Part shown: piece by piece, positions 1 to 64,000 of the stretch | How the letters are laid out: each line of letters begins with the position of its first letter | Numbering within the stretch: the first letter of the stretch is position 1 | From: Flavobacteriales bacterium | Lineage (GTDB): Bacteria > Bacteroidota > Bacteroidia > Flavobacteriales_F > PHOS-HE28 | DNA: 64,000 nucleotides | NCBI GenBank assembly: GCA_044507815.1 | Contig: JBIQIX010000010.1 | Coordinates: 68,431-132,430, forward strand | Direction of reading: 5' to 3' | The notes under the pieces: model-generated | Seen by the model: only the letters and a program-made list of their open reading frames with translations | Databases searched by the model: none | What the model was told of the DNA's origin: nothing | Made by a program: the position numbers and the translations under genes

Positions 1-145
1 GTTGGTGGTGGCAGCGCTAACCATGCTCGGCCTCGCACTTGCCAGCCTGTGGAGGGCGCCTGCCAAAAGTTGACCGGCGTACAACCCATGGGCGAACCGC
101 TACGTCCTTGGAACGCAAGCTGTTGTATACTCGTGCTCCGTACCC

Positions 146-1240
146 ATGCGCTTCCGTTCGGTAATGATCGCCCTGGCCGGCCTGGTGGCTGCGCTGGCTA
201 GCTGCCGCAAGGACCCGCCCTTGGCGCCTGTGGTGCAGGGCGCGGCGGGCCCGGGCATTTCATTGGACCTTGACGCGCTGCCCTTCCCGAAACTTTCGGA
301 CTACGGTTTCTTCACCGGGCGCTTGGCCGATATGCAGCCCGCACCCGGTGTACTGCCCTACCGGCCGATCACCCCGGCATTCGGCGATTACGCGGAAAAG
401 TTCCGCTTTGTGTGGATGCCCGCCGGCCAGGAGGCCCGGTACGTATCGGATGACCAGGCCTTGGACTTTCCCGAGGGTGCGATATTGATCAAGGCCGCAT
501 ACTACCCACGCGTGCTCCCCAATTTGGAGCGAATGCTGCTCGACACGCGCCTGATGATCCGCAAGGGCGGCACCTGGATATTCGCGGAGTACAGATGGAA
601 TGAAGAACAGACCGATGCCGAATTGGACATGGAGGGAAGCAATGTGCCCTTGACCTGGGTGGATGATGCGGGCCAAGGCCACGACGAGATCTTCCGGATA
701 CCTTCCGCCGGGGAATGTTTGTCCTGCCATAAACACTACAACGAACCCACGGTGATCGGCCCCAAGCCGCAGAACCTCGATATCCAATACCCCTATTCCG
801 GGGGTAGCATGAACCAGCTGGCCAAGTGGACCGCCGAAGGTTATTTGGCCATGGGCTACCCTTCCGGCATTGACCGTGTGGCCCGCTGGGACGACCCGGA
901 CGAAACGCTGGAAAGGCGTGTACGGGCCTACTTGGACATGAATTGCGCCCATTGCCATTACGATGGCGGCTTCTGCAGCTACCGGCCCATGCGATTCGCC
1001 TGGCACCAGACCACGGACCCCGCCAACCTGGGGATCTGCATACCGCCCGAGGACCCGTTCGCCCCGGGGGTGAATTACATCGTGAACGCCGGCAACCCGC
1101 TCCGCTCCATGCTTTACTACCGCCTCAGCTCCACCGAGGAGGCCGAGCGCATGCCCTTGTTCGAACGTACCGTCCGCCACGAGGAAGCCATCCAGCTGGT
1201 GGGCGATTGGATCAATTCCCTTGCACCAAACTGCCCCTGA
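146..1240 (+). CDS. putative lipoprotein with two CxxCH heme-binding motifs (c-type cytochrome-like)
   Basis: 364-aa ORF with an N-terminal signal peptide and lipobox-like LASC. CLSCH and CAHCH motifs are seen in the translation. Family not recognised beyond that. Confidence 0.5.
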   Translation: MRFRSVMIALAGLVAALASCRKDPPLAPVVQGAAGPGISLDLDALPFPKLSDYGFFTGRLADMQPAPGVLPYRPITPAFGDYAEKFRFVWMPAGQEARYVSDDQALDFPEGAILIKAAYYPRVLPNLERMLLDTRLMIRKGGTWIFAEYRWNEEQTDAELDMEGSNVPLTWVDDAGQGHDEIFRIPSAGECLSCHKHYNEPTVIGPKPQNLDIQYPYSGGSMNQLAKWTAEGYLAMGYPSGIDRVARWDDPDETLERRVRAYLDMNCAHCHYDGGFCSYRPMRFAWHQTTDPANLGICIPPEDPFAPGVNYIVNAGNPLRSMLYYRLSSTEEAERMPLFERTVRHEEAIQLVGDWINSLAPNCP

Positions 1241-1256
1241 CCACAAATCCATTCAA

Positions 1257-3263
1257 ATGAAGAACACGCTACCCTTGATCGCATGCGCACTGCTGGCCTC
1301 GCCGGCGGCCGCGCAGGGCACATGCGCCACCGCCGTTCCCGTGGTGCCCGCCACCTATTACGTGTCACAGATCAACGGCAGCGAGGCCCCCGCCCCGCTT
1401 TGCACCGGCGGCTCGGCGGCCACCATGGGCCGATGGTACGCCTACACGGCAACATTGGACACCTCCATTACCGTGACCACCGACCTGGTGCAAAATGGCT
1501 CCATGGACACCCGGCTGCATGTTTACAGCGGCACCTGCGGCAACCTTACTTGCGTGACCGGGGCGGACGACAACGGGCTTAGCTATCCCTACCTCTCCGC
1601 GGTCACGTTCACCGTGCAGGCCGGCAATACCTATTACATCGCCTTCGACAACCGCTGGAACGCCAACGGCTTCACCTTCGTCCTGCAATACTCCGCCCCG
1701 CCCGCACCGGTCAATGGATTCATACCCCAGTATGTCACCACCAACGGCATGGCCTACTGCGTGGTGGACATGAACGGCGATGGGCTGGATGATGCCGTGT
1801 CGGTCACTTCCACTACCATCAACATCAACTACCAAAAGGCCGTTGGCGGCTTCGACAACCAAACGCACACCACCACCATGGCAGATTACTTGCCCTCGTG
1901 GAGCCTTTGTGCCGGAGACCTCGATGGCAACGGCTACAACGACCTGGTGTACGCGGGAAGCGGGCTCACCTTCATGATGGCCAACGACAACGGCACCGGC
2001 TACATCGAGGTATCGCAACCCGAATACATCTTCTGCCAGCGGTCGAACATGGTGGACATCAACAACGATGGCCTGCTGGATGTGTTCAGTTGCCACGACG
2101 TGGCCCCCAACGTGTATTACCTTAACAACGGCGATGGCACCTGGGCGTGGCACCAAGGCGGGTTGGGTGATCAATTCGACGGTGGCAACTACGGCTCCAT
2201 TTGGATCGATTACAACAACGACGGGCTGATCGACCTCTTCATTGCCAAATGCCGGGGGGCGGGCGCACCGGCCAGCATCGATGAGCTTTGGCGGAACAAT
2301 GGCGATGGCACCTTCACCAACGTGGCCACCACCTCCAACTTCCTGGCCGATTACCACCAAAGCTGGTCGTCCGCCTGGGCCGATTTCGACAACGATGGCG
2401 ACCTGGATGTCCTGATCGGGGCCAGTTCCTTCAGTGGCGGCGGCCACAAGCTATTGCGCAACGACGGCAACACATTCACGAATGTGACCGCGGGATCAGG
2501 CTTCGACCTGTTCAACGGCACCAGCATCGAATTCATCGCACGTGATTTTGACAACGACGGTTATGTGGACGTGCTGGGCGGTGGCGCCCTGATGGTGAAC
2601 AATGGCGACATGACCTTCTCCATGGCCAACGTACCGTTTGACAATGGCCCCACGGGTGACCTGAACAACGACGGCTTCGTTGACGTGCAGAACGGCAACA
2701 CCGTTTACATGAACGCGGGCAACAGCAACAATTGGATCAAGGTGATCACACAGGGAACAGTGAGCAACCGCAGCGGTATAGGGGCACGGGTGGAGATCAC
2801 CACCCCCAGCGGCAAGCAGATCCGCGACATTGTAAGCGGCGACGGCTTCCGGTACATGAGCACCCTTACCGCCATGTTCGGCATCGGTGCCGATACCGGG
2901 GTATCGCTCATTACCGTGCGTTGGCCGTCCGGGATCGTGAACAACGTGTTCAACCCCGCCATCAACAGCACCATCACCGTGGTGGAAGACCCCACCCAGA
3001 ACGTGGCCACCTCCGTACCATCGGCCCCCGCGCCGCAATTGGGCCTTTACCCTTCGCCCGCACGCCAAACCCTTTCAGTGGAACTGCCTTCCGGCTTCGC
3101 CGTGCAGCGCATCGCCATACTCGACCTCGCCGGCAAAACCGTGCTGTTGCCCACCCTGGTGCACCATGCATTGGACATTTCCGCCCTTGCGGAGGGCATG
3201 TACCTGGTGCAGGTGGAAGGCAGCGGCAGCGTGCTTACCGGCCGCTTTGTGAAAGCTGATTGA
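1257..3263 (+). CDS. FG-GAP/VCBS-repeat (CRTAC1/ASPIC-UnbV-like) secreted protein with T9SS C-terminal sorting domain
   Basis: Start moved to the internal MKNTLPLIACALLASPAAAQG signal peptide. Contains repeated DxNGDGxxD calcium-binding-like FG-GAP motifs and a CRGAG motif. The C-terminal ~80 aa (LYPSPARQTLSVEL...YLVQV) is typical of a Por/T9SS sorting domain. Confidence 0.7.
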   Translation: MKNTLPLIACALLASPAAAQGTCATAVPVVPATYYVSQINGSEAPAPLCTGGSAATMGRWYAYTATLDTSITVTTDLVQNGSMDTRLHVYSGTCGNLTCVTGADDNGLSYPYLSAVTFTVQAGNTYYIAFDNRWNANGFTFVLQYSAPPAPVNGFIPQYVTTNGMAYCVVDMNGDGLDDAVSVTSTTININYQKAVGGFDNQTHTTTMADYLPSWSLCAGDLDGNGYNDLVYAGSGLTFMMANDNGTGYIEVSQPEYIFCQRSNMVDINNDGLLDVFSCHDVAPNVYYLNNGDGTWAWHQGGLGDQFDGGNYGSIWIDYNNDGLIDLFIAKCRGAGAPASIDELWRNNGDGTFTNVATTSNFLADYHQSWSSAWADFDNDGDLDVLIGASSFSGGGHKLLRNDGNTFTNVTAGSGFDLFNGTSIEFIARDFDNDGYVDVLGGGALMVNNGDMTFSMANVPFDNGPTGDLNNDGFVDVQNGNTVYMNAGNSNNWIKVITQGTVSNRSGIGARVEITTPSGKQIRDIVSGDGFRYMSTLTAMFGIGADTGVSLITVRWPSGIVNNVFNPAINSTITVVEDPTQNVATSVPSAPAPQLGLYPSPARQTLSVELPSGFAVQRIAILDLAGKTVLLPTLVHHALDISALAEGMYLVQVEGSGSVLTGRFVKAD

Positions 3264-3300
3264 ACGGCCATGCCGCGGCACGGGGCTTACCTTGTGCGGG

Positions 3301-3813
3301 ATGAGCCGGGGATTTGTGCGCGAGGATGACCAGGAGGAACCTGTCCTGGTTCCACCGCGGGCACCCTTGCCGGCCGGTTTCGCGAACTTGGTGACACCGC
3401 GTGGCCATGCCCAGTTGCTGGCGGAAAAAGCGGCCTTGGAAAACAGACGGAACGGGTTGGACCTGCCCGAGGGCGCTGCAAGGCGGCGGGAAATGGCCGA
3501 GATAAACGGGCGCCTGGCCCTGCTCGAGGAACGCATTGCCAGTGCCCGCTTGGTAGAACCCGATGGCCCGGCCGTGGATGTGCGTTTCGGCACCACGGTA
3601 ACCTTCCGCATAACGGCCGGGCCGCAACAAGGCAGCGAGCGGACCTTCACCCTGGTAGGGGTTGACGAGGCAAAAGTGGCCGAGGGGCGCATGGCCTACA
3701 CCGCGCCGGTGGCCCAAGCCCTGATGGGCAAAAAACCCGGCGCCAACGCTTCCTTCAAGCTGGGCGACCAGGTGCAACAACTGCAAGTGGTTGCGGTGGT
3801 TCAAAACATATAG
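3301..3813 (+). CDS. GreA/GreB-family transcription elongation factor-like protein
   Basis: Coiled N-terminal region plus a C-terminal GreA-like domain (VRFGTTVTFRI...). Start chosen at the internal MSRGF. Confidence 0.6.
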   Translation: MSRGFVREDDQEEPVLVPPRAPLPAGFANLVTPRGHAQLLAEKAALENRRNGLDLPEGAARRREMAEINGRLALLEERIASARLVEPDGPAVDVRFGTTVTFRITAGPQQGSERTFTLVGVDEAKVAEGRMAYTAPVAQALMGKKPGANASFKLGDQVQQLQVVAVVQNI

Positions 3814-3888
3814 GCCATTTTTGCGAACCTGCTGGCAATGCCGGTTGTTGCATACGACAGTGCCGCAGGAATAAAATTTATTCGCGCC

Positions 3889-6015
3889 ATGGTCCATCAA
3901 TACGTTCTTTCCCTCATCCGCCGTTTAACCCCCGTGGCCGTTGCAGTCCTGCTCGGCACCGGCCTGCATGCCCAAGATGGTTGTGGCGTGCAAGCCCCCG
4001 GCATGGACCTCGACTATGGGCCCGTTTGCCTTGTGAACGGGCAGGCCCTGCTGATGGGGACCCCCGTGCCGAACGGTACGGTGCCGCACGACTTCCAGAC
4101 CGTTTTCCTGCTAAGCCGCGGCAACAGCCTGCTGATCGACCAGATCGGGCCATCGCCCACTTTCAGCGTTTCCTCCCCCGATGTTTGGCGCATCCATCCG
4201 TTGGTATTCGACCCGGCCACCTACGACCCGGGCAACATAGCCTTCGGCGTTGAAACCGTTTATGGCCTGCGCGACCAGCTTGCTGCCCCCGGCGCACCGT
4301 GCGCTGGTGTGGCACTGAGCGTGCCGGGTGCGAAAACGGTGGAATGCGATCAACCCTGCTTGGCCGTGGCACCCGGGCTCGGCATGGATTCCACGTTGAT
4401 CTGCCTGGGCAAGGGGCAGGCCGTGCTCACTGCCACCACCACTACTCCCGGTGTGGTGCCGGCCGGTTTTGAATTGCGCTACCTGCTCAGCCGCAGCAAC
4501 GGGCTCATCATCGACCAAGTATCGGCAACACCCGATTTCACTGTCAGCAGCGCCGAGATCTGGCGGATCCACACCTTCGTGTATGATCCCGCAACGTTCA
4601 ATCTGTCCAGCATCGTGCCGGGGGTATCCAGCGTTTACGACATCTATCCACAAACCCTGGCTGCCGGCGGGACCTTGTGCGCACAAGTGCTCATGCATGC
4701 ACCCTTCGTGAAAACGGGCGAATGCAAACCGGCCTGCACCGCTTCGGCAGGAGGGCTTACGATCGGGCAGCCCGACCTGTGCCTTACCGGGGGCAATGCA
4801 ACCGCCCATGCGATACCCGACGGCAACGCCACCGTGCCCGCCGGCTTCCATACAATGTACCTGTTGACCGCAGCGGCAAGCCCCAATATCGTGCTGGCCA
4901 CTGCTGGATCGCCTGCTTTCACCGTGACCCACACGGGCCAATACCGGATCAACACCTTCATATTCGACCCGGGCACTTTCGATCCCGCCACCATTGTACC
5001 GGGCACCACCACACTGGTTGCATTGAACGCACAGTTGATCGCGGGTGGTGGCCCACTGTGCGGCGCGCTTGACCTGGTGGGCGCCCTGTTCCAAGTAGCG
5101 CAATGCGGCGCGCCCTGCGAGGCCGATGCCGGCGCCATGTTGCCCGAAGCCACCCCGGTTTGCCTGGGTGATTCCGGCGCCACCATTGCCGCGGTATCCT
5201 TTGGTGACACCCTGGTGCCGACCGGATACCAGCTGGCATACCTGCTCTCCGGCAATGGTGCGGACCTGCTCGCGCACGGCACCACGCCAGTTTTCCAGGT
5301 GGACACGGCCGGAAACTTCGGCATCCATGCCCTGGTGTACGACCCGGCCACCTTGGACCTGGCTGCGCTGCCCTGGGGCAGCATCGGCATATTGGATTTG
5401 AATGCCATGCTGGTGCAAGGTGGCGGCACGATCTGTGCGGGGCTTGATGTGCTGGGTGCGCAGGTGGCCGTGGAGGATTGCGGGTTGGCATGCGGTGCAG
5501 GCGAAAATGCCGAGATCACGGTATGCTTGAACGCGCCTATTTTCCAGCTCTTCGATTCATTGGGCGGGAACCCCTGCCCCGGCGGCACGTGGAGCACCCC
5601 CACCGCGCAAGTAATGAACGGCGAATTCAACCCGGCCACCAACGCTGCCGGCCTCTATTTCTACACCATCACCTCCCCCACCGGGCAAACCAGCACGGCC
5701 ATTCTTACCGTGCACGTGATCGACTGTGCAGGACCGGAATACCAAGCCGACCTGATGCCCGGGACGGATCGGCAAGAAAGCCCGCTGCAGGTGTGGCCGA
5801 ACCCCGCTGAACGTTACCTGCGTGTGGCCCTGCCTTTCGTGCCCAACGGGGCGGTACACGTGGAATTGTATGATGGCAAGGGCCGCAAGGCACCGGTGAA
5901 GCTGGTGGAAACCGGGGAAGAGCTGCTCTTGGACCTGGGCACACCGGCCCCGGGGATTTGGACCTTGCGCGTGGCCAGCGAAAATCGGGTGTACGGCACA
6001 CGCTTCATGCGCTGA
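3889..6015 (+). CDS. secreted repeat protein (four ~113-aa tandem domain repeats) with T9SS C-terminal sorting domain
   Basis: Signal peptide MVHQYVLSLIRRLTPVAVAVLLGTGLHAQ. Four internal repeats each carry VPxGFxxxYLLS...WRIHxxVYDPAT...AGGxxC. C-terminal VWPNPAERYLRV...WTLRV T9SS-type domain. Confidence 0.65.
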   Translation: MVHQYVLSLIRRLTPVAVAVLLGTGLHAQDGCGVQAPGMDLDYGPVCLVNGQALLMGTPVPNGTVPHDFQTVFLLSRGNSLLIDQIGPSPTFSVSSPDVWRIHPLVFDPATYDPGNIAFGVETVYGLRDQLAAPGAPCAGVALSVPGAKTVECDQPCLAVAPGLGMDSTLICLGKGQAVLTATTTTPGVVPAGFELRYLLSRSNGLIIDQVSATPDFTVSSAEIWRIHTFVYDPATFNLSSIVPGVSSVYDIYPQTLAAGGTLCAQVLMHAPFVKTGECKPACTASAGGLTIGQPDLCLTGGNATAHAIPDGNATVPAGFHTMYLLTAAASPNIVLATAGSPAFTVTHTGQYRINTFIFDPGTFDPATIVPGTTTLVALNAQLIAGGGPLCGALDLVGALFQVAQCGAPCEADAGAMLPEATPVCLGDSGATIAAVSFGDTLVPTGYQLAYLLSGNGADLLAHGTTPVFQVDTAGNFGIHALVYDPATLDLAALPWGSIGILDLNAMLVQGGGTICAGLDVLGAQVAVEDCGLACGAGENAEITVCLNAPIFQLFDSLGGNPCPGGTWSTPTAQVMNGEFNPATNAAGLYFYTITSPTGQTSTAILTVHVIDCAGPEYQADLMPGTDRQESPLQVWPNPAERYLRVALPFVPNGAVHVELYDGKGRKAPVKLVETGEELLLDLGTPAPGIWTLRVASENRVYGTRFMR

Positions 6016-6052
6016 GGCATCCGCCGCAAGGGAAAAGCACATACCTTTGTGC

Positions 6053-6151
6053 GGGGCAAGTCTCGTACGTCCAGCTCCTGCTGAATCCCCCAGGGCCGGA
6101 AGGCAGCAAGGGTAGGCGGTTGTAGCGGAGCGATGCGAGGAGCTTGCCCCA
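6053..6151 (+). ncRNA. ffs: signal recognition particle RNA (4.5S / SRP RNA, small bacterial type)
   Basis: 5' GGGGCAAG pairs with 3' CTTGCCCC. The internal CCAGGGCCGGAAGGCAGCAAGGGUAGG matches the conserved SRP domain IV consensus (CCAGGUCAGGUCCGGAAGGAAGCAGCCAAGGCAG in E. coli). A T-tract terminator (ACTTTTTTT) follows, and the locus lies in an intergenic gap. Confidence 0.8.
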
Positions 6152-6159
6152 CTTTTTTT
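6152..6159 (+). terminator. T-tract following the SRP RNA closing helix
   Basis: CTTTTTTT immediately 3' of the terminal helix of ffs. Confidence 0.5.
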
Positions 6160-6169
6160 ACCCCCTGCC

Positions 6170-6973
6170 ATGTCCACCGCTTCCAAGGTCGTTCTGGTAA
6201 CAGGCGGTTCCAGTGGGATCGGCCAGGCCATTTGCGTTCGGTTGGCAAAGACCGGCCACACCGTTTTCGGAACATCCCGGTCGCCGGGCCAGCAACCCCA
6301 TGGCTACACCATGTTGGCCATGGACCTGGGTGATGAAGCATCCGTGCAGGCAGCGGTGGGGTCGGTGTTGGCTACGGCCGGCCGGATCGATGTTGTGGTG
6401 AACAATGCCGGCCTGGGGATACAAGGGGCCACCGAGGACCTTTCCGCTGCACAGGCCGCTGCACTGCTGGACACCAATGTGCTGGGCGCGCACCGTGTTT
6501 GCCGGGCCGTGCTGCCCCACATGCGCGCACAAGGCCGGGGGCTCATCATCAACCTTACCAGCCTTGCGGCCAACTTCGGCCTGCCCTACCGTGGTTTCTA
6601 CAGCGCCAGCAAGGCCGCGCTGGAGCGCTATACCGAAACCCTGGCCATGGAAATCAGGCCGTTCGGGGTGCATGCGGTAACGCTACAGCCCGGCGAATAC
6701 AAAACGAACATCGGTGCGGCGCGCATCCGGCCGGAGCAGGCCAGCGAGCCCTACCGAAAAGGGTACGATCGCGCCATGGAATTGCTGGGCGGCAGCTTGC
6801 ATTACAGCCGCGACCCCGATGAGGTGGCCGTGCTGGTGCTGAAGATCATGGCCATGCGCAACCCGGTTGGCGTGTATTACGCGGCACATGGAAAACAAAG
6901 GCTGGCCGTATTGCTGAAAAAGATATTGCCGGCAGGGGTTTTTCAGCGGCTGATGCTGAAGGAATACCGGTAG
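6170..6973 (+). CDS. SDR-family short-chain dehydrogenase/reductase
   Basis: VVLVTGGSSGIGQAI (TGxxxGxG) and YSASKAALE (YxxxK) motifs. Confidence 0.85.
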   Translation: MSTASKVVLVTGGSSGIGQAICVRLAKTGHTVFGTSRSPGQQPHGYTMLAMDLGDEASVQAAVGSVLATAGRIDVVVNNAGLGIQGATEDLSAAQAAALLDTNVLGAHRVCRAVLPHMRAQGRGLIINLTSLAANFGLPYRGFYSASKAALERYTETLAMEIRPFGVHAVTLQPGEYKTNIGAARIRPEQASEPYRKGYDRAMELLGGSLHYSRDPDEVAVLVLKIMAMRNPVGVYYAAHGKQRLAVLLKKILPAGVFQRLMLKEYR

Positions 6974-7045
6974 GCTCCTTGTGAAAAGGATCGAACAGGA
7001 CACCTTCCGTTTTTCGGGCATGTAACTTCAACGGTCAAATACCAA

Positions 7046-8701
7046 TTGGCCATGCGAAACTTTACACTCCTGCTGTTCACCGCCTGCCTGCCTGCCTTGT
7101 CCGTGGGGCAATGGACCACCGATCTTTCAGCGAATACACCGGTGCGCACCGCAAGCAGCGGCGAGATCGCCGTTCCCATGATCGCAGAGGCCCCCGATGG
7201 CGGCAGTTACATCGCTTGGTTCGAGAATGGAACGGGTTCGTACCAATTGCGCCTGCAGCTGCTGGATGCCGGGGGCAACGCGTTGTGGGAACCGGATGGC
7301 CTGTTGGTCAGTGATTTCCCGCAAAACAGCGCGCTTTTCCGCAGCGACCTGAAAAGCGATGGCAACGGCAATGCGATCATCGCCTTCCAGGATGAACGCA
7401 CCGGCACATTGGACGTGGTGGCCTACATGGTGGCCCCCGATGGCTCGCTGCCGTGGGGTGTGGATGGCGTGGAGCTGCCAACGCCTGGCGGCACCGGCAT
7501 TGGCCCGAGCATAGCGCCGCTTTCCAATGGCAACACGGTGATCGCCTGGAGCACCGATCAAACACCCGGGCGCGTGGCCTTCCAGATCCTTTCCCCCGTG
7601 GGCACGCCGTTGCTGCCGGCCGCTGAAACCTTATCGGCCGATACCCGCCTATCGCGGCCGGTGCCCGTGGCCACCGACGATGGCGGCTTCCTGCTGCAAT
7701 ATGCCCTCGAGGGCAGCAGCTTTCTCGCACCCGCCACCATGCTCGTGCAACGCTTCAACCAGGATGGGAACGCCGTGTGGGCCGGGCCGGTGACCGTATC
7801 GACCAAAACGATCTCGGGCTTCTACTTTCCGGCGCCGGCCAGCGACGGCCACAATGGGCTGTACGTTGCCTTCAATACCGGCAACCCCAACAACGCGAGC
7901 CTTACCGATGTATACCTGCAACGCGTGCGGGAGGATGGCAGCCTGTGGTCCTCCGCCGGCACACGCCTCGATGCATCGAACACAACACAGAAGTTCACCG
8001 CGGGCAAAGGCTTCGCGCTTACGACCGATGCCGGCGGGCTGATGGTGCCGTTGCAGGTCACCGACATGGCACAGGGCCAAAGCGGGTTGTCCATGCAACG
8101 CGTGGATACGGCCGGGAATACCATTTGGGGCACGGACGCACAAACGGTGATCGCCCCCAGCGCGGCCTATACCAGCCCTTGGGACATTGCCGGGTTGGCC
8201 AACGGGGCAGTGGTGGTGCATGCCACGGGCGGCTTCGGCAACCAGCAGCTCCAGGCCACACGGATCGGCCTGGACGGCATTGCGCTCCAGCCCTTACTGA
8301 TCGGGGTGAGTACCGCCGCAAGCGGCAAGGATGATGTGGCCATGACCGCTGTGCGCAGCGGCCAAAGCGTGGTGGCCTGGAAGGATGATCGCACACCAAC
8401 GGGGGTCTATGCCCAGAACCTGGCCTCCTTGGATATCAGCATCGGCATTGCAGGAGCTGCGGTGAACCATGGAATGTCCCTGGAACAAAACCCCGCCCAG
8501 GCACCGGTGCTATTGGGCGATGGCCATTCAGGGGAATTGCAGGTCACAGTGTTCGCGGCGGATGGACGGTCGGTGTACAGCGGAACCGTGCCGGCACACA
8601 CCCGGCGCATGGAATTCCCGCTGCAAACCCTGCCGCAGGGTACCTACCTTCTGCGGCTTGCGGGCCCGGACGGCCAAACCCTGCTGCGCTGGGTGAAGTG
8701 A
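7046..8701 (+). CDS. secreted hypothetical protein with T9SS C-terminal sorting domain
   Basis: Signal peptide, beta-rich body, and a C-terminal LEQNPAQAPVLL...TYLLRLAGPDGQTLLRWVK T9SS-type domain. Confidence 0.6.
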   Translation: MAMRNFTLLLFTACLPALSVGQWTTDLSANTPVRTASSGEIAVPMIAEAPDGGSYIAWFENGTGSYQLRLQLLDAGGNALWEPDGLLVSDFPQNSALFRSDLKSDGNGNAIIAFQDERTGTLDVVAYMVAPDGSLPWGVDGVELPTPGGTGIGPSIAPLSNGNTVIAWSTDQTPGRVAFQILSPVGTPLLPAAETLSADTRLSRPVPVATDDGGFLLQYALEGSSFLAPATMLVQRFNQDGNAVWAGPVTVSTKTISGFYFPAPASDGHNGLYVAFNTGNPNNASLTDVYLQRVREDGSLWSSAGTRLDASNTTQKFTAGKGFALTTDAGGLMVPLQVTDMAQGQSGLSMQRVDTAGNTIWGTDAQTVIAPSAAYTSPWDIAGLANGAVVVHATGGFGNQQLQATRIGLDGIALQPLLIGVSTAASGKDDVAMTAVRSGQSVVAWKDDRTPTGVYAQNLASLDISIGIAGAAVNHGMSLEQNPAQAPVLLGDGHSGELQVTVFAADGRSVYSGTVPAHTRRMEFPLQTLPQGTYLLRLAGPDGQTLLRWVK

Positions 8702-8770
8702 CCGGTGTGCCGGCATGAACGCATCGGTACCTTCCGCGGCGCGGAATAGGGCACCGCTTACCTTTGAGGC

Positions 8771-9436
8771 ATGAAATTCTTTATTGATACCGCCAGCCTG
8801 TCCCAAATACGCGAAGCCCAGGAACTGGGCATTTTGGACGGTGTTACCACCAACCCCTCATTGATGGCCAAGGAAGGCATTACGGGGGTGGACCGGGTGA
8901 TGAAGCATTATGTGGCCATTTGTGAATTGGTGGATGGCGACGTGAGCGCTGAAGTGATCGCCACGGAATACAACAAAATGGTGCGTGAGGGCGAAAACCT
9001 GGCGGCCCTGCATCCGCAGATCACGGTGAAGTTGCCCATGACCCGTGACGGCATCCGGGCCATCCGGCATTTTTCCGGGAAGGGGATCAAGACCAACTGC
9101 ACCTTGGTGTTCAGTGCGGGCCAGGCCCTGTTGGCGGCCAAGGCGGGTGCCACATACGTATCGCCATTTGTGGGGCGCTTGGATGACGTGAGCACCGACG
9201 GGCTGCAACTGATTGAGCAGATCCGCACCATCTACGACAACTACGAATACGACACGGAGATCCTGGCCGCCAGCATCCGGCACCCCATGCACATCGTGCA
9301 ATGCGCGGAGATCGGTGCCGATGTGGCCACCTGTCCGCTTAGCGCGATCACCGCCCTGTTCAACCACCCCCTCACCGACATCGGTCTGGAGAAATTCCTG
9401 GCCGACCATAAAAAGGCCGCCAGTGCCGCCAAGTAG
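8771..9436 (+). CDS. fsa: fructose-6-phosphate aldolase / transaldolase-family protein
   Basis: MKFFIDTASLSQIREAQELGILDGVTTNPSL is a classic short transaldolase/FSA N-terminus. 221 aa. Confidence 0.85.
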   Translation: MKFFIDTASLSQIREAQELGILDGVTTNPSLMAKEGITGVDRVMKHYVAICELVDGDVSAEVIATEYNKMVREGENLAALHPQITVKLPMTRDGIRAIRHFSGKGIKTNCTLVFSAGQALLAAKAGATYVSPFVGRLDDVSTDGLQLIEQIRTIYDNYEYDTEILAASIRHPMHIVQCAEIGADVATCPLSAITALFNHPLTDIGLEKFLADHKKAASAAK

Positions 9437-10057
9437 ATGTTGCTCGCCATTCACCCGAAAAACCCCGAAGCGCGAAAGATCGCCGACGTGGTGGACCGCC
9501 TGAACAAGGGCGCTGTGATCGTATGCCCCACCGACACGGTGTATGCTTTCGCCTGCAGTGCGCACCAACCCCGTGCCATTGAGGCCATTGCGCGGCTGAA
9601 GGGCACCAAGACCGAAAAGACGAACCTTTCATTGATCTGCAAGGACCTCAGCCAACTGAGCCTGTACGCCCGTGCCATTGCCACGCCCAGCTTCCGGGTG
9701 ATGAAGAAAGCGCTGCCCGGGCCTTACACCTTCATTGTGCCGGCCAGCAGCCAGATCCCGCACCTGTTCAAGAACAAGAAGCACACCGTGGGCATCCGCG
9801 TCCCGGATCATCCCATACCCGTTGCCCTGGTGGAGGGCCTTGGCCATGCCCTGGTGGTGACCAGCGTGCACGATGAGGACCAGGTGATGGAGCATACGGC
9901 CGACCCGGAAGTGATCCATGAGCGCATCGGCAACCAGTTGGAACTGGTGATCGATGGCGGCATGGGCGGCATGCAGGGTTCCACGGTGATCGACATCACC
10001 GGTGGCGAACCCACCGTGATCCGCGAGGGCAAGGGCCCTGTGGACGTGCTGGGTTGA
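9437..10057 (+). CDS. tsaC: L-threonylcarbamoyladenylate synthase (YrdC/Sua5 family)
   Basis: VIVCPTDTVYAFACSA motif. 206 aa. Start is immediately after the fsa stop. Confidence 0.85.
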   Translation: MLLAIHPKNPEARKIADVVDRLNKGAVIVCPTDTVYAFACSAHQPRAIEAIARLKGTKTEKTNLSLICKDLSQLSLYARAIATPSFRVMKKALPGPYTFIVPASSQIPHLFKNKKHTVGIRVPDHPIPVALVEGLGHALVVTSVHDEDQVMEHTADPEVIHERIGNQLELVIDGGMGGMQGSTVIDITGGEPTVIREGKGPVDVLG

Positions 10058-11584
10058 TCAATGGCCGGTTGCACCGGCCCCGCGCAACTCACGCCACACA
10101 CCGGCCAGGCTGTTGATCAGATCGCCGGGCAGCATGGCGTCCTCGCCCAAGGTGGCCGCTGCAAGGTCACCGGCACGTGCATGGGCGTAAACGCCGAGCA
10201 GGGCGGTTGACAATGCATCGAGGCCCTGGGCACGCAAGGCCGTCAGGATACCGGTGAGCGCATCACCGCTCCCTCCTTTCGCCATGCCGGGGTTGCCCGC
10301 TATGTTGTGGAACACACGCCCATCCATGCTGCAGATGGCCGTGTATGCGCCCTTCAGCACCACCACCAAGCGGTTGCGGCGCGCCAATTCACGCGCTTGT
10401 TCCAGCCGCTCCTCGTCACTTCCGGCCCGCCCCACCAGCCGTTCCAGCTCCTTGGGATGCGGGGTAAGCATGGTGCCTGCGGGCAGAAAGGCCAACCACG
10501 TGCGGTTCTCCGCCAGTATGTTCAGCGCATCGGCATCCAGCACCAAGGGCGCTGGCGCTTCCTGCACCAAGCGTTTCAACAGGCGTGCCGTTTCCTCCGA
10601 GGTGCCCATGCCCGGACCCACGCCAATGGCGGCCACATTGCCGAATTTGGGCATGGTGGCCAGCACGGTTTCCGCATCCTCATTGACCATGGCCTCCGGC
10701 AAATGCTGATGCATGATGGCCGCTCCATATTTGGGCAGGTGCGCGGTAAGCAGGCCGCAACCCGAGCGCAGGGCCGCGTGGGCGGCCAGCACGGCCGCCC
10801 CCATTTTGCCGGGTCCGCCCGCCAACAGCCAAGCATGGCCACGATCGCCCTTGTGGGCCACCCGGCCGCAAAACGGCATCAAGGCCGCAGCATCCGCCGC
10901 CTCGATCACCGCTTGATCGGTTTGCTGCTGGGCCACAAAAGCGCGGTCCAGCCCAATGGACACCACCTCCCATGCACCGGCAAAACGGAAATTGTCGGCC
11001 ATGAGCAGGGCCTTTTTGGGCAGCTCCAAGGTGAAAGTGCGGTCGGCCTGCACAATGGCATCCGGATCGTTGTCGGCATTGCCATCGGCGAAAAGGCCCG
11101 AGGGCAGGTCGATGGACAGTACCTCATTGGGCCGCCGGTTCAACTCGCCCACGAGTTCTTTCAGCCAACCTTCCAGCGGGCGCTGCACACCTGTGCCGAA
11201 CAGGGCATCGATCACCAATGCGTCCGGTGCAAAGGCGGGCAGGGCCTCCCCTTCCTGAAGGGTTTGCACGTCGCCGCCCCCTTGCGCGTAACGCGCCAAG
11301 TTGGCCTCAAATTCCATGGAACCCGTTTGCTTGTACCGGGCCACCAGCACCTTTACATGCTGCTGGCCTGCCGTGCGCAATACGCGGGCCATCACCAGTC
11401 CGTCCCCGCCGTTGCCGATGCCCGCGAACACCACCACCGGGCGATCGAAAGGAAGGTCCGCCATCAACCGGTTGGTGCAACGCAAAGCCGCACGTTCCAT
11501 CAACGCCAAGGATGACACGGGTTCACTGGCGATGGTATGGGCTTCGACCCTGCGCAGTTGCGCGGCCGTTAGAAGTGGTAACAT
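10058..11584 (-). CDS. nnr: bifunctional NAD(P)H-hydrate repair enzyme Nnr (epimerase/dehydratase, YjeF)
   Basis: YjeF N- and C-terminal domains (GPGNNGGDG-like, GGSGDALTG). 508 aa. Confidence 0.85.
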   Translation of the reverse strand: MLPLLTAAQLRRVEAHTIASEPVSSLALMERAALRCTNRLMADLPFDRPVVVFAGIGNGGDGLVMARVLRTAGQQHVKVLVARYKQTGSMEFEANLARYAQGGGDVQTLQEGEALPAFAPDALVIDALFGTGVQRPLEGWLKELVGELNRRPNEVLSIDLPSGLFADGNADNDPDAIVQADRTFTLELPKKALLMADNFRFAGAWEVVSIGLDRAFVAQQQTDQAVIEAADAAALMPFCGRVAHKGDRGHAWLLAGGPGKMGAAVLAAHAALRSGCGLLTAHLPKYGAAIMHQHLPEAMVNEDAETVLATMPKFGNVAAIGVGPGMGTSEETARLLKRLVQEAPAPLVLDADALNILAENRTWLAFLPAGTMLTPHPKELERLVGRAGSDEERLEQARELARRNRLVVVLKGAYTAICSMDGRVFHNIAGNPGMAKGGSGDALTGILTALRAQGLDALSTALLGVYAHARAGDLAAATLGEDAMLPGDLINSLAGVWRELRGAGATGH

Positions 11585-11619
11585 GCGAACGAATTTAGCC
11601 CTGCTGGGTCCTGAAAACA

Positions 11620-11645
11620 GGAAAGCCCCCGTTTCCGGGGGCTTT
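11620..11645 (-). terminator. stem-loop terminator downstream of the outer-membrane protein gene
   Basis: Perfect 11-bp stem GAAAGCCCCCG/CGGGGGCTTTC with a TTTCC loop. A T-rich run follows on the minus strand. Confidence 0.55.
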
Positions 11646-11670
11646 CTGTACCAAAGCGTTTACCGTTTTC

Positions 11671-12513
11671 TTATTGGAAGTAGAAGTTCACGCCCAACAT
11701 GGCGGCACCGCTCACGCCGGTGTCGATGCTGAAGCTGCTGGTCTTGGTTCCACCGTCCACGGTTTGGGTCTTCACGCTGCCAGCGCCGGCAGGATCCCAG
11801 TACTCGCTGGAAACGCTGCTGTGGCCTTTGCTGCTCATGTTGAGGCCCCAGGTGTATTCACCGCTGAGGGACATCTTGGGAGCGAAGAACCACTCCACAC
11901 CTGCAAAGGCGTTCAGGCCCACATGGAAGGTGCCTCCTGCCTTTTCCTCGGTCACTCCTTGGCCTTGGCCGAACTCGGAGTTGTTCGCGGGGTTGGTGGC
12001 GGTAAGCGCGTTACCATACTCATAGGTGGTCTTGCTGCTGCCGAAGCCCACGTTGAACATGGCGCCGTACACGCCTACCACGCGGGTGCTGCCCACGCGC
12101 TTCTCCAGGCCCACGCCCAGGTCAATGTTCATGTAGCCCACTTTCTTCACGTCGCTCACTTGTGCAGGAGGGGTGGTGGTGGAGGTTACATCATCCACCA
12201 AAACAGTCTGCTTGTCGCTGCCGAAGCCGAGGCGGATCTGCCCGCGGTATGCGGTGTTCGCGTCGATGAGCTTCTTGCCGCGGATCACCATGTCGTTGTT
12301 CAGCCAGGTCAGGCCGTTCCCGATGGTGTTGCCGTTCGTCCCGTTGAACAGGTTGCCGGCATAGTTCAACAGCGGGTTAGCGCTGAAAGTGAGTCCCCAG
12401 TCGCCGTCCTGTGACAGCCAGTTTTCGCCACGGTTGCTGGTGATCTCACCCGTTTGGGCGCTGGCCGCCGTTACGGCGAAAAGCGCTGCGGTGAACAGTA
12501 CAGTCTTCTTCAT
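11671..12513 (-). CDS. outer-membrane beta-barrel (porin-like) protein
   Basis: Signal peptide MKKTVLFTAALFAVTAASAQ, alternating amphipathic beta strands, and a C-terminal ...NFYFQ aromatic residue. Confidence 0.55.
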   Translation of the reverse strand: MKKTVLFTAALFAVTAASAQTGEITSNRGENWLSQDGDWGLTFSANPLLNYAGNLFNGTNGNTIGNGLTWLNNDMVIRGKKLIDANTAYRGQIRLGFGSDKQTVLVDDVTSTTTPPAQVSDVKKVGYMNIDLGVGLEKRVGSTRVVGVYGAMFNVGFGSSKTTYEYGNALTATNPANNSEFGQGQGVTEEKAGGTFHVGLNAFAGVEWFFAPKMSLSGEYTWGLNMSSKGHSSVSSEYWDPAGAGSVKTQTVDGGTKTSSFSIDTGVSGAAMLGVNFYFQ

Positions 12514-12569
12514 GACTTTTTGGTTTTGCGTTGCTTTGGTTTAGTGTGAATTGGTTCTGCTTGGTCAGT

Positions 12570-12577
12570 CAAATGTA
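12570..12577 (-). promoter_or_regulatory. candidate Bacteroidota-type -7 element (TACATTTG) for the OMP gene
   Basis: The reverse complement reads TACATTTG (TAnnTTTG consensus) ~60 nt upstream of the start, with a TTTG about 14 nt further upstream. Confidence 0.3.
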
Positions 12578-12735
12578 CCCGACCGGCGCGGCAAACTTAT
12601 GCACATTTTGCTGACATATCAACCACGAATTGTTGATCGTCGATTTCATTCGCTGCTTGGTCGGGCTTTCGGGCATGATGGTGGACCACCCCCGAAATCG
12701 GGGGCGAATGTAGCACAGTCCGTGAAACCCCGTAG

Positions 12736-13386
12736 TCAACCCATCGATTTATTCTCCAGCATGGGCACGAAGCTGAATGCGCCATGGGCCTTCCGCTCCA
12801 TCCCCTGCGGGCCGAGGGTGTAGGTGAACATGGTCTGCCCCCCTTCGGGTCCGATGGGGATGACCATGATGCCGCCCGGGGCCAATTGCCCGAGCAGCGC
12901 CTGTGGTGCCTCCGGCGCCCCGCAGGTAACAATGATCTTATGGAAGGGCGCATCCTGGGGAAGACCCTTGTAGCCATCGCCGTGCACCAGCCGTGCCCTG
13001 TAGCCCATGGCCGCAAGCCGTGCCTTGGTGGCCTGGAACAATGCCTTGTGCCTTTCAATGCTGTGCACCTTGGCGCCCAGCTCGCAAAGCACCGCCGTTT
13101 GGTAGCCGCAGCCGGTGCCGATCTCCAGCACCTTTTCGCCCGGCCTCAGTTTCAACAACTCACTTTGTATCGCCACGGTATAGGGTTGCGAAATGGTCTG
13201 TCCGCATCCGATGGGAAACGCCTGGTCCACGTAAGCGAACCGCTCAAATGCGGTATCGTCGATGAACTGGTGCCGGGGTACCTTGGCCATGGCGGCCAAT
13301 ACCGCGGCATCGGCAATGCCCTTCTTCTTCAGCTCGTCCACCAGCTTGCGCCGCTGGCCCTGGTGGCGGAATTCATCGCGTTGCAT
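12736..13386 (-). CDS. pcm: protein-L-isoaspartate O-methyltransferase
   Basis: VLEIGTGCGYQTAVL SAM-binding motif. Start moved to the internal MQRDEF, giving ~216 aa. Confidence 0.85.
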   Translation of the reverse strand: MQRDEFRHQGQRRKLVDELKKKGIADAAVLAAMAKVPRHQFIDDTAFERFAYVDQAFPIGCGQTISQPYTVAIQSELLKLRPGEKVLEIGTGCGYQTAVLCELGAKVHSIERHKALFQATKARLAAMGYRARLVHGDGYKGLPQDAPFHKIIVTCGAPEAPQALLGQLAPGGIMVIPIGPEGGQTMFTYTLGPQGMERKAHGAFSFVPMLENKSMG

Positions 13387-13499
13387 GCTGCGTGCAAAAC
13401 TAACCCGGCCTTGGCCCTGTTGTGGAAACGGCCGGTCTACCGGTCCGCCGGTAAGGGGGTTCCATGCCTGCATGGGCCCTTGCTCTACTTTTGCCGCCC

Positions 13500-14483
13500 A
13501 TGGAAAATCCGATACGGATCGGCGTACTGGGGGCGGGCCATCTGGGCAGGATCCATGTGCAGCAGCTTCGCGAACTCCGGGAATACCACATTGCCGGCGT
13601 TTACGACCCTGATCCGGCCAAGGCCGGTGCCGTGGAGGCGGAATTCGGCGTGCAGCTGCTGCCGGGCATGGAGGAGCTGATCGCCGATTGCGATGTGGTG
13701 GACGTTGTTACCCCCACCATCGCCCACCACGAATGTGCCATGGAGGCGCTGGCCGCCGGGCGCCATGTATTCATTGAAAAGCCGATCGCCAACACCCTTG
13801 AGCAGGCCCGGCAATTGGTGCAACGCGCACGGCAACTTGGGCGAAAAGTGCAGGTGGGCCATGTGGAACGCTTCAATCCCGCCTTCATTGCCGCACGCGG
13901 CGCCTTGCAGAACCCCATGTTCATTGAGACCCACCGCCTGGCGCAATTCGACCCGCGCGGCACGGATGTAAGCGTGGTGCTGGACCTGATGATCCACGAC
14001 CTGGACATCATTCTTCACGTGGTGCATTCGCCCGTGGCCGAGGTGCATGCCAGCGGGGTGGCCGTGGTAAGCGACACACCCGACATTGCCAACGCCCGTA
14101 TCCGCTTTGCCAATGGCTGCACGGCAAACCTCACGGCCAGCCGCATCAGCCTGAAAAAAATGCGGAAAAGCCGCTTCTTCCAGCGCGACGCCTACATCGC
14201 GGTGGACATGTTGAAGAAGGAGACCGAGATCATGCGCATGCGCAGCGTGGAACAAGCCGACCCCTTTGCGGTAACCCTTGACCTGGGCGGTGGAAAGGGC
14301 CTGCGCGAGATCAGTTTCGACAAGCCGGAAGTACCCGCCACCAACGCCATCCGCGAGGAATTGCGATCCTTCGCCCAAGCGATATTGCACGGCCACGAGC
14401 CGGAAGTACCCGCCTCCGACGGCCTGGCCGCGCTGGAATTGGCCCACCGCGTGCTGGAGGCCATGCGCCAAGCACAAGGCTGA
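13500..14483 (+). CDS. Gfo/Idh/MocA-family oxidoreductase
   Basis: IRIGVLGAGHLGRIH Rossmann motif and VFIEKPIA (EKP) motif. Start at MENPIRIG. Confidence 0.85.
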   Translation: MENPIRIGVLGAGHLGRIHVQQLRELREYHIAGVYDPDPAKAGAVEAEFGVQLLPGMEELIADCDVVDVVTPTIAHHECAMEALAAGRHVFIEKPIANTLEQARQLVQRARQLGRKVQVGHVERFNPAFIAARGALQNPMFIETHRLAQFDPRGTDVSVVLDLMIHDLDIILHVVHSPVAEVHASGVAVVSDTPDIANARIRFANGCTANLTASRISLKKMRKSRFFQRDAYIAVDMLKKETEIMRMRSVEQADPFAVTLDLGGGKGLREISFDKPEVPATNAIREELRSFAQAILHGHEPEVPASDGLAALELAHRVLEAMRQAQG

Positions 14484-14529
14484 GGCCATACTGATCGCCC
14501 TAACCATGCGTTACCCGCCAAGGAACACC

Positions 14530-15384
14530 ATGACCCGCGCCGCCCTGCCCCTGCTGGGTTTCACGATCCTGTTGCTCGCCGCTTGCAAAAAAGACGGCGC
14601 GGTGCCCGCCTATGCCATCATTTCGCCCGTTATGGTGCAGGATGCCGGGGGGCAGGAAATTTCATCCAAGATCACCGACCTTTGGGTATACCTCAACGAC
14701 CAGCCTGTAGGCGTGTGGCAGCCGGGCCGCGCGGTACCCTTGATCGGCGAGGGTGAAGCCACCCTGAAAGTGATTGCCGGGGTGCGCCGCAACGGCATTA
14801 CCGACGATCGCATCCAGTACCCGTTCTATGCCACTTGGCAGCAACAGATGCAGCTGCGCCCGGGCCAAAGGACCACCGTACAGGCCAACTTCCGCTACTT
14901 CGACGGGCTTGACCAGTGGCTCGACGATTTCAATACGGGGCAACGCTTCGACACCATCAACTCATCGGCCACCATGGCGCTGGTGCCCGGCGATGGCAGC
15001 CTGCCCGGCATGGGCAGCCAGTTCGGAAGGATCAGCCTCGATGCTGAACACCCGCTTTACCGCGGGGTAAGCAGCGGCGACCCCTTCATCACCGGCGCCA
15101 AGGCCTTCCTGGAGCTTGATTACCGCAGCGACACCCGCCTGTTGATCGGGGTGCGCTACATGCGCAACGGCTATCAGAACGAAGTGGCCTATGTATATGC
15201 CAAGCCCACCAAATTGGCCGATGGCACCATGCCCTGGAACAAGCTCTACGTGGACCTGGGCGAGCCATGGAATGTGGGCGGCGCCAGCGACAAGCGATTC
15301 TTTATCAAGGCCGCGCTTGAGGACGGGGCCACCACGGCCACGGTGGACCTCGACAACGTCAAGCTCGTACGGCCGGCCCCATGA
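14530..15384 (+). CDS. hypothetical lipoprotein
   Basis: Start moved to MTRAALPLLGFTILLLAACKK (lipobox LAAC). Its stop overlaps the next start in an ATGA arrangement. Confidence 0.5.
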   Translation: MTRAALPLLGFTILLLAACKKDGAVPAYAIISPVMVQDAGGQEISSKITDLWVYLNDQPVGVWQPGRAVPLIGEGEATLKVIAGVRRNGITDDRIQYPFYATWQQQMQLRPGQRTTVQANFRYFDGLDQWLDDFNTGQRFDTINSSATMALVPGDGSLPGMGSQFGRISLDAEHPLYRGVSSGDPFITGAKAFLELDYRSDTRLLIGVRYMRNGYQNEVAYVYAKPTKLADGTMPWNKLYVDLGEPWNVGGASDKRFFIKAALEDGATTATVDLDNVKLVRPAP

Positions 15385-16796
15385 ACAAGCGGAAACAGAT
15401 CCTGCTGTACGTGGCCGCCGACCTGCTGGCCACCGGGTTGGCCTGGACGCTTTTCTTTCTTTTCCGCAAGGCGTACATCGACCCGCTGAAATATCACCAC
15501 GCCGTCCCGGTGGAACTCGATCACCGCTACCTGCTCGGCCTGTTGGCCATACCACCTTTCTGGGTGCTGCTTTTCCTGGCCTTCGGCGGCTACAACGACC
15601 TTTTCCGCCGCTTCCGCACGAAGGAATTGGAACAGACCGCCCTACTGGGCCTGATCGGATCGATGGTGATCTTTTTCGCGCTGCTGCTGGACGATGCCGT
15701 GGCCACCCCGGCCTATTACTATTACAGCTTCGGGGCGCTCTTCGCGCTCAACTTCTCGCTGCTGTTCATTTTCCGTTTCGTGCTCACCTCGCGCACGGTG
15801 CGCATGGTGCACAACCGCCAGATCGGCTTCAACACCCTGCTGGTGGGCGGCAACGAGCGGGCCTTCGCCATTTACCACGAGATCGAGAACCTGCCGCGCA
15901 GCCCGGGCAACCGCTTCATCGGTTTTGTAAGCGTGAACGGCTGTGACCACCACTTGGTGGATGCCGGCATGCCGCTGTTAGGCACCACGGGCGACCTGCG
16001 CCGGCTGATCGGCCAGCATGCCGTGGAAGAGGCGATCATAGCGGTGGAAAGCAGCGAGCACGACCACATCAGCACCATACTGGGCGCGTTGGACGGCACC
16101 GCCGTGCGGATCAAGATCATCCCCGACATGTACGACATCCTTTCGGGGAGCGTGAAAATGACCAGCATATTCGGGGCCCCGCTGATCGAGGTGAACCCGC
16201 AGATCATGCCGGCGTGGCAATTCTCGCTCAAGCGGGCCATCGACATCGCCTTCAGTGCCTTGGCGCTGGTGCTGCTGCTGCCGGTATTCCTGCTCTTTGC
16301 CGCCCTGGTGAAGGCCTTCAGCCAAGGGCCGGTGTTTTTCCGGCAGGAGCGCATCGGCCGTTTCGGCAAGCCCTTCAAGATCATCAAGTTCCGCACCATG
16401 TACGTGGATGCCGAGCACAACGGGCCGCAGCTCAGCAGCCGCACCGACCCGCGCATTACGCCCATTGGCCGCTGGCTGCGCCGCACGCGCATGGACGAGC
16501 TCCCGCAATTCTGGAACGTGCTGATCGGCGACATGAGCCTGGTGGGGCCGCGCCCCGAGCGCCGCTACTTCATTGAGCAGATCATGCGCGTGGCCCCGCA
16601 CTATAGCCACCTGCACCGCGTACGGCCCGGCATCACCAGTTGGGGGCAGGTGAAATTCGGCTATGCCGAAAACGTGGACCAAATGGTGCGGCGACTGAAG
16701 TACGACGTGCTCTACATTGAGAACATGAGCCTGGGCGTGGACCTGAAGATCCTGGCCTACACGGTGCTGATCATCTTGAAAGGCGACGGCAAATGA
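15381..16796 (+). CDS. polyprenyl-phosphate sugar phosphotransferase (WbaP/WcaJ-like bacterial sugar transferase)
   Basis: N-terminal transmembrane segments. C-terminal bacterial sugar transferase domain (PVFFRQERIGRFGKPFKIIKFRTM...LPQFWNVLIGDMSLVGPRPE). Confidence 0.85.
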   Translation: MNKRKQILLYVAADLLATGLAWTLFFLFRKAYIDPLKYHHAVPVELDHRYLLGLLAIPPFWVLLFLAFGGYNDLFRRFRTKELEQTALLGLIGSMVIFFALLLDDAVATPAYYYYSFGALFALNFSLLFIFRFVLTSRTVRMVHNRQIGFNTLLVGGNERAFAIYHEIENLPRSPGNRFIGFVSVNGCDHHLVDAGMPLLGTTGDLRRLIGQHAVEEAIIAVESSEHDHISTILGALDGTAVRIKIIPDMYDILSGSVKMTSIFGAPLIEVNPQIMPAWQFSLKRAIDIAFSALALVLLLPVFLLFAALVKAFSQGPVFFRQERIGRFGKPFKIIKFRTMYVDAEHNGPQLSSRTDPRITPIGRWLRRTRMDELPQFWNVLIGDMSLVGPRPERRYFIEQIMRVAPHYSHLHRVRPGITSWGQVKFGYAENVDQMVRRLKYDVLYIENMSLGVDLKILAYTVLIILKGDGK

Positions 16797-16842
16797 ACCG
16801 TGCGCATGGCGCACCGCTTAGGGCGCGGTGTACATTCGCCGC

Positions 16843-17736
16843 ATGAAAATCTCGGTTATCGGTGCCGGCCAAATGGGCAATGGCATCGCCCACGTTTTCG
16901 CCCAAGGCGGGCACGAGGTAACGCTGATCGACATAGCCCAGGCCAGCCTGGACAAGGCCCTGGCCACCATCGGCAAGAACATGGACCGCCAAGTGGCCAA
17001 GGGCGCCTTAAGCGGGCCCGACAAGCAGGCCGCCCTGCAGCGCATCACCACCAGCACCGATACGGCTGCAGGCGTGAAGCACGCGGAATTGGTGGTGGAG
17101 GCCGCCACGGAGAACATCGACCTGAAGCTGAAGATCTTTGGCCTGTTGGATGCCCATGCGCCCCAAGCCTGCATACTGGCCACCAACACCAGCAGCATCA
17201 GCATCACGCGCATTGCCGCCGCCACCAAACGGCCGGGGCAGGTGATCGGCATGCACTTCATGAACCCCGTGCCGGTGATGAAGCTGGTGGAGGTGATCCG
17301 CGGCTACAGCACCACCGATGAGGTGACCAGGACGGTGATGGAACTGTCGCGTGCGATCGGCAAATCACCGGTTGAGGTGAACGACCTCCCCGGCTTTGTG
17401 GCCAACCGCATATTGATGCCCATGATCAACGAGGCCATCGAGACCTTGTTCCAGGGTGTTGGCGGCGTGGAGGAGATCGACACGGTAATGAAGCTGGGCA
17501 TGGCGCACCCCATGGGGCCATTGCAACTGGCGGATTTCATTGGGCTGGACACCTGCCTGGCCATTATGCGGGTGTTGCATGAGGGCTTTGCGCAACCCAA
17601 GTACGCACCCTGCCCGCTGCTGGTGCAAATGGTAACGGCAGGCAAGCTCGGCGTAAAAACGGGCGAAGGATTCTACCTGCACACACCGGGCAGCAAGGAG
17701 CTGAAAGTGGCACCTGCGTTCAGTGCGAGGCCATGA
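16843..17736 (+). CDS. hbd: 3-hydroxyacyl-CoA / 3-hydroxybutyryl-CoA dehydrogenase
   Basis: ISVIGAGQMGNGIA NAD-binding motif. Family-typical C-terminal domain. Confidence 0.85.
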   Translation: MKISVIGAGQMGNGIAHVFAQGGHEVTLIDIAQASLDKALATIGKNMDRQVAKGALSGPDKQAALQRITTSTDTAAGVKHAELVVEAATENIDLKLKIFGLLDAHAPQACILATNTSSISITRIAAATKRPGQVIGMHFMNPVPVMKLVEVIRGYSTTDEVTRTVMELSRAIGKSPVEVNDLPGFVANRILMPMINEAIETLFQGVGGVEEIDTVMKLGMAHPMGPLQLADFIGLDTCLAIMRVLHEGFAQPKYAPCPLLVQMVTAGKLGVKTGEGFYLHTPGSKELKVAPAFSARP

Positions 17737-18227
17737 CCACACGCAAGCTTCTTCCGCTTGCGGCCACCCTGCTCATGCTGGCCTGCGGGCCAGGAAAAAC
17801 CGGTGCGGGGGACGATGGTGCCGACATACCCGAAATTCCCGAAAACCGGTCGCATTGCTACCTGCTCGTAAGCCGGGGTGCACCCCTGGTGAACGATACC
17901 GGCCTGGCGCCCGGCGCGGTGGACACGCTGTACATACGCATGGATGTGCTGGGTGAATTGGTGAACGGCACCTTCAATTGGCTTCCGCAGGAAAAAGACA
18001 GCAAGCGCGGCAGCTTCAAGGGCACATTGGAGAACGGCGTGGTAACCGCGTTGTACACGTACAAGGCCGAAGGCGTTGCCGCCAAGGAGGAGGTGCTTTT
18101 CAAATTGGTGGACGGCGGCTTGCGCGTAGGCCACGGCGAATTGGTGCTGGACCAGGGCGTATGGCTTTTCAAGGATAAAGGCCATGCACAATACGGCGAC
18201 CTGGTTCCGGAAGTGGATTGCCCCTGA
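17733..18227 (+). CDS. hypothetical lipoprotein
   Basis: Signal peptide with lipobox LMLACG. ATGA overlap with the hbd stop. Confidence 0.45.
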   Translation: MTTRKLLPLAATLLMLACGPGKTGAGDDGADIPEIPENRSHCYLLVSRGAPLVNDTGLAPGAVDTLYIRMDVLGELVNGTFNWLPQEKDSKRGSFKGTLENGVVTALYTYKAEGVAAKEEVLFKLVDGGLRVGHGELVLDQGVWLFKDKGHAQYGDLVPEVDCP

Positions 18228-18311
18228 AGGTCCGGCTTTTACCCTCCCTCAACAGCAAATCGCCCAAGCCCTTGCCGGCAATTGATCGCCAAGGGGTATA
18301 ACCGGCCGGGC

Positions 18312-19013
18312 CTAATTCACGGATACCTCAGGCACGGCCTGGCCGTAACGGCGCTGCAGCCGGGCCTTGCGCTTGGCCAGCCGGGCCGAGGCCCTTTCGG
18401 TGCGCGGCGGAATGGGCTGGGCCGCCAACTCGCCATTCTCTATCCGGCGCACGATCGATTCCACCAGGGCATCGTCGCCATGCGGGTCGTACTCGCCCTT
18501 CAGGTCCTGCCCGAACAACACGGCCACGCCCTGCCACAGCCAGGCCTGGAACGCGCCCCTGAGCTGGCACACCAATTCATAGCCCGTACGCCCGGTTTCC
18601 CGGTCGATCAGCTTGATCAAGATCCGGCCCTGCGTTACGGTAAGCGATTTGATCTCCTGCTCGAATTCGGCCCTTAATTCCGCCTCGGCCAATTTCATGT
18701 ACAAGGCGCGGTCGCTTTCGTGGCCGATCAGGGCCAGGTCGTGGTTGTATTCGTCCAACAGCTTCGCGGTAACCCTGGCGTAGGGATATACCTTTTGCAC
18801 ATAGCGCGTAAGTCGGTCGGCGCGCGAGGCGTTGCGCTTGGCCTTGCCGGTGGCCTTCATTTCAATGTGCACCGGCGCCAACAGGTACGTGGGCATGGTA
18901 TCGCCGTCCACCACTACCACGGGCACCAGCTGCACAGGCTGCTGGGCCAGGGCACCCGGCAGGCCCGGGAAGCAGGCGCAAAGCACCAGAATGATGGGAA
19001 GGGCGCGTTTCAT
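18312..19013 (-). CDS. DUF4294-like secreted protein
   Basis: Signal peptide. Bacteroidota-typical DUF4294-like sequence (VDGDTMPTYLLAPVHI...RYVQKVYPYA). Called from memory of the family. Confidence 0.5.
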   Translation of the reverse strand: MKRALPIILVLCACFPGLPGALAQQPVQLVPVVVVDGDTMPTYLLAPVHIEMKATGKAKRNASRADRLTRYVQKVYPYARVTAKLLDEYNHDLALIGHESDRALYMKLAEAELRAEFEQEIKSLTVTQGRILIKLIDRETGRTGYELVCQLRGAFQAWLWQGVAVLFGQDLKGEYDPHGDDALVESIVRRIENGELAAQPIPPRTERASARLAKRKARLQRRYGQAVPEVSVN

Positions 19014-19081
19014 AACCCTGTTGATCGCAACAAGTTAGCCCTTAAACGCAGAAAGCTGCTGCAAGTTGCCAGCGGGCACGG

Positions 19082-20578
19082 TCACCGGCGGCGCAACCAC
19101 CACGCTGATGGCGCGTGCCCCTTGCCGGGGTCGGCCACGGGCACCGCGCGCTCCTCATCGATCAGCGCTGCGGCCACCAACGCCGCGGCCACGGCCTCAT
19201 CGCCGTCATTGCCCTCCAGCAATGCGGGTTGGAAATGGTCGCGCACGAAGAGCGTATCGTAATGGCCGGAGCGGAACGCCTGGTGCCCCATCACGAACCG
19301 GCAGAAGGGCAAGGTGGTCTCCACGCCGGTGATGGCGTAATCATCGATGGCGCGTTCCATGCGCGCAATGGCCTCATCGCGCGTGGCACCGTGCACGATC
19401 AACTTGGCGATCATGGGATCATAGTGGATCGGGATCGTCATGCCTTCCTCGAAGCCATCGTCCACGCGCACGCCCGGGCCTTGCGGCGGACGGTAGGTCT
19501 CCAGGGTGCCGATGTCGGGCAGGAAATTGTTGGTGGGGTCCTCGGCATAAACGCGCACTTCAATGGCGTGCCCGTTGATCCGGAGGTCATTCTGCGTAAA
19601 GGCCAGTTCTTCACCCTGCGCCACCTTGATCTGTTCCTTCACCAGGTCGAGGCCGCTGATCATTTCGGTCACGGGGTGTTCCACCTGCAGGCGGGTGTTC
19701 ATTTCCATGAAATAGAAATCGCCGCCGGCATCGAGCAGGAACTCCACTGTTCCCGCCCCCACGTAATCCACGCTCCGGGCCACGTTCACCGCGGCTTCGC
19801 CCATGCGCTTGCGCAGCTCGGGGTTGAGCACGGCACTGGGGGCCTCCTCCACCACCTTTTGGTAACGGCGCTGGATGCTGCACTCGCGTTCGAACACATA
19901 AACGGTGTTGCCGTGCATGTCGGCCAGCACCTGCACCTCCACGTGGCGCGGCCCTTTCACGAATTTCTCAATGAACACGCTGCCGTCGCCAAAGGCATTC
20001 TGCGCCTCGCTGATGGCCCGCTCCAGGCCCTCGCGCAGCCCTGCTTCGCTTTCCACGATCCGCATTCCCTTGCCACCGCCCCCCGCGGCGGCCTTGATCA
20101 GGATGGGGAAACTGATGGTGCGCGCAACGGCCTCGGCTTCCTCCAGTCCGGCAACGGCCCCCTCGGTACCGGGCACCAGCGGTACGCCGTGCGCCTTCAC
20201 CGCTTCCTTGGCGGCAAGCTTGTCGCCCATTACCCGCATGGCGTGCGGGGTGGGGCCGATGAAGATGATGCCGGCCTTGTCCAGCGCCTCGGCGAAGGCA
20301 CCGTTCTCGCTCAGGAAGCCGTACCCGGGATGCACCGCATCCACCTTCAGTTCCAGGCACGCCTGCACGATCCGGTCGATGCGCAAATAACTGTCCTTGC
20401 TGGCGGCCGGCCCGATGCACACGGCCTCATCGGCGGCGCGCACGAACGGTGCCGTACGGTCGGCCTCGGAATAAACCGCCACGGTGGCTATGCCCATTTC
20501 CTTGGCCGAGCGCATGATGCGCAGGGCGATCTCGCCACGATTGGCCACCAGGATCTTCTTGATCTCGCGTTTTTTCAT
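19082..20578 (-). CDS. accC: acetyl-CoA carboxylase biotin carboxylase subunit
   Basis: MKKREIKKILVANRGEIALRIMRSAKEMGIATVAVYSEADR is a canonical AccC N-terminus, with an ATP-grasp body. ~45-aa C-terminal extension relative to typical length. Confidence 0.9.
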   Translation of the reverse strand: MKKREIKKILVANRGEIALRIMRSAKEMGIATVAVYSEADRTAPFVRAADEAVCIGPAASKDSYLRIDRIVQACLELKVDAVHPGYGFLSENGAFAEALDKAGIIFIGPTPHAMRVMGDKLAAKEAVKAHGVPLVPGTEGAVAGLEEAEAVARTISFPILIKAAAGGGGKGMRIVESEAGLREGLERAISEAQNAFGDGSVFIEKFVKGPRHVEVQVLADMHGNTVYVFERECSIQRRYQKVVEEAPSAVLNPELRKRMGEAAVNVARSVDYVGAGTVEFLLDAGGDFYFMEMNTRLQVEHPVTEMISGLDLVKEQIKVAQGEELAFTQNDLRINGHAIEVRVYAEDPTNNFLPDIGTLETYRPPQGPGVRVDDGFEEGMTIPIHYDPMIAKLIVHGATRDEAIARMERAIDDYAITGVETTLPFCRFVMGHQAFRSGHYDTLFVRDHFQPALLEGNDGDEAVAAALVAAALIDEERAVPVADPGKGHAPSAWWLRRR

Positions 20579-20732
20579 CCGGACAAAGGGAATAGGCCGC
20601 GAAGATGCGAACCAAGGGGCAGGATCGCGAGAGGAATGAACAGGCGCCCCACTTGCCGCAGGTGATGACCAACACCAAAAAAGCAGCCCGGCAAAGCGCC
20701 CGGCGCATAATTTGGCCGTTCACGCCGCCGCT

Positions 20733-22976
20733 ATGAACCTGCTGCCCAACCTGATCGCCGACCTTGGGCTGATCCTCAGCGTGGCGGCCATCACCACCCT
20801 GGTCTTCAAAAAGATCAAGCAGCCCTTGGTGCTGGGCTACATCATTGCGGGGGTGCTGGTGGGGCCATACGTGCCGGGGCTGCCCACGGTGCTGGACGAA
20901 AGCAGCATCCGGGTGTGGAGCGACCTCGGGGTGATCTTCCTGCTCTTCAGCCTGGGCCTGGAGTTCAGCTTCAAGAAAGTGGCCAAGGTGGGCGGCACCT
21001 CGGGCATAACGGCCATGGTAACCGTTACCCTGATGCTGGCCACAGGGTACTTCATCGGCCAGGCCATGGGCTGGAACCGCATGGACAGCCTGTTCCTGGG
21101 CGGCATCATCTCCATGTCCAGCACCACGATCATTATTCGTGCGCTGGACGAGCTCGGCCTGAAAACACAGGCGTTCGCCTCCGTGGTGGTGGGCGTGCTG
21201 GTGATCGAGGATGTGGTGGCGGTGCTGTTGCTGGTGTTGCTGAGCAGCTTGGCGGTGAGCCAGCATTTTTCGGGCACCGATATGCTTTGGGAGCTGGGCA
21301 AGCTGGGCTTCTTCCTCATCCTGTGGTTCGCGGGCGGGGTTTTCCTGGTGCCCACGTTCCTGGCGCGCACCCGCAAGCTGATGAACGATGAAACGCTGCT
21401 TATCGTGGCGGTGGCCTTGTGCCTGGCCATGGTGGTGATGGCGGTGAACGCGGGCTTCAGCGAGGCCTTGGGCGCCTTCATCATGGGGGCGTTGCTGGCT
21501 GAAACCGTGCAGGCCGAACGGATCGAGCATTTGGTGCACCCGGTAAAGGACCTGTTCGGCGCCATTTTCTTCGTTTCCGTGGGCATGCTGCTGGACCCCC
21601 GGGTGCTGGCAGAATATTGGCCGCAGGTGCTGCTGCTTTCATTGGTGGTGGTGGTTTTCCAGCCGCTTACCGCCTTGGCTGGCGCCCTGTTGGCGGGCGA
21701 GCCGTTGCCGCGGGCGGTGCGCACCGGCATGAGCCTGTCGCAGATCGGCGAGTTCTCCTTCATCATTGCCACCCTGGGGCTAACGCTGAAGGTGACCAGC
21801 GCATTCCTGTACCCGATGGTGGTGGCGGTGGCGGCGGTCACCACGTTCACCACACCCTACATGATCACCGCCAGCAAGCCCTTCAGCGAATGGCTGCAGC
21901 GCGTGCTGCCGCAGGGCCTGCAAGGCGCCCTGCAGCGCTACAACCGACAGGCGGACCAGGTCAAGGGCACCAGTGCCTGGCGCAAGTTGCTGCGCTCGTA
22001 CAGCATCAACCTGGCGGTTTTCTCCGTGCTGTGCCTGGCCACGGTGCTTATTGCCGGTCCCGCGTTCATCGTGCTTTTCGGCAACGGCGTGGCGGGCCTG
22101 AATGGGCGCGTATTGGCCGGGCTGGCCACCTTCCTGCTGGTGGTGCCCTTCATCTGGGCCATGTCGCTGCGGCGCATCAACCGCAATGCCTACCGGCAGC
22201 TTTGGGTGAACAAGCGCCACATGCGCGGCCCGTTGGTAATGCTGGAGCTGGTGCGCTTGGGCGCCGCGGTGCTGGTACTGGCCTTGCTGGTGAACGTGTT
22301 CTTCAGTACGGCCTGGGCACTGGTGGTGCTGCTGCTGCTCACCGCCGGCGTGGCCACGCTGTTCCGCCAGCGGCTGTACCGCTTTTACCTGCGCATGGAG
22401 GACCGTTTCTTCCGCAACCTGAACCAGCGCGAGTACAGCATGCGCCGCACCGACCTGGCCCCGTGGGACATGCACCTGGCACAACTGCGCGTGGCCATGG
22501 ATTCGGGCGCGGCGGGCCACAGCCTGGCCGAATTGGCGCTGCGCGAAAAACACGGCGTGAACATCGCATTGATCGAACGCGCCAGCGGCCATACCCTGCC
22601 CGCGCCCGGCAGCAACGACCGCCTGTTGCCCGGCGACAACCTGCTGGTGATCGGCACCGACGAGCAATTGGCCGCGCTACAGGCCGAGCTGGCCGTACCG
22701 CGCACCGGGCCGGTGAAGCCTGGCACCTCCAAGGAGGACATCCGCTTGCGCCGCTTCCGCATCACGCCGCAATCGCCGCTGGTGGGCATGCGGCTGCACG
22801 ACAGCGGACTGCGATCACAGGCCAAGGCCATGGTGGCCGGGGTGGAGCGCGGCCACGGCCGGATCATGAACCCCGACGGCACCTTCGTGATCGAAAGCGA
22901 CGACGTGCTGTGGCTGGTGGGCAATGGCCAAAAGATCCAGCAATTCATGGAGGCCCAAAAAGCGGCCAAGGAGTGA
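20733..22976 (+). CDS. CPA2-family cation:proton antiporter (Kef-like) with C-terminal RCK/TrkA-C domains
   Basis: About 12 transmembrane helices (Na+/H+ exchanger family) followed by two TrkA-C-like domains. Start at MNLLPNL. Confidence 0.8.
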   Translation: MNLLPNLIADLGLILSVAAITTLVFKKIKQPLVLGYIIAGVLVGPYVPGLPTVLDESSIRVWSDLGVIFLLFSLGLEFSFKKVAKVGGTSGITAMVTVTLMLATGYFIGQAMGWNRMDSLFLGGIISMSSTTIIIRALDELGLKTQAFASVVVGVLVIEDVVAVLLLVLLSSLAVSQHFSGTDMLWELGKLGFFLILWFAGGVFLVPTFLARTRKLMNDETLLIVAVALCLAMVVMAVNAGFSEALGAFIMGALLAETVQAERIEHLVHPVKDLFGAIFFVSVGMLLDPRVLAEYWPQVLLLSLVVVVFQPLTALAGALLAGEPLPRAVRTGMSLSQIGEFSFIIATLGLTLKVTSAFLYPMVVAVAAVTTFTTPYMITASKPFSEWLQRVLPQGLQGALQRYNRQADQVKGTSAWRKLLRSYSINLAVFSVLCLATVLIAGPAFIVLFGNGVAGLNGRVLAGLATFLLVVPFIWAMSLRRINRNAYRQLWVNKRHMRGPLVMLELVRLGAAVLVLALLVNVFFSTAWALVVLLLLTAGVATLFRQRLYRFYLRMEDRFFRNLNQREYSMRRTDLAPWDMHLAQLRVAMDSGAAGHSLAELALREKHGVNIALIERASGHTLPAPGSNDRLLPGDNLLVIGTDEQLAALQAELAVPRTGPVKPGTSKEDIRLRRFRITPQSPLVGMRLHDSGLRSQAKAMVAGVERGHGRIMNPDGTFVIESDDVLWLVGNGQKIQQFMEAQKAAKE

Positions 22977-23156
22977 TCCTGCGCCAAAGCCGGTGAAGAA
23001 TACCCAGCTCGCAACGGAACACCGTCCAGGCCACCTGCACTTCCCGCAAACGGGATGAGTCGCTTTGCACATGCCCTCTACCGCGAAATGGTAAACATCG
23101 GGCGGCGCCGTGGCGGCCGCATGCCCGCCACGGGGTAAGTTCGCGGTCCCGCTGAC

Positions 23157-24065
23157 ATGGAAAAAACATCCGCGCAAATACTGCACAGCCTGGGCATGGA
23201 CCTGCTGGTGCTGGTGAAGATCGTGGGCATCCTCTTCGCCGCATGGTTCGTGGAGCGCCTGATCTACCTCGCGTTGCGCCGGGCCTACAAGAGGTCCAAG
23301 GCACAGGGCCGTGAAGAGGTGACCCGCTACCGCTTCTTCCGCAACGCGGTGCGCACCACCATGGTGATCGTTGCCCTGATCGCCATCATCTACGTCATAC
23401 CCTCATTGCGCTCGATCGCCTTCACCCTGTTCGCCGGTGCGGGCATACTTGCGGTGGTGATCGGCTTTGCCGCCCAGAAAGCGCTGAGCGACATCATCAG
23501 CGGCATCTTCATCGTGGCCTTCAAGCCCTTTCGCGTGGGCGACATGGTGCAGGCCGGCGAAGCCGGTGTGTTCGGCACCGTGGAGGACATCAACCTGCGC
23601 CACACCACCATACTCACCTTCGAGAACAGGCGTTTGGTGATCCCCAACTCCATACTGGGCGAGGAGCGGATCGTGAACAGCAGCATCCGCGATGAGCGCA
23701 CCTGCGAATTCATCGAATTCGACCTGGCCCTGCATGCCGATGTGAACCTGGCCATGGGCCTGATGCAGCACCGCGCCCTGCTGCACCCCAGCCGCATCGC
23801 GTCACCTGACACCACTACCAGCATGGAAGACCCCAGCGAGCCGGTGACGGTACGCCTGGTACGGATCCATGAGGGGGCCATCACCCTGCGCATGTACGTG
23901 TGGGCCAACGACCCCGTGGCCGCAAGGCGCATGCACTACGACCTTAACCACGCCCTGCTGGAGGACTTCCTCGAGCACGGCATACCCTTCGCGCTGCCCA
24001 TCCGCCGCTCCATTCAAACCGACACCACCCGCCCGGTGGCACCGCATGGCCAAGCAGCGAAGTGA
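23157..24065 (+). CDS. mechanosensitive ion channel (MscS family)
   Basis: TM helices plus the conserved ISGIFIVAFKPFRVGDMV...RLVIPNS MscS core. Confidence 0.85.
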   Translation: MEKTSAQILHSLGMDLLVLVKIVGILFAAWFVERLIYLALRRAYKRSKAQGREEVTRYRFFRNAVRTTMVIVALIAIIYVIPSLRSIAFTLFAGAGILAVVIGFAAQKALSDIISGIFIVAFKPFRVGDMVQAGEAGVFGTVEDINLRHTTILTFENRRLVIPNSILGEERIVNSSIRDERTCEFIEFDLALHADVNLAMGLMQHRALLHPSRIASPDTTTSMEDPSEPVTVRLVRIHEGAITLRMYVWANDPVAARRMHYDLNHALLEDFLEHGIPFALPIRRSIQTDTTRPVAPHGQAAK

Positions 24066-25113
24066 AAAGGCCGGCCTGCCGCCGGGGGCGTTGGTGCCCG
24101 TGGGCGAGGACCCCGCGCTGCCCACCACCATACGGGTGATCACCTACAACGCGCAGGAGATCACCGAGCAGAGCGCCGCGGACCCCGCGCACATTGAAGT
24201 GGGCGACCCCGCCACCACGGTCACCTGGATCGATGTGGCCGGCCTGGCCGACCTGCAGGCCATAAAGGCCATCGGCGAGCAATTCAACCTGCACCAACTG
24301 CTGCTGGAGGACGTGCTGAACACCCAGCACAGGCCCACGATCGATGAATACCAGGACCAGCTCTTCGTGGTGGTGAAGATGCTGGGCGAAATACCCGAGG
24401 GCGAAGAAGAGTCCGGCGCCATTTATGCCGACCAGATCAGCTTCGTGCTGGCCAAGGGGCTGGTGATCAGTTTCCAAAGCGACCCTGCCGACGTGCTGGA
24501 CCCCGTGCGCGAACGCCTGCGCTCCAACGTGGGCCGCCTGCGGAAGAAAGGCGCCGACTTCCTGCTCTACTCGCTACTGGACGTGATCGTGGACCACTAC
24601 TTCAGCGTGGTGGAAGGCATAGGGGAACGGATCGAGGGCATGGAGGACGATGTATTTGAGCGGGCGCGCCACAGCGACCTGCTGGCCCTGCGCGACCTGC
24701 GCCGCAAGCTGATCCAGGTAAGCCGGCAGGTGACCCCCACCCGCGAACTGGTAGGCCGCATGAACGTGATCCCCAGCGAACTGGTGGACAAGGGCACGCG
24801 GCGCTACATCAACGACCTGCAGGACCATACCGTGTACCTGGCCGACAGCATCGCCACCTTCCGCGACCAGCTCACCAACCTGGAGAACAACTACATGGCG
24901 CTGATCAACATGCGCATGGGCCAGGTAATGAAGCTGCTCACGGTGATCAGCACCATCTTCATCCCGCTCACCTTCATCGTGGGTGTTTACGGCATGAACT
25001 TCACCAACATGCCCGAGCTCGATTGGCGCTACGGGTACTTGGCGGTCATGCTTTTCATGCTGCTGATCTCCCTGTTGATGCTGCGCTATTTCCGGCGCAA
25101 GACCTGGATCTGA
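24046..25113 (+). CDS. corA: magnesium/cobalt transporter CorA
   Basis: C-terminal two TM helices with GVYGMNF (GMN motif). Start moved to MAKQRSEK. 20-nt overlap with the MscS gene. Confidence 0.85.
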   Translation: MAKQRSEKAGLPPGALVPVGEDPALPTTIRVITYNAQEITEQSAADPAHIEVGDPATTVTWIDVAGLADLQAIKAIGEQFNLHQLLLEDVLNTQHRPTIDEYQDQLFVVVKMLGEIPEGEEESGAIYADQISFVLAKGLVISFQSDPADVLDPVRERLRSNVGRLRKKGADFLLYSLLDVIVDHYFSVVEGIGERIEGMEDDVFERARHSDLLALRDLRRKLIQVSRQVTPTRELVGRMNVIPSELVDKGTRRYINDLQDHTVYLADSIATFRDQLTNLENNYMALINMRMGQVMKLLTVISTIFIPLTFIVGVYGMNFTNMPELDWRYGYLAVMLFMLLISLLMLRYFRRKTWI

Positions 25114-25426
25114 ACTTTCCCGGCCAAAGCATCGCACAGCTGCGCAACAACCGTTTACTTTGCGGCCCGCATGGTCCGCCAAGCCACGTGCCACTCTCCG
25201 CTGAAGAACCCGCTCACACCCATGGCCCCTTGGCCCGGGTTGCTGCTGGGCGTGCCCATCCCCTTCCGCTGATGTTGCCCCTGCCCCACCCGGACCAGCC
25301 GGCGCCCATGGCGCCCAACCCGGGGGGAGGCACCCTTCCGCCGCCAACGGCGCAAGGCAACGCAACCCGGCGTGCCGAACAAATGCAGGCCCGCCGCACT
25401 TTCATCTTCCACCGCCTTAGCTGCAA

Positions 25427-26857
25427 ATGAAGACCCGCTACATCGACCTGATCGAGCAAACCTTCGACTTCCCACAGAAGGAATTCGGGTTCGACAACGG
25501 AACCCTCACCTGGAACGGGCTCAACCTGATGGAGATCATCAAAAAGCACGGCACCCCGCTGCGCATCATGTACCTGCCCAAGATCGGCGAAAAGATCGAC
25601 CTCGCGCGGCAGTACTTCGCCAAGGCCTTCCAGGAGCACAACTACAACGGCAGCTACGAATACTTCTATTGCACCAAGAGCAACCAGTTCAGCTACGTGA
25701 TCCGCGAAGTGCTGAAAAAAGGCGTGAGCCTGGAGACCAGCAGCGCCTACGACATCGATATCATAGACGGGCTGATGGCCAGCGGCGAAATGCCCCGTAC
25801 CTCCATCATCCTATGCAACGGCTACAAGGATGAACGCTACATCCGCAACATCGGCCGGTTGGCCAACAGCGGGGTGAACGTGATCCCGATCATCGACAAC
25901 ATGAACGAGCTGTGGGCGCTGGACGAGGCCATTGAAGGACCGTGCGACATCGGCATCCGCATTGCCGCCGAGGAAGCCCCCAAGTTCGAGTTCTACACCA
26001 GCCGGCTGGGCGTGGGCTACAAGGACATCATCCCCTTCTACATGCGTAACGTGAGCAAACAGCCCAAGTTCCGCCTGAAGCTTATGCACTTCTTCATCAA
26101 CACCGGCATCAGCGACAGCGCCTACTACTGGAACGAGCTCACCAAATGCGTGAACGTGTATTGCGACCTGAAGAAGCTGTGCCCCACGCTGGACACCCTC
26201 GACATCGGTGGTGGCCTGCCCATCGACAACAGCCTCAACCGCCACTTCGACACCGACTACATGATCGGCGAGATCGTGGGGCGCATCAAGGACATCTGCG
26301 ATGAGAACGGCGTGCCCGAACCGCACCTGTACAGCGAGTTCGGCAGCTATACCGTGGGCGATAGCGGCGCCACCTTCTTCAGCGTGCTCAACCAAAAGAA
26401 ACAGAACGAAAAAGAGCGCTGGAACATGATCGACGGCAGCTTCATGACCACCCTGCCCGACTCGTGGGCCATCAACCGCCGCTTCATCATGCTGCCCATC
26501 AACAATTGGCAGGATGAATACGAGCGCGTGTTCCTGGGCGGCATGACCTGCGACAGCGACGACTACTACAACAGCGAGCAGCACGTGAACGCCATTTACC
26601 TGCCCCGCTACCGCGAGGACCGGCCCCAATACCTCGGCTTCTTCAACACCGGTGCCTACCAGGACACCCTGGGCGGCTATGGCGGCATACAGCACTGCCT
26701 GATCCCCAAGCCCAAGTACGTGCTGATCGACCGCCTGGCGGACGGCAGCCTGGCCGACCGCGTATTCAGCCCCATGCAAACCTCGGAGCACATGCTGGCC
26801 CTGCTGGGTTTCAACCGGCCACCGGATGCCCCCGCCAACGATGCCGCGGCACATTGA
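25427..26857 (+). CDS. speA: arginine decarboxylase-like PLP-dependent (fold-type III) decarboxylase, short Bacteroidota form
   Basis: Orn/DAP/Arg decarboxylase family features (LMHFFINTGIS similar to SpeA HFHLGSQ). Adjacent to a deoxyhypusine-synthase-like gene, as in Bacteroidota polyamine clusters. Confidence 0.7.
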   Translation: MKTRYIDLIEQTFDFPQKEFGFDNGTLTWNGLNLMEIIKKHGTPLRIMYLPKIGEKIDLARQYFAKAFQEHNYNGSYEYFYCTKSNQFSYVIREVLKKGVSLETSSAYDIDIIDGLMASGEMPRTSIILCNGYKDERYIRNIGRLANSGVNVIPIIDNMNELWALDEAIEGPCDIGIRIAAEEAPKFEFYTSRLGVGYKDIIPFYMRNVSKQPKFRLKLMHFFINTGISDSAYYWNELTKCVNVYCDLKKLCPTLDTLDIGGGLPIDNSLNRHFDTDYMIGEIVGRIKDICDENGVPEPHLYSEFGSYTVGDSGATFFSVLNQKKQNEKERWNMIDGSFMTTLPDSWAINRRFIMLPINNWQDEYERVFLGGMTCDSDDYYNSEQHVNAIYLPRYREDRPQYLGFFNTGAYQDTLGGYGGIQHCLIPKPKYVLIDRLADGSLADRVFSPMQTSEHMLALLGFNRPPDAPANDAAAH

Positions 26858-26959
26858 ACCAATTCCCGCGCGGGCCTGTTGCAACAACAGGAGGCAACAA
26901 CAACGGCCCCATTATTTTCGCCCCCTGCAACAACCCTTAAACACTTCGGAAAGCCGACC

Positions 26960-27922
26960 ATGAGCAGCAGCCGTCCCGTATCGGACTTCATTGAGAAACA
27001 CTTCCTGCACTTCAACGCCGCCGCGCTGGTGGATGCCGCCAAGGCCTACAAGGAACACAAGCGGCAAGGCAAGAAGATGCTCATCTCCCTGGCCGGCGCC
27101 ATGAGCACCGCCGAGCTGGGCAAAAGCCTGGCCGAAATGATCCGGAAGGGCATGGTGGACATCATCAGCTGCACCGGCGCCAACCTGGAAGAGGACGTGA
27201 TGAACCTGGTGGCCCACGACCATTACGAGCGCGTGCCACACTACCGCGACCTGGGCCCGCAGGACGAGCGCGACCTGGCCGACCGCGGCATGAACCGGGT
27301 GACCGACACCTGCATACCCGAGGAAGAAGCCTTCCGCCGCTTGGAAGAACACGCCGTGAAGCTTTGGGCCGACGGCAAGCGCCGGTTCCCGCATGAGCTC
27401 TTCTACGAAATGCTCAACAGCGGCGCGCTGAAGCAATACTACCAGATCGACCCCAAGAACAGCTGGATGCTGGCCGCCGCCGAGCGCAACCTGCCCATTG
27501 TATGCCCCGGCTGGGAGGACAGCACCATGGGCAACATCTTCGCCGCGCACTGCATCATGGGCGAATGCGCGCCCGGCATCATGAAGAGCGGCATCGAATA
27601 CATGATCTGGCTCGCCGACTGGTACACCGCCAATGCCGGCGAGGAGGGCGTGGGCTTCTTCCAGATCGGGGGCGGCATAGCCGGCGACTTCCCCATTTGC
27701 GCCGTGCCCATGATGGCGCAGGACCTGCAGCGGCCAACGCCCTTTTGGAGCTACTTCTGCCAGATCAGCGACAGCACAACCAGCTACGGCAGCTACAGCG
27801 GCGCCGTGCCCAACGAAAAGATCACCTGGGGAAAACTCGATGTGCACACCCCCAAATTCGTGATCGAAAGCGATGCTACTATTGTGGCACCCCTCATCTT
27901 CGCATACCTACTCGACCAGTAA
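26960..27922 (+). CDS. deoxyhypusine synthase-like protein (probable homospermidine synthase-type)
   Basis: CTGANLEEDV and family-wide similarity. Start moved to MSSSRPVSDF. Confidence 0.8.
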   Translation: MSSSRPVSDFIEKHFLHFNAAALVDAAKAYKEHKRQGKKMLISLAGAMSTAELGKSLAEMIRKGMVDIISCTGANLEEDVMNLVAHDHYERVPHYRDLGPQDERDLADRGMNRVTDTCIPEEEAFRRLEEHAVKLWADGKRRFPHELFYEMLNSGALKQYYQIDPKNSWMLAAAERNLPIVCPGWEDSTMGNIFAAHCIMGECAPGIMKSGIEYMIWLADWYTANAGEEGVGFFQIGGGIAGDFPICAVPMMAQDLQRPTPFWSYFCQISDSTTSYGSYSGAVPNEKITWGKLDVHTPKFVIESDATIVAPLIFAYLLDQ

Positions 27923-27928
27923 ACCTTC

Positions 27929-28276
27929 ATGGAACGCCGGATCCGATCCTTTGAAACGCTCACGGAAGAATTGCGTGACAAGCTGCAGGACCAATATCCT
28001 GACGGCATCGAGAACCATCACATCCGCACGGTAAGCACGCCCAAGGGCGAAAACCTGCGTGTGATCGAACTGCGCACCGCCGAGGTGCTATACCTGATCA
28101 AGCTAACCCCCGAAAGCCGCCAGGAAATGGATGAATTCCTGGAACAGGACAGCGACGGCGACGATGCGGGCGACGACATCGAAGGGGCCGACGACATTGA
28201 AGGGGCCGACGACGAAGAGGAGGAAGACGAAAAGGACGCCCCGCCCGCCGACGACGAGGACGACGACGAGGACTAA
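27929..28276 (+). CDS. hypothetical protein with highly acidic C-terminal tail
   Basis: 115 aa. C-terminus DSDGDDAGDDIEGADDIEGADDEEEEDEKDAPPADDEDDDED. Confidence 0.4.
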   Translation: MERRIRSFETLTEELRDKLQDQYPDGIENHHIRTVSTPKGENLRVIELRTAEVLYLIKLTPESRQEMDEFLEQDSDGDDAGDDIEGADDIEGADDEEEEDEKDAPPADDEDDDED

Positions 28277-28288
28277 GCCCGCCAACAC

Positions 28289-28711
28289 ATGCTGCAAGGA
28301 AGGTTCCATCTGGCCTTTGCCACCACCGACCTCAAGCGCATAAAGGCCTTTTACGGCGGCCTGCTCGGCTGCACCGAGGGCCGCAGCGCCGAAACCTGGG
28401 TGGACTACGACTTTTTCGGCCACCAGCTTACCATACAGCAGGTGCCCGTGATCACCAAGGCAGCGCGCACCTACAACCCCCAGAGCCACATACCCAGCGA
28501 CCACTGGGGCATTGTGCTGGAACTGGGCGAATGGAAGAAGATGCGCGACAAATGCAGGAAGATCGGCGTGCCGTTCTACATCCAGCCACAACTGGTAATG
28601 AAGGGCGAACCCGGCGAGCAGCACAGCTTCTTTATTGAGGACCCCGACGGCCACGCCATTGAATTCAAGGCCTTCGAACAGCCCGACCACGTCTTCCGGA
28701 AAAGCCTTTAG
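28289..28711 (+). CDS. VOC-family (glyoxalase/dioxygenase-like) protein
   Basis: 140 aa. HLAFATTDLKRIKAFYGGLLG is a VOC fold signature. Confidence 0.65.
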   Translation: MLQGRFHLAFATTDLKRIKAFYGGLLGCTEGRSAETWVDYDFFGHQLTIQQVPVITKAARTYNPQSHIPSDHWGIVLELGEWKKMRDKCRKIGVPFYIQPQLVMKGEPGEQHSFFIEDPDGHAIEFKAFEQPDHVFRKSL

Positions 28712-28743
28712 GGTACCTTCGCGGCGCAACCCGCGATCAAACC

Positions 28744-29622
28744 ATGTCCTCTCCCGCACACGCTCTCGCCAGCGAGGCCAACATCAAGGAATTGAAGACC
28801 ATTGCCGGCCAGGTACGGCGCGACATCGTGCGCATGGTGCACGGCTGCCAAAGCGGCCACCCCGGCGGCTCGCTGGGCTGCACCGATTACCTGGTGGCCC
28901 TCTACTTCGCCGTGCTGCGCCACGATCCCGAGCACTTTACCATGGATGGCGTGGGCGAGGACCTCTTCTTCCTCAGCAACGGCCACATCAGCCCGGTGTG
29001 GTACAGCGTGCTGGCGCGCAGCGGCTACTTCCCGCTGGCCGAACTGGCCACCTTCCGCCAGATCGATTCGCGCCTGCAGGGCCACCCCACCACCCACGAG
29101 GGACTGCCCGGCATCCGCGTGGCCAGCGGGTCGTTGGGCCAGGGCATGAGCGTGGCCCTGGGCGCCGCCTTGGCCAAGAAGCTCAACCACGACCCGCGCC
29201 TCATTTTCATCCTCCTCGGCGATGGCGAACTGCAGGAAGGCCAGGTGTGGGAGGCCGCCATTGCCGCAGCTGGCAAGAAAGTGGACAACATCGTGGCCAC
29301 CGTTGACTGGAACGGAAGGCAGATCGACGGCGACGTGGATGACGTGATGCCCCTGGGCGACCTGCGCGCCAAATGGGAAGCCTTCGGCTGGGACGTGATG
29401 GAGATCGACGGCAACAACATGGCCGAGGTGCTGAACGCACTGCTCACCGCCAAGGGCCGCACCGGCAAGGGCAGGCCCATCATGATCCTCATGCGCACCG
29501 AAATGGGCAAGGGCGTGCCCTTCATGGAAGGAAGCCACAAATGGCACGGCATAGCCCCCAGCGATGAACAGCTGGAACAGGCCCTGCAACTGCTGCCCAC
29601 CACACCCCTTGGCGATTATTGA
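28744..29622 (+). CDS. transketolase, N-terminal subunit (split transketolase)
   Basis: SGHPGGSLGCTDYL TPP-binding region and LGDGELQEGQVWEA (GDG motif). 292 aa, the length of N-terminal half-enzymes. Confidence 0.9.
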   Translation: MSSPAHALASEANIKELKTIAGQVRRDIVRMVHGCQSGHPGGSLGCTDYLVALYFAVLRHDPEHFTMDGVGEDLFFLSNGHISPVWYSVLARSGYFPLAELATFRQIDSRLQGHPTTHEGLPGIRVASGSLGQGMSVALGAALAKKLNHDPRLIFILLGDGELQEGQVWEAAIAAAGKKVDNIVATVDWNGRQIDGDVDDVMPLGDLRAKWEAFGWDVMEIDGNNMAEVLNALLTAKGRTGKGRPIMILMRTEMGKGVPFMEGSHKWHGIAPSDEQLEQALQLLPTTPLGDY

Positions 29623-29684
29623 ACGCGGCGTGGCCGATGATGGTCCGGCACGATTTTCCCGGTTCCTGCGTTCAACCTTCCGCC

Positions 29685-31079
29685 ATGCAACACCTGCATA
29701 AGCTCCTCATCGCGGCCTTGGCCCTGTTGGCCATGGCCGCAGCCGGGCCGGCCGGCGCACAGGAACGTGCCGACGACAAGGCCGGTACCACCCGCATCCT
29801 GTTCGTGCTGGATGCCAGCAACAGCATGAACGCCTTCTGGGGCAACGAACCCCGGATCACCGTGGCGCGACGCGTGCTGCTGGAATCGCTGAAACCCCTT
29901 GAGAACCTGCCCAACCTGCAGCTCGCCCTGCGCGTGTACGGCCACCAAACGCGCATTGAACCGGGCAAGCAGGACTGCGACGACACCCGCCTGGAAGTGC
30001 CCTTCAGCACAGGCAATGCACAGGCCATACGCAACCGCATGAACGAGATCCGCTGCCTGGGCACAACCCCCATCGCGCGGTCGCTCGAAAAGGCCGCCGC
30101 CGATTTCCCCGACAGCAAGTCCCGCAATGTGATCATCCTCATCACCGACGGCATCGAGGCCTGCGACGAGGACCCCTGCGCCGTAAGCCGCGCGCTGCAG
30201 GCAAAAGGCATCATCCTGAAACCGTTCGTCATCGGCATCGGCATCGATGAGGCCAACAAGTACAGCCTGAAATGCGTGGGCAACTACTACGATGCCGGCA
30301 CGCCCGAAACCTTCGACCGTGTGATGCGTGTGGTGATCGAACAGGCCCTGCGCACCACCACCACCCAACTGCTGTTGCTCGCCGATGACAGCCGGCCGGT
30401 GGAAACCGACGTGCCGGTCACCTTTTACGATGAACGTACCGGTGAAGTACGCTACGACCTCGTGCACACCATGAACCTGCTGGGCGTGCCGGACACGCTG
30501 CACATCGACCCGGTGTACACCTACCGGATCGTGGCGCACACCGTGCCGCCCAGCTCCAAGGGCAACATTACCATTGAGCCCGGCCGCAACAACGTGGTGG
30601 CCCTGATGGCCGGGCAGGGCACGCTGCAGCTGCACACCGAGGGCGCCGTTACCGCCGAAATACCCGTGGCCTGCATCGTGCGCCGCCAAGGCGACCCCGC
30701 CACCGTGAACGCGCAACCCATGAACACTGCGCAGCTCTATCGCACCGGCACCTACGAACTCGAGGTCCTTACCCTGCCCCGCCTGCTCATACCCGACGTG
30801 GTGATCAAGCAGGGCGCCACCACACCCGTGGGCATTCCGCGCAGCGGCACCCTCAACCTGGTGGCCGCCAGGCCGGGCCCCGGCGGTATTTTCGTGAAAA
30901 GGGGCAACGAACTTGAATGGGTGGCCGACCTCGATCCACGGCAACAACGCAACCAATTCAAACTGCTGCCGGGTGAATATCGCGTGATCTACCGCCCCGG
31001 TGAGGCCCGCGAAACCGCATTCAGCGTGGTGAAGGACTTCACCATCACCGGCGGCCGCGCCCTCAACATCGATCTTTGA
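29685..31079 (+). CDS. secreted von Willebrand factor type A (vWA) domain protein
   Basis: Signal peptide [31 protein letters not shown] motif [12 protein letters not shown] with a vWA fold, plus a C-terminal beta-rich domain. Confidence 0.75.
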
Positions 31080-31119
31080 ACCCTACCTGAACGCCCCCGG
31101 CCTATCTTTCACCGCAGCC

Positions 31120-32073
31120 ATGACAACCTACCCCGTACTTGATAAGAAGGACACCCGCAGCGGCTTCGGCGAGGGACTGCTGGAGATCGGCAAGGCCGAC
31201 GAACGCATCGTGGCCCTGTGCGCCGACCTCACCGGCTCGCTGAAAATGGATGCCTTCGCCAAGGAATTCCCCGAGCGATTCTTCCAGGTGGGCATTGCCG
31301 AGGCCAACATGATGGGCATGGCGGCCGGCCTCACCATCGGCGGCAAGATCCCCTATACCGGCACCTTCGCCAACTTCAGCACCGGCCGCGTGTACGACCA
31401 GATCCGCCAAAGCATAGCCTACTCCGGCAAGAACGTGAAGATCTGCGCCAGCCACGCCGGCCTTACCCTGGGCGAGGACGGTGCAACGCACCAGATCCTG
31501 GAGGACATCGGCCTGATGAAGATGTTGCCCGGCATGACCGTGATCGTGCCTTGCGACTTCAACCAGACCAAGCAGGCCACCATCGCGATCGCCGACCATG
31601 AAGGGCCGGTGTACCTCCGCTTCGGTCGACCCAAGTGGCCGGTGTTCATCCCGGCAGACCTGCCCTTCGAGATCGGCAAGGCACAGGTGCTGGTGGAAGG
31701 GACCGATGTGAGCCTCTTTGCCTGCGGGCACCTGGTATGGAAAGCGCTGCAGGCCGCGGAAGAGCTGGGCAGACAGGGCATCCGGGCCGAGGTGGTGAAC
31801 GTGCACACGATCAAACCATTGGATGAAGAGGCCGTCCTTGCTTCCGCGAGGAAGACCCGATGCGTGGTGAGCTGCGAGGAACACAACCGCCATGGCGGCC
31901 TGGGCGACAGCATTGCCCAAGTGCTGGCCCGCGCACTGCCCACGCCCATGGAATACGTGGCGGTGAACGACAGCTTCGGCGAAAGCGGAACGCCGGACGA
32001 ACTGCTGGCGAAATACGGGCTGGACACCCCGGACGTGGTGGCCGCCGCCCATCGGGCAATCAAGCGCAAATAG
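31120..32073 (+). CDS. transketolase, C-terminal subunit (split transketolase)
   Basis: Pyrimidine-binding and C-terminal transketolase domains ([29 protein letters not shown]). 317 aa. Confidence 0.9.
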
Positions 32074-32093
32074 TCCGGCCGTAGGCTTCGCAC

Positions 32094-32696
32094 ATGGAAG
32101 AAGCCACGGACGCCGAACTCCTGGCCCTTTTCCGGAAAAAGGAGAGCCGCTCCTACGCCTTCAACCGCATCGTGGAGAAACACCAGCGGCGCCTCTATGC
32201 GTTCATCCGGCGCATGGTCACCGATCCGGAGCAGACCAAGGACGTGCTCCAAGATGTGTTCTTGAAAGCATGGACCGGGCTGGACCGGTTCCGGGAGGAT
32301 GCCCAGTTGCTAAGCTGGCTCTACCGCATTGCCCACAACGAGAGCATCAGCCATCTCCGCCGCATGCGCCGCGGCCTGTTCGTGTCCCATGCGGCCGTCA
32401 CCGAAAGGCTCACCGCCACGTTGGATTCCAGTGAGCACTTCAGCGGCGATGCGATCCAGCGGCAATTGCAACGCGCCGTGATGCTGTTGCCGCCCAAGCA
32501 GCGCGCCGTGTTCACCATGAAATACTTCCAGGAGATGAAGTACGAGGACATGAGCGCGGTGACCGGCACCAGCGTGGGCGCGCTGAAATCCAGCTACCAC
32601 ATCGCCGTAAAGAAGATCGAGGCCCAACTGGGCCGGGCCGATCAAACCATCCGCAGGAATGACCGTCCAATGCAACAAGAAGATGAAACCAGTTGA
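32094..32696 (+). CDS. ECF-subfamily RNA polymerase sigma-70 factor
   Basis: Region 2 (YRIAHNESISHLRR) and region 4 (QRAVFTMKYFQEMKYEDMSAVTGTSVGALKSSYHIAVKKI) signatures. Confidence 0.9.
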   Translation: MEEATDAELLALFRKKESRSYAFNRIVEKHQRRLYAFIRRMVTDPEQTKDVLQDVFLKAWTGLDRFREDAQLLSWLYRIAHNESISHLRRMRRGLFVSHAAVTERLTATLDSSEHFSGDAIQRQLQRAVMLLPPKQRAVFTMKYFQEMKYEDMSAVTGTSVGALKSSYHIAVKKIEAQLGRADQTIRRNDRPMQQEDETS

Positions 32697-33123
32697 AGAG
32701 GACATGAGCTTGGATGCGCCACGGCTGTCCCGCATCAGCAAGGAAGATCCGTTCGTGGTGCCGGAGCGGTTCTTCTCGCAATTCCCTCAACAATTGACGG
32801 ATGTCCGCATCGCGGAAGCCCAGCGGCCGTCGCTGTTCCCGCGTATCATGCGCCCTGCCGTGCCTGCGGCCGCGATCCTGGCGCTTGCCCTCTGGTGGAA
32901 CCACCGGGCGACAGAAAAACCCGCCGACGCGCTACCGGCCTTGTCGCCGCAGGAATTCATGGCCTACACCGCCCTCACCGACGACCGCGACCTCGACCTG
33001 CTGGACGAAGCGCACGAGCCGGACTGGGAGAACGTGGACGTGCAATTGACGAGCGATGAATTCCTGGCGTACGCTGAAGCACGCCAGATCAACATCGAAG
33101 AACTGATCCTCCACCAACCATGA
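32680..33123 (+). CDS. putative anti-sigma factor (single transmembrane segment)
   Basis: Immediately follows and overlaps the ECF sigma gene. Central hydrophobic segment AAILALALWW. No recognisable family motif. Confidence 0.45.
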   Translation, partial: KMKPVEEDMSLDAPRLSRISKEDPFVVPERFFSQFPQQLTDVRIAEAQRPSLFPRIMRPAVPAAAILALALWWNHRATEKPADALPALSPQEFMAYTALTDDRDLDLLDEAHEPDWENVDVQLTSDEFLAYAEARQINIEELILHQP

Positions 33124-33599
33124 CCAAACAGTTGATCACCCTATCGCTCTGCCTGTTCACCGCCATGGCCGCCTGGGCCCAGAACGAGGATATCCAAGGC
33201 CCTCCGCCTGAGCGGCTCAAGGAGATCAAGGCCCAGAAGGTGGCCTTCATCACGCAGTACCTCCACCTTTCGCCCGATGAGGCCAAGGTGTTCTGGCCCG
33301 TGTATGACAAGTACGAGCAACAGTTGCGGGACGTGCGCAAGGACATGGGGAAGGACCGCCGGCAGGCAGCGGACGGTCTGGAGAGCATCACCGATGCGCA
33401 AGCGGAGGCCATGCTGACCAATGAATTGGCGAACAAGGACCGTGAGAACGCGATCGAAAAGGAGCGCTTGATGAAGATCAAGGAGGCGGTAGGCGCAAAG
33501 AAAGCGCTCTTCCTGGGCCGGGCCGAACGTGAATTCACGCGCCAGCTGTTCCGCAACGTGCGCCGGGGCGACGACCGGCCGCGCGGCAGGGGGCGGTGA
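33120..33599 (+). CDS. secreted hypothetical protein (third gene of the ECF module)
   Basis: Signal peptide MTKQLITLSLCLFTAMAAWAQ. Lys/Glu-rich helical protein. ATGA overlap with the upstream gene. Confidence 0.45.
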   Translation: MTKQLITLSLCLFTAMAAWAQNEDIQGPPPERLKEIKAQKVAFITQYLHLSPDEAKVFWPVYDKYEQQLRDVRKDMGKDRRQAADGLESITDAQAEAMLTNELANKDRENAIEKERLMKIKEAVGAKKALFLGRAEREFTRQLFRNVRRGDDRPRGRGR

Positions 33600-33668
33600 T
33601 CCCGCTGCTTCTGCCGGGAGGCCAAGTAAGCAGGCTTGGCCTCCCGGCGCGATCCGCACCTTTGCGCC

Positions 33669-34853
33669 ATGTCCGACTTGCCGAACGCATCCGCACAGCA
33701 CCTGGCCCAAACCAGTCCCTTCCCCTTGGCGTTGGACATCGTCCGCGCCGAGGGCTGCCACCTGCACACGCGCGATGGCAAGCGCTACCTCGACCTGGTG
33801 GCCGGCCTGGCCGTGAACAACACCGGCCACCGCCATCCCAGGGTGCTCGCCGCCATCAAAAACCAGCTGGACCGGTACCTGCATGTGATCCCGTACGGCG
33901 AGTTCATCCAGGAACCACAGGTGCGGTATGCTGAAAAGCTGGCGTCCGTGCTGCCGGCCCAGCTCAACAGCACCTACTTCGTCAACAGCGGCACCGAGGC
34001 CAACGAGGCGGCCCTTAAGCTGGCCAAGCGCATCACCGGCCGCACCAAGCTGGTGGCCTGCAACAAAAGCTACCACGGCAGCACCCACGGCTCGCTCAGC
34101 ATTACCGGCAACGAGGAAAAGAAATACCGCAACCGCCCCTTGCTGCCCGATGTGCACTTCATGCGCTTCAACCACATGGAGGACCTCGCCCTGATCGATC
34201 AGGCCACCGCTGCCGTGATCGTGGAACCCATCCAGGGCGACGCTGGAGTGCGCGTACCCGATGCCGCGTGGATGCAGGCCCTGCGGCAACGTTGCACCGC
34301 GACCGGGGCCATGCTCATCTTCGATGAGGTGCAGACCGGCCTCGGGCGCACCGGTGAACTCTTCGCCTTCAGGCACTTCGGCGTTCAGCCGGACATACTC
34401 GTGCTGGGCAAGGCCCTGGGCGGCGGCATGCCCATGGGTGCTTTCATCAGCTCAAGCGAAAACATGCGGCTGCTCACGCACGATCCCGTGCTCGGGCACA
34501 TCACCACCTTCGGTGGCCACCCGGTCAATTGCGCGGCAGGCCTGGCGGCCTTGGAGGTGTTGCTCGATGAAGAACTCGTGGAAAACGCACGGCGCATGGG
34601 CGAACTGTTCCGCGAACAACTGCAGCACCCCGCGATCCACGAAGTGCGCGGCACCGGCCTTATGCTCGCCGTGGAGCTTGGTGATGCCGACAAAGTGCAG
34701 CGCGTGGTCAACGGATTGTTGCAACGCGGCTTCATCGGCTTCTGGTTCCTCAGCTGCCCCAGCGCCTTCCGCCTGGCCCCGCCCCTGTGCATCACCGAGG
34801 AGCTGGTACACGTGGCCTGCACCGCCATCCTCGCGGAACTGGACCGGTTGTGA
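33669..34853 (+). CDS. class-III (aspartate aminotransferase family) PLP-dependent aminotransferase, acetylornithine/ornithine aminotransferase-like
   Basis: FDEVQTGLGRTGELFA and LGKALGGGMP (PLP lysine) motifs. Start moved to MSDLPNAS. Confidence 0.85.
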   Translation: MSDLPNASAQHLAQTSPFPLALDIVRAEGCHLHTRDGKRYLDLVAGLAVNNTGHRHPRVLAAIKNQLDRYLHVIPYGEFIQEPQVRYAEKLASVLPAQLNSTYFVNSGTEANEAALKLAKRITGRTKLVACNKSYHGSTHGSLSITGNEEKKYRNRPLLPDVHFMRFNHMEDLALIDQATAAVIVEPIQGDAGVRVPDAAWMQALRQRCTATGAMLIFDEVQTGLGRTGELFAFRHFGVQPDILVLGKALGGGMPMGAFISSSENMRLLTHDPVLGHITTFGGHPVNCAAGLAALEVLLDEELVENARRMGELFREQLQHPAIHEVRGTGLMLAVELGDADKVQRVVNGLLQRGFIGFWFLSCPSAFRLAPPLCITEELVHVACTAILAELDRL

Positions 34854-35030
34854 TCCAGCCTCTGTTGCTTCTTCTGGCCGCCATTTCCGGCTGTCCGCTG
34901 TAGGCCGCTTGGCGTGCCGGCGGTCGCGGCGCTGCGGTGGCTTCCTCCGGTCGCCTCCTCGCTGCACGCGTCCGCATGGCCCGCCTGCACGGCGCTGCCG
35001 CTCCCATCCGGGGCGGATCGTGCCCCTGGC

Positions 35031-36236
35031 CTATCCCGCGTGCACCGTGGGCCCCGCAACAAGCACCAGCTCCTCCTCCACCTGCAGGGCCAGCAGGTCC
35101 TCCATGGTCTCGCGGCGGCGGATCAGCAGCAGTTTGCCATCCTTTACCAGCACCTCCGCAGGGCGGGGCCGCGAATTGTAATTGCTGGCCATGCTGAAGC
35201 CGTATGCGCCGGCATTCAGGAACGCGAGAAGGTCCCCTTCATGCACCTCCGCCAATTGCCGGTCCCAAGCAAAGGTGTCCGTTTCGCAGATGTAGCCCAC
35301 CACCGTGTAGATCCGCTTGTTGCCATGCGGATTGCTGGCATTCACCAGGCCATGGTAGCTGCCGTACAGCATGGGCCTGATCAAATGGTTCAACCCGCTG
35401 TCCACGCCCACGAAAGTGGTGGCGGTGGTCTGCTTCACCAGCGAGGCCGTGGCCAGCAGTACCCCGGCCTCGCTCACCAGGTACTTGCCCGGCTCAAACC
35501 ACAGCTCCACCGGTTGTTCCCGCTGCGCGTTAAAGGCCAGGATGCGCTCGCAAAGGCGCGCGCCCAACTCCTCCACATCGGTGGCTATATCGTCCGGCTT
35601 GTACGGCACCTTGAAGCCGCTGCCCAGATCGAGGTAGCGCAGCGCGGGAAAAAGGGCGGCCGTCTCCAGCAGCAGCTCGGCCGCGCGCAGGAAAACGCCC
35701 GTGTCCAGGATATCGCTGCCGGTGTGCATGTGCAAACCCTCCACGCGCAGCCCGTGCGAGGCCACAATGCGCTCCACATGGCGCAACTGGTGTATGCTGA
35801 TCCCGAATTTGCTGTCGATATGGCCGGTACTGATCCGCTCATTGCCGCCCGCCATGATATGCGGATTGATGCGGATGAACACCGGCACCTTTCCGCCGTA
35901 CCGCGCCCCGAAACGCTCCAGCATGGGGATGCTGTCGATGTTGATGTGCACCCCCAATTCCACCGCCCGCTCATATTCCCCGAAGGGCACCATGTTGGGG
36001 GTGAACAACACCTCCCCGGGCCGGAACCCGGCCTTCAGGCCCAGTTCCACCTCCTGGATGCTCACCGTGTCCAGCCCCAGCCCCAGGCCGCGCATGTGCT
36101 TCAGCACCGCCTGGTTCGTCAACGCCTTGCACGCGTACATGAAACGCGTGGGCGTGGCCTCGAAAGCCTTCCTCAAGCGCGCCGCCTGCCGATCGATCAA
36201 GGCCGCATCATACACGTAGGCCGGCGAACCCGCCAT
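35031..36236 (-). CDS. lysA: diaminopimelate decarboxylase
   Basis: Fold-type III decarboxylase (YACKA PLP lysine, DLGSGF, C-terminal EPGRYLV-like). Start at MAGSPAYVYD. Confidence 0.85.
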   Translation of the reverse strand: MAGSPAYVYDAALIDRQAARLRKAFEATPTRFMYACKALTNQAVLKHMRGLGLGLDTVSIQEVELGLKAGFRPGEVLFTPNMVPFGEYERAVELGVHINIDSIPMLERFGARYGGKVPVFIRINPHIMAGGNERISTGHIDSKFGISIHQLRHVERIVASHGLRVEGLHMHTGSDILDTGVFLRAAELLLETAALFPALRYLDLGSGFKVPYKPDDIATDVEELGARLCERILAFNAQREQPVELWFEPGKYLVSEAGVLLATASLVKQTTATTFVGVDSGLNHLIRPMLYGSYHGLVNASNPHGNKRIYTVVGYICETDTFAWDRQLAEVHEGDLLAFLNAGAYGFSMASNYNSRPRPAEVLVKDGKLLLIRRRETMEDLLALQVEEELVLVAGPTVHAG

Positions 36237-36365
36237 GGCAACAATATCCAGTACCCGCACCCCTCCGATGCAGTACTCCCCCCCGCTCAATTGCATTTGT
36301 CAGTATGGTTGGAAAGGCCGCGAAGCTATCCACCGCCCCCATGCACCCCATCATCGGCCATGCCA

Positions 36366-36530
36366 ACCGTTGGAAAACCAAACGCACCGTTCAAAACCCG
36401 ATCGGTGTAATCGGCGCAATCGTCAATCGGTGCAATCGGTGGAAAAAACCCAGTCGGCCAATCGGTGCAATCAGTGTAATCGGTGGAAAAAACCCAGTCG
36501 GCCAATCGGTGTAATCGGTGGACAAAAAAC
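36366..36530. repeat. tandem array of ~10 AATCGGTG(N) 9-bp units with a nested ~45-bp higher-order repeat (two copies)
   Basis: Read directly. The plus strand shows units gatcggtgt, aatcggcgc, aatcgtc, aatcggtgc, aatcggtgg, ...aatcggtgg. The block aatcggtggaaaaaacccagtcggccaatcggtg[c/t]aatc occurs twice. Intergenic, between the stop of the CoA-binding gene and the lysA start. Confidence 0.8.
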
Positions 36531-36541
36531 CCACCAACCCC

Positions 36542-36925
36542 TCAGAATTGCCCCGTATGCAACAACACCAGCGTACAAGCCTCCAACGTCTCTATCCCCG
36601 CAGCCCTGGCCTTCTCCTCAAAATCCTCGTTCTCCGCCCCTGGATTGAAAATGATGCGCTCCGGCTTCATCGCCAGCACCTTCTCCTGCCACTGCTCCTG
36701 ATTATGCGCATTCAGGTACAGGGTAACCGTATTCACCCGGGTACCTTCGGGAATATCCTTTTGAATGGGCACCCCGGCCACCTCCCCTTCGCGCAGGCCC
36801 ACGGCCACCACGGGATGTCCGTACTTCCGCAGGTCGCGGATCGCCCGGTTGGAATAGCGGTCCTCGTTCATGCTCGCGCCCAGCAACAATGTCTTTTTTC
36901 CCTCGGCCATTTTTTTCAGCGCCAA
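36542..36925 (-). CDS. CoA-binding domain protein (YccU-like)
   Basis: 127 aa. KTLLLGASMNEDRYSNRAIRDLRKYGHPVVAVG is typical of the small CoA-binding family. Confidence 0.6.
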   Translation of the reverse strand: MALKKMAEGKKTLLLGASMNEDRYSNRAIRDLRKYGHPVVAVGLREGEVAGVPIQKDIPEGTRVNTVTLYLNAHNQEQWQEKVLAMKPERIIFNPGAENEDFEEKARAAGIETLEACTLVLLHTGQF

Positions 36926-37902
36926 TGTTCAGCGTACCACGGCACGGCCCTGTCCAAGCCGTCGTCCAGTGAATAACGTGGTTCATACCCAAGCTGTTCG
37001 CGGGCCTTGGAAATGTCGGCCAAGGAATCGCGCACATCACCGGGCCGCTCAGGGCCATGCTTGGGGCTTACGGCCAATACGGCGGGATCCACTGCCGCCA
37101 GGCGTTCCTGCATTTTCCGCAGCAGCTCCAGCAGGTTGCAGCGCTCGCCGTACGCGATGTTGAACACCTCCCCGGCCATGGCCCCCCCGGCGGCCAATGC
37201 TTTCAGCACGGCTTGCGCCGCGTTCTTCACGTAGGTGAAATCGCGTGTTTGCAGCCCGTCGCCATTCACCTCGGGCGGGCGGTGCGCCAACAGCGCGCGG
37301 ATGAACTTGGGAATGGCCGCGGCGTAAGCACCCTCGGGGTCCTGCCGTTCGCCGAAGATGTTAAAGAAGCGCAGCCCGATGGTCTCCAGGCCGAAGATGC
37401 GCGTGTACAGGTTGGCGTACACCTCGTTCATGGCCTTGGTGACCGCATAGGGCGAAAGCGGCCGGCCCTCGCTGCCTTCGGTCTTTGGCAGGGTGGCGCT
37501 ATCGCCGTACACGCTGCTGCTGCTGGCGAACACCACGCGCTTGGGGCCGTGGTGCCTTGCGGCCTCCAGCACGTGCAGGAAACCGGCGAGGTTGGCCTTT
37601 TCGCTGTCCAGCGGGTGGGCGATCGACCTTGGCACACTGCCCAGGGCGGCGAGGTGCACCACGGCCTGTGTGCCCTGCACCGCGGTGCGCAGCAGGGCCG
37701 CGTCGTTGATGTCGCCCTGCAGGAACGTGAAGCGGCGGTCGCCCTCCAGGTGGGCGATGTTGCGCAGCTTGCCGGTGGCGAGGTTATCGAGGCAGCGCAC
37801 GGCATGGCCCTGGGCCAGCAGGGCATCACAGACGTGCGAGCCGATGAAGCCCGCCCCGCCCGTGACCAATAGGGGTCGCCCTTCGCCGCCGGCCATGCTC
37901 AC
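36916..37902 (-). CDS. NAD-dependent nucleotide-sugar epimerase/dehydratase (UDP-GlcNAc/UDP-Glc 4-epimerase-like)
   Basis: [12 protein letters not shown] and YAVTKAMNE (YxxxK) motifs. 328 aa. Confidence 0.85.
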
Positions 37903-39452
37903 TTGGCCACGGCCATCGACCGCTTTTCGCGGATCACCACCACCTTCACCTGCCCTGGGTAGGTCATTTCGCTCTGTATGCGGTCGGCGATGCTCATGCT
38001 AATGTTGTCGGCCTCGCCATCGCTCACGCGTTCGCTCTCCACCATTACGCGCAGTTCGCGCCCGGCCTGTATGGCGTATGCCTTCGAAACGCCGTTGTAG
38101 CTCATCGCTATGCTCTCCAGGTCCTTCAGGCGCTTGATGTACTGCTCCACGGCCTCCCGCCTGGCGCCGGGGCGCGCCCCGCTGATGGCGTCGCAGGCCT
38201 GCACGATCGGTGCCAGCAGGCTGGTCATCTCGATCTCGTCGTGGTGGGCGCCGATGGCGTTGCACACATCGGGTTTCTCGCCGTATTTCTCGGCCAGCTT
38301 CATGCCCAGCAGGGCGTGGGGCAGCTCGGGCTCGTCATCGGGCACCTTGCCGATGTCGTGCAGCAGGCCCGCGCGCTTGGCGGCCTTCACGTTCAGCCCC
38401 AGTTCGGCGGCCATGGTGGCGCACAGGTTGGCGGTCTCGCGGCTGTGCTGCAGCAGGTTCTGCCCGTAGCTGCTGCGGTAGCGCATGCGGCCCACCATGC
38501 GCATCAGCTCGGTGTGCAGGCCGTGTATGCCCAGGTCGATGCAGGTGCGCTTGCCGATCTCCAGGATCTCTTCCTCCAGGTGCTTGCGCGTCTTGGCCAC
38601 GATCTCCTCAATGCGGCCCGGGTGTATGCGGCCGTCCTTCACCAACTGGTGCAGCGCCAGGCGCGCCATTTCGCGGCGCACGGGGTCGAAGCAGCTGAGG
38701 ATGATGGCGCCGGGCGTGTCGTCCACAACGATCTCCACCCCGGTGGCCTCTTCCAGCGCGCGGATGTTGCGGCCCTCGCGCCCGATGATCCGCCCCTTGA
38801 ACTCGTCGTTCTCGATGTGGAACGTGCTTACCGCGTTCTCCACGGCATGCTCGGTGGCCACGCGCTGTATGGTCTGTATGATCACGCGCTTGGCCTCCTT
38901 GTTCGCGTTCAGCTTGGCCTCGTCCACCATGTCCTTCACCAGGGCCATGGCGTTGGTGCGCGCTTCGTCCATCAGTGAATCCATCAGTTCCTTCTTGGCC
39001 TCGCCGGCGCTGATGCCGCTGATGCGCTCCAGCTGGGCCACCTGTTTTTCATGCGCCTTGTCCTGCTCCTGGCGGCGCAGTTCCAATGCCTCCAGCCGCT
39101 GTTCAAGTTCCTTGCGCCCGGTCTCGAGCGATTTTTCCTTGTGTGCCAGCTCCTGCTGCTGGCGGCTCAGCTGTTGTTCGCGCTGGCGGTGCTTCTCCTG
39201 GCCCTGTTGCAGGCGTTTGTCGCGTTCGCGGGCCTCGCGTTCGTGCTCGTCCTTCAGCTGCAGGAATTTCTCCTTGGCCTGCAGGATCTTCTCCTTTTTT
39301 ATGGCCTCGCCCTCGGCGATGGCTTTTTGTAGGATCCCTGAACTGCGTTTCTTCATCAGGCTGTTCAGCAGCAGGTACACCACGCCGCCACCGGCCAGTA
39401 CGCCCACCACCACACCGATCACTACGGCTAAAATGTCTATTTCCATTTCCAC
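37899..39452 (-). CDS. rny: ribonuclease Y
   Basis: N-terminal TM helix, long coiled coil, KH domain and an HD domain (LLHDIGK). 517 aa. Confidence 0.9.
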
Positions 39453-39505
39453 TGTTTCGTTTTGGTTTCAGTGGACCATGGTGGCGCTTCGCGCGAGGGA
39501 ATTGA

Positions 39506-39802
39506 TCAGGTGGCCTCGCCGGGCCCGTCGAGTTCATCGAGTAATCCTTCCAGCTCCCGGCGCAGGGCGTGGTCCAGGTCGGGTGGCTGTTCCTTGGCCG
39601 AGTTCAGCGCGCGGGTGGTCACCTCCAGCGCGGCCATGGCCAACAGGTCCTGCTTGTCGGTGAGCGGGTAGCTCGCCTTCAGCCGGTTGATGCTCTCGTT
39701 GATCTCACGGGCGGCCGCACGGATGTTCTCCTCCTCCTCCTGGTGGATGGTAAGCGGATAAGCCCGCCCGGCCAATTCTATCCTGATTGATCTTTCTTCC
39801 AT
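39506..39802 (-). CDS. zapA: cell division protein ZapA
   Basis: 98 aa. IELAGRAYPLTIHQEEEENIRAAAREINESI is ZapA-like. Sits upstream of rny, as is conserved in Bacteroidota. Confidence 0.75.
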   Translation of the reverse strand: MEERSIRIELAGRAYPLTIHQEEEENIRAAAREINESINRLKASYPLTDKQDLLAMAALEVTTRALNSAKEQPPDLDHALRRELEGLLDELDGPGEAT

Positions 39803-39823
39803 GGTGTTGGGGCCGTGTTGCGC

Positions 39824-40108
39824 CTAGGGGTTCAGCAAGGCCAGGCAGCGGTCGATCTCATGCACCAGTTCGTCGATCTTTTCCTTCGTTCCTTCACGGG
39901 CCGGCCGCAATGCGGCCTTCTCGTTGCGAAGTACCTCGTTCTCCTGCTCCAGCTCCTGCACGCGCGACCTCAATACCTCGCGCTCCCGGTCCATTTCCCG
40001 GTGGCGGAGTTCGAGCTGCGCCAAGGACCTGGCCAAACGCGCCTCATTGGCACGAAGGTCTTTCACCTTCGCATGCGCCAATTTGACCCGTTCCACCAGT
40101 GATCCCAT
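39824..40108 (-). CDS. small coiled-coil protein (ZapB-like position upstream of zapA)
   Basis: 94 aa, predicted entirely coiled coil (LRxELEQENEVLRNEKAAL). Confidence 0.45.
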   Translation of the reverse strand: MGSLVERVKLAHAKVKDLRANEARLARSLAQLELRHREMDREREVLRSRVQELEQENEVLRNEKAALRPAREGTKEKIDELVHEIDRCLALLNP

Positions 40109-40220
40109 AGCTGGACAAAAGACCGTTATGGTCCGTGGCCAAATATAATGGCGATCCCACGTCGCACCTATTGTGCGGGCATTTTAGCTGCGTTTTGGGC
40201 TTTCGGCCCGGTGGCGCCTG

Positions 40221-42068
40221 CTACTCTTTTACAAAGGCCGCGCTTTGCGTGCTGCTGCCGCCGGGCAATACCACCCGCAGGCTGTACCAGCCCTTGGCGA
40301 GCTGGCCGGTGGGCAGTTCGCCCTTCACCTGTCCGCGCCACATTCCTTGTGCTTGCCGGGCCACCACGCGGCCCAGGGCGTCCTGCACCTCCAGGCTTCC
40401 GGTGCCCTCATCGGTGCTGGTGAACAGCACTTGCAGCCGGTCGCGGGCGGGATTGGGGAAAAGCACAGGCCTGCCCCAGGCCATGCCGCCCATGAAGGCC
40501 ACCACCACCTCGGACAGTTCGGCCCTGCCGTCCACATCCACTTGGTTCAGCCGGTAATAATTGGCGCCGCTCAGGGGTGCATCGTCGGTGAACAGGTATT
40601 CCACGCGCTGCTGGCTGTTGCGCATGGCGGCCACCTGGCCCACCGTGTGGAACGTATTGCCGTCGGCGCTGCGCTGCACCTCGAAGTAGGCGGCATCCTG
40701 CTCGGTGGCGGTGGCCCACAGTACATCGATCGTGGAAACGCGCGCCCGGGCATCAAGGGACAACAGTTCCACGGGCAGCGTGGTGCAGTTGAGCGAGGTG
40801 CCCCCGGTAAGGTTCCAGGTGAGGCTGAAGTTCTGGCCGGTGGCCGACCAATTGTCGATGTACAGCACGTACACCTTGCCGGCCAGCACGTTCAGCGGCG
40901 CAACCCATCCGTTGTTCGAATTGGGGGGTCTGCCGGCCCCTTCCGAAAAATCCGTTGCACCGTTGCCCATTCCGCCCACGTACGAGTTGTAATAAGCATT
41001 GTCGAAATAACTGCACCGCACAGGAGGCACGTTTGGGCATTGTGCCGCATCAAACGGGCCCCACAGGGCAAAATCGTAATCATCGTTCCCGGACGGCGTT
41101 AGCGTGAAGCCCAGCGTGCCGGCCGTGCTGGGGGAGAAGAAGTACCAGGAACCTTGGCGTTCGTTGTTCAACAGGCAACCGCGATTGGTGGCGTTAAGAT
41201 CGATCGAGCATCCGGGCGTTGTGGCATTCTGGGTAATGCTTTGGCCGCTGCATACGGTAACGCCCCCAACGCAATCCTGGGGTTGTGCAGCTGTGGAAGC
41301 CGTGCAGCTCGCTATTATCTTGTATGGCTTATTCTGCATAACCGGCCGGTCGGTACGGAAGAGGCATTGACCAGCACCGGTCACCTCAAAAGAATTCTGG
41401 GTATAGTACAATGCTCCACCCGAATAATAGATGAATTGTACCTCATCCCCCTCATTCACCCAAATGTCCGCCACACCGGCAGAGCCTGAGTTCAAGGTCC
41501 ATGCGCCCATGTTCATGCCATTAACCAATACCACAACGTATGCAGTACCCACCCAATCACTCCAGCCGTTGTTCCCTGAATCGTACAAATGGAGTTCCAA
41601 TTTGCATTGTACATTATATAGGCACAATGTCCCGTTCATGGCGCTGTTGTTTGTGCCTTGCACCCGCACGTAATAGCGCGTGCCGGGCACGGTGGCCACC
41701 GTCACCTGTTCGGCACCGTTGGCCCCCAGGTTATCGGCGCATGCCAGCACGGGGCCCGTGCACGAGGCGAGCACGTGCAGAATGGCATCCGCCCCGCTGG
41801 TTGTCGGCGTGTATTTCACCAAGGTGGCGGTGCTGGTGGCCACGAACGACCCCCAGGCATCGTCCAAGCTGCTGGCACCGCAGCCGCCCGGGTTGTAGGT
41901 GGCCGTGTAACTGGAGGGCTTGTTGAAGCCCAGCGGCACGCAGGTGCCATTTACCGGATAGGTATTGGCCGCGGCATTGGTGCACGCATTGCTGCTGTTT
42001 TGCCCGTGCAGCTGGCCGCTGAACAGGGCCATAACGCACGCCATCGGTGGAAGTAGGATCGAACGCAT
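40221..42068 (-). CDS. secreted hypothetical protein with T9SS C-terminal sorting domain
   Basis: Signal peptide. Cys-containing, N/T/G-rich beta-rich body. C-terminal LFPNPARDRLQVLF...WYSLRVVLPGGSSTQSAAFVKE T9SS-type domain. Confidence 0.6.
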   Translation of the reverse strand: MRSILLPPMACVMALFSGQLHGQNSSNACTNAAANTYPVNGTCVPLGFNKPSSYTATYNPGGCGASSLDDAWGSFVATSTATLVKYTPTTSGADAILHVLASCTGPVLACADNLGANGAEQVTVATVPGTRYYVRVQGTNNSAMNGTLCLYNVQCKLELHLYDSGNNGWSDWVGTAYVVVLVNGMNMGAWTLNSGSAGVADIWVNEGDEVQFIYYSGGALYYTQNSFEVTGAGQCLFRTDRPVMQNKPYKIIASCTASTAAQPQDCVGGVTVCSGQSITQNATTPGCSIDLNATNRGCLLNNERQGSWYFFSPSTAGTLGFTLTPSGNDDYDFALWGPFDAAQCPNVPPVRCSYFDNAYYNSYVGGMGNGATDFSEGAGRPPNSNNGWVAPLNVLAGKVYVLYIDNWSATGQNFSLTWNLTGGTSLNCTTLPVELLSLDARARVSTIDVLWATATEQDAAYFEVQRSADGNTFHTVGQVAAMRNSQQRVEYLFTDDAPLSGANYYRLNQVDVDGRAELSEVVVAFMGGMAWGRPVLFPNPARDRLQVLFTSTDEGTGSLEVQDALGRVVARQAQGMWRGQVKGELPTGQLAKGWYSLRVVLPGGSSTQSAAFVKE

Positions 42069-42239
42069 GGCAAACCCGGATCAAAGAGCAACCAAAAAGA
42101 AGCATTTATTCGACGAATGTCAAATGCTAACACATGAATGTTGAATAATAGACGATTAAATTACGGGAAACCCCCCAAAATCGGGAGGGGATGCGGCCAT
42201 GCCGCCCCGCATTCACACGGTTTGCTTCACGTTTGCCGT

Positions 42240-42865
42240 TCAGGCGGCCCGCCCCAGCACCGGTTCGCTGGGCAGGCCCTCGCCCATGGCGCCCACGGCG
42301 GTTACCCGGAACCAATAGGCCCTGTAAGGTTCCAGGCCCTGCATCAAGTGCGCCACTTTGCCGGTTACCGCGGCCAAGCGCCATTCGGCCCCTTCGTTGG
42401 TGGGCAGTTGCTCGCAAATAGCAATGTGGTAGATGCGTCGGTTGCGCACCCCGCTCCACCTGAGTTCCATTTCGCCGCTTCGGCCTGTCATACGGGTGCC
42501 AATTATGGTGGGGGCCGGCAGTACTTGGGGCTGTGCGGGCTTTTTGGCCAGGCCGAAGCCTGAGCTTTCGATCATGGCCGCATTGCCGGCGGCCTGCATG
42601 CGCACATAATCGGCCATGCGCCGCAGTACGGCACAAACCGCCTGTACCTGGTCGTCGCGCTGAAGCTTGCTGGCCCGGCTGCCCTCATGGGCCTCGGTGA
42701 TGGCCAGTCCCAGGCGGTCGGCCATTTCCTCCAGTTGCGCCGCTGCCACCGGCGGTGCGGGGAAGTCCGGATTGTCCTTCATGCCCGTTGCCACATGCAG
42801 GGCAAGTTCGCGTACCCGGGCGGGGGTGAGCCCCTTGAGGCCAAGTTTGAGGCTTGCTTTCATGA
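42240..42865 (-). CDS. hypothetical protein with C-terminal fibronectin-III-like domain
   Basis: Start moved to MKASLKLGLKG (208 aa). C-terminal ELRWSGVRNRRIYHIAICE...YWFRVTAVGAMGEG resembles an FN3 fold. No signal peptide. Confidence 0.4.
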
Positions 42866-43239
42866 TCTTATCGACGGTTTTGGTGCATTTCGCCCACGAA
42901 TTGGTGCTTGGAAGGGCAATACGTCCGACAGGGTTACCGGGCGTGCCCGGCCGGTTGCGGTGCCTGTGCCGAGCGGCAGGCCGTGGCATGCCGCGCGTGC
43001 CGCGGCTTGGCCCCGCCTGCATGGCCGCCCCCTGGCGGCCGGATGCGGCCATGCCCCCTGTTGGATGCCGGGCCGGGTGCGGGAGGGTGAAGGGCCTTAC
43101 CCAAGCGGCGGGCTCTCCGCTACCCAACGGGTGATGGCTTGCACCCAAGAGGATGCCGAGTGGCCCCCGCACGGTGCCGCGGCCGCCTGCGCCCGGGTAT
43201 TGCGGCCCACCCTGCCGCTTGGTGCACACACCTTGCGGA

Positions 43240-43455
43240 AGATGCAGGTGAGGAAGGAGATGAAGGTGAGGTAAGGAGAGGAAGGAGAAGAAGGTCAGGA
43301 ACGAGAGGAAGGTGATGAAGGAACGACCTCCCTTACCCTACTTACCTCCCTTACCCTCCTCACTAACTTTACCAAACACCGAAGGTGCGGCAGGAAAAGA
43401 AGGAAATGCAGGAGAGGAAGGTGAGGAAAGAGATGAAGGAACGCGCAAACAGCAG
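43240..43455. repeat. purine-rich (GAAGGA-like) / pyrimidine-rich low-complexity block with inverted-repeat potential
   Basis: Read directly: a ~75-nt GA-rich run (gaggaaggagatgaaggtgaggtaaggagagg...), a ~45-nt CT-rich run (cctcccttaccctacttacctcccttaccctcctc), then a ~65-nt GA-rich run. The CT run is complementary to GGTAAGGGAGG-type segments of the GA runs. Confidence 0.75.
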
Positions 43456-43462
43456 CTGAGCC

Positions 43463-45541
43463 TCACTTCCCCTCCAACTCCTTCAGCTTTCTGTCCAACA
43501 GGTATTGGCGCAGGGCATCGGCGCGTTGGTTCAGTTCCTGTATGTACAGGGCCTGGTCCTCCACGGCGATCCAAAGCTGGTTGGTGAGCTGGTCCAAGCT
43601 GGCCGGGCCGTTGCGTTGCCAGGCCTCACGGCCATCCACGTTGGGCAGTCGGCGTTCGCGCTCCACGTAATTGGGCAGTTCCTTCAACGGAACCCGCACG
43701 TAATTGCTGGCCCCCTTGGCATCCTCGGGTTTGGCCTGGCCATCGTAGTACAGGTCGAACACGTAATCGGTGAGCAGGGTATTGTCGCTGTACACGCTCC
43801 GCTGGGCGTTCAGTGTGCCCGGCCCACGGAAATTGCCCGGGGTGGTGGCCCAGGTGGCCGAGCCCACCATAAGGCCCTCGTTGGCGGTGATGTAATTGCC
43901 CACATCATACAGGGCGCCGCCACCGATGTATTTGGCCAGGAACGCCACACGCGGCAGGGCCTGCGTACGGGCCGGGTTGCCGCCACCGGTGTAGCCGTAG
44001 GTGCCATCACAGGTGCGGGTGTTGGTTCCGTTGGTCATGAACCAACCGCTTACCCAGCCCCAACCGGCCACGTTGGCATTTGTTCCTTGGTAACCGTTGG
44101 TGGGGCTGGAGGGCGGGTACACATAGCCTGCCGGGGGCGCTGTGGACCAGTTGCATGCGCCGGACGACGGGTGGCCGCAAGCATCGCAATAGGTGGATAT
44201 GGTGCTGACATAGCTGGTCGTATAGGTATACACTGAGCCACTTTGGATAGAGGGTGAAGTCCACTCCTGGTTATCCAGGGAAGCATCCAGCAACAGGTTC
44301 TGGCCGCTCCACACAAAAGGGGCCGTGCCGTTCAGCCCGTCCGGGGCATGCACATTCCAGCCCGTGTTCACCATATACCCGGTAAGGTGGTCAGTTGGGT
44401 AGGATGTCGGCGTGTTCGTTGGGAAATCCGGCAGGGCGAATAGCGAAAGCCCATTGTCATCGAACAAGTTCGTGGTGGTGGCGGTCGTATTCTTCATGCT
44501 GAAACGCAGATAGTGTATGCGCCCGTTTGCTGAGCCTACACTATTCACATAAAAGGCGATGGCGCGGATGGGGTTGGAGGGACCCGGGCACAAGCCTGTG
44601 GCGTTGATGTCGCTGGCCAGATAGAGGTATTGCCTGCGGCCGTCCTCCCAATAGGTGTAATAGGGTGAGGTTGGCCCGCTGAAGTAGCCGAAGCCTGTGC
44701 TCGGCCCCGGTATGGGCCACGGCCGATCACCGTCCTCAACCGAGGTGCCGACAAGAGCGGGATTTGATACGTCCTGGCAACCGCCGGCCTGGCTGGTGCG
44801 CTGTTGGTATTTGCGCTCGTAGAAATTGTTGTCCAGCTGCCTCCATCCGGCCACGGTACCCGTGCCGGCATTGTTCACATAGCCTTGGAAACTGCCGGGT
44901 GCCCCCCCGCTGGGCGGAACGAACACCATGGTGCCCTCGTTGGCGGCCGTTCCTGCGGGTGGCATTACACTGGCATTGCCCGAAAGCTTCACCGCCCCCT
45001 GCACGTACACCAGTTCGCTGTTGATGTTCGAGCTCTCCTGGTTGTAGGAGCCGTAGGTGGCCGGGTAATTGCCCGCATAGAGCTGCAACAGACCGGCCTC
45101 GGTAAGGCGGCCGCGGTCCTGATCGCTGGTGCGGAACACCAAGGGCCTGTTATTCACCGAGCCCAAGAAATCGTTGGCCCCGGTGCCGGCATTGCCGCCG
45201 AGCTTCCAGGCGCGGCCCCAGGGCAAATGGCGCCAGATCGCGGGTGGCGTGCCCGCATCGTAATAGTAGTAGCCTTTTGGCTCGGAGCCCGCCGAATCGG
45301 TCTGGTACACGATCAGGCCATCGGGCAGGCCCATGGACATGGACGGTGAGTTGCGCTCGCTGCGCGTCATGCGCGGGGCCAGCAGCCCGCGCGTGGTGCT
45401 CTTGATGTCGAGCAGGGCATTTCCGGCGGGCGGCGAGCCATCGGCATTGATGGCCACTTGGGCGGAAAGGGCCAGGGCCATGGCCGCTGCCGCGGGCAGC
45501 AACAGGGCCCTGGGTGTCAATAGGTGCATGGGGCGGATCAT
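43463..45541 (-). CDS. secreted paralog A of a three-gene family (tail-fibre/adhesin-like, unknown function)
   Basis: Start MIRPMHLLTPRALLLPAAAAMALALSAQ overlaps the paralog B stop in an ATGA arrangement. Conserved N-module INxxGxxPxxxALLDIxSxxRGLLxPRMTxxxR...GLxVYQTD. Conserved C-module HLPNVDGREAWQRNGPASLDQLTNQLWIAVEDQALYIQEL. Confidence 0.6.
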   Translation of the reverse strand: MIRPMHLLTPRALLLPAAAAMALALSAQVAINADGSPPAGNALLDIKSTTRGLLAPRMTRSERNSPSMSMGLPDGLIVYQTDSAGSEPKGYYYYDAGTPPAIWRHLPWGRAWKLGGNAGTGANDFLGSVNNRPLVFRTSDQDRGRLTEAGLLQLYAGNYPATYGSYNQESSNINSELVYVQGAVKLSGNASVMPPAGTAANEGTMVFVPPSGGAPGSFQGYVNNAGTGTVAGWRQLDNNFYERKYQQRTSQAGGCQDVSNPALVGTSVEDGDRPWPIPGPSTGFGYFSGPTSPYYTYWEDGRRQYLYLASDINATGLCPGPSNPIRAIAFYVNSVGSANGRIHYLRFSMKNTTATTTNLFDDNGLSLFALPDFPTNTPTSYPTDHLTGYMVNTGWNVHAPDGLNGTAPFVWSGQNLLLDASLDNQEWTSPSIQSGSVYTYTTSYVSTISTYCDACGHPSSGACNWSTAPPAGYVYPPSSPTNGYQGTNANVAGWGWVSGWFMTNGTNTRTCDGTYGYTGGGNPARTQALPRVAFLAKYIGGGALYDVGNYITANEGLMVGSATWATTPGNFRGPGTLNAQRSVYSDNTLLTDYVFDLYYDGQAKPEDAKGASNYVRVPLKELPNYVERERRLPNVDGREAWQRNGPASLDQLTNQLWIAVEDQALYIQELNQRADALRQYLLDRKLKELEGK

Positions 45542-47871
45542 GGGCGGGCGTGGGCTTGGGGGGTGCGTTTGCGCATGGCCTCGATCAGGCGGGCCTTTTG
45601 GGCATCGGTATAGCCCGGCAAGGTGGCCAGTTGGCCGCTGGCGGCGCGGAACTCGGCCAGGTTGAGCGGCCGGTCGTTGGCCAGCAGTTCGATCAGGTTC
45701 AATTGGTCGTGCAGGTCGGCCACGTACAGGGCGTGCGTTTCCGCGGTGGTCCACAGCTGGTTGGTCAGGTCGCCCAGGGAGAACCCGCCGCTGCGGTTCC
45801 AGTCCTCACGCCCCCGCATGGTGGGCAGGTGGCGGTTCCGCTGGGTGAAGCGGGCCATTTCCTCCACGCTCAGCAGCCGCTGCCGGCCGAAATCCGCGGC
45901 CTCGGCGGCCGCCACCCGGCCATCGAAGGCGCGGTCGAACACGTGGTCGTTCAGCCTTACCCCATTGTCGTAAATGCCTTTCTGCGCACTGATGGTGCCG
46001 TTGCCGGCGTAATTCCAATAGGTGTACAGGTTGGGGAACCCTGGCCGCATGCGGCCCCAGGGCAGGCCCGGGCTCATGCTGTTGATCCGGGCGGCAGCCG
46101 TGCTGTCCTCCAAGATCAACGCACCGGGGTAGGAGATGAAATTCGCCGTGCCGGATGGAACTGGACCCGAAACGCTGGACACCGTGCCCCCGAAACGGAT
46201 GATCGGGCGGTATTTCGATGGACCCCGATTATAGCCAGTTGGCCCGCCGGAGACCGTACCCAAATCCGGGAACAGCAATTGCTTATTTAGGGTGGCGGGG
46301 TTGAAAAGTGCCTGCGGGCCCCACGCCGCGTTGGGGTACGGGTTGGTGAGCGGCACGTAGGGCGGAGTAGGACTCACCGATTTCGTATTCGCAGCGTAGG
46401 TCATGTTATTCGCTGCCGATGGTATGCACCGAACATTCGCAGGACCACCATAAGTTGATCCAATTGCAATTGCGACAACCAGTTCCACAATGATCGGGCT
46501 TTTCCCGTCCCAAATGAACGGCGTGGTCAGGTTAACCATGTCCCAGCCTTGGACACCAACGGGCACGTTCGGCCATTGCGCGGGGAGAGGCCCCCAACCG
46601 GTGCTCGCTGGATCGCTGGGCGGTGTGTTGTCGAAGCCATCCAGCCGATCAAGGCCAAGCGGTGCGTTGCGCACGATGATATGGGATTGACCCGGCATGG
46701 TCGACTCTTGATAACCACCACTAGAGTTATTCACATAAAAGCCCACTTGGTTCACCGGCTGGTGGGGGCACAGCCCCTGTTCGGCCAATGGGTTCACGGC
46801 CTGCGAAAGCTCCAAGTTGAGTTCGCTGGGCAAGTACAGGTATTGGTGCCGATATTTTGGAATATACAGGTTTGGTGGTGCTATAGGATTCCGCCAATAT
46901 GGACTCACCAGTTCCTTTTCCGTTGTCCCGTTCACCACAGCAGTTAAGCTATTGGACCCAATGATCGGGTTGGGTGCTGGCGAGGGGATCTCTGTAAAAC
47001 TGTTCGGGGTGCATACCGGTTCCCTCACATCGGTCCACGCTTTCCCCGCCACCACCTTGTAGGGGTTTTCGAAGGCCCGCCACCCTCCCCTGCTGGGTTG
47101 GGTAAATGTAGGGGGGGCGGTGCTGGTGGAATTGCCGGGCTTCGGCCCGCGGCCATCCACATTGCCCCAATGGGCGGCATAAAACAAGGGGGCCAAGGCG
47201 TTGTTCACCGTGCCCACCACATCGGATGATATGATGGCCGTAGCAAACTCCTTCTCTTCCAGGCTGCCGAGCTTGTAGGGGCCTGTGCCCATCAGCGTGC
47301 CGAAAGGTTGGTTGCGCACCACGCCCGGGGCATTGGTATCGCTGGGTTTTTGCCCGGCTGGTGGTTCGTAATAGATCTGCAGCCTGCCATTGATGTCCAA
47401 CCGCTCCTGGGGCGGCGTGCCAGCTGTATAACCCACGGCCAAATAGCCGGTGGTGCCGCTGAGGTGCATGCGGTGCAGGTTGTTGGTGCGGAAGTTCAAC
47501 GGCTTGCCATCGGTGGTGCCGATGAAATTGGGATTGGGGGTGCCCACCAAGTGGTTGCCGTGCAGGTCCCAATTGTTCTTGCCCGCCTCCAGCGGTTTCC
47601 ATACGCCGCCATCCACCACGTTGAAGCCGCCCCCGGCGCCGGTGCGGTACATGGTAAGCCCATCGGGCAGCCCGGCCGCGGCCGGCAGGCTTGCGGTGCG
47701 GGGGATCAGCAGCCCTTGGCTGATGGAGGAAAGATCAAGCAGGGCCTTGGGGTGCGCTGCCGCTCCCGTGGTGTTAATGGCAATGTTGCCATTCTGTGCC
47801 CAGGCCACCCCGGCCGTGGCCAGCAACAGCCCCAGGGCCGCCGAACGGGCGATGCGGTTATGGTTGCTCAT
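45538..47871 (-). CDS. secreted paralog B of the same family
   Basis: Signal peptide MSNHNRIARSAALGLLLATAGVAWAQ. The same N-module (NIAINTTGAAAHPKALLDLSSISQGLLIPRTASLPAAAGLPDGLTMYRTG) and C-module (HLPTMRGREDWNRSGGFSLGDLTNQLWTTAETHALYVADL). ATGA coupling on both sides. Confidence 0.6.
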   Translation of the reverse strand: MSNHNRIARSAALGLLLATAGVAWAQNGNIAINTTGAAAHPKALLDLSSISQGLLIPRTASLPAAAGLPDGLTMYRTGAGGGFNVVDGGVWKPLEAGKNNWDLHGNHLVGTPNPNFIGTTDGKPLNFRTNNLHRMHLSGTTGYLAVGYTAGTPPQERLDINGRLQIYYEPPAGQKPSDTNAPGVVRNQPFGTLMGTGPYKLGSLEEKEFATAIISSDVVGTVNNALAPLFYAAHWGNVDGRGPKPGNSTSTAPPTFTQPSRGGWRAFENPYKVVAGKAWTDVREPVCTPNSFTEIPSPAPNPIIGSNSLTAVVNGTTEKELVSPYWRNPIAPPNLYIPKYRHQYLYLPSELNLELSQAVNPLAEQGLCPHQPVNQVGFYVNNSSGGYQESTMPGQSHIIVRNAPLGLDRLDGFDNTPPSDPASTGWGPLPAQWPNVPVGVQGWDMVNLTTPFIWDGKSPIIVELVVAIAIGSTYGGPANVRCIPSAANNMTYAANTKSVSPTPPYVPLTNPYPNAAWGPQALFNPATLNKQLLFPDLGTVSGGPTGYNRGPSKYRPIIRFGGTVSSVSGPVPSGTANFISYPGALILEDSTAAARINSMSPGLPWGRMRPGFPNLYTYWNYAGNGTISAQKGIYDNGVRLNDHVFDRAFDGRVAAAEAADFGRQRLLSVEEMARFTQRNRHLPTMRGREDWNRSGGFSLGDLTNQLWTTAETHALYVADLHDQLNLIELLANDRPLNLAEFRAASGQLATLPGYTDAQKARLIEAMRKRTPQAHARP

Positions 47872-49937
47872 GGCTTGGTGGTAAGGGTGGTTTTGTGGCG
47901 AATGGCCTGCACCAAATGCTCTTTTTGCGGTGGCGTAAGCCGTTTGCTCTCCTGTATTTCCTTGATCAGTTCACCGGCACGCTCGGCCGAAATGGGCCCG
48001 CCGAAGCTCATTTCCTCCAAGGCGGCCAGGTCCTTTTCCAACTGGCTGATGTACAGGGCCTGGTCCTCCACGGTTTGCCACAGGCCGGTGGCCAGCTTGC
48101 CCAAGCTTGCGCCCCCTGTGCTTTCCCATTGCTGGCGGCTGGGCATGTTGGGCAGGTGCCGTTGTTTTTCGAGCGTTTCGCGCAGTTGCGGCAGGCCGAT
48201 GTAGGCATAGCCCACGGCCGCGGCCTCATCGGCGGGCTTCACCACGCCATCGAAATAGCGGTCGAACACATGGTCGCTGAGCAGGGTATTGCCATCGTAC
48301 ACGCCGCGTTGCGCCTTCACATTGCCCGGACCCCGGAAGGGTGTGCTGTTGGCCCAAGCATTGTCGCCGATGTGCACCGAGCCATCGTACTGCAGAATAT
48401 TGGCCTGCCGGGTAACGGTGCTGGGGGTGGCCACGGTGGCGGTGAAGCGGGTAACGGGGCGCCAATTATGGATCCCGACCGAAGTTGAAGGCGGTGCCGG
48501 GTTATCCCACAACGCTGCGCGACTGCCCAAATTAGAATTGGGATTTTGGGTGTTGATCACATACTTGGTCCGGTTATACCCGGTGATCTGCTGCAATTCC
48601 ACTTTCGGGCCAACCCCTGTACCCACGCTCCGGCTCCAGTTGATGTCGATCACCAGGTTCTGGCCCACATTCAGCGTAATGGGGTTGGTGAGGTTGAAGG
48701 TGATCCAGCCGGGGGCCGGCGTTAAAAGAGTGAATGAGCCACGGACCGGGGTTTGTGTGCGGATGTTGGCGTCCATCCATCCAAAATAGGGATCTGGATT
48801 GAGCAATGTGCCGGCTGAAGGCGCGCCTCCACGGATCTCCCCTTCCAACCGCGTTGCCCCGGTGGGGTTGTCCAGGGTCTCCTGGTCCAAGCAGAAAAAA
48901 GCGATCTCGGTAATGGTGGCCGGGAAGCAGATGCCCGCTTGCACCAATTCGTTATAGCTATATACGTATTGTACCCGGTATTCGCCCTGGACCCCCGTGC
49001 CGTACGGCCCGTAGTTGGTGGCAAAAGGACTGTAGATGTTGGCGGGGCTATTGGTGGTATTTGTTACCGGCACGGGGCTGAGCACGCCTGTTTGGGCATA
49101 GCCCTGCCCACCCTGGCAGGCCACGGTATCCTTGAGGAAATTGCGCGGCGGCGAGATCAGGTTCTCGGCATTGTCCATTTGCGCCCAATAGGGCTTGGAG
49201 CTGCCGATGCCGGTCAGGCCGGTGTCCAATGTTCCCCAGAAGGCATTGGGGTTGGCGATTGTTTGCGCGCCGCCGTCCAGCGTGCCGTAGCGCATGGCAC
49301 CGGGCCTGGGATCGGCCATGGGGGTGCCGTTGCGCAGCCTGATGCCGCCATTCACCTCCAAGCGTTCGGTGGCCGGCCCCGGTGTGCCCAGGCCCACGAA
49401 GCCGCTTTTTACGTCCACCAGGTTGTACCCCATGCGCCATGCGGGCTCGGGGGCGGTGGCCACGGGCACGGAACGCATCCAAAGTTCCTTGTACGGCGAT
49501 GCGGTGCGGGTGCCCAGGAACTCCATGGCGCCGGTGGCCACATTGCCCACGGCATTGCCGCCGAGCAGCCAGGAGCGCATGGCATGGCTAAGGTGGCGCC
49601 ATTGGTTGGGCGCCGTATTGGCGTCCCAGTACCAAAGGCCCCGTGCGTTGGTGGTATCGGCGCTGGCGCCCACATCGGTCTGGTACACCAAAAGCCCGTT
49701 ATCCGCAGGCGTGGTGGCAATGGCCAGTCGCTGGGCCTCGGTCATGCGCGGCACCAACAGGCCCCGCTTGGATTGCGAGGACGGAATGTCGGTAACATCC
49801 AGGTCCAGCATGGCGGCCGGGTTGGGCGCCGCCGGTGGCGTTTTCACGTTGATCCCTACGTTCTGGGCCTGCGCAAGGAGGCAGGATGCGAGGGCGGTCA
49901 ACAACAGTTGTGCTCGAAGGCGTAACCGTATGGGCAT
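47868..49937 (-). CDS. secreted paralog C of the same family
   Basis: Start chosen at MPIRLRLRAQLLLTALASCLLAQAQ. N-module NVGINVKTPPAAPNPAAMLDLDV...RGLLVPRMTEAQRLAIATTPADNGLLVYQTD. C-module HLPNMPSRQQWESTGGASLGKLATGLWQTVEDQALYISQL. Confidence 0.6.
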   Translation of the reverse strand: MPIRLRLRAQLLLTALASCLLAQAQNVGINVKTPPAAPNPAAMLDLDVTDIPSSQSKRGLLVPRMTEAQRLAIATTPADNGLLVYQTDVGASADTTNARGLWYWDANTAPNQWRHLSHAMRSWLLGGNAVGNVATGAMEFLGTRTASPYKELWMRSVPVATAPEPAWRMGYNLVDVKSGFVGLGTPGPATERLEVNGGIRLRNGTPMADPRPGAMRYGTLDGGAQTIANPNAFWGTLDTGLTGIGSSKPYWAQMDNAENLISPPRNFLKDTVACQGGQGYAQTGVLSPVPVTNTTNSPANIYSPFATNYGPYGTGVQGEYRVQYVYSYNELVQAGICFPATITEIAFFCLDQETLDNPTGATRLEGEIRGGAPSAGTLLNPDPYFGWMDANIRTQTPVRGSFTLLTPAPGWITFNLTNPITLNVGQNLVIDINWSRSVGTGVGPKVELQQITGYNRTKYVINTQNPNSNLGSRAALWDNPAPPSTSVGIHNWRPVTRFTATVATPSTVTRQANILQYDGSVHIGDNAWANSTPFRGPGNVKAQRGVYDGNTLLSDHVFDRYFDGVVKPADEAAAVGYAYIGLPQLRETLEKQRHLPNMPSRQQWESTGGASLGKLATGLWQTVEDQALYISQLEKDLAALEEMSFGGPISAERAGELIKEIQESKRLTPPQKEHLVQAIRHKTTLTTKP

Positions 49938-50104
49938 GGGTAATGCATGGGTTGGGCGAAGACGAAGATAGGCATTTGCCGAAGCTGGCAAAGCCTTTGG
50001 GTTGGTGAGGTGGAAGGGATCCGGGGTTAGGGTTGTTGGGCTTCCACGTTGTGGAAGACGTGCGGGTTGTATGGTGGTTGCTTTTGTTGAAAAATTTTTC
50101 GGCC

Positions 50105-64000: not shown

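Follow-up and report, generated by a model that had tools for sequence, protein, structure and literature searches.

Plasmid or phage iterons are direct repeats of 17-22 bp, located beside a rep gene, an AT-rich region and DnaA boxes. Like the arrays bound by ribbon-helix-helix proteins (the omega heptads and the MetJ boxes), they are contiguous short direct repeats, found in direct and inverted sets, that are read by multimeric proteins. In the ORF-bearing intervening sequences of 23S rRNA, a small ORF is located in a long stem inside a transcribed region and is co-oriented with it. REP sequences are imperfect palindromes of 20-40 bp that are tagged by GTAG or CGTC (PMC3733652), and for the STRRs of cyanobacteria a contribution to the stability of transcripts or to translational coupling has been suggested (PMC2670836).

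Here, we study a 9-bp repeat located between a CoA-binding gene and lysA in a 64-kb stretch of a Flavobacteriales genome; below, the window refers to this whole stretch. Pfam matches agree with the initial annotation of the two flanking genes, both on the minus strand, and an epimerase and RNase Y are also found in the neighbourhood. On balance, we lean towards the explanation that a single arm of a palindromic repeat, which is widespread between genes, is present here three times in tandem, and that the array is a one-armed, amplified and inert relic.

TRF reports a 9-bp tandem array at 36401-36485 with 9.8 copies, and a higher-order repeat of 44 bp at 36411-36520 (2.5 copies, 89% matches, score 176). 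The exact unit CACCGATT is found 11 times in the window when both strands are counted, and six of these copies are on the minus strand within 36425-36520. By chance, 2.2 +/- 1.4 exact copies are expected per 64 kb on both strands, and a count of 11 was reached in none of 100 shuffles. Together with the copies that have one mismatch (36400, 36409 and 36469) and a truncated unit, ACGATT, at 36418-36423, there are in total about ten 9-mers of the CACCGATT type. They have a period of 9 bp and are on the minus strand, i.e. the coding strand of both flanking genes. This is in agreement with the about ten direct copies in this orientation that were initially annotated.

The repeat proper covers 36400-36526 on the minus strand and consists of three blocks, with 2, 3 and 5 units, and a GGCCGACTGGGTTTTTT linker between one block and the next, see Table 1. 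The tandem repeat first described is present, but as three blocks and not as a uniform run. A run of T and a TCCAC "cap" are found ahead of each block. Along the coding strand the TGA of the CoA-binding gene is followed by GGGGTTGGTGGG-T6, block 1 as GTC-CACCGATT-A-CACCGATT, the linker GGCCGACTGGG-T6, block 2 preceded by C, the linker again, and block 3, also preceded by C. The first CCAC of the array is 17 nt past this TGA. The interval first assigned to the array, 36366-36530, does contain it, but the first 34 nt (36366-36399) hold only a degenerate look-alike, CAACCGTTGGAAAA, which may be an older copy that has decayed.

Two 44-nt copies, 36424-36467 and 36468-36511, are 95% identical to each other in a repeat search, and three GGGTTTTTT runs are present (approximately 36525-36533, 36486-36494 and 36442-36450). 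This agrees with the initial description of a duplicated longer block that carries such runs. The nested higher-order repeat is also present, although its unit is 44 bp and not 45. Within linker 1, GCCGACTGG is itself a degenerate 9-mer. In the linker behind the stop codon, GGTTGGTGG can pair, if G-U pairs are included, with the first CCACCGATT over a T-run loop, and a local hairpin is seen there in the RNA fold, although the z-score of the region as a whole is only -1.3.

Table 1. Features between and including the two genes that flank the array (positions in the window).
Feature	Position	Strand	Evidence and remarks
CoA_binding_2 gene	36542..36925	-	Pfam PF13380, E 1e-22; TGA stop at 36544-36542
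Post-stop linker GGGGTTGGTGGGTTT	36527..36541	-	Read from sequence
Block 1: T-run tail and cap (TTGTC), then CACCGATT-A-CACCGATT; 2 units	36504..36526	-	Sequence
Linker 1: GGCCGACTGGGTTTTTT(C)	36486..36503	-	Exact 17-mer found twice in the window, both inside the array
Block 2: CACCGATT-A-CACTGATT-G-CACCGATT; 3 units	36460..36485	-	Exact canonical triple CACNGATTNCACNGATTNCACNGATT
Linker 2: GGCCGACTGGGTTTTTT(C), second copy	36442..36459	-	Sequence
Block 3: CACCGATT-G-CACCGATT-G-ACGATT-G-CGCCGATT-A-CACCGATC; 5 units, 1 truncated, 2 mutated	36400..36441	-	Sequence
Arm end and A-run look-alike CAACCGTTGGAAAA	36364..36377	+	Repeat search; degenerate, 86% to CAATCGGTGGAAAA
TAGCTTCG, putative -7 box of lysA	36321..36328	-	24 nt ahead of ATG; 71 nt downstream of last repeat unit
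lysA (Orn/DAP decarboxylase; diaminopimelate decarboxylase)	35031..36296	-	Pfam PF02784 and PF00278; homologues named diaminopimelate decarboxylase

The initial annotation proposed that the array could modulate lysA. In such a case the iterated units would bind a regulator of lysine biosynthesis, or they would form a tract whose phase variation tunes the lysA promoter, and both the iteration and the location of the array, 71-205 nt upstream of the putative -7 box, are consistent with this. However, none of four relatives (lysA identity 81-87%) has the array upstream of lysA. Three of them, with lysA identities of 81-85%, share the gene order and have spacers of 100, 90 and 149 nt between the CoA-binding gene and lysA, without a CACCGATT array; in the fourth (L123, lysA identity 87%) the upstream gene is another one and the array is absent too. 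As it is missing in the relatives, the ~145-nt array is a lineage-specific addition right behind the upstream stop codon.

The sole conserved block in the five aligned lysA upstream regions is TAnnTTCG(C/T)(G/C)GCCT, about 20-25 nt before the ATG. A -7/-33 promoter type has been described in Bacteroidota (PMC7366714), and the TAnnTTCG box has the form of its -7 element, which suggests a role as the lysA promoter. At the gathering threshold no Rfam family, the lysine riboswitch included, matches over the array; in 36200-36650 all matches are at chance level, with E up to 5. Slipped-strand variation in copy number had also been suggested. Two other assemblies of the same strain have the same copy number and one substitution. 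Variation is therefore not seen, although with n=2 and short reads this is weak evidence. One contig of this strain (L122, from Logan) ends inside the array, suggesting that the repeat breaks short-read assemblies.

Further, arrays of the same type are found in unrelated intergenic contexts in many phyla and on phage-like contigs, which argues against a lysA-specific element, also in the terms of the initial annotation itself. The reading of the array as a lysA regulator is not supported. It is already largely refuted, and we consider cis-regulation of lysA highly unlikely; the array is probably inert with respect to this gene.

We now turn to these other arrays. In species-representative genomes the scan pattern CACCGATTNCACCGATT, with 16 specified bases, returns mostly chance matches (about 280 are expected in 596 Gb by our own estimate) plus real intergenic arrays among the matches listed. 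Among these matches, the same motif design is seen in MAGs of Acidobacteriota, Planctomycetota, Verrucomicrobiota, Hydrogenedentota, Chloroflexota, Nitrospirota and Bacteroidota. Units of the CACAGATT, CACGGATT and CGCAGATG types are mixed inside single loci. In metagenomes, three consecutive CACNGATT units are found in at least 120 contigs.

The family has a well-defined geometry. Among the matches listed from 120 metagenome contigs, 136 of the 137 exact arrays contain exactly three units. In the arrays listed an A-N-C cap is found ahead of the first unit, with A at position -3 in 65% and C at position -1 in 76%, and the middle base N of CACNGATT is A in 52%, G in 37%, T in 7% and C in 4%; the CACCGATT units of the window (N = C) belong to this last and rarest subtype. 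A downstream inverted arm, pairing over at least 16 of 26 nt, follows 61% of the arrays listed, and the paired arms among them have their caps outward in 52 cases versus 1. Partner arms also resemble each other: in 7 of 10 pairs at least four of the five variable positions are common to both arms, versus 11% by chance.

For most loci the gene context is derived from a crude longest-ORF caller. When an ORF on the same strand is located upstream, the array starts 1-20 nt past its stop in 27 of 50 cases among the matches listed. Of the 55 hairpins assigned to a gene context among these matches, 35 are between co-directional, 11 between convergent and 9 between divergent genes. In a cultured species, Bacteroides finegoldii, such hairpins are found immediately past the stops of leuS and rny.

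In IMG/VR, the true triple is found in 59 stretches versus 14 and 6 for two scrambled 9-mers, i.e. the scrambled units are 4-10 times rarer. One phage-like contig of 29.7 kb (3300037264_001851; L135/L136) contains six canonical triples between genes. Three of these triples begin with a perfect TTATCCACA, and two then continue into a GC hairpin. Judging from ORF translations, a large and a small terminase possibly form a pair on this contig.

An Rfam scan that covered the entire window together with 18 loci bearing arrays and 7 bearing hairpins finds no bacterial family that covers the arrays, and only miRNA-hairpin matches at chance level. The repeat sequence, used as text, gives no match in the literature searched. 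The repeat design is very abundant and crosses phyla, and we found no description of it in this literature.

Some related arrangements were observed in the course of these scans. In three Hydrogenedentota MAGs (L009, L031 and L077) a CACCGATT triple is located within a dispersed repeat of about 200 bp, which also holds a GC hairpin, ACGGGCG-TCT-CGCCCGT, and an array of the CGCAGAGG type. Other hairpins have arms of three to four tandem 7-9-mers of unrelated sequence (L179, L188, L092 and L104, and the control loci L310, L317 and L320), such as GGAGTACT and GTGGTCA/TTGGTCA, or ACCCTAGTA, for which an inverted partner is present. Arms of tandem repeats are therefore a broader design than the CACNGATT motif.

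The first unit of many arrays is similar to TTATCCACA, and the arrays could in principle be clusters of DnaA boxes that titrate DnaA or block transcription. The three perfect first units in the phage-like L136 fit this, and the window has TTGTCCACC. However, only 25% of the arrays among the matches listed have a T at position -2, the counterpart of the conserved T4 in a DnaA box, internal units match 5-6 of the 9 positions, and the head-to-tail spacing of 9 bp leaves no gap between boxes. With TTGTCCACC, the best window unit, at 7 of 9 positions and with cap statistics that do not fit, we rejected the DnaA boxes, which we find barely credible as an explanation.

How well does the window array fit the family? 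It has the C-R-C-N-G-A-T-K unit, the 9-10-bp period, the polarity, the TCCAC start, the post-stop position and, in block 2, one exact canonical triple. Block 2 has the canonical number of units, versus 2 and 5 in blocks 1 and 3. The window cap is TTC or GTC versus A-N-C in the family: C is found at -1 in all three blocks, and T or G at -3. No inverted partner arm is found by repeat search in 36250-36600, and no ORF of the 64-kb window matches the profile of GxxExxY, a gene that is found with this family, see below.

The unit counts, the cap and the missing partner arm deviate from the canonical element, and they would be expected if the window array were an independent minisatellite, i.e. a local, functionless 9-bp expansion by replication slippage and unequal recombination, unrelated to the cross-phylum family. 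The spacers of relatives also bear unrelated short arrays, for example GGATGATC and GGCCACA in L127, and the controls with scrambled units show that other 9-mer triples exist too. However, one block is an exact canonical triple, every block begins with TCCAC behind a T-run as in L034 and L080, and the array starts 17 nt past a stop codon, as in the family.

Further, an independent origin has to be weighed against a Bacteroidota MAG of 63% GC (L056) that has the arm and the A-run linker in common with the window. In this MAG there is a canonical hairpin of the same CACCGATT subtype, with a DNA fold z of -5.2, and its tandem arms, separated by A-run linkers, are 73-83% matches to the window array. 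It bridges the window array to the family, and we consider an independent minisatellite unlikely. The homology between the window array and the family is indirect: it would follow from the motif design, the post-stop position and this bridge, and not from a full-length alignment.

We also considered that the array might act on the mRNA of the CoA-binding gene, by Rho loading, termination or 3'-end protection, and insulate this gene from lysA. The sense orientation and the start 17 nt past the stop are consistent with such a function, as is the location of the family's sense arrays, of which 27 of 50 among the matches listed are at most 20 nt away from a stop codon. So are the A-tract and U-tract flanks on some hairpins, for example in L152 and L172, and a mild local C>=G stretch, compared with the G-rich coding flanks, with 6-8 YC dinucleotides per 60 nt. 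REP and STRR are credited with roles of this kind (PMC2670836).

However, a promoter and terminator scan of the spacer finds no terminator-like site and nothing else of relevance, the RNA fold is not significant on either strand (z = -1.3 and -0.4), C equals G across the array (26% each), and units of the common CACAGATT subtype are without YC. In the family, a comparison of the hairpin fold with the gene direction gives 16 versus 22 with 10 ties, i.e. no strand preference, and hairpins are found between divergent genes too (9 of the 55 among the matches listed). An intrinsic terminator was rejected: the T-runs precede the arms and are not behind a hairpin, and there is neither a site nor a significant fold. 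The same is true for a Rho rut site, given that the C>=G stretch is weak and relative and the YC dinucleotides are not conserved in the family, and for strand-specific selection on RNA, given that gene-sense folds are no more stable.

The hairpins fold alike on both strands and are found between genes of all orientations, which does not favour a purely RNA-level, strand-specific role. A 3'-end or insulating function of the array is in our view distinctly improbable. Alternatively or additionally, the stems may have a function at the RNA level, in termination or stabilisation or as targets of RNase III; this would leave the conservation of CAC and GATT across phyla, next to free neighbours, unexplained. 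Coding potential was rejected by inspection, because 44 bp, the length of the higher-order unit, cannot be divided by three.

The window contains other features that should be mentioned. At 50108-50775 four copies of a 167-bp unit, 98% identical, fill the divergent spacer of a 756-aa ORF (47868..50138, minus strand) and a Peptidase_S51 gene (50793..51623, plus strand). The unit starts with AAC-CACGGATG-GA-CGCGGATG-CA-CACGGATC, which is a triple with a cap and a 10-bp period and belongs to the same superfamily, and GC-rich hairpins (CGACCCC-CTC-GGGGTCG) follow. At 43240-43450, between two minus-strand genes, a hairpin-type element consists of two 9-bp GAAGGNGAN arrays (8.4 and 6.7 copies) around an inverted CTTACCCTN block; its sense strand is C/U-rich, with 33% C and 19% G.

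The cumulative GC skew has its minimum at about 40000-43000, and the genes upstream are mostly on the minus strand; the minimum could be a replication landmark or a mere effect of gene strand. Between 60000 and 64000 the GC content drops from about 62% to 38-51%. This region encodes an N6/N4 DNA methylase (61301..63382) and a PIN-domain protein (63379..63747), and it is probably an acquired defence or toxin island. A small SRP RNA of the Bacteroidales type (Rfam RF04183, 106.7 bits) is found at 6047-6153, and a T9SS sorting domain is encoded in the window. Both agree with the homologues of lysA, by which the window belongs to a lineage of high-GC MAGs named "Flavobacteriales bacterium".

Next, we studied the genes located between the arms. 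In one locus (L212) an ORF of 130 aa between inverted arms matches TIGR04256, "GxxExxY protein", with E 9e-37 and PF13366, PDDEXK_3, with E 1e-33. A profile search of the 2.46 Mb of DNA retrieved gives four intact homologues. Three of these genes are exactly between CACNGATT arms (L212, L149 and L178), and the fourth is between analogous arms of the CAGAATTT type (L092). A frameshifted copy adjoins the hairpin in L164. By these profiles (PF13366/TIGR04256), the GxxExxY protein is a small PD-(D/E)XK nuclease. PF13366 is listed as of function unknown, with "multiple transfers" between divisions (PMC3424549). In the literature searched we found no paper that links GxxExxY to the repeats, and GxxExxY is mentioned in passing only.

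A second sample contained 13 GxxExxY loci picked by protein similarity alone. Clear inverted arms, with three 9-10-mers on each side, are present in ten of these (L330-L333 and L334-L339). In the four IMG/VR loci, L330-L333, the arms are CACGAAAA, CACGGATG, CGCGAAAAG and CAGGATTTA. In the genome and metagenome loci, L334-L339, the gene is located tightly between two genes of an operon and points in their direction, for example between leuC and leuD in two Mucilaginibacter species, between hsdR and hsdM, or between RND pump genes. The other three loci are from cultured genomes. In B. finegoldii a pair of three-unit arms, CAC-CACAGAGGA-CGCAGAGGA-CACGGAGGA and its inverse, encloses the GxxExxY gene (WP_032839887), which is located between radA and the gene of a FAD protein. 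In Treponema the arm pair is single-unit, and the Gemmatirosa copy has only an adjacent CGCGGAT x3 hairpin.

In summary, the full-size GxxExxY genes examined are located between such arms or beside such a hairpin in 4 of 4 loci selected by array and in 13 of 13 selected by protein. Fourteen of the 17 have clear three-unit arms on both sides, while one has single-unit arms, one an adjacent hairpin only, and one was not inspected.

Further, the arm motif tracks the clade of the protein. Five proteins that are 78-89% identical all have arms of the CAGRATTT type (CAGAATTT-type), clades with internal identities of 69-72% and 83% have CACAGATT or CGCAGATT arms, and more divergent proteins have other arm motifs. 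In L334 three tandem arms in the same orientation are found upstream of the GxxExxY gene, an amplification like that of the window array. The two leuC/leuD loci (L336 from Mucilaginibacter sp. and L339 from M. mali) both have CAGAATTT-type arms and proteins that are 79% identical; this site is either an old, stable insertion or the target of repeated homing. A GxxExxY protein of M. mali is encoded in CP054139 (1188742-1189934).

The initial annotation had also considered that the array looks like a set of protein-binding sites. At the level of the repeat family this is plausible, given that CAC and GATT do not vary while the positions separating them are free, that the count is fixed at three, and that the arm motif co-varies with the enclosed nuclease gene, but a link to lysA does not fit. 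Tentatively, as a possibility that we take seriously but would not call probable, the arrays of CACNGATT, together with the sister motifs CGCAGATG, CAGAATTT, CACGAAAA and CRCAGAGGA, may be the recognition arms of pan-bacterial palindromic elements, selfish or domesticated, that are run by GxxExxY PD-(D/E)XK nucleases. Each arm would contain three 9-bp sites, the gene-bearing elements would be located between operon genes, and the ORF-less hairpins would be their non-autonomous progeny.

A scenario that connects the window with the family would be as follows. The canonical arm consists of a short cap and exactly three 9-bp CACNGATT units, and a complete element of an arm, a loop and an inverted arm, with the caps outward, fitted tightly between genes and often less than 20 nt past a stop. 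Full-size elements carry the GxxExxY gene in the loop, and short ORF-less hairpins are far commoner. The arms are candidate recognition sites of the enclosed nuclease, with approximately one 9-bp unit per binding module, and the nuclease would spread or maintain the element. The hairpins that lack an ORF would derive from these elements and would not be autonomous, in analogy to REPINs and their RAYT transposases. Both the recognition of the arms by the nuclease and the mobility of the elements are candidate properties, and neither target-site duplications nor conserved termini were seen at the elements of the family.

At the window locus, we propose that arms of one orientation alone are left behind the stop of the CoA-binding gene, and that they have expanded by duplication of the 44-bp arm-plus-linker unit. 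The array would then be an inert relic that puts more distance between these two genes, the CoA-binding gene and lysA, and the conserved box between the array and lysA would presumably serve as the promoter of lysA.

For the window, the practical consequence is that annotating the array as a lysA operator or as an iteron, however tempting, would be a mistake. More generally, the hairpins matter for the annotation of terminators and sRNAs and for assembly gaps induced by repeats, in Bacteroidota and in MAGs from soil and sediment. If the nuclease reads the three-unit arms, the GxxExxY family gains a function, and naturally diversified pairings of 9-bp units and proteins are open to study. If the proposal as a whole is true, it describes a system like REPIN/RAYT that is built on an unrelated enzyme, and it gives a role to a large orphan protein family of Bacteroidota, Acidobacteriota, Planctomycetota and Chloroflexota.

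Finally, we compare the family with the known systems; these comparisons concern likeness of behaviour, not membership. Contiguous units in direct and inverted sets are shared with the iterons and the ribbon-helix-helix arrays. However, the units here are 9 bp, there is no rep or par gene nearby, and the location is chromosomal and dispersed. The co-oriented small ORF in a long stem is like that of the 23S rRNA intervening sequences, but the elements of the family are found between protein-coding genes.

As in MITEs, the non-autonomous derivatives of insertion sequences, short inverted-repeat elements without an ORF outnumber a gene-bearing parent, but here the palindrome reaches a variable distance past the arms and the enclosed protein is not a known transposase. 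Cyanobacterial STRRs are likewise intergenic, hairpin-forming tandem arrays of short units, of unknown function, and heptamer arrays similar to STRRs are seen in L092. STRRs have 7-bp units in variable copy number, whereas the family has units of 9-10 bp, exactly three per arm, a cap and a link to a nuclease gene; the period of the window array is 9 bp, not that of a heptanucleotide.

The REP/REPIN sequences with their RAYT (TnpA_REP) enzymes are similar in several respects. They too are short extragenic repeats, single or in inverted doublets that form hairpins, they are wedged between genes and can be abundant, and one enzyme gene is flanked by repeats whose sequence co-varies with the enzyme clade. 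In contrast to a REP, an arm of the family consists of three direct 9-mers and the GTAG or CGTC tag is absent. In place of the HUH Y1 transposase of the RAYTs, the associated gene here encodes a PD-(D/E)XK nuclease, GxxExxY, and it is located inside the loop of the hairpin.

Follow-up and report, generated by a model that had tools for sequence, protein, structure and literature searches.

Three paralogous genes on the minus strand of the 64,000-nucleotide stretch of Flavobacteriales DNA analysed here (the window) encode secreted proteins of a trimeric family and are conserved as a translationally coupled unit linked to a T9SS cargo gene. On balance, we lean slightly towards the interpretation that their products, A, B and C, form an obligate heterotrimer with one chain of each kind, a secreted fibre-lectin that would work with the T9SS cargo protein.

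Gene C (47868..49937, minus; 689 aa) comes first, followed by gene B (45538..47871, minus; 777 aa) and gene A (43463..45541, minus; 692 aa). Reading of the sequence placed the ATGA overlaps exactly, at 47871..47868 and 45541..45538 on the minus strand, confirming the arrangement described in the original prediction. The signal peptides that it had called were likewise present on all three proteins, as signal peptidase I leaders of the A-x-A↓Q type (the arrow marks cleavage) with the ends ...LLAQA↓QNVGIN, ...VAWA↓QNGNIAIN and ...ALSA↓QVAIN. The leader of A comprises residues 1-27 (45461..45541, minus), with cleavage at ALSA↓Q. A glutamine at +1 is as expected under the 'Q-rule' for substrates of signal peptidase I in Bacteroidetes.

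Comparison of the three proteins by tblastn inside the window gave pairwise E values of 1e-5 to 6e-16 for the N-modules and 1e-19 to 1e-32 for the C-modules. The middles were weakly related (4e-7 for A-B and 8e-4 for B-C), with no similarity detected between those of A and C, and no fourth copy was found within the window. Region identities agreed with this picture: the values within orthogroups versus between paralog groups were 0.50 versus 0.42 for the N-module, 0.43 versus 0.31 for the stalk, 0.40 versus 0.24 for the middle and 0.59 versus 0.41 for the C-module. The pattern of conserved termini around divergent middles thus held up, and a low-complexity artefact was ruled out as the source of the conservation at the termini.

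Precomputed protein-database annotation assigns the family PF26696 'PTL_trimer' to C and A, and a 'weak' match to B, in both the source genome and the orthologs. The N-module lies at about 49518..49877 (minus) in gene C and, in a divergent form, at about 47452..47808 (minus) in gene B; sequence comparison placed that of A at residues 28-135 (45137..45460, minus). Judged by the regions that match in proteins of other architectures, PF26696 appears to cover the N-module only. We found no mention of the family in the literature, and the head and C-module are without a Pfam family. The N-module of A opens with a fibre 'capping-loop' motif, VAINADGSPPAGNALLDI, which matches the capping-loop logo of the mosaic adhesive trimer (MAT) fibres of Bdellovibrio bacteriovorus (NVGIGTxxPxxKL; PMC10769870). 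The PTL knob follows (GLLAPRMT...GLIVYQTD...YYYD...W), and then W.LGGN.GT..FLG...PL.FRT. The stalk of A, also delimited by sequence comparison (residues 136-255; 44777..45136, minus), carries a second, degenerate knob-like motif (GTMVF...FQGYV...GWRQLDN) and is of low confidence in the monomer model. The N-module core is present in a cyanophage fibre-like protein, and other N-module proteins, including some from Bacteroidota, end in Peptidase_S74. In single-gene relatives from Bacteroidales, long collagen GXY repeats (Pfam Collagen E 2e-21) stand between the N-module and the head plus C-module. The trimer-type elements found were the capping loop at the start of the N-module, a long C-terminal helix, collagen repeats in homologs and S74 in N-module relatives. 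The collagen triple-helix repeats, together with PF26696 on all three proteins and the relatives that end in S74, a chaperone specific to trimers, indicate that the family is trimeric.

The middle, or head, domain of A (residues 256-545; 43907..44776, minus) was modelled by AlphaFold2 as a jelly-roll beta-sandwich resembling a galactose-binding domain, with pLDDT mostly 80-94 and a few lower blocks. Foldseek searches with this head returned weak matches to lectin-like, CBM32 and ephrin-LBD sandwiches (best E 0.013; TM 0.13-0.21). The middles of all three proteins, B and C included, are homologous, divergent copies of one beta-sandwich domain: they can be aligned through the common motifs YRxQYLY...GLCP...IAFYV and NLTxPFxW.GQNL, and neither Cys255 nor Cys318 of A varies among 35 family members. 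The earlier description of differing middles was thus right about divergence between the paralogs, but the domains share one fold. Its reading of the layout as a variable core for receptor binding did not hold, since the heads are about 40% conserved among orthologs and so are neither a hypervariable cassette nor diversifying.

The C-module of A (residues 546-692; 43466..43906, minus) was predicted by AlphaFold2 to fold as a beta-hairpin, four short helices and one long helix (mean pLDDT 83.6), and in this model the long helix is a probable coiled coil. Gene A ends in a short C-terminal tail; the C-modules of C (about 47871..48401, minus) and B (about 45541..46014, minus) have long tails, of about 60 aa in C. 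Neither a fold search of PDB with the C-module of A nor sequence searches of PDB and Pfam gave a match; it is an undescribed helical module. Homologs numbered 356 cluster representatives at E<=1e-30, and MAGs of Omnitrophota, Parcubacteria and Gammaproteobacteria encode proteins with C-modules 44-49% identical to that of A; in phage proteins the identity is 47%. The module forms the C-terminal end, or lies close to it, in proteins with fibre repeats. Among these is a 708-aa PHROG 'tail fiber protein' (IMGVR_UViG_3300009285_002889; L079, 6204..8330), encoded on an IMG/VR contig with terminase, portal and major head genes, whose C-module is 47% identical to that of A. The view that the proteins are built of parts of the phage-tail-fibre type was therefore well founded, as this fibre, the cyanophage protein and the S74-bearing relatives attest.

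By contrast, the proposed loose resemblance of the C-module to S74 did not survive. An hhalign comparison with the S74 ends of PTL fibres gave a probability of 7.8% over 14 columns, and PF13884 (Peptidase_S74) had no Pfam match at E<=1 for whole proteins or E<=10 for isolated C-modules. The SDxxxK dyad was not found in the C-modules of the window (LLSDHVFDR, RLNDHVFDR and LLTDYVFDL), where the serine is unconserved and lysine at +5 is missing, whereas S74-bearing relatives do carry SDxRxK. Self-cleavage is therefore not predicted for the window proteins. Acidic and Arg/His residues are strongly conserved in the module. Its conservation across phyla is what assembly domains usually show, unlike receptor-binding tips, and suggests a role in assembly.

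Among the 31 complete loci counted, all from uncultured Flavobacteriales and, like every genome locus, from MAGs, 28 had the order C-B-A and three C-B-A-A. No other gene order was found, and every partial locus was either truncated at the end of a contig or broken up by frameshifts. The C-to-B junction was a 4-nt overlap in 16 out of 32 loci and never exceeded 23 nt; the median B-to-A gap was 13.5 nt. A, B and C each formed a monophyletic group (NJ bootstrap 100/100/100; 98/100/100 with Dayhoff-6 recoding), with overall identities of 0.46-0.50 within orthogroups versus 0.31-0.33 between them. The three genes are thus kept as a translationally coupled 1:1:1 set in one order, except for extra copies of A in some genomes (C-B-A-A, and A-A-A in L025). 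Such a fixed and widely conserved unit argues for one heterotrimer rather than three fibres.

Chitinophagales genomes carry a tandem triplet of their own, made up of shorter paralogs (Ch1, Ch2 and Ch3). These clustered with one another and apart from A+B+C (NJ bootstraps 99 and 94; 96 and 83 when recoded), and the grouping of A with Ch1 had a bootstrap of 0. On the evidence of these NJ trees, the Chitinophagales triplet appears to be a separate derivation, although GC content differs between the lineages (0.48-0.69 versus 0.36-0.46), so that the split could conceivably stem from composition or from gene conversion long ago. In both lineages, exactly one of the three chains ends in a short tail and the other two in long ones: 24-32 aa in A, 57-63 in C and 59-72 in B for Flavobacteriales, and 20-27 aa in Ch1, 60-62 in Ch2 and 61-67 in Ch3 for Chitinophagales. 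The collagen-type single-gene relatives have long tails throughout (86-92 aa). If the sets of three arose separately, this convergence, with its shared tail asymmetry, would support one unit of three chains.

The same data bear on the possibility that A, B and C instead build three independent fibres, each a homotrimer with a binding specificity of its own, as a small adhesin repertoire comparable to the MAT fibres of Bdellovibrio or to the several receptor-binding proteins of some phages. This was essentially the view of the original prediction, and we hold it to be possible but somewhat unlikely. The characterised relatives, phage fibres and MAT fibres, are all homotrimers; single-gene relatives with collagen stalks exist; and the head is the part that diverges most between the paralogs. 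Some findings count directly against a heterotrimer: the core positions of the coiled coil are ordinary hydrophobics in all chains and are compatible with homotrimers too, a strict screen identified chain-specific conserved residues in only 5 out of 411 columns, and the extra copies of A sometimes raise the gene count above three. However, a repertoire should vary in copy number and order from species to species, and each of the 31 complete loci has a single C, a single B and one or more A genes, always in this order and with reading frames that overlap. The separately derived set of exactly three in Chitinophagales, the tail asymmetry and the conservation of the heads among orthologs also speak against three independent fibres.

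Downstream of the triplet, the T9SS type-A cargo gene (40221..42068, minus) encodes 615 aa from an ATG at 42068; the public gene call gives 603 aa from 42032. Its product scored 27.4 bits against a cutoff of 27 for Por_Secre_tail and 22 bits against a cutoff of 23 for TIGR04183, and its homologs clearly carry a T9SS sorting domain. A homolog of this gene adjoins the triplet in about 45 loci, and the homologs bear GBD_T9SS_assoc, CUB or PPC domains. A T9SS type-A cargo gene also directly follows gene 3 in Chitinophagales, with overlapping reading frames at some loci. The original prediction had named two downstream neighbours, this gene and a small FN3-like one, and the linkage held for the cargo gene but not for the other. 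The small gene (42240..43022, minus; 260 aa as called, without a signal peptide) has a weakly FN3-like C-terminus, for which the call on 42240..43229 was sub-threshold (23.3 bits versus a cutoff of 25). It is not conserved, having one weak match outside the source genome, in L006, and probably lies outside the system. Upstream of gene C, a 167-bp tandem repeat in four copies (50108..50775) fills most of the intergenic region. We found no Rfam match in 39500..51500.

The constant linkage to a T9SS cargo gene would also suit a periplasmic or cell-envelope complex, structural or enzymatic, such as a T9SS or gliding accessory or a polysaccharide-processing enzyme, in place of an external fibre. 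We consider such a complex improbable. It would agree with the results of our searches of A, B and C for outer-membrane export signals, which gave no match to a T9SS sorting domain (Por_Secre_tail/TIGR04183 or type B; the C-termini are helical), no Pfam or NCBIfam match to a YadA-type C-terminal beta-barrel anchor and no lipobox, and the conserved acidic and Arg/His residues of the C-module could be catalytic or metal-binding. However, no enzyme or T9SS component family matched the three proteins in Pfam, NCBIfam or PDB. Their modules are of the extracellular-fibre type (collagen stalks, capping loops and a phage fibre C-module), and the family is found in some uncultured lineages only, not throughout the T9SS-bearing Bacteroidota.

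The genes flanking the triplet are housekeeping genes (RNase Y, ZapA, FtsK, peptidases [Peptidase_S51 and M23] and an epimerase). As the original prediction had noted, no phage genes occur near it in the window, nor did we find any in the neighbourhoods read in four other genomes, where the block lies among ordinary cellular genes. Together with the signal peptides and the invariant head cysteines, this indicates that the proteins are exported and not phage-borne, in keeping with the suggestion that they are free-standing secreted proteins. An origin as tail fibres of some prophage, tailocin or extracellular contractile injection system whose other genes lie elsewhere, or as what is left of such a system, is therefore very improbable despite the motifs shared with phage fibre proteins: the particles of phages and contractile injection systems are put together in the cytoplasm, whereas all three proteins have Sec signal peptides, and a tblastn search for the C-module in 50,697 phage genomes returned no match.

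Among known systems, MAT fibres come close in layout, with a signal peptide, a conserved, beta-rich N-terminal domain of ~130 aa, a trimeric fibre and an S74 or non-S74 end (PMC10769870). Both groups are encoded by cells, outside any phage, and share the capping-loop motif, the N-domains being likened by layout only. However, MAT fibres are homotrimers encoded by single scattered genes (PMC10769870), whereas the window has three paralogous chains fixed in one operon, a helical C-module after a beta-sandwich and a linked T9SS cargo gene. The S74 phage fibres and tailspikes (endosialidase and T5 pb1) resemble the window family as trimeric fibres with a conserved C-terminal module and a coiled-coil end, and Bacteroidota proteins with the window-type N-module have S74 in place of the C-module. 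Unlike them, the window C-modules lack detectable S74 homology and the dyad, and, unlike the phage fibres, the window proteins carry signal peptides and are encoded on a chromosome, outside any phage context. The IMG/VR fibre has its C-module at the extreme C-terminus after VGIGTT-type repeats; unlike the window proteins, it has no signal peptide, PTL knob or beta-sandwich head, and one gene, set within a phage structural module, encodes it. The collagen-like adhesin Lcl of Legionella is a secreted bacterial trimer in which a collagen stalk is combined with a C-terminal domain that binds glycans (PMC11162425). It is a homotrimer, its C-terminal domain is unrelated to those of the window proteins, and it belongs to Proteobacteria, the window proteins to Bacteroidota. 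Complement C1q (tandem C1QA, C1QC and C1QB) and other collagen-type heterotrimers follow the logic proposed here, with three paralogous genes in tandem for the chains of a single trimer with a jelly-roll head. The window proteins have no GXY repeats, although their relatives have collagen stalks, and the likeness to C1q, which is eukaryotic, is drawn as an analogy and not as sequence or fold homology.

If A, B and C do form one heterotrimer, translational coupling would supply the chains C, B and A in equal amounts, and each would be exported by Sec and then cut by signal peptidase I. Each chain would present a PTL_trimer knob with its capping loop, a short stalk, a head resembling a galactose-binding domain and a helical C-module with a coiled coil at its end. 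This C-module, which would occupy the place of the S74 chaperone in other fibres while being unrelated to it and without a self-cleavage motif, probably starts trimer formation at the C-terminus and from there fixes the register of the chains. The fibre and the T9SS-secreted, lectin-like cargo protein would then act jointly, most plausibly for attachment to an extracellular surface that bears glycans, or for its recognition.

The three open reading frames of the original prediction and their overlapping junctions were confirmed: genes C (47868..49937, 689 aa), B (45538..47871, 777 aa) and A (43463..45541, 692 aa) lie in tandem on the minus strand, with an ATGA at both the C/B and the B/A junction. 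All three proteins carry signal peptidase I-type leaders (ending in AQA, AWA and LSA for C, B and A, respectively) with Gln next, in agreement with the Bacteroidetes Q-rule, by which Gln follows the signal peptidase I cleavage site. A three-way alignment gave 30–33% identity, with conserved columns clustered toward the N- and C-ends. By tblastn within the window, the N-terminal modules (N-modules) matched each other at E values of 1e-5 to 6e-16 and the C-terminal modules (C-modules) at 1e-19 to 1e-32, while the middles matched at 4e-7 to 8e-4 or not at all; no further copy was found in the window. The window has a G+C content of ~62%, the genes flanking the triplet are housekeeping genes, and the sequence is identical to GCA_044464825.1 contig JBIQKX010000009.1.

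Searches of Pfam, NCBIfam and PHROGs returned no significant match for A, B or C, nor did a sequence search of the whole proteins against the PDB. A newer Pfam family, PF26696 (PTL_trimer), is precomputed on all three proteins and their homologs in a large protein database; a literature search on PF26696, PTL_trimer and PTL found nothing relevant. None of the three proteins has a T9SS sorting domain, lipobox or barrel according to Pfam, NCBIfam and the C-module model. Sigma-70 promoter and terminator scans did no better than on shuffled sequence (the promoter model is ill-suited to Bacteroidota), and Rfam detected no RNA family in 39500..51500.

Searching with A and B retrieved separate sets of full-length homologs, often on common contigs; most were 45–56% identical, and two closer relatives reached 71–92% identity. 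The homologous loci in species-representative genomes all came from metagenome-assembled genomes (MAGs), mostly of Flavobacteriales or Cryomorphaceae, with a few of Chitinophagales or Bacteroidales. We fetched 77 loci, classified their ORFs by BLAST comparison with A, B and C, and built neighbor-joining (NJ) trees from 141 sequences and 424 shared columns. Bootstrap support for the A, B and C clades was 100 each (98, 100 and 100 after Dayhoff-6 recoding). The genes were arranged as C-B-A in 28 loci, and 3 others had C-B-A-A; no other order was seen, the remaining loci being contig-end or frameshift fragments. The junction between C and B was a 4-nt overlap in 16 out of 32 loci and was at most 23 nt, and the median B-to-A gap was 13.5 nt. 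Extra A copies were present in loci L023, L026, L031 and L040 (C-B-A-A) and in L025 (A-A-A), whose MAG is shared with L051 (C-B). Duplication was limited to A, the chain with the short C-terminal tail, which hints at alternative A subunits on one C:B scaffold. In six loci (L024, L030, L039, L040, L036 and L042), triplet genes were fragmented, each spanning two or three ORFs, through either assembly indels or genuine pseudogene formation. Four of the six loci have 'tig...' contig names, suggesting long-read assemblies.

The N-module (residues 28–135 of A) starts with the motif [VI][AG]IN...P...A[ML]LD[ILV], which is the 'capping loop' NVGIGTxxPxxKL of beta-helical fibres, a motif that has been aligned for the mosaic adhesive trimer (MAT) fibres of Bdellovibrio and for Myrf (PMC10769870). 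The capping loop is followed by a small knob, the PTL knob (GLLxPRMT..QR.AI...GLxVYQTD...YYYD...W), and then by W.L.GN.GT...F[IL]GT.DN.PL.F.T. The same module heads many other Bacteroidota proteins, whose other ends comprise YadA-like repeats with Peptidase_S74 (the S74 intramolecular chaperone), a StcE beta-sandwich, GEVED and others. A 380-aa Leptolyngbya phage Lbo-JY46 protein (L078 5044..6186) also contains both halves, but with their order permuted: the W.V.GN.GT..NFIGTTDN half is located early in the sequence, and the extreme C-terminus consists of the capping loop and knob. Because the knob is C-terminal there, it is probably distal in the cyanophage protein; the permutation is relevant to the question of which end is distal in the A, B and C proteins. 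For MAT fibres, the N-domain is the presumed anchor (PMC10769870).

The C-module (residues about 546–692 of A) had been likened to S74, and this part of the original prediction was wrong: hhalign gave a probability of 7.8%, the SDxxxK dyad is absent and Pfam showed no match. Modelled alone with AlphaFold2 from a 52-sequence alignment, the module (mean pLDDT 83.6) forms a beta-hairpin, four short helices and a ~43-residue helix. Foldseek found no fold match to this model in the PDB (best E 0.63), and the module sequence had no match in the PDB or Pfam. Searched among 1.84 billion, a profile of the module matched 356 cluster representatives at E<=1e-30 and, at the looser threshold of E<=1e-10, 1,390; they ranged from about 100 to 2,500 aa, with the module usually C-terminal or nearly so. 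Another protein search with a C-module profile returned mostly short fragments and contributed little. A genome scan placed the C-module behind fibre repeats of the VGIGTT type in proteins from MAGs of Gammaproteobacteria, Omnitrophota, Parcubacteria and UBA2214, with 39–46% identity to that of A in the module alignment. The module was absent from 50,697 GenBank phage records and present on five IMG/VR viral contigs. One of these (L079, IMGVR_UViG_3300009285_002889) encodes a 708-aa protein (6204..8330) that ends in the C-module and matches PHROG tail-fibre families; its neighbours match terminase, portal, head protease, major head and minor tail families. The gene lies between the portal/minor-head and head protease genes, outside the tail module, and its product may be a head fibre. 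With the C-module at the end of a phage tail fibre and both N-module halves in a cyanophage protein, the earlier reading of the termini as tail-fibre parts was right. The C-module is an uncharacterised fibre-end module, found across phyla and in phage, for which we found no Pfam family or solved structure and which takes the position of the S74 chaperone.

The AlphaFold2 monomer of A (35-sequence alignment) was confident only in the middle (residues about 256–545), a beta-sandwich with pLDDT mostly 80–94. Against the PDB, Foldseek detected only weak similarity (best E 0.013) to the Cwp84 lectin-like domain, CBM32, ephrin-receptor ligand-binding domains and ConA. Matches of the full A model to BFVD (TM<=0.15, huge rmsd) were treated as noise because of the low-confidence extended regions in that model. 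Two cysteines of A, Cys255 and Cys318, are conserved without exception in 35 family members, consistent with an extracytoplasmic protein. The head is about 40% identical within orthogroups and so is not hypervariable.

Three single-gene relatives from Bacteroidales MAGs (L054 3328..5580, L064 5485..8706 and L068 7966..10647) encode a signal peptide and N-module as in A, B and C, GXY collagen repeats, and then the sandwich and C-module. Pfam Collagen matched L054 at E 2e-21 and L064 at E 2e-8, and the GXY tracts, which separate the PTL knob from the sandwich head, reach ~600 residues. No T9SS cargo homolog lies beside these genes. Three features point to a trimeric state for the A/B/C family: the triple helix that collagen forms, the presence of S74 at the ends of N-module relatives, and the name of the Pfam family.

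Seven Chitinophagales MAG loci contained three tandem, tightly packed paralogs of 420–480 aa (Ch1, Ch2 and Ch3), which lack the PTL knob and retain a capping-loop motif, the sandwich and the C-module. These paralogs clustered together with a bootstrap value of 99 (recoded 96) and A+B+C with 94 (recoded 83); a grouping of A with Ch1 was not recovered in NJ trees, recoded or not. The separation argues for two independent triplications, with the caveat that the trees are distance-based and the two lineages differ in G+C content. The tail after ...QALY was 24–32 aa for A, 57–63 aa for C and 59–72 aa for B in Flavobacteriales, and 20–27 aa for Ch1, 60–62 aa for Ch2 and 61–67 aa for Ch3 in Chitinophagales. 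The long tails terminate in a second helix with an [ST]xxxK motif, and all collagen-type single genes have a long tail (86–92 aa).

About 45 loci have a homolog of the T9SS type-A cargo gene (40221..42068, minus strand) next to the triplet. In most cases it lies immediately upstream of C and in the same orientation; the genome of the window is the exception, with the gene downstream. These homologs combine Por_Secre_tail with GBD_T9SS_assoc, CUB or PPC domains. In Chitinophagales, a T9SS type-A cargo gene directly follows the third gene (Por_Secre_tail 29–31 bits), with overlapping reading frames in some loci. The public cargo gene call in the window (start 42032) drops most of the signal peptide (42033..42068); starting at the ATG at 42068 gives the complete leader MRSILLPPMACVMALFSGQLHG followed by Q. 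This constant neighbour suggests a surface docking partner or co-export. The product of the small gene at 42240..43022 lacks a signal peptide, is helical in its N-half and scores below threshold for FN3 at its C-terminus; the gene had one weak match (in L006) among the fetched loci outside its own genome. Given this lack of conservation, we rejected it as a system member; it resembles an insertion linked to the move of the cargo gene downstream of A.

A 167-bp tandem repeat (50108..50775, 4.0 copies, 98% identical) occupies most of the interval that separates the start of gene C from a divergent Peptidase_S51 gene. Each unit has a GC-rich hairpin and then T-rich sequence on the plus strand; no further copy was found in the window, and Rfam gave no match. 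At 60001..64000, the G+C content falls from about 0.62 to 0.38–0.51, and an N6_N4 DNA methylase ORF is present at 61301..63382 (minus strand, E 4.5e-46); this segment was probably acquired horizontally, e.g. as a restriction-modification system. The whole window contains no tRNA genes.

Fixed gene order, coupled translation and the appearance of three chains twice, each time with two long tails and one short, are predicted by an obligate 1:1:1 A:B:C heterotrimer and not by a repertoire of independent fibres. To our knowledge, fibres and spikes of bacteria and phages, as well as trimeric adhesins, are regarded as homotrimers. Three independent homotrimeric fibres are plausible a priori but agree poorly with the pattern of conservation. 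A periplasmic or enzymatic complex seems unlikely, given that searches of Pfam, NCBIfam and the PDB matched no family of enzymes or T9SS components. The signal peptides and genomic context contradict a phage or tailocin fibre. Because the coiled-coil cores of the chains consist of ordinary hydrophobics and a strict screen for chain-specific invariant residues returned only 5 of 411 columns, too few to be informative, the A:B:C heterotrimer is something that we infer.

In such a heterotrimer, Sec export and leader cleavage would deliver equal amounts of the three chains, and the C-module and coiled coil would join one A, one B and one C and set their register. The sandwich heads would then form an asymmetric three-lobed binding surface, with the PTL knob as a cap at the opposite end of the fibre. 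By fold class and analogy, adhesion or glycan recognition is the putative function. The most far-reaching scenario has a homotrimeric phage-derived fibre giving rise twice independently, in Flavobacteriales and in Chitinophagales, to an obligate heterotrimer with one short-tailed chain; this complex, which carries only signal peptides, would bind its co-encoded T9SS cargo protein and pass with it through the T9SS translocon to the cell surface. As a whole we consider this scenario improbable; if true, heterotrimeric fibre adhesins of bacteria and piggy-back T9SS substrates would each have their first example.

Secreted fibres made of phage parts are already known from MAT fibres, and the N-module has an existing Pfam family. 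What is new is a unit of three chains in fixed order together with its convergent counterpart, the recognition of the C-module as a non-S74 fibre end of wide occurrence, and the T9SS-cargo linkage; a literature search found nothing on the three-chain unit, the C-module, the T9SS-cargo linkage or heterotrimeric fibres. As the loci come from genomes of uncultured organisms, the practical value is limited at present. The heterotrimer, whose present basis is computational, would surprise a specialist if it holds, and a three-chain A:B:C fibre would be a bacterial counterpart of C1q/collagen heterotrimers. If the unit arose twice with two long tails and one short, it would offer a natural system for the transition from symmetric to asymmetric trimers. 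The linkage of signal-peptide-only fibres to T9SS cargo genes makes the way in which such fibres reach the surface in Bacteroidota open to testing.
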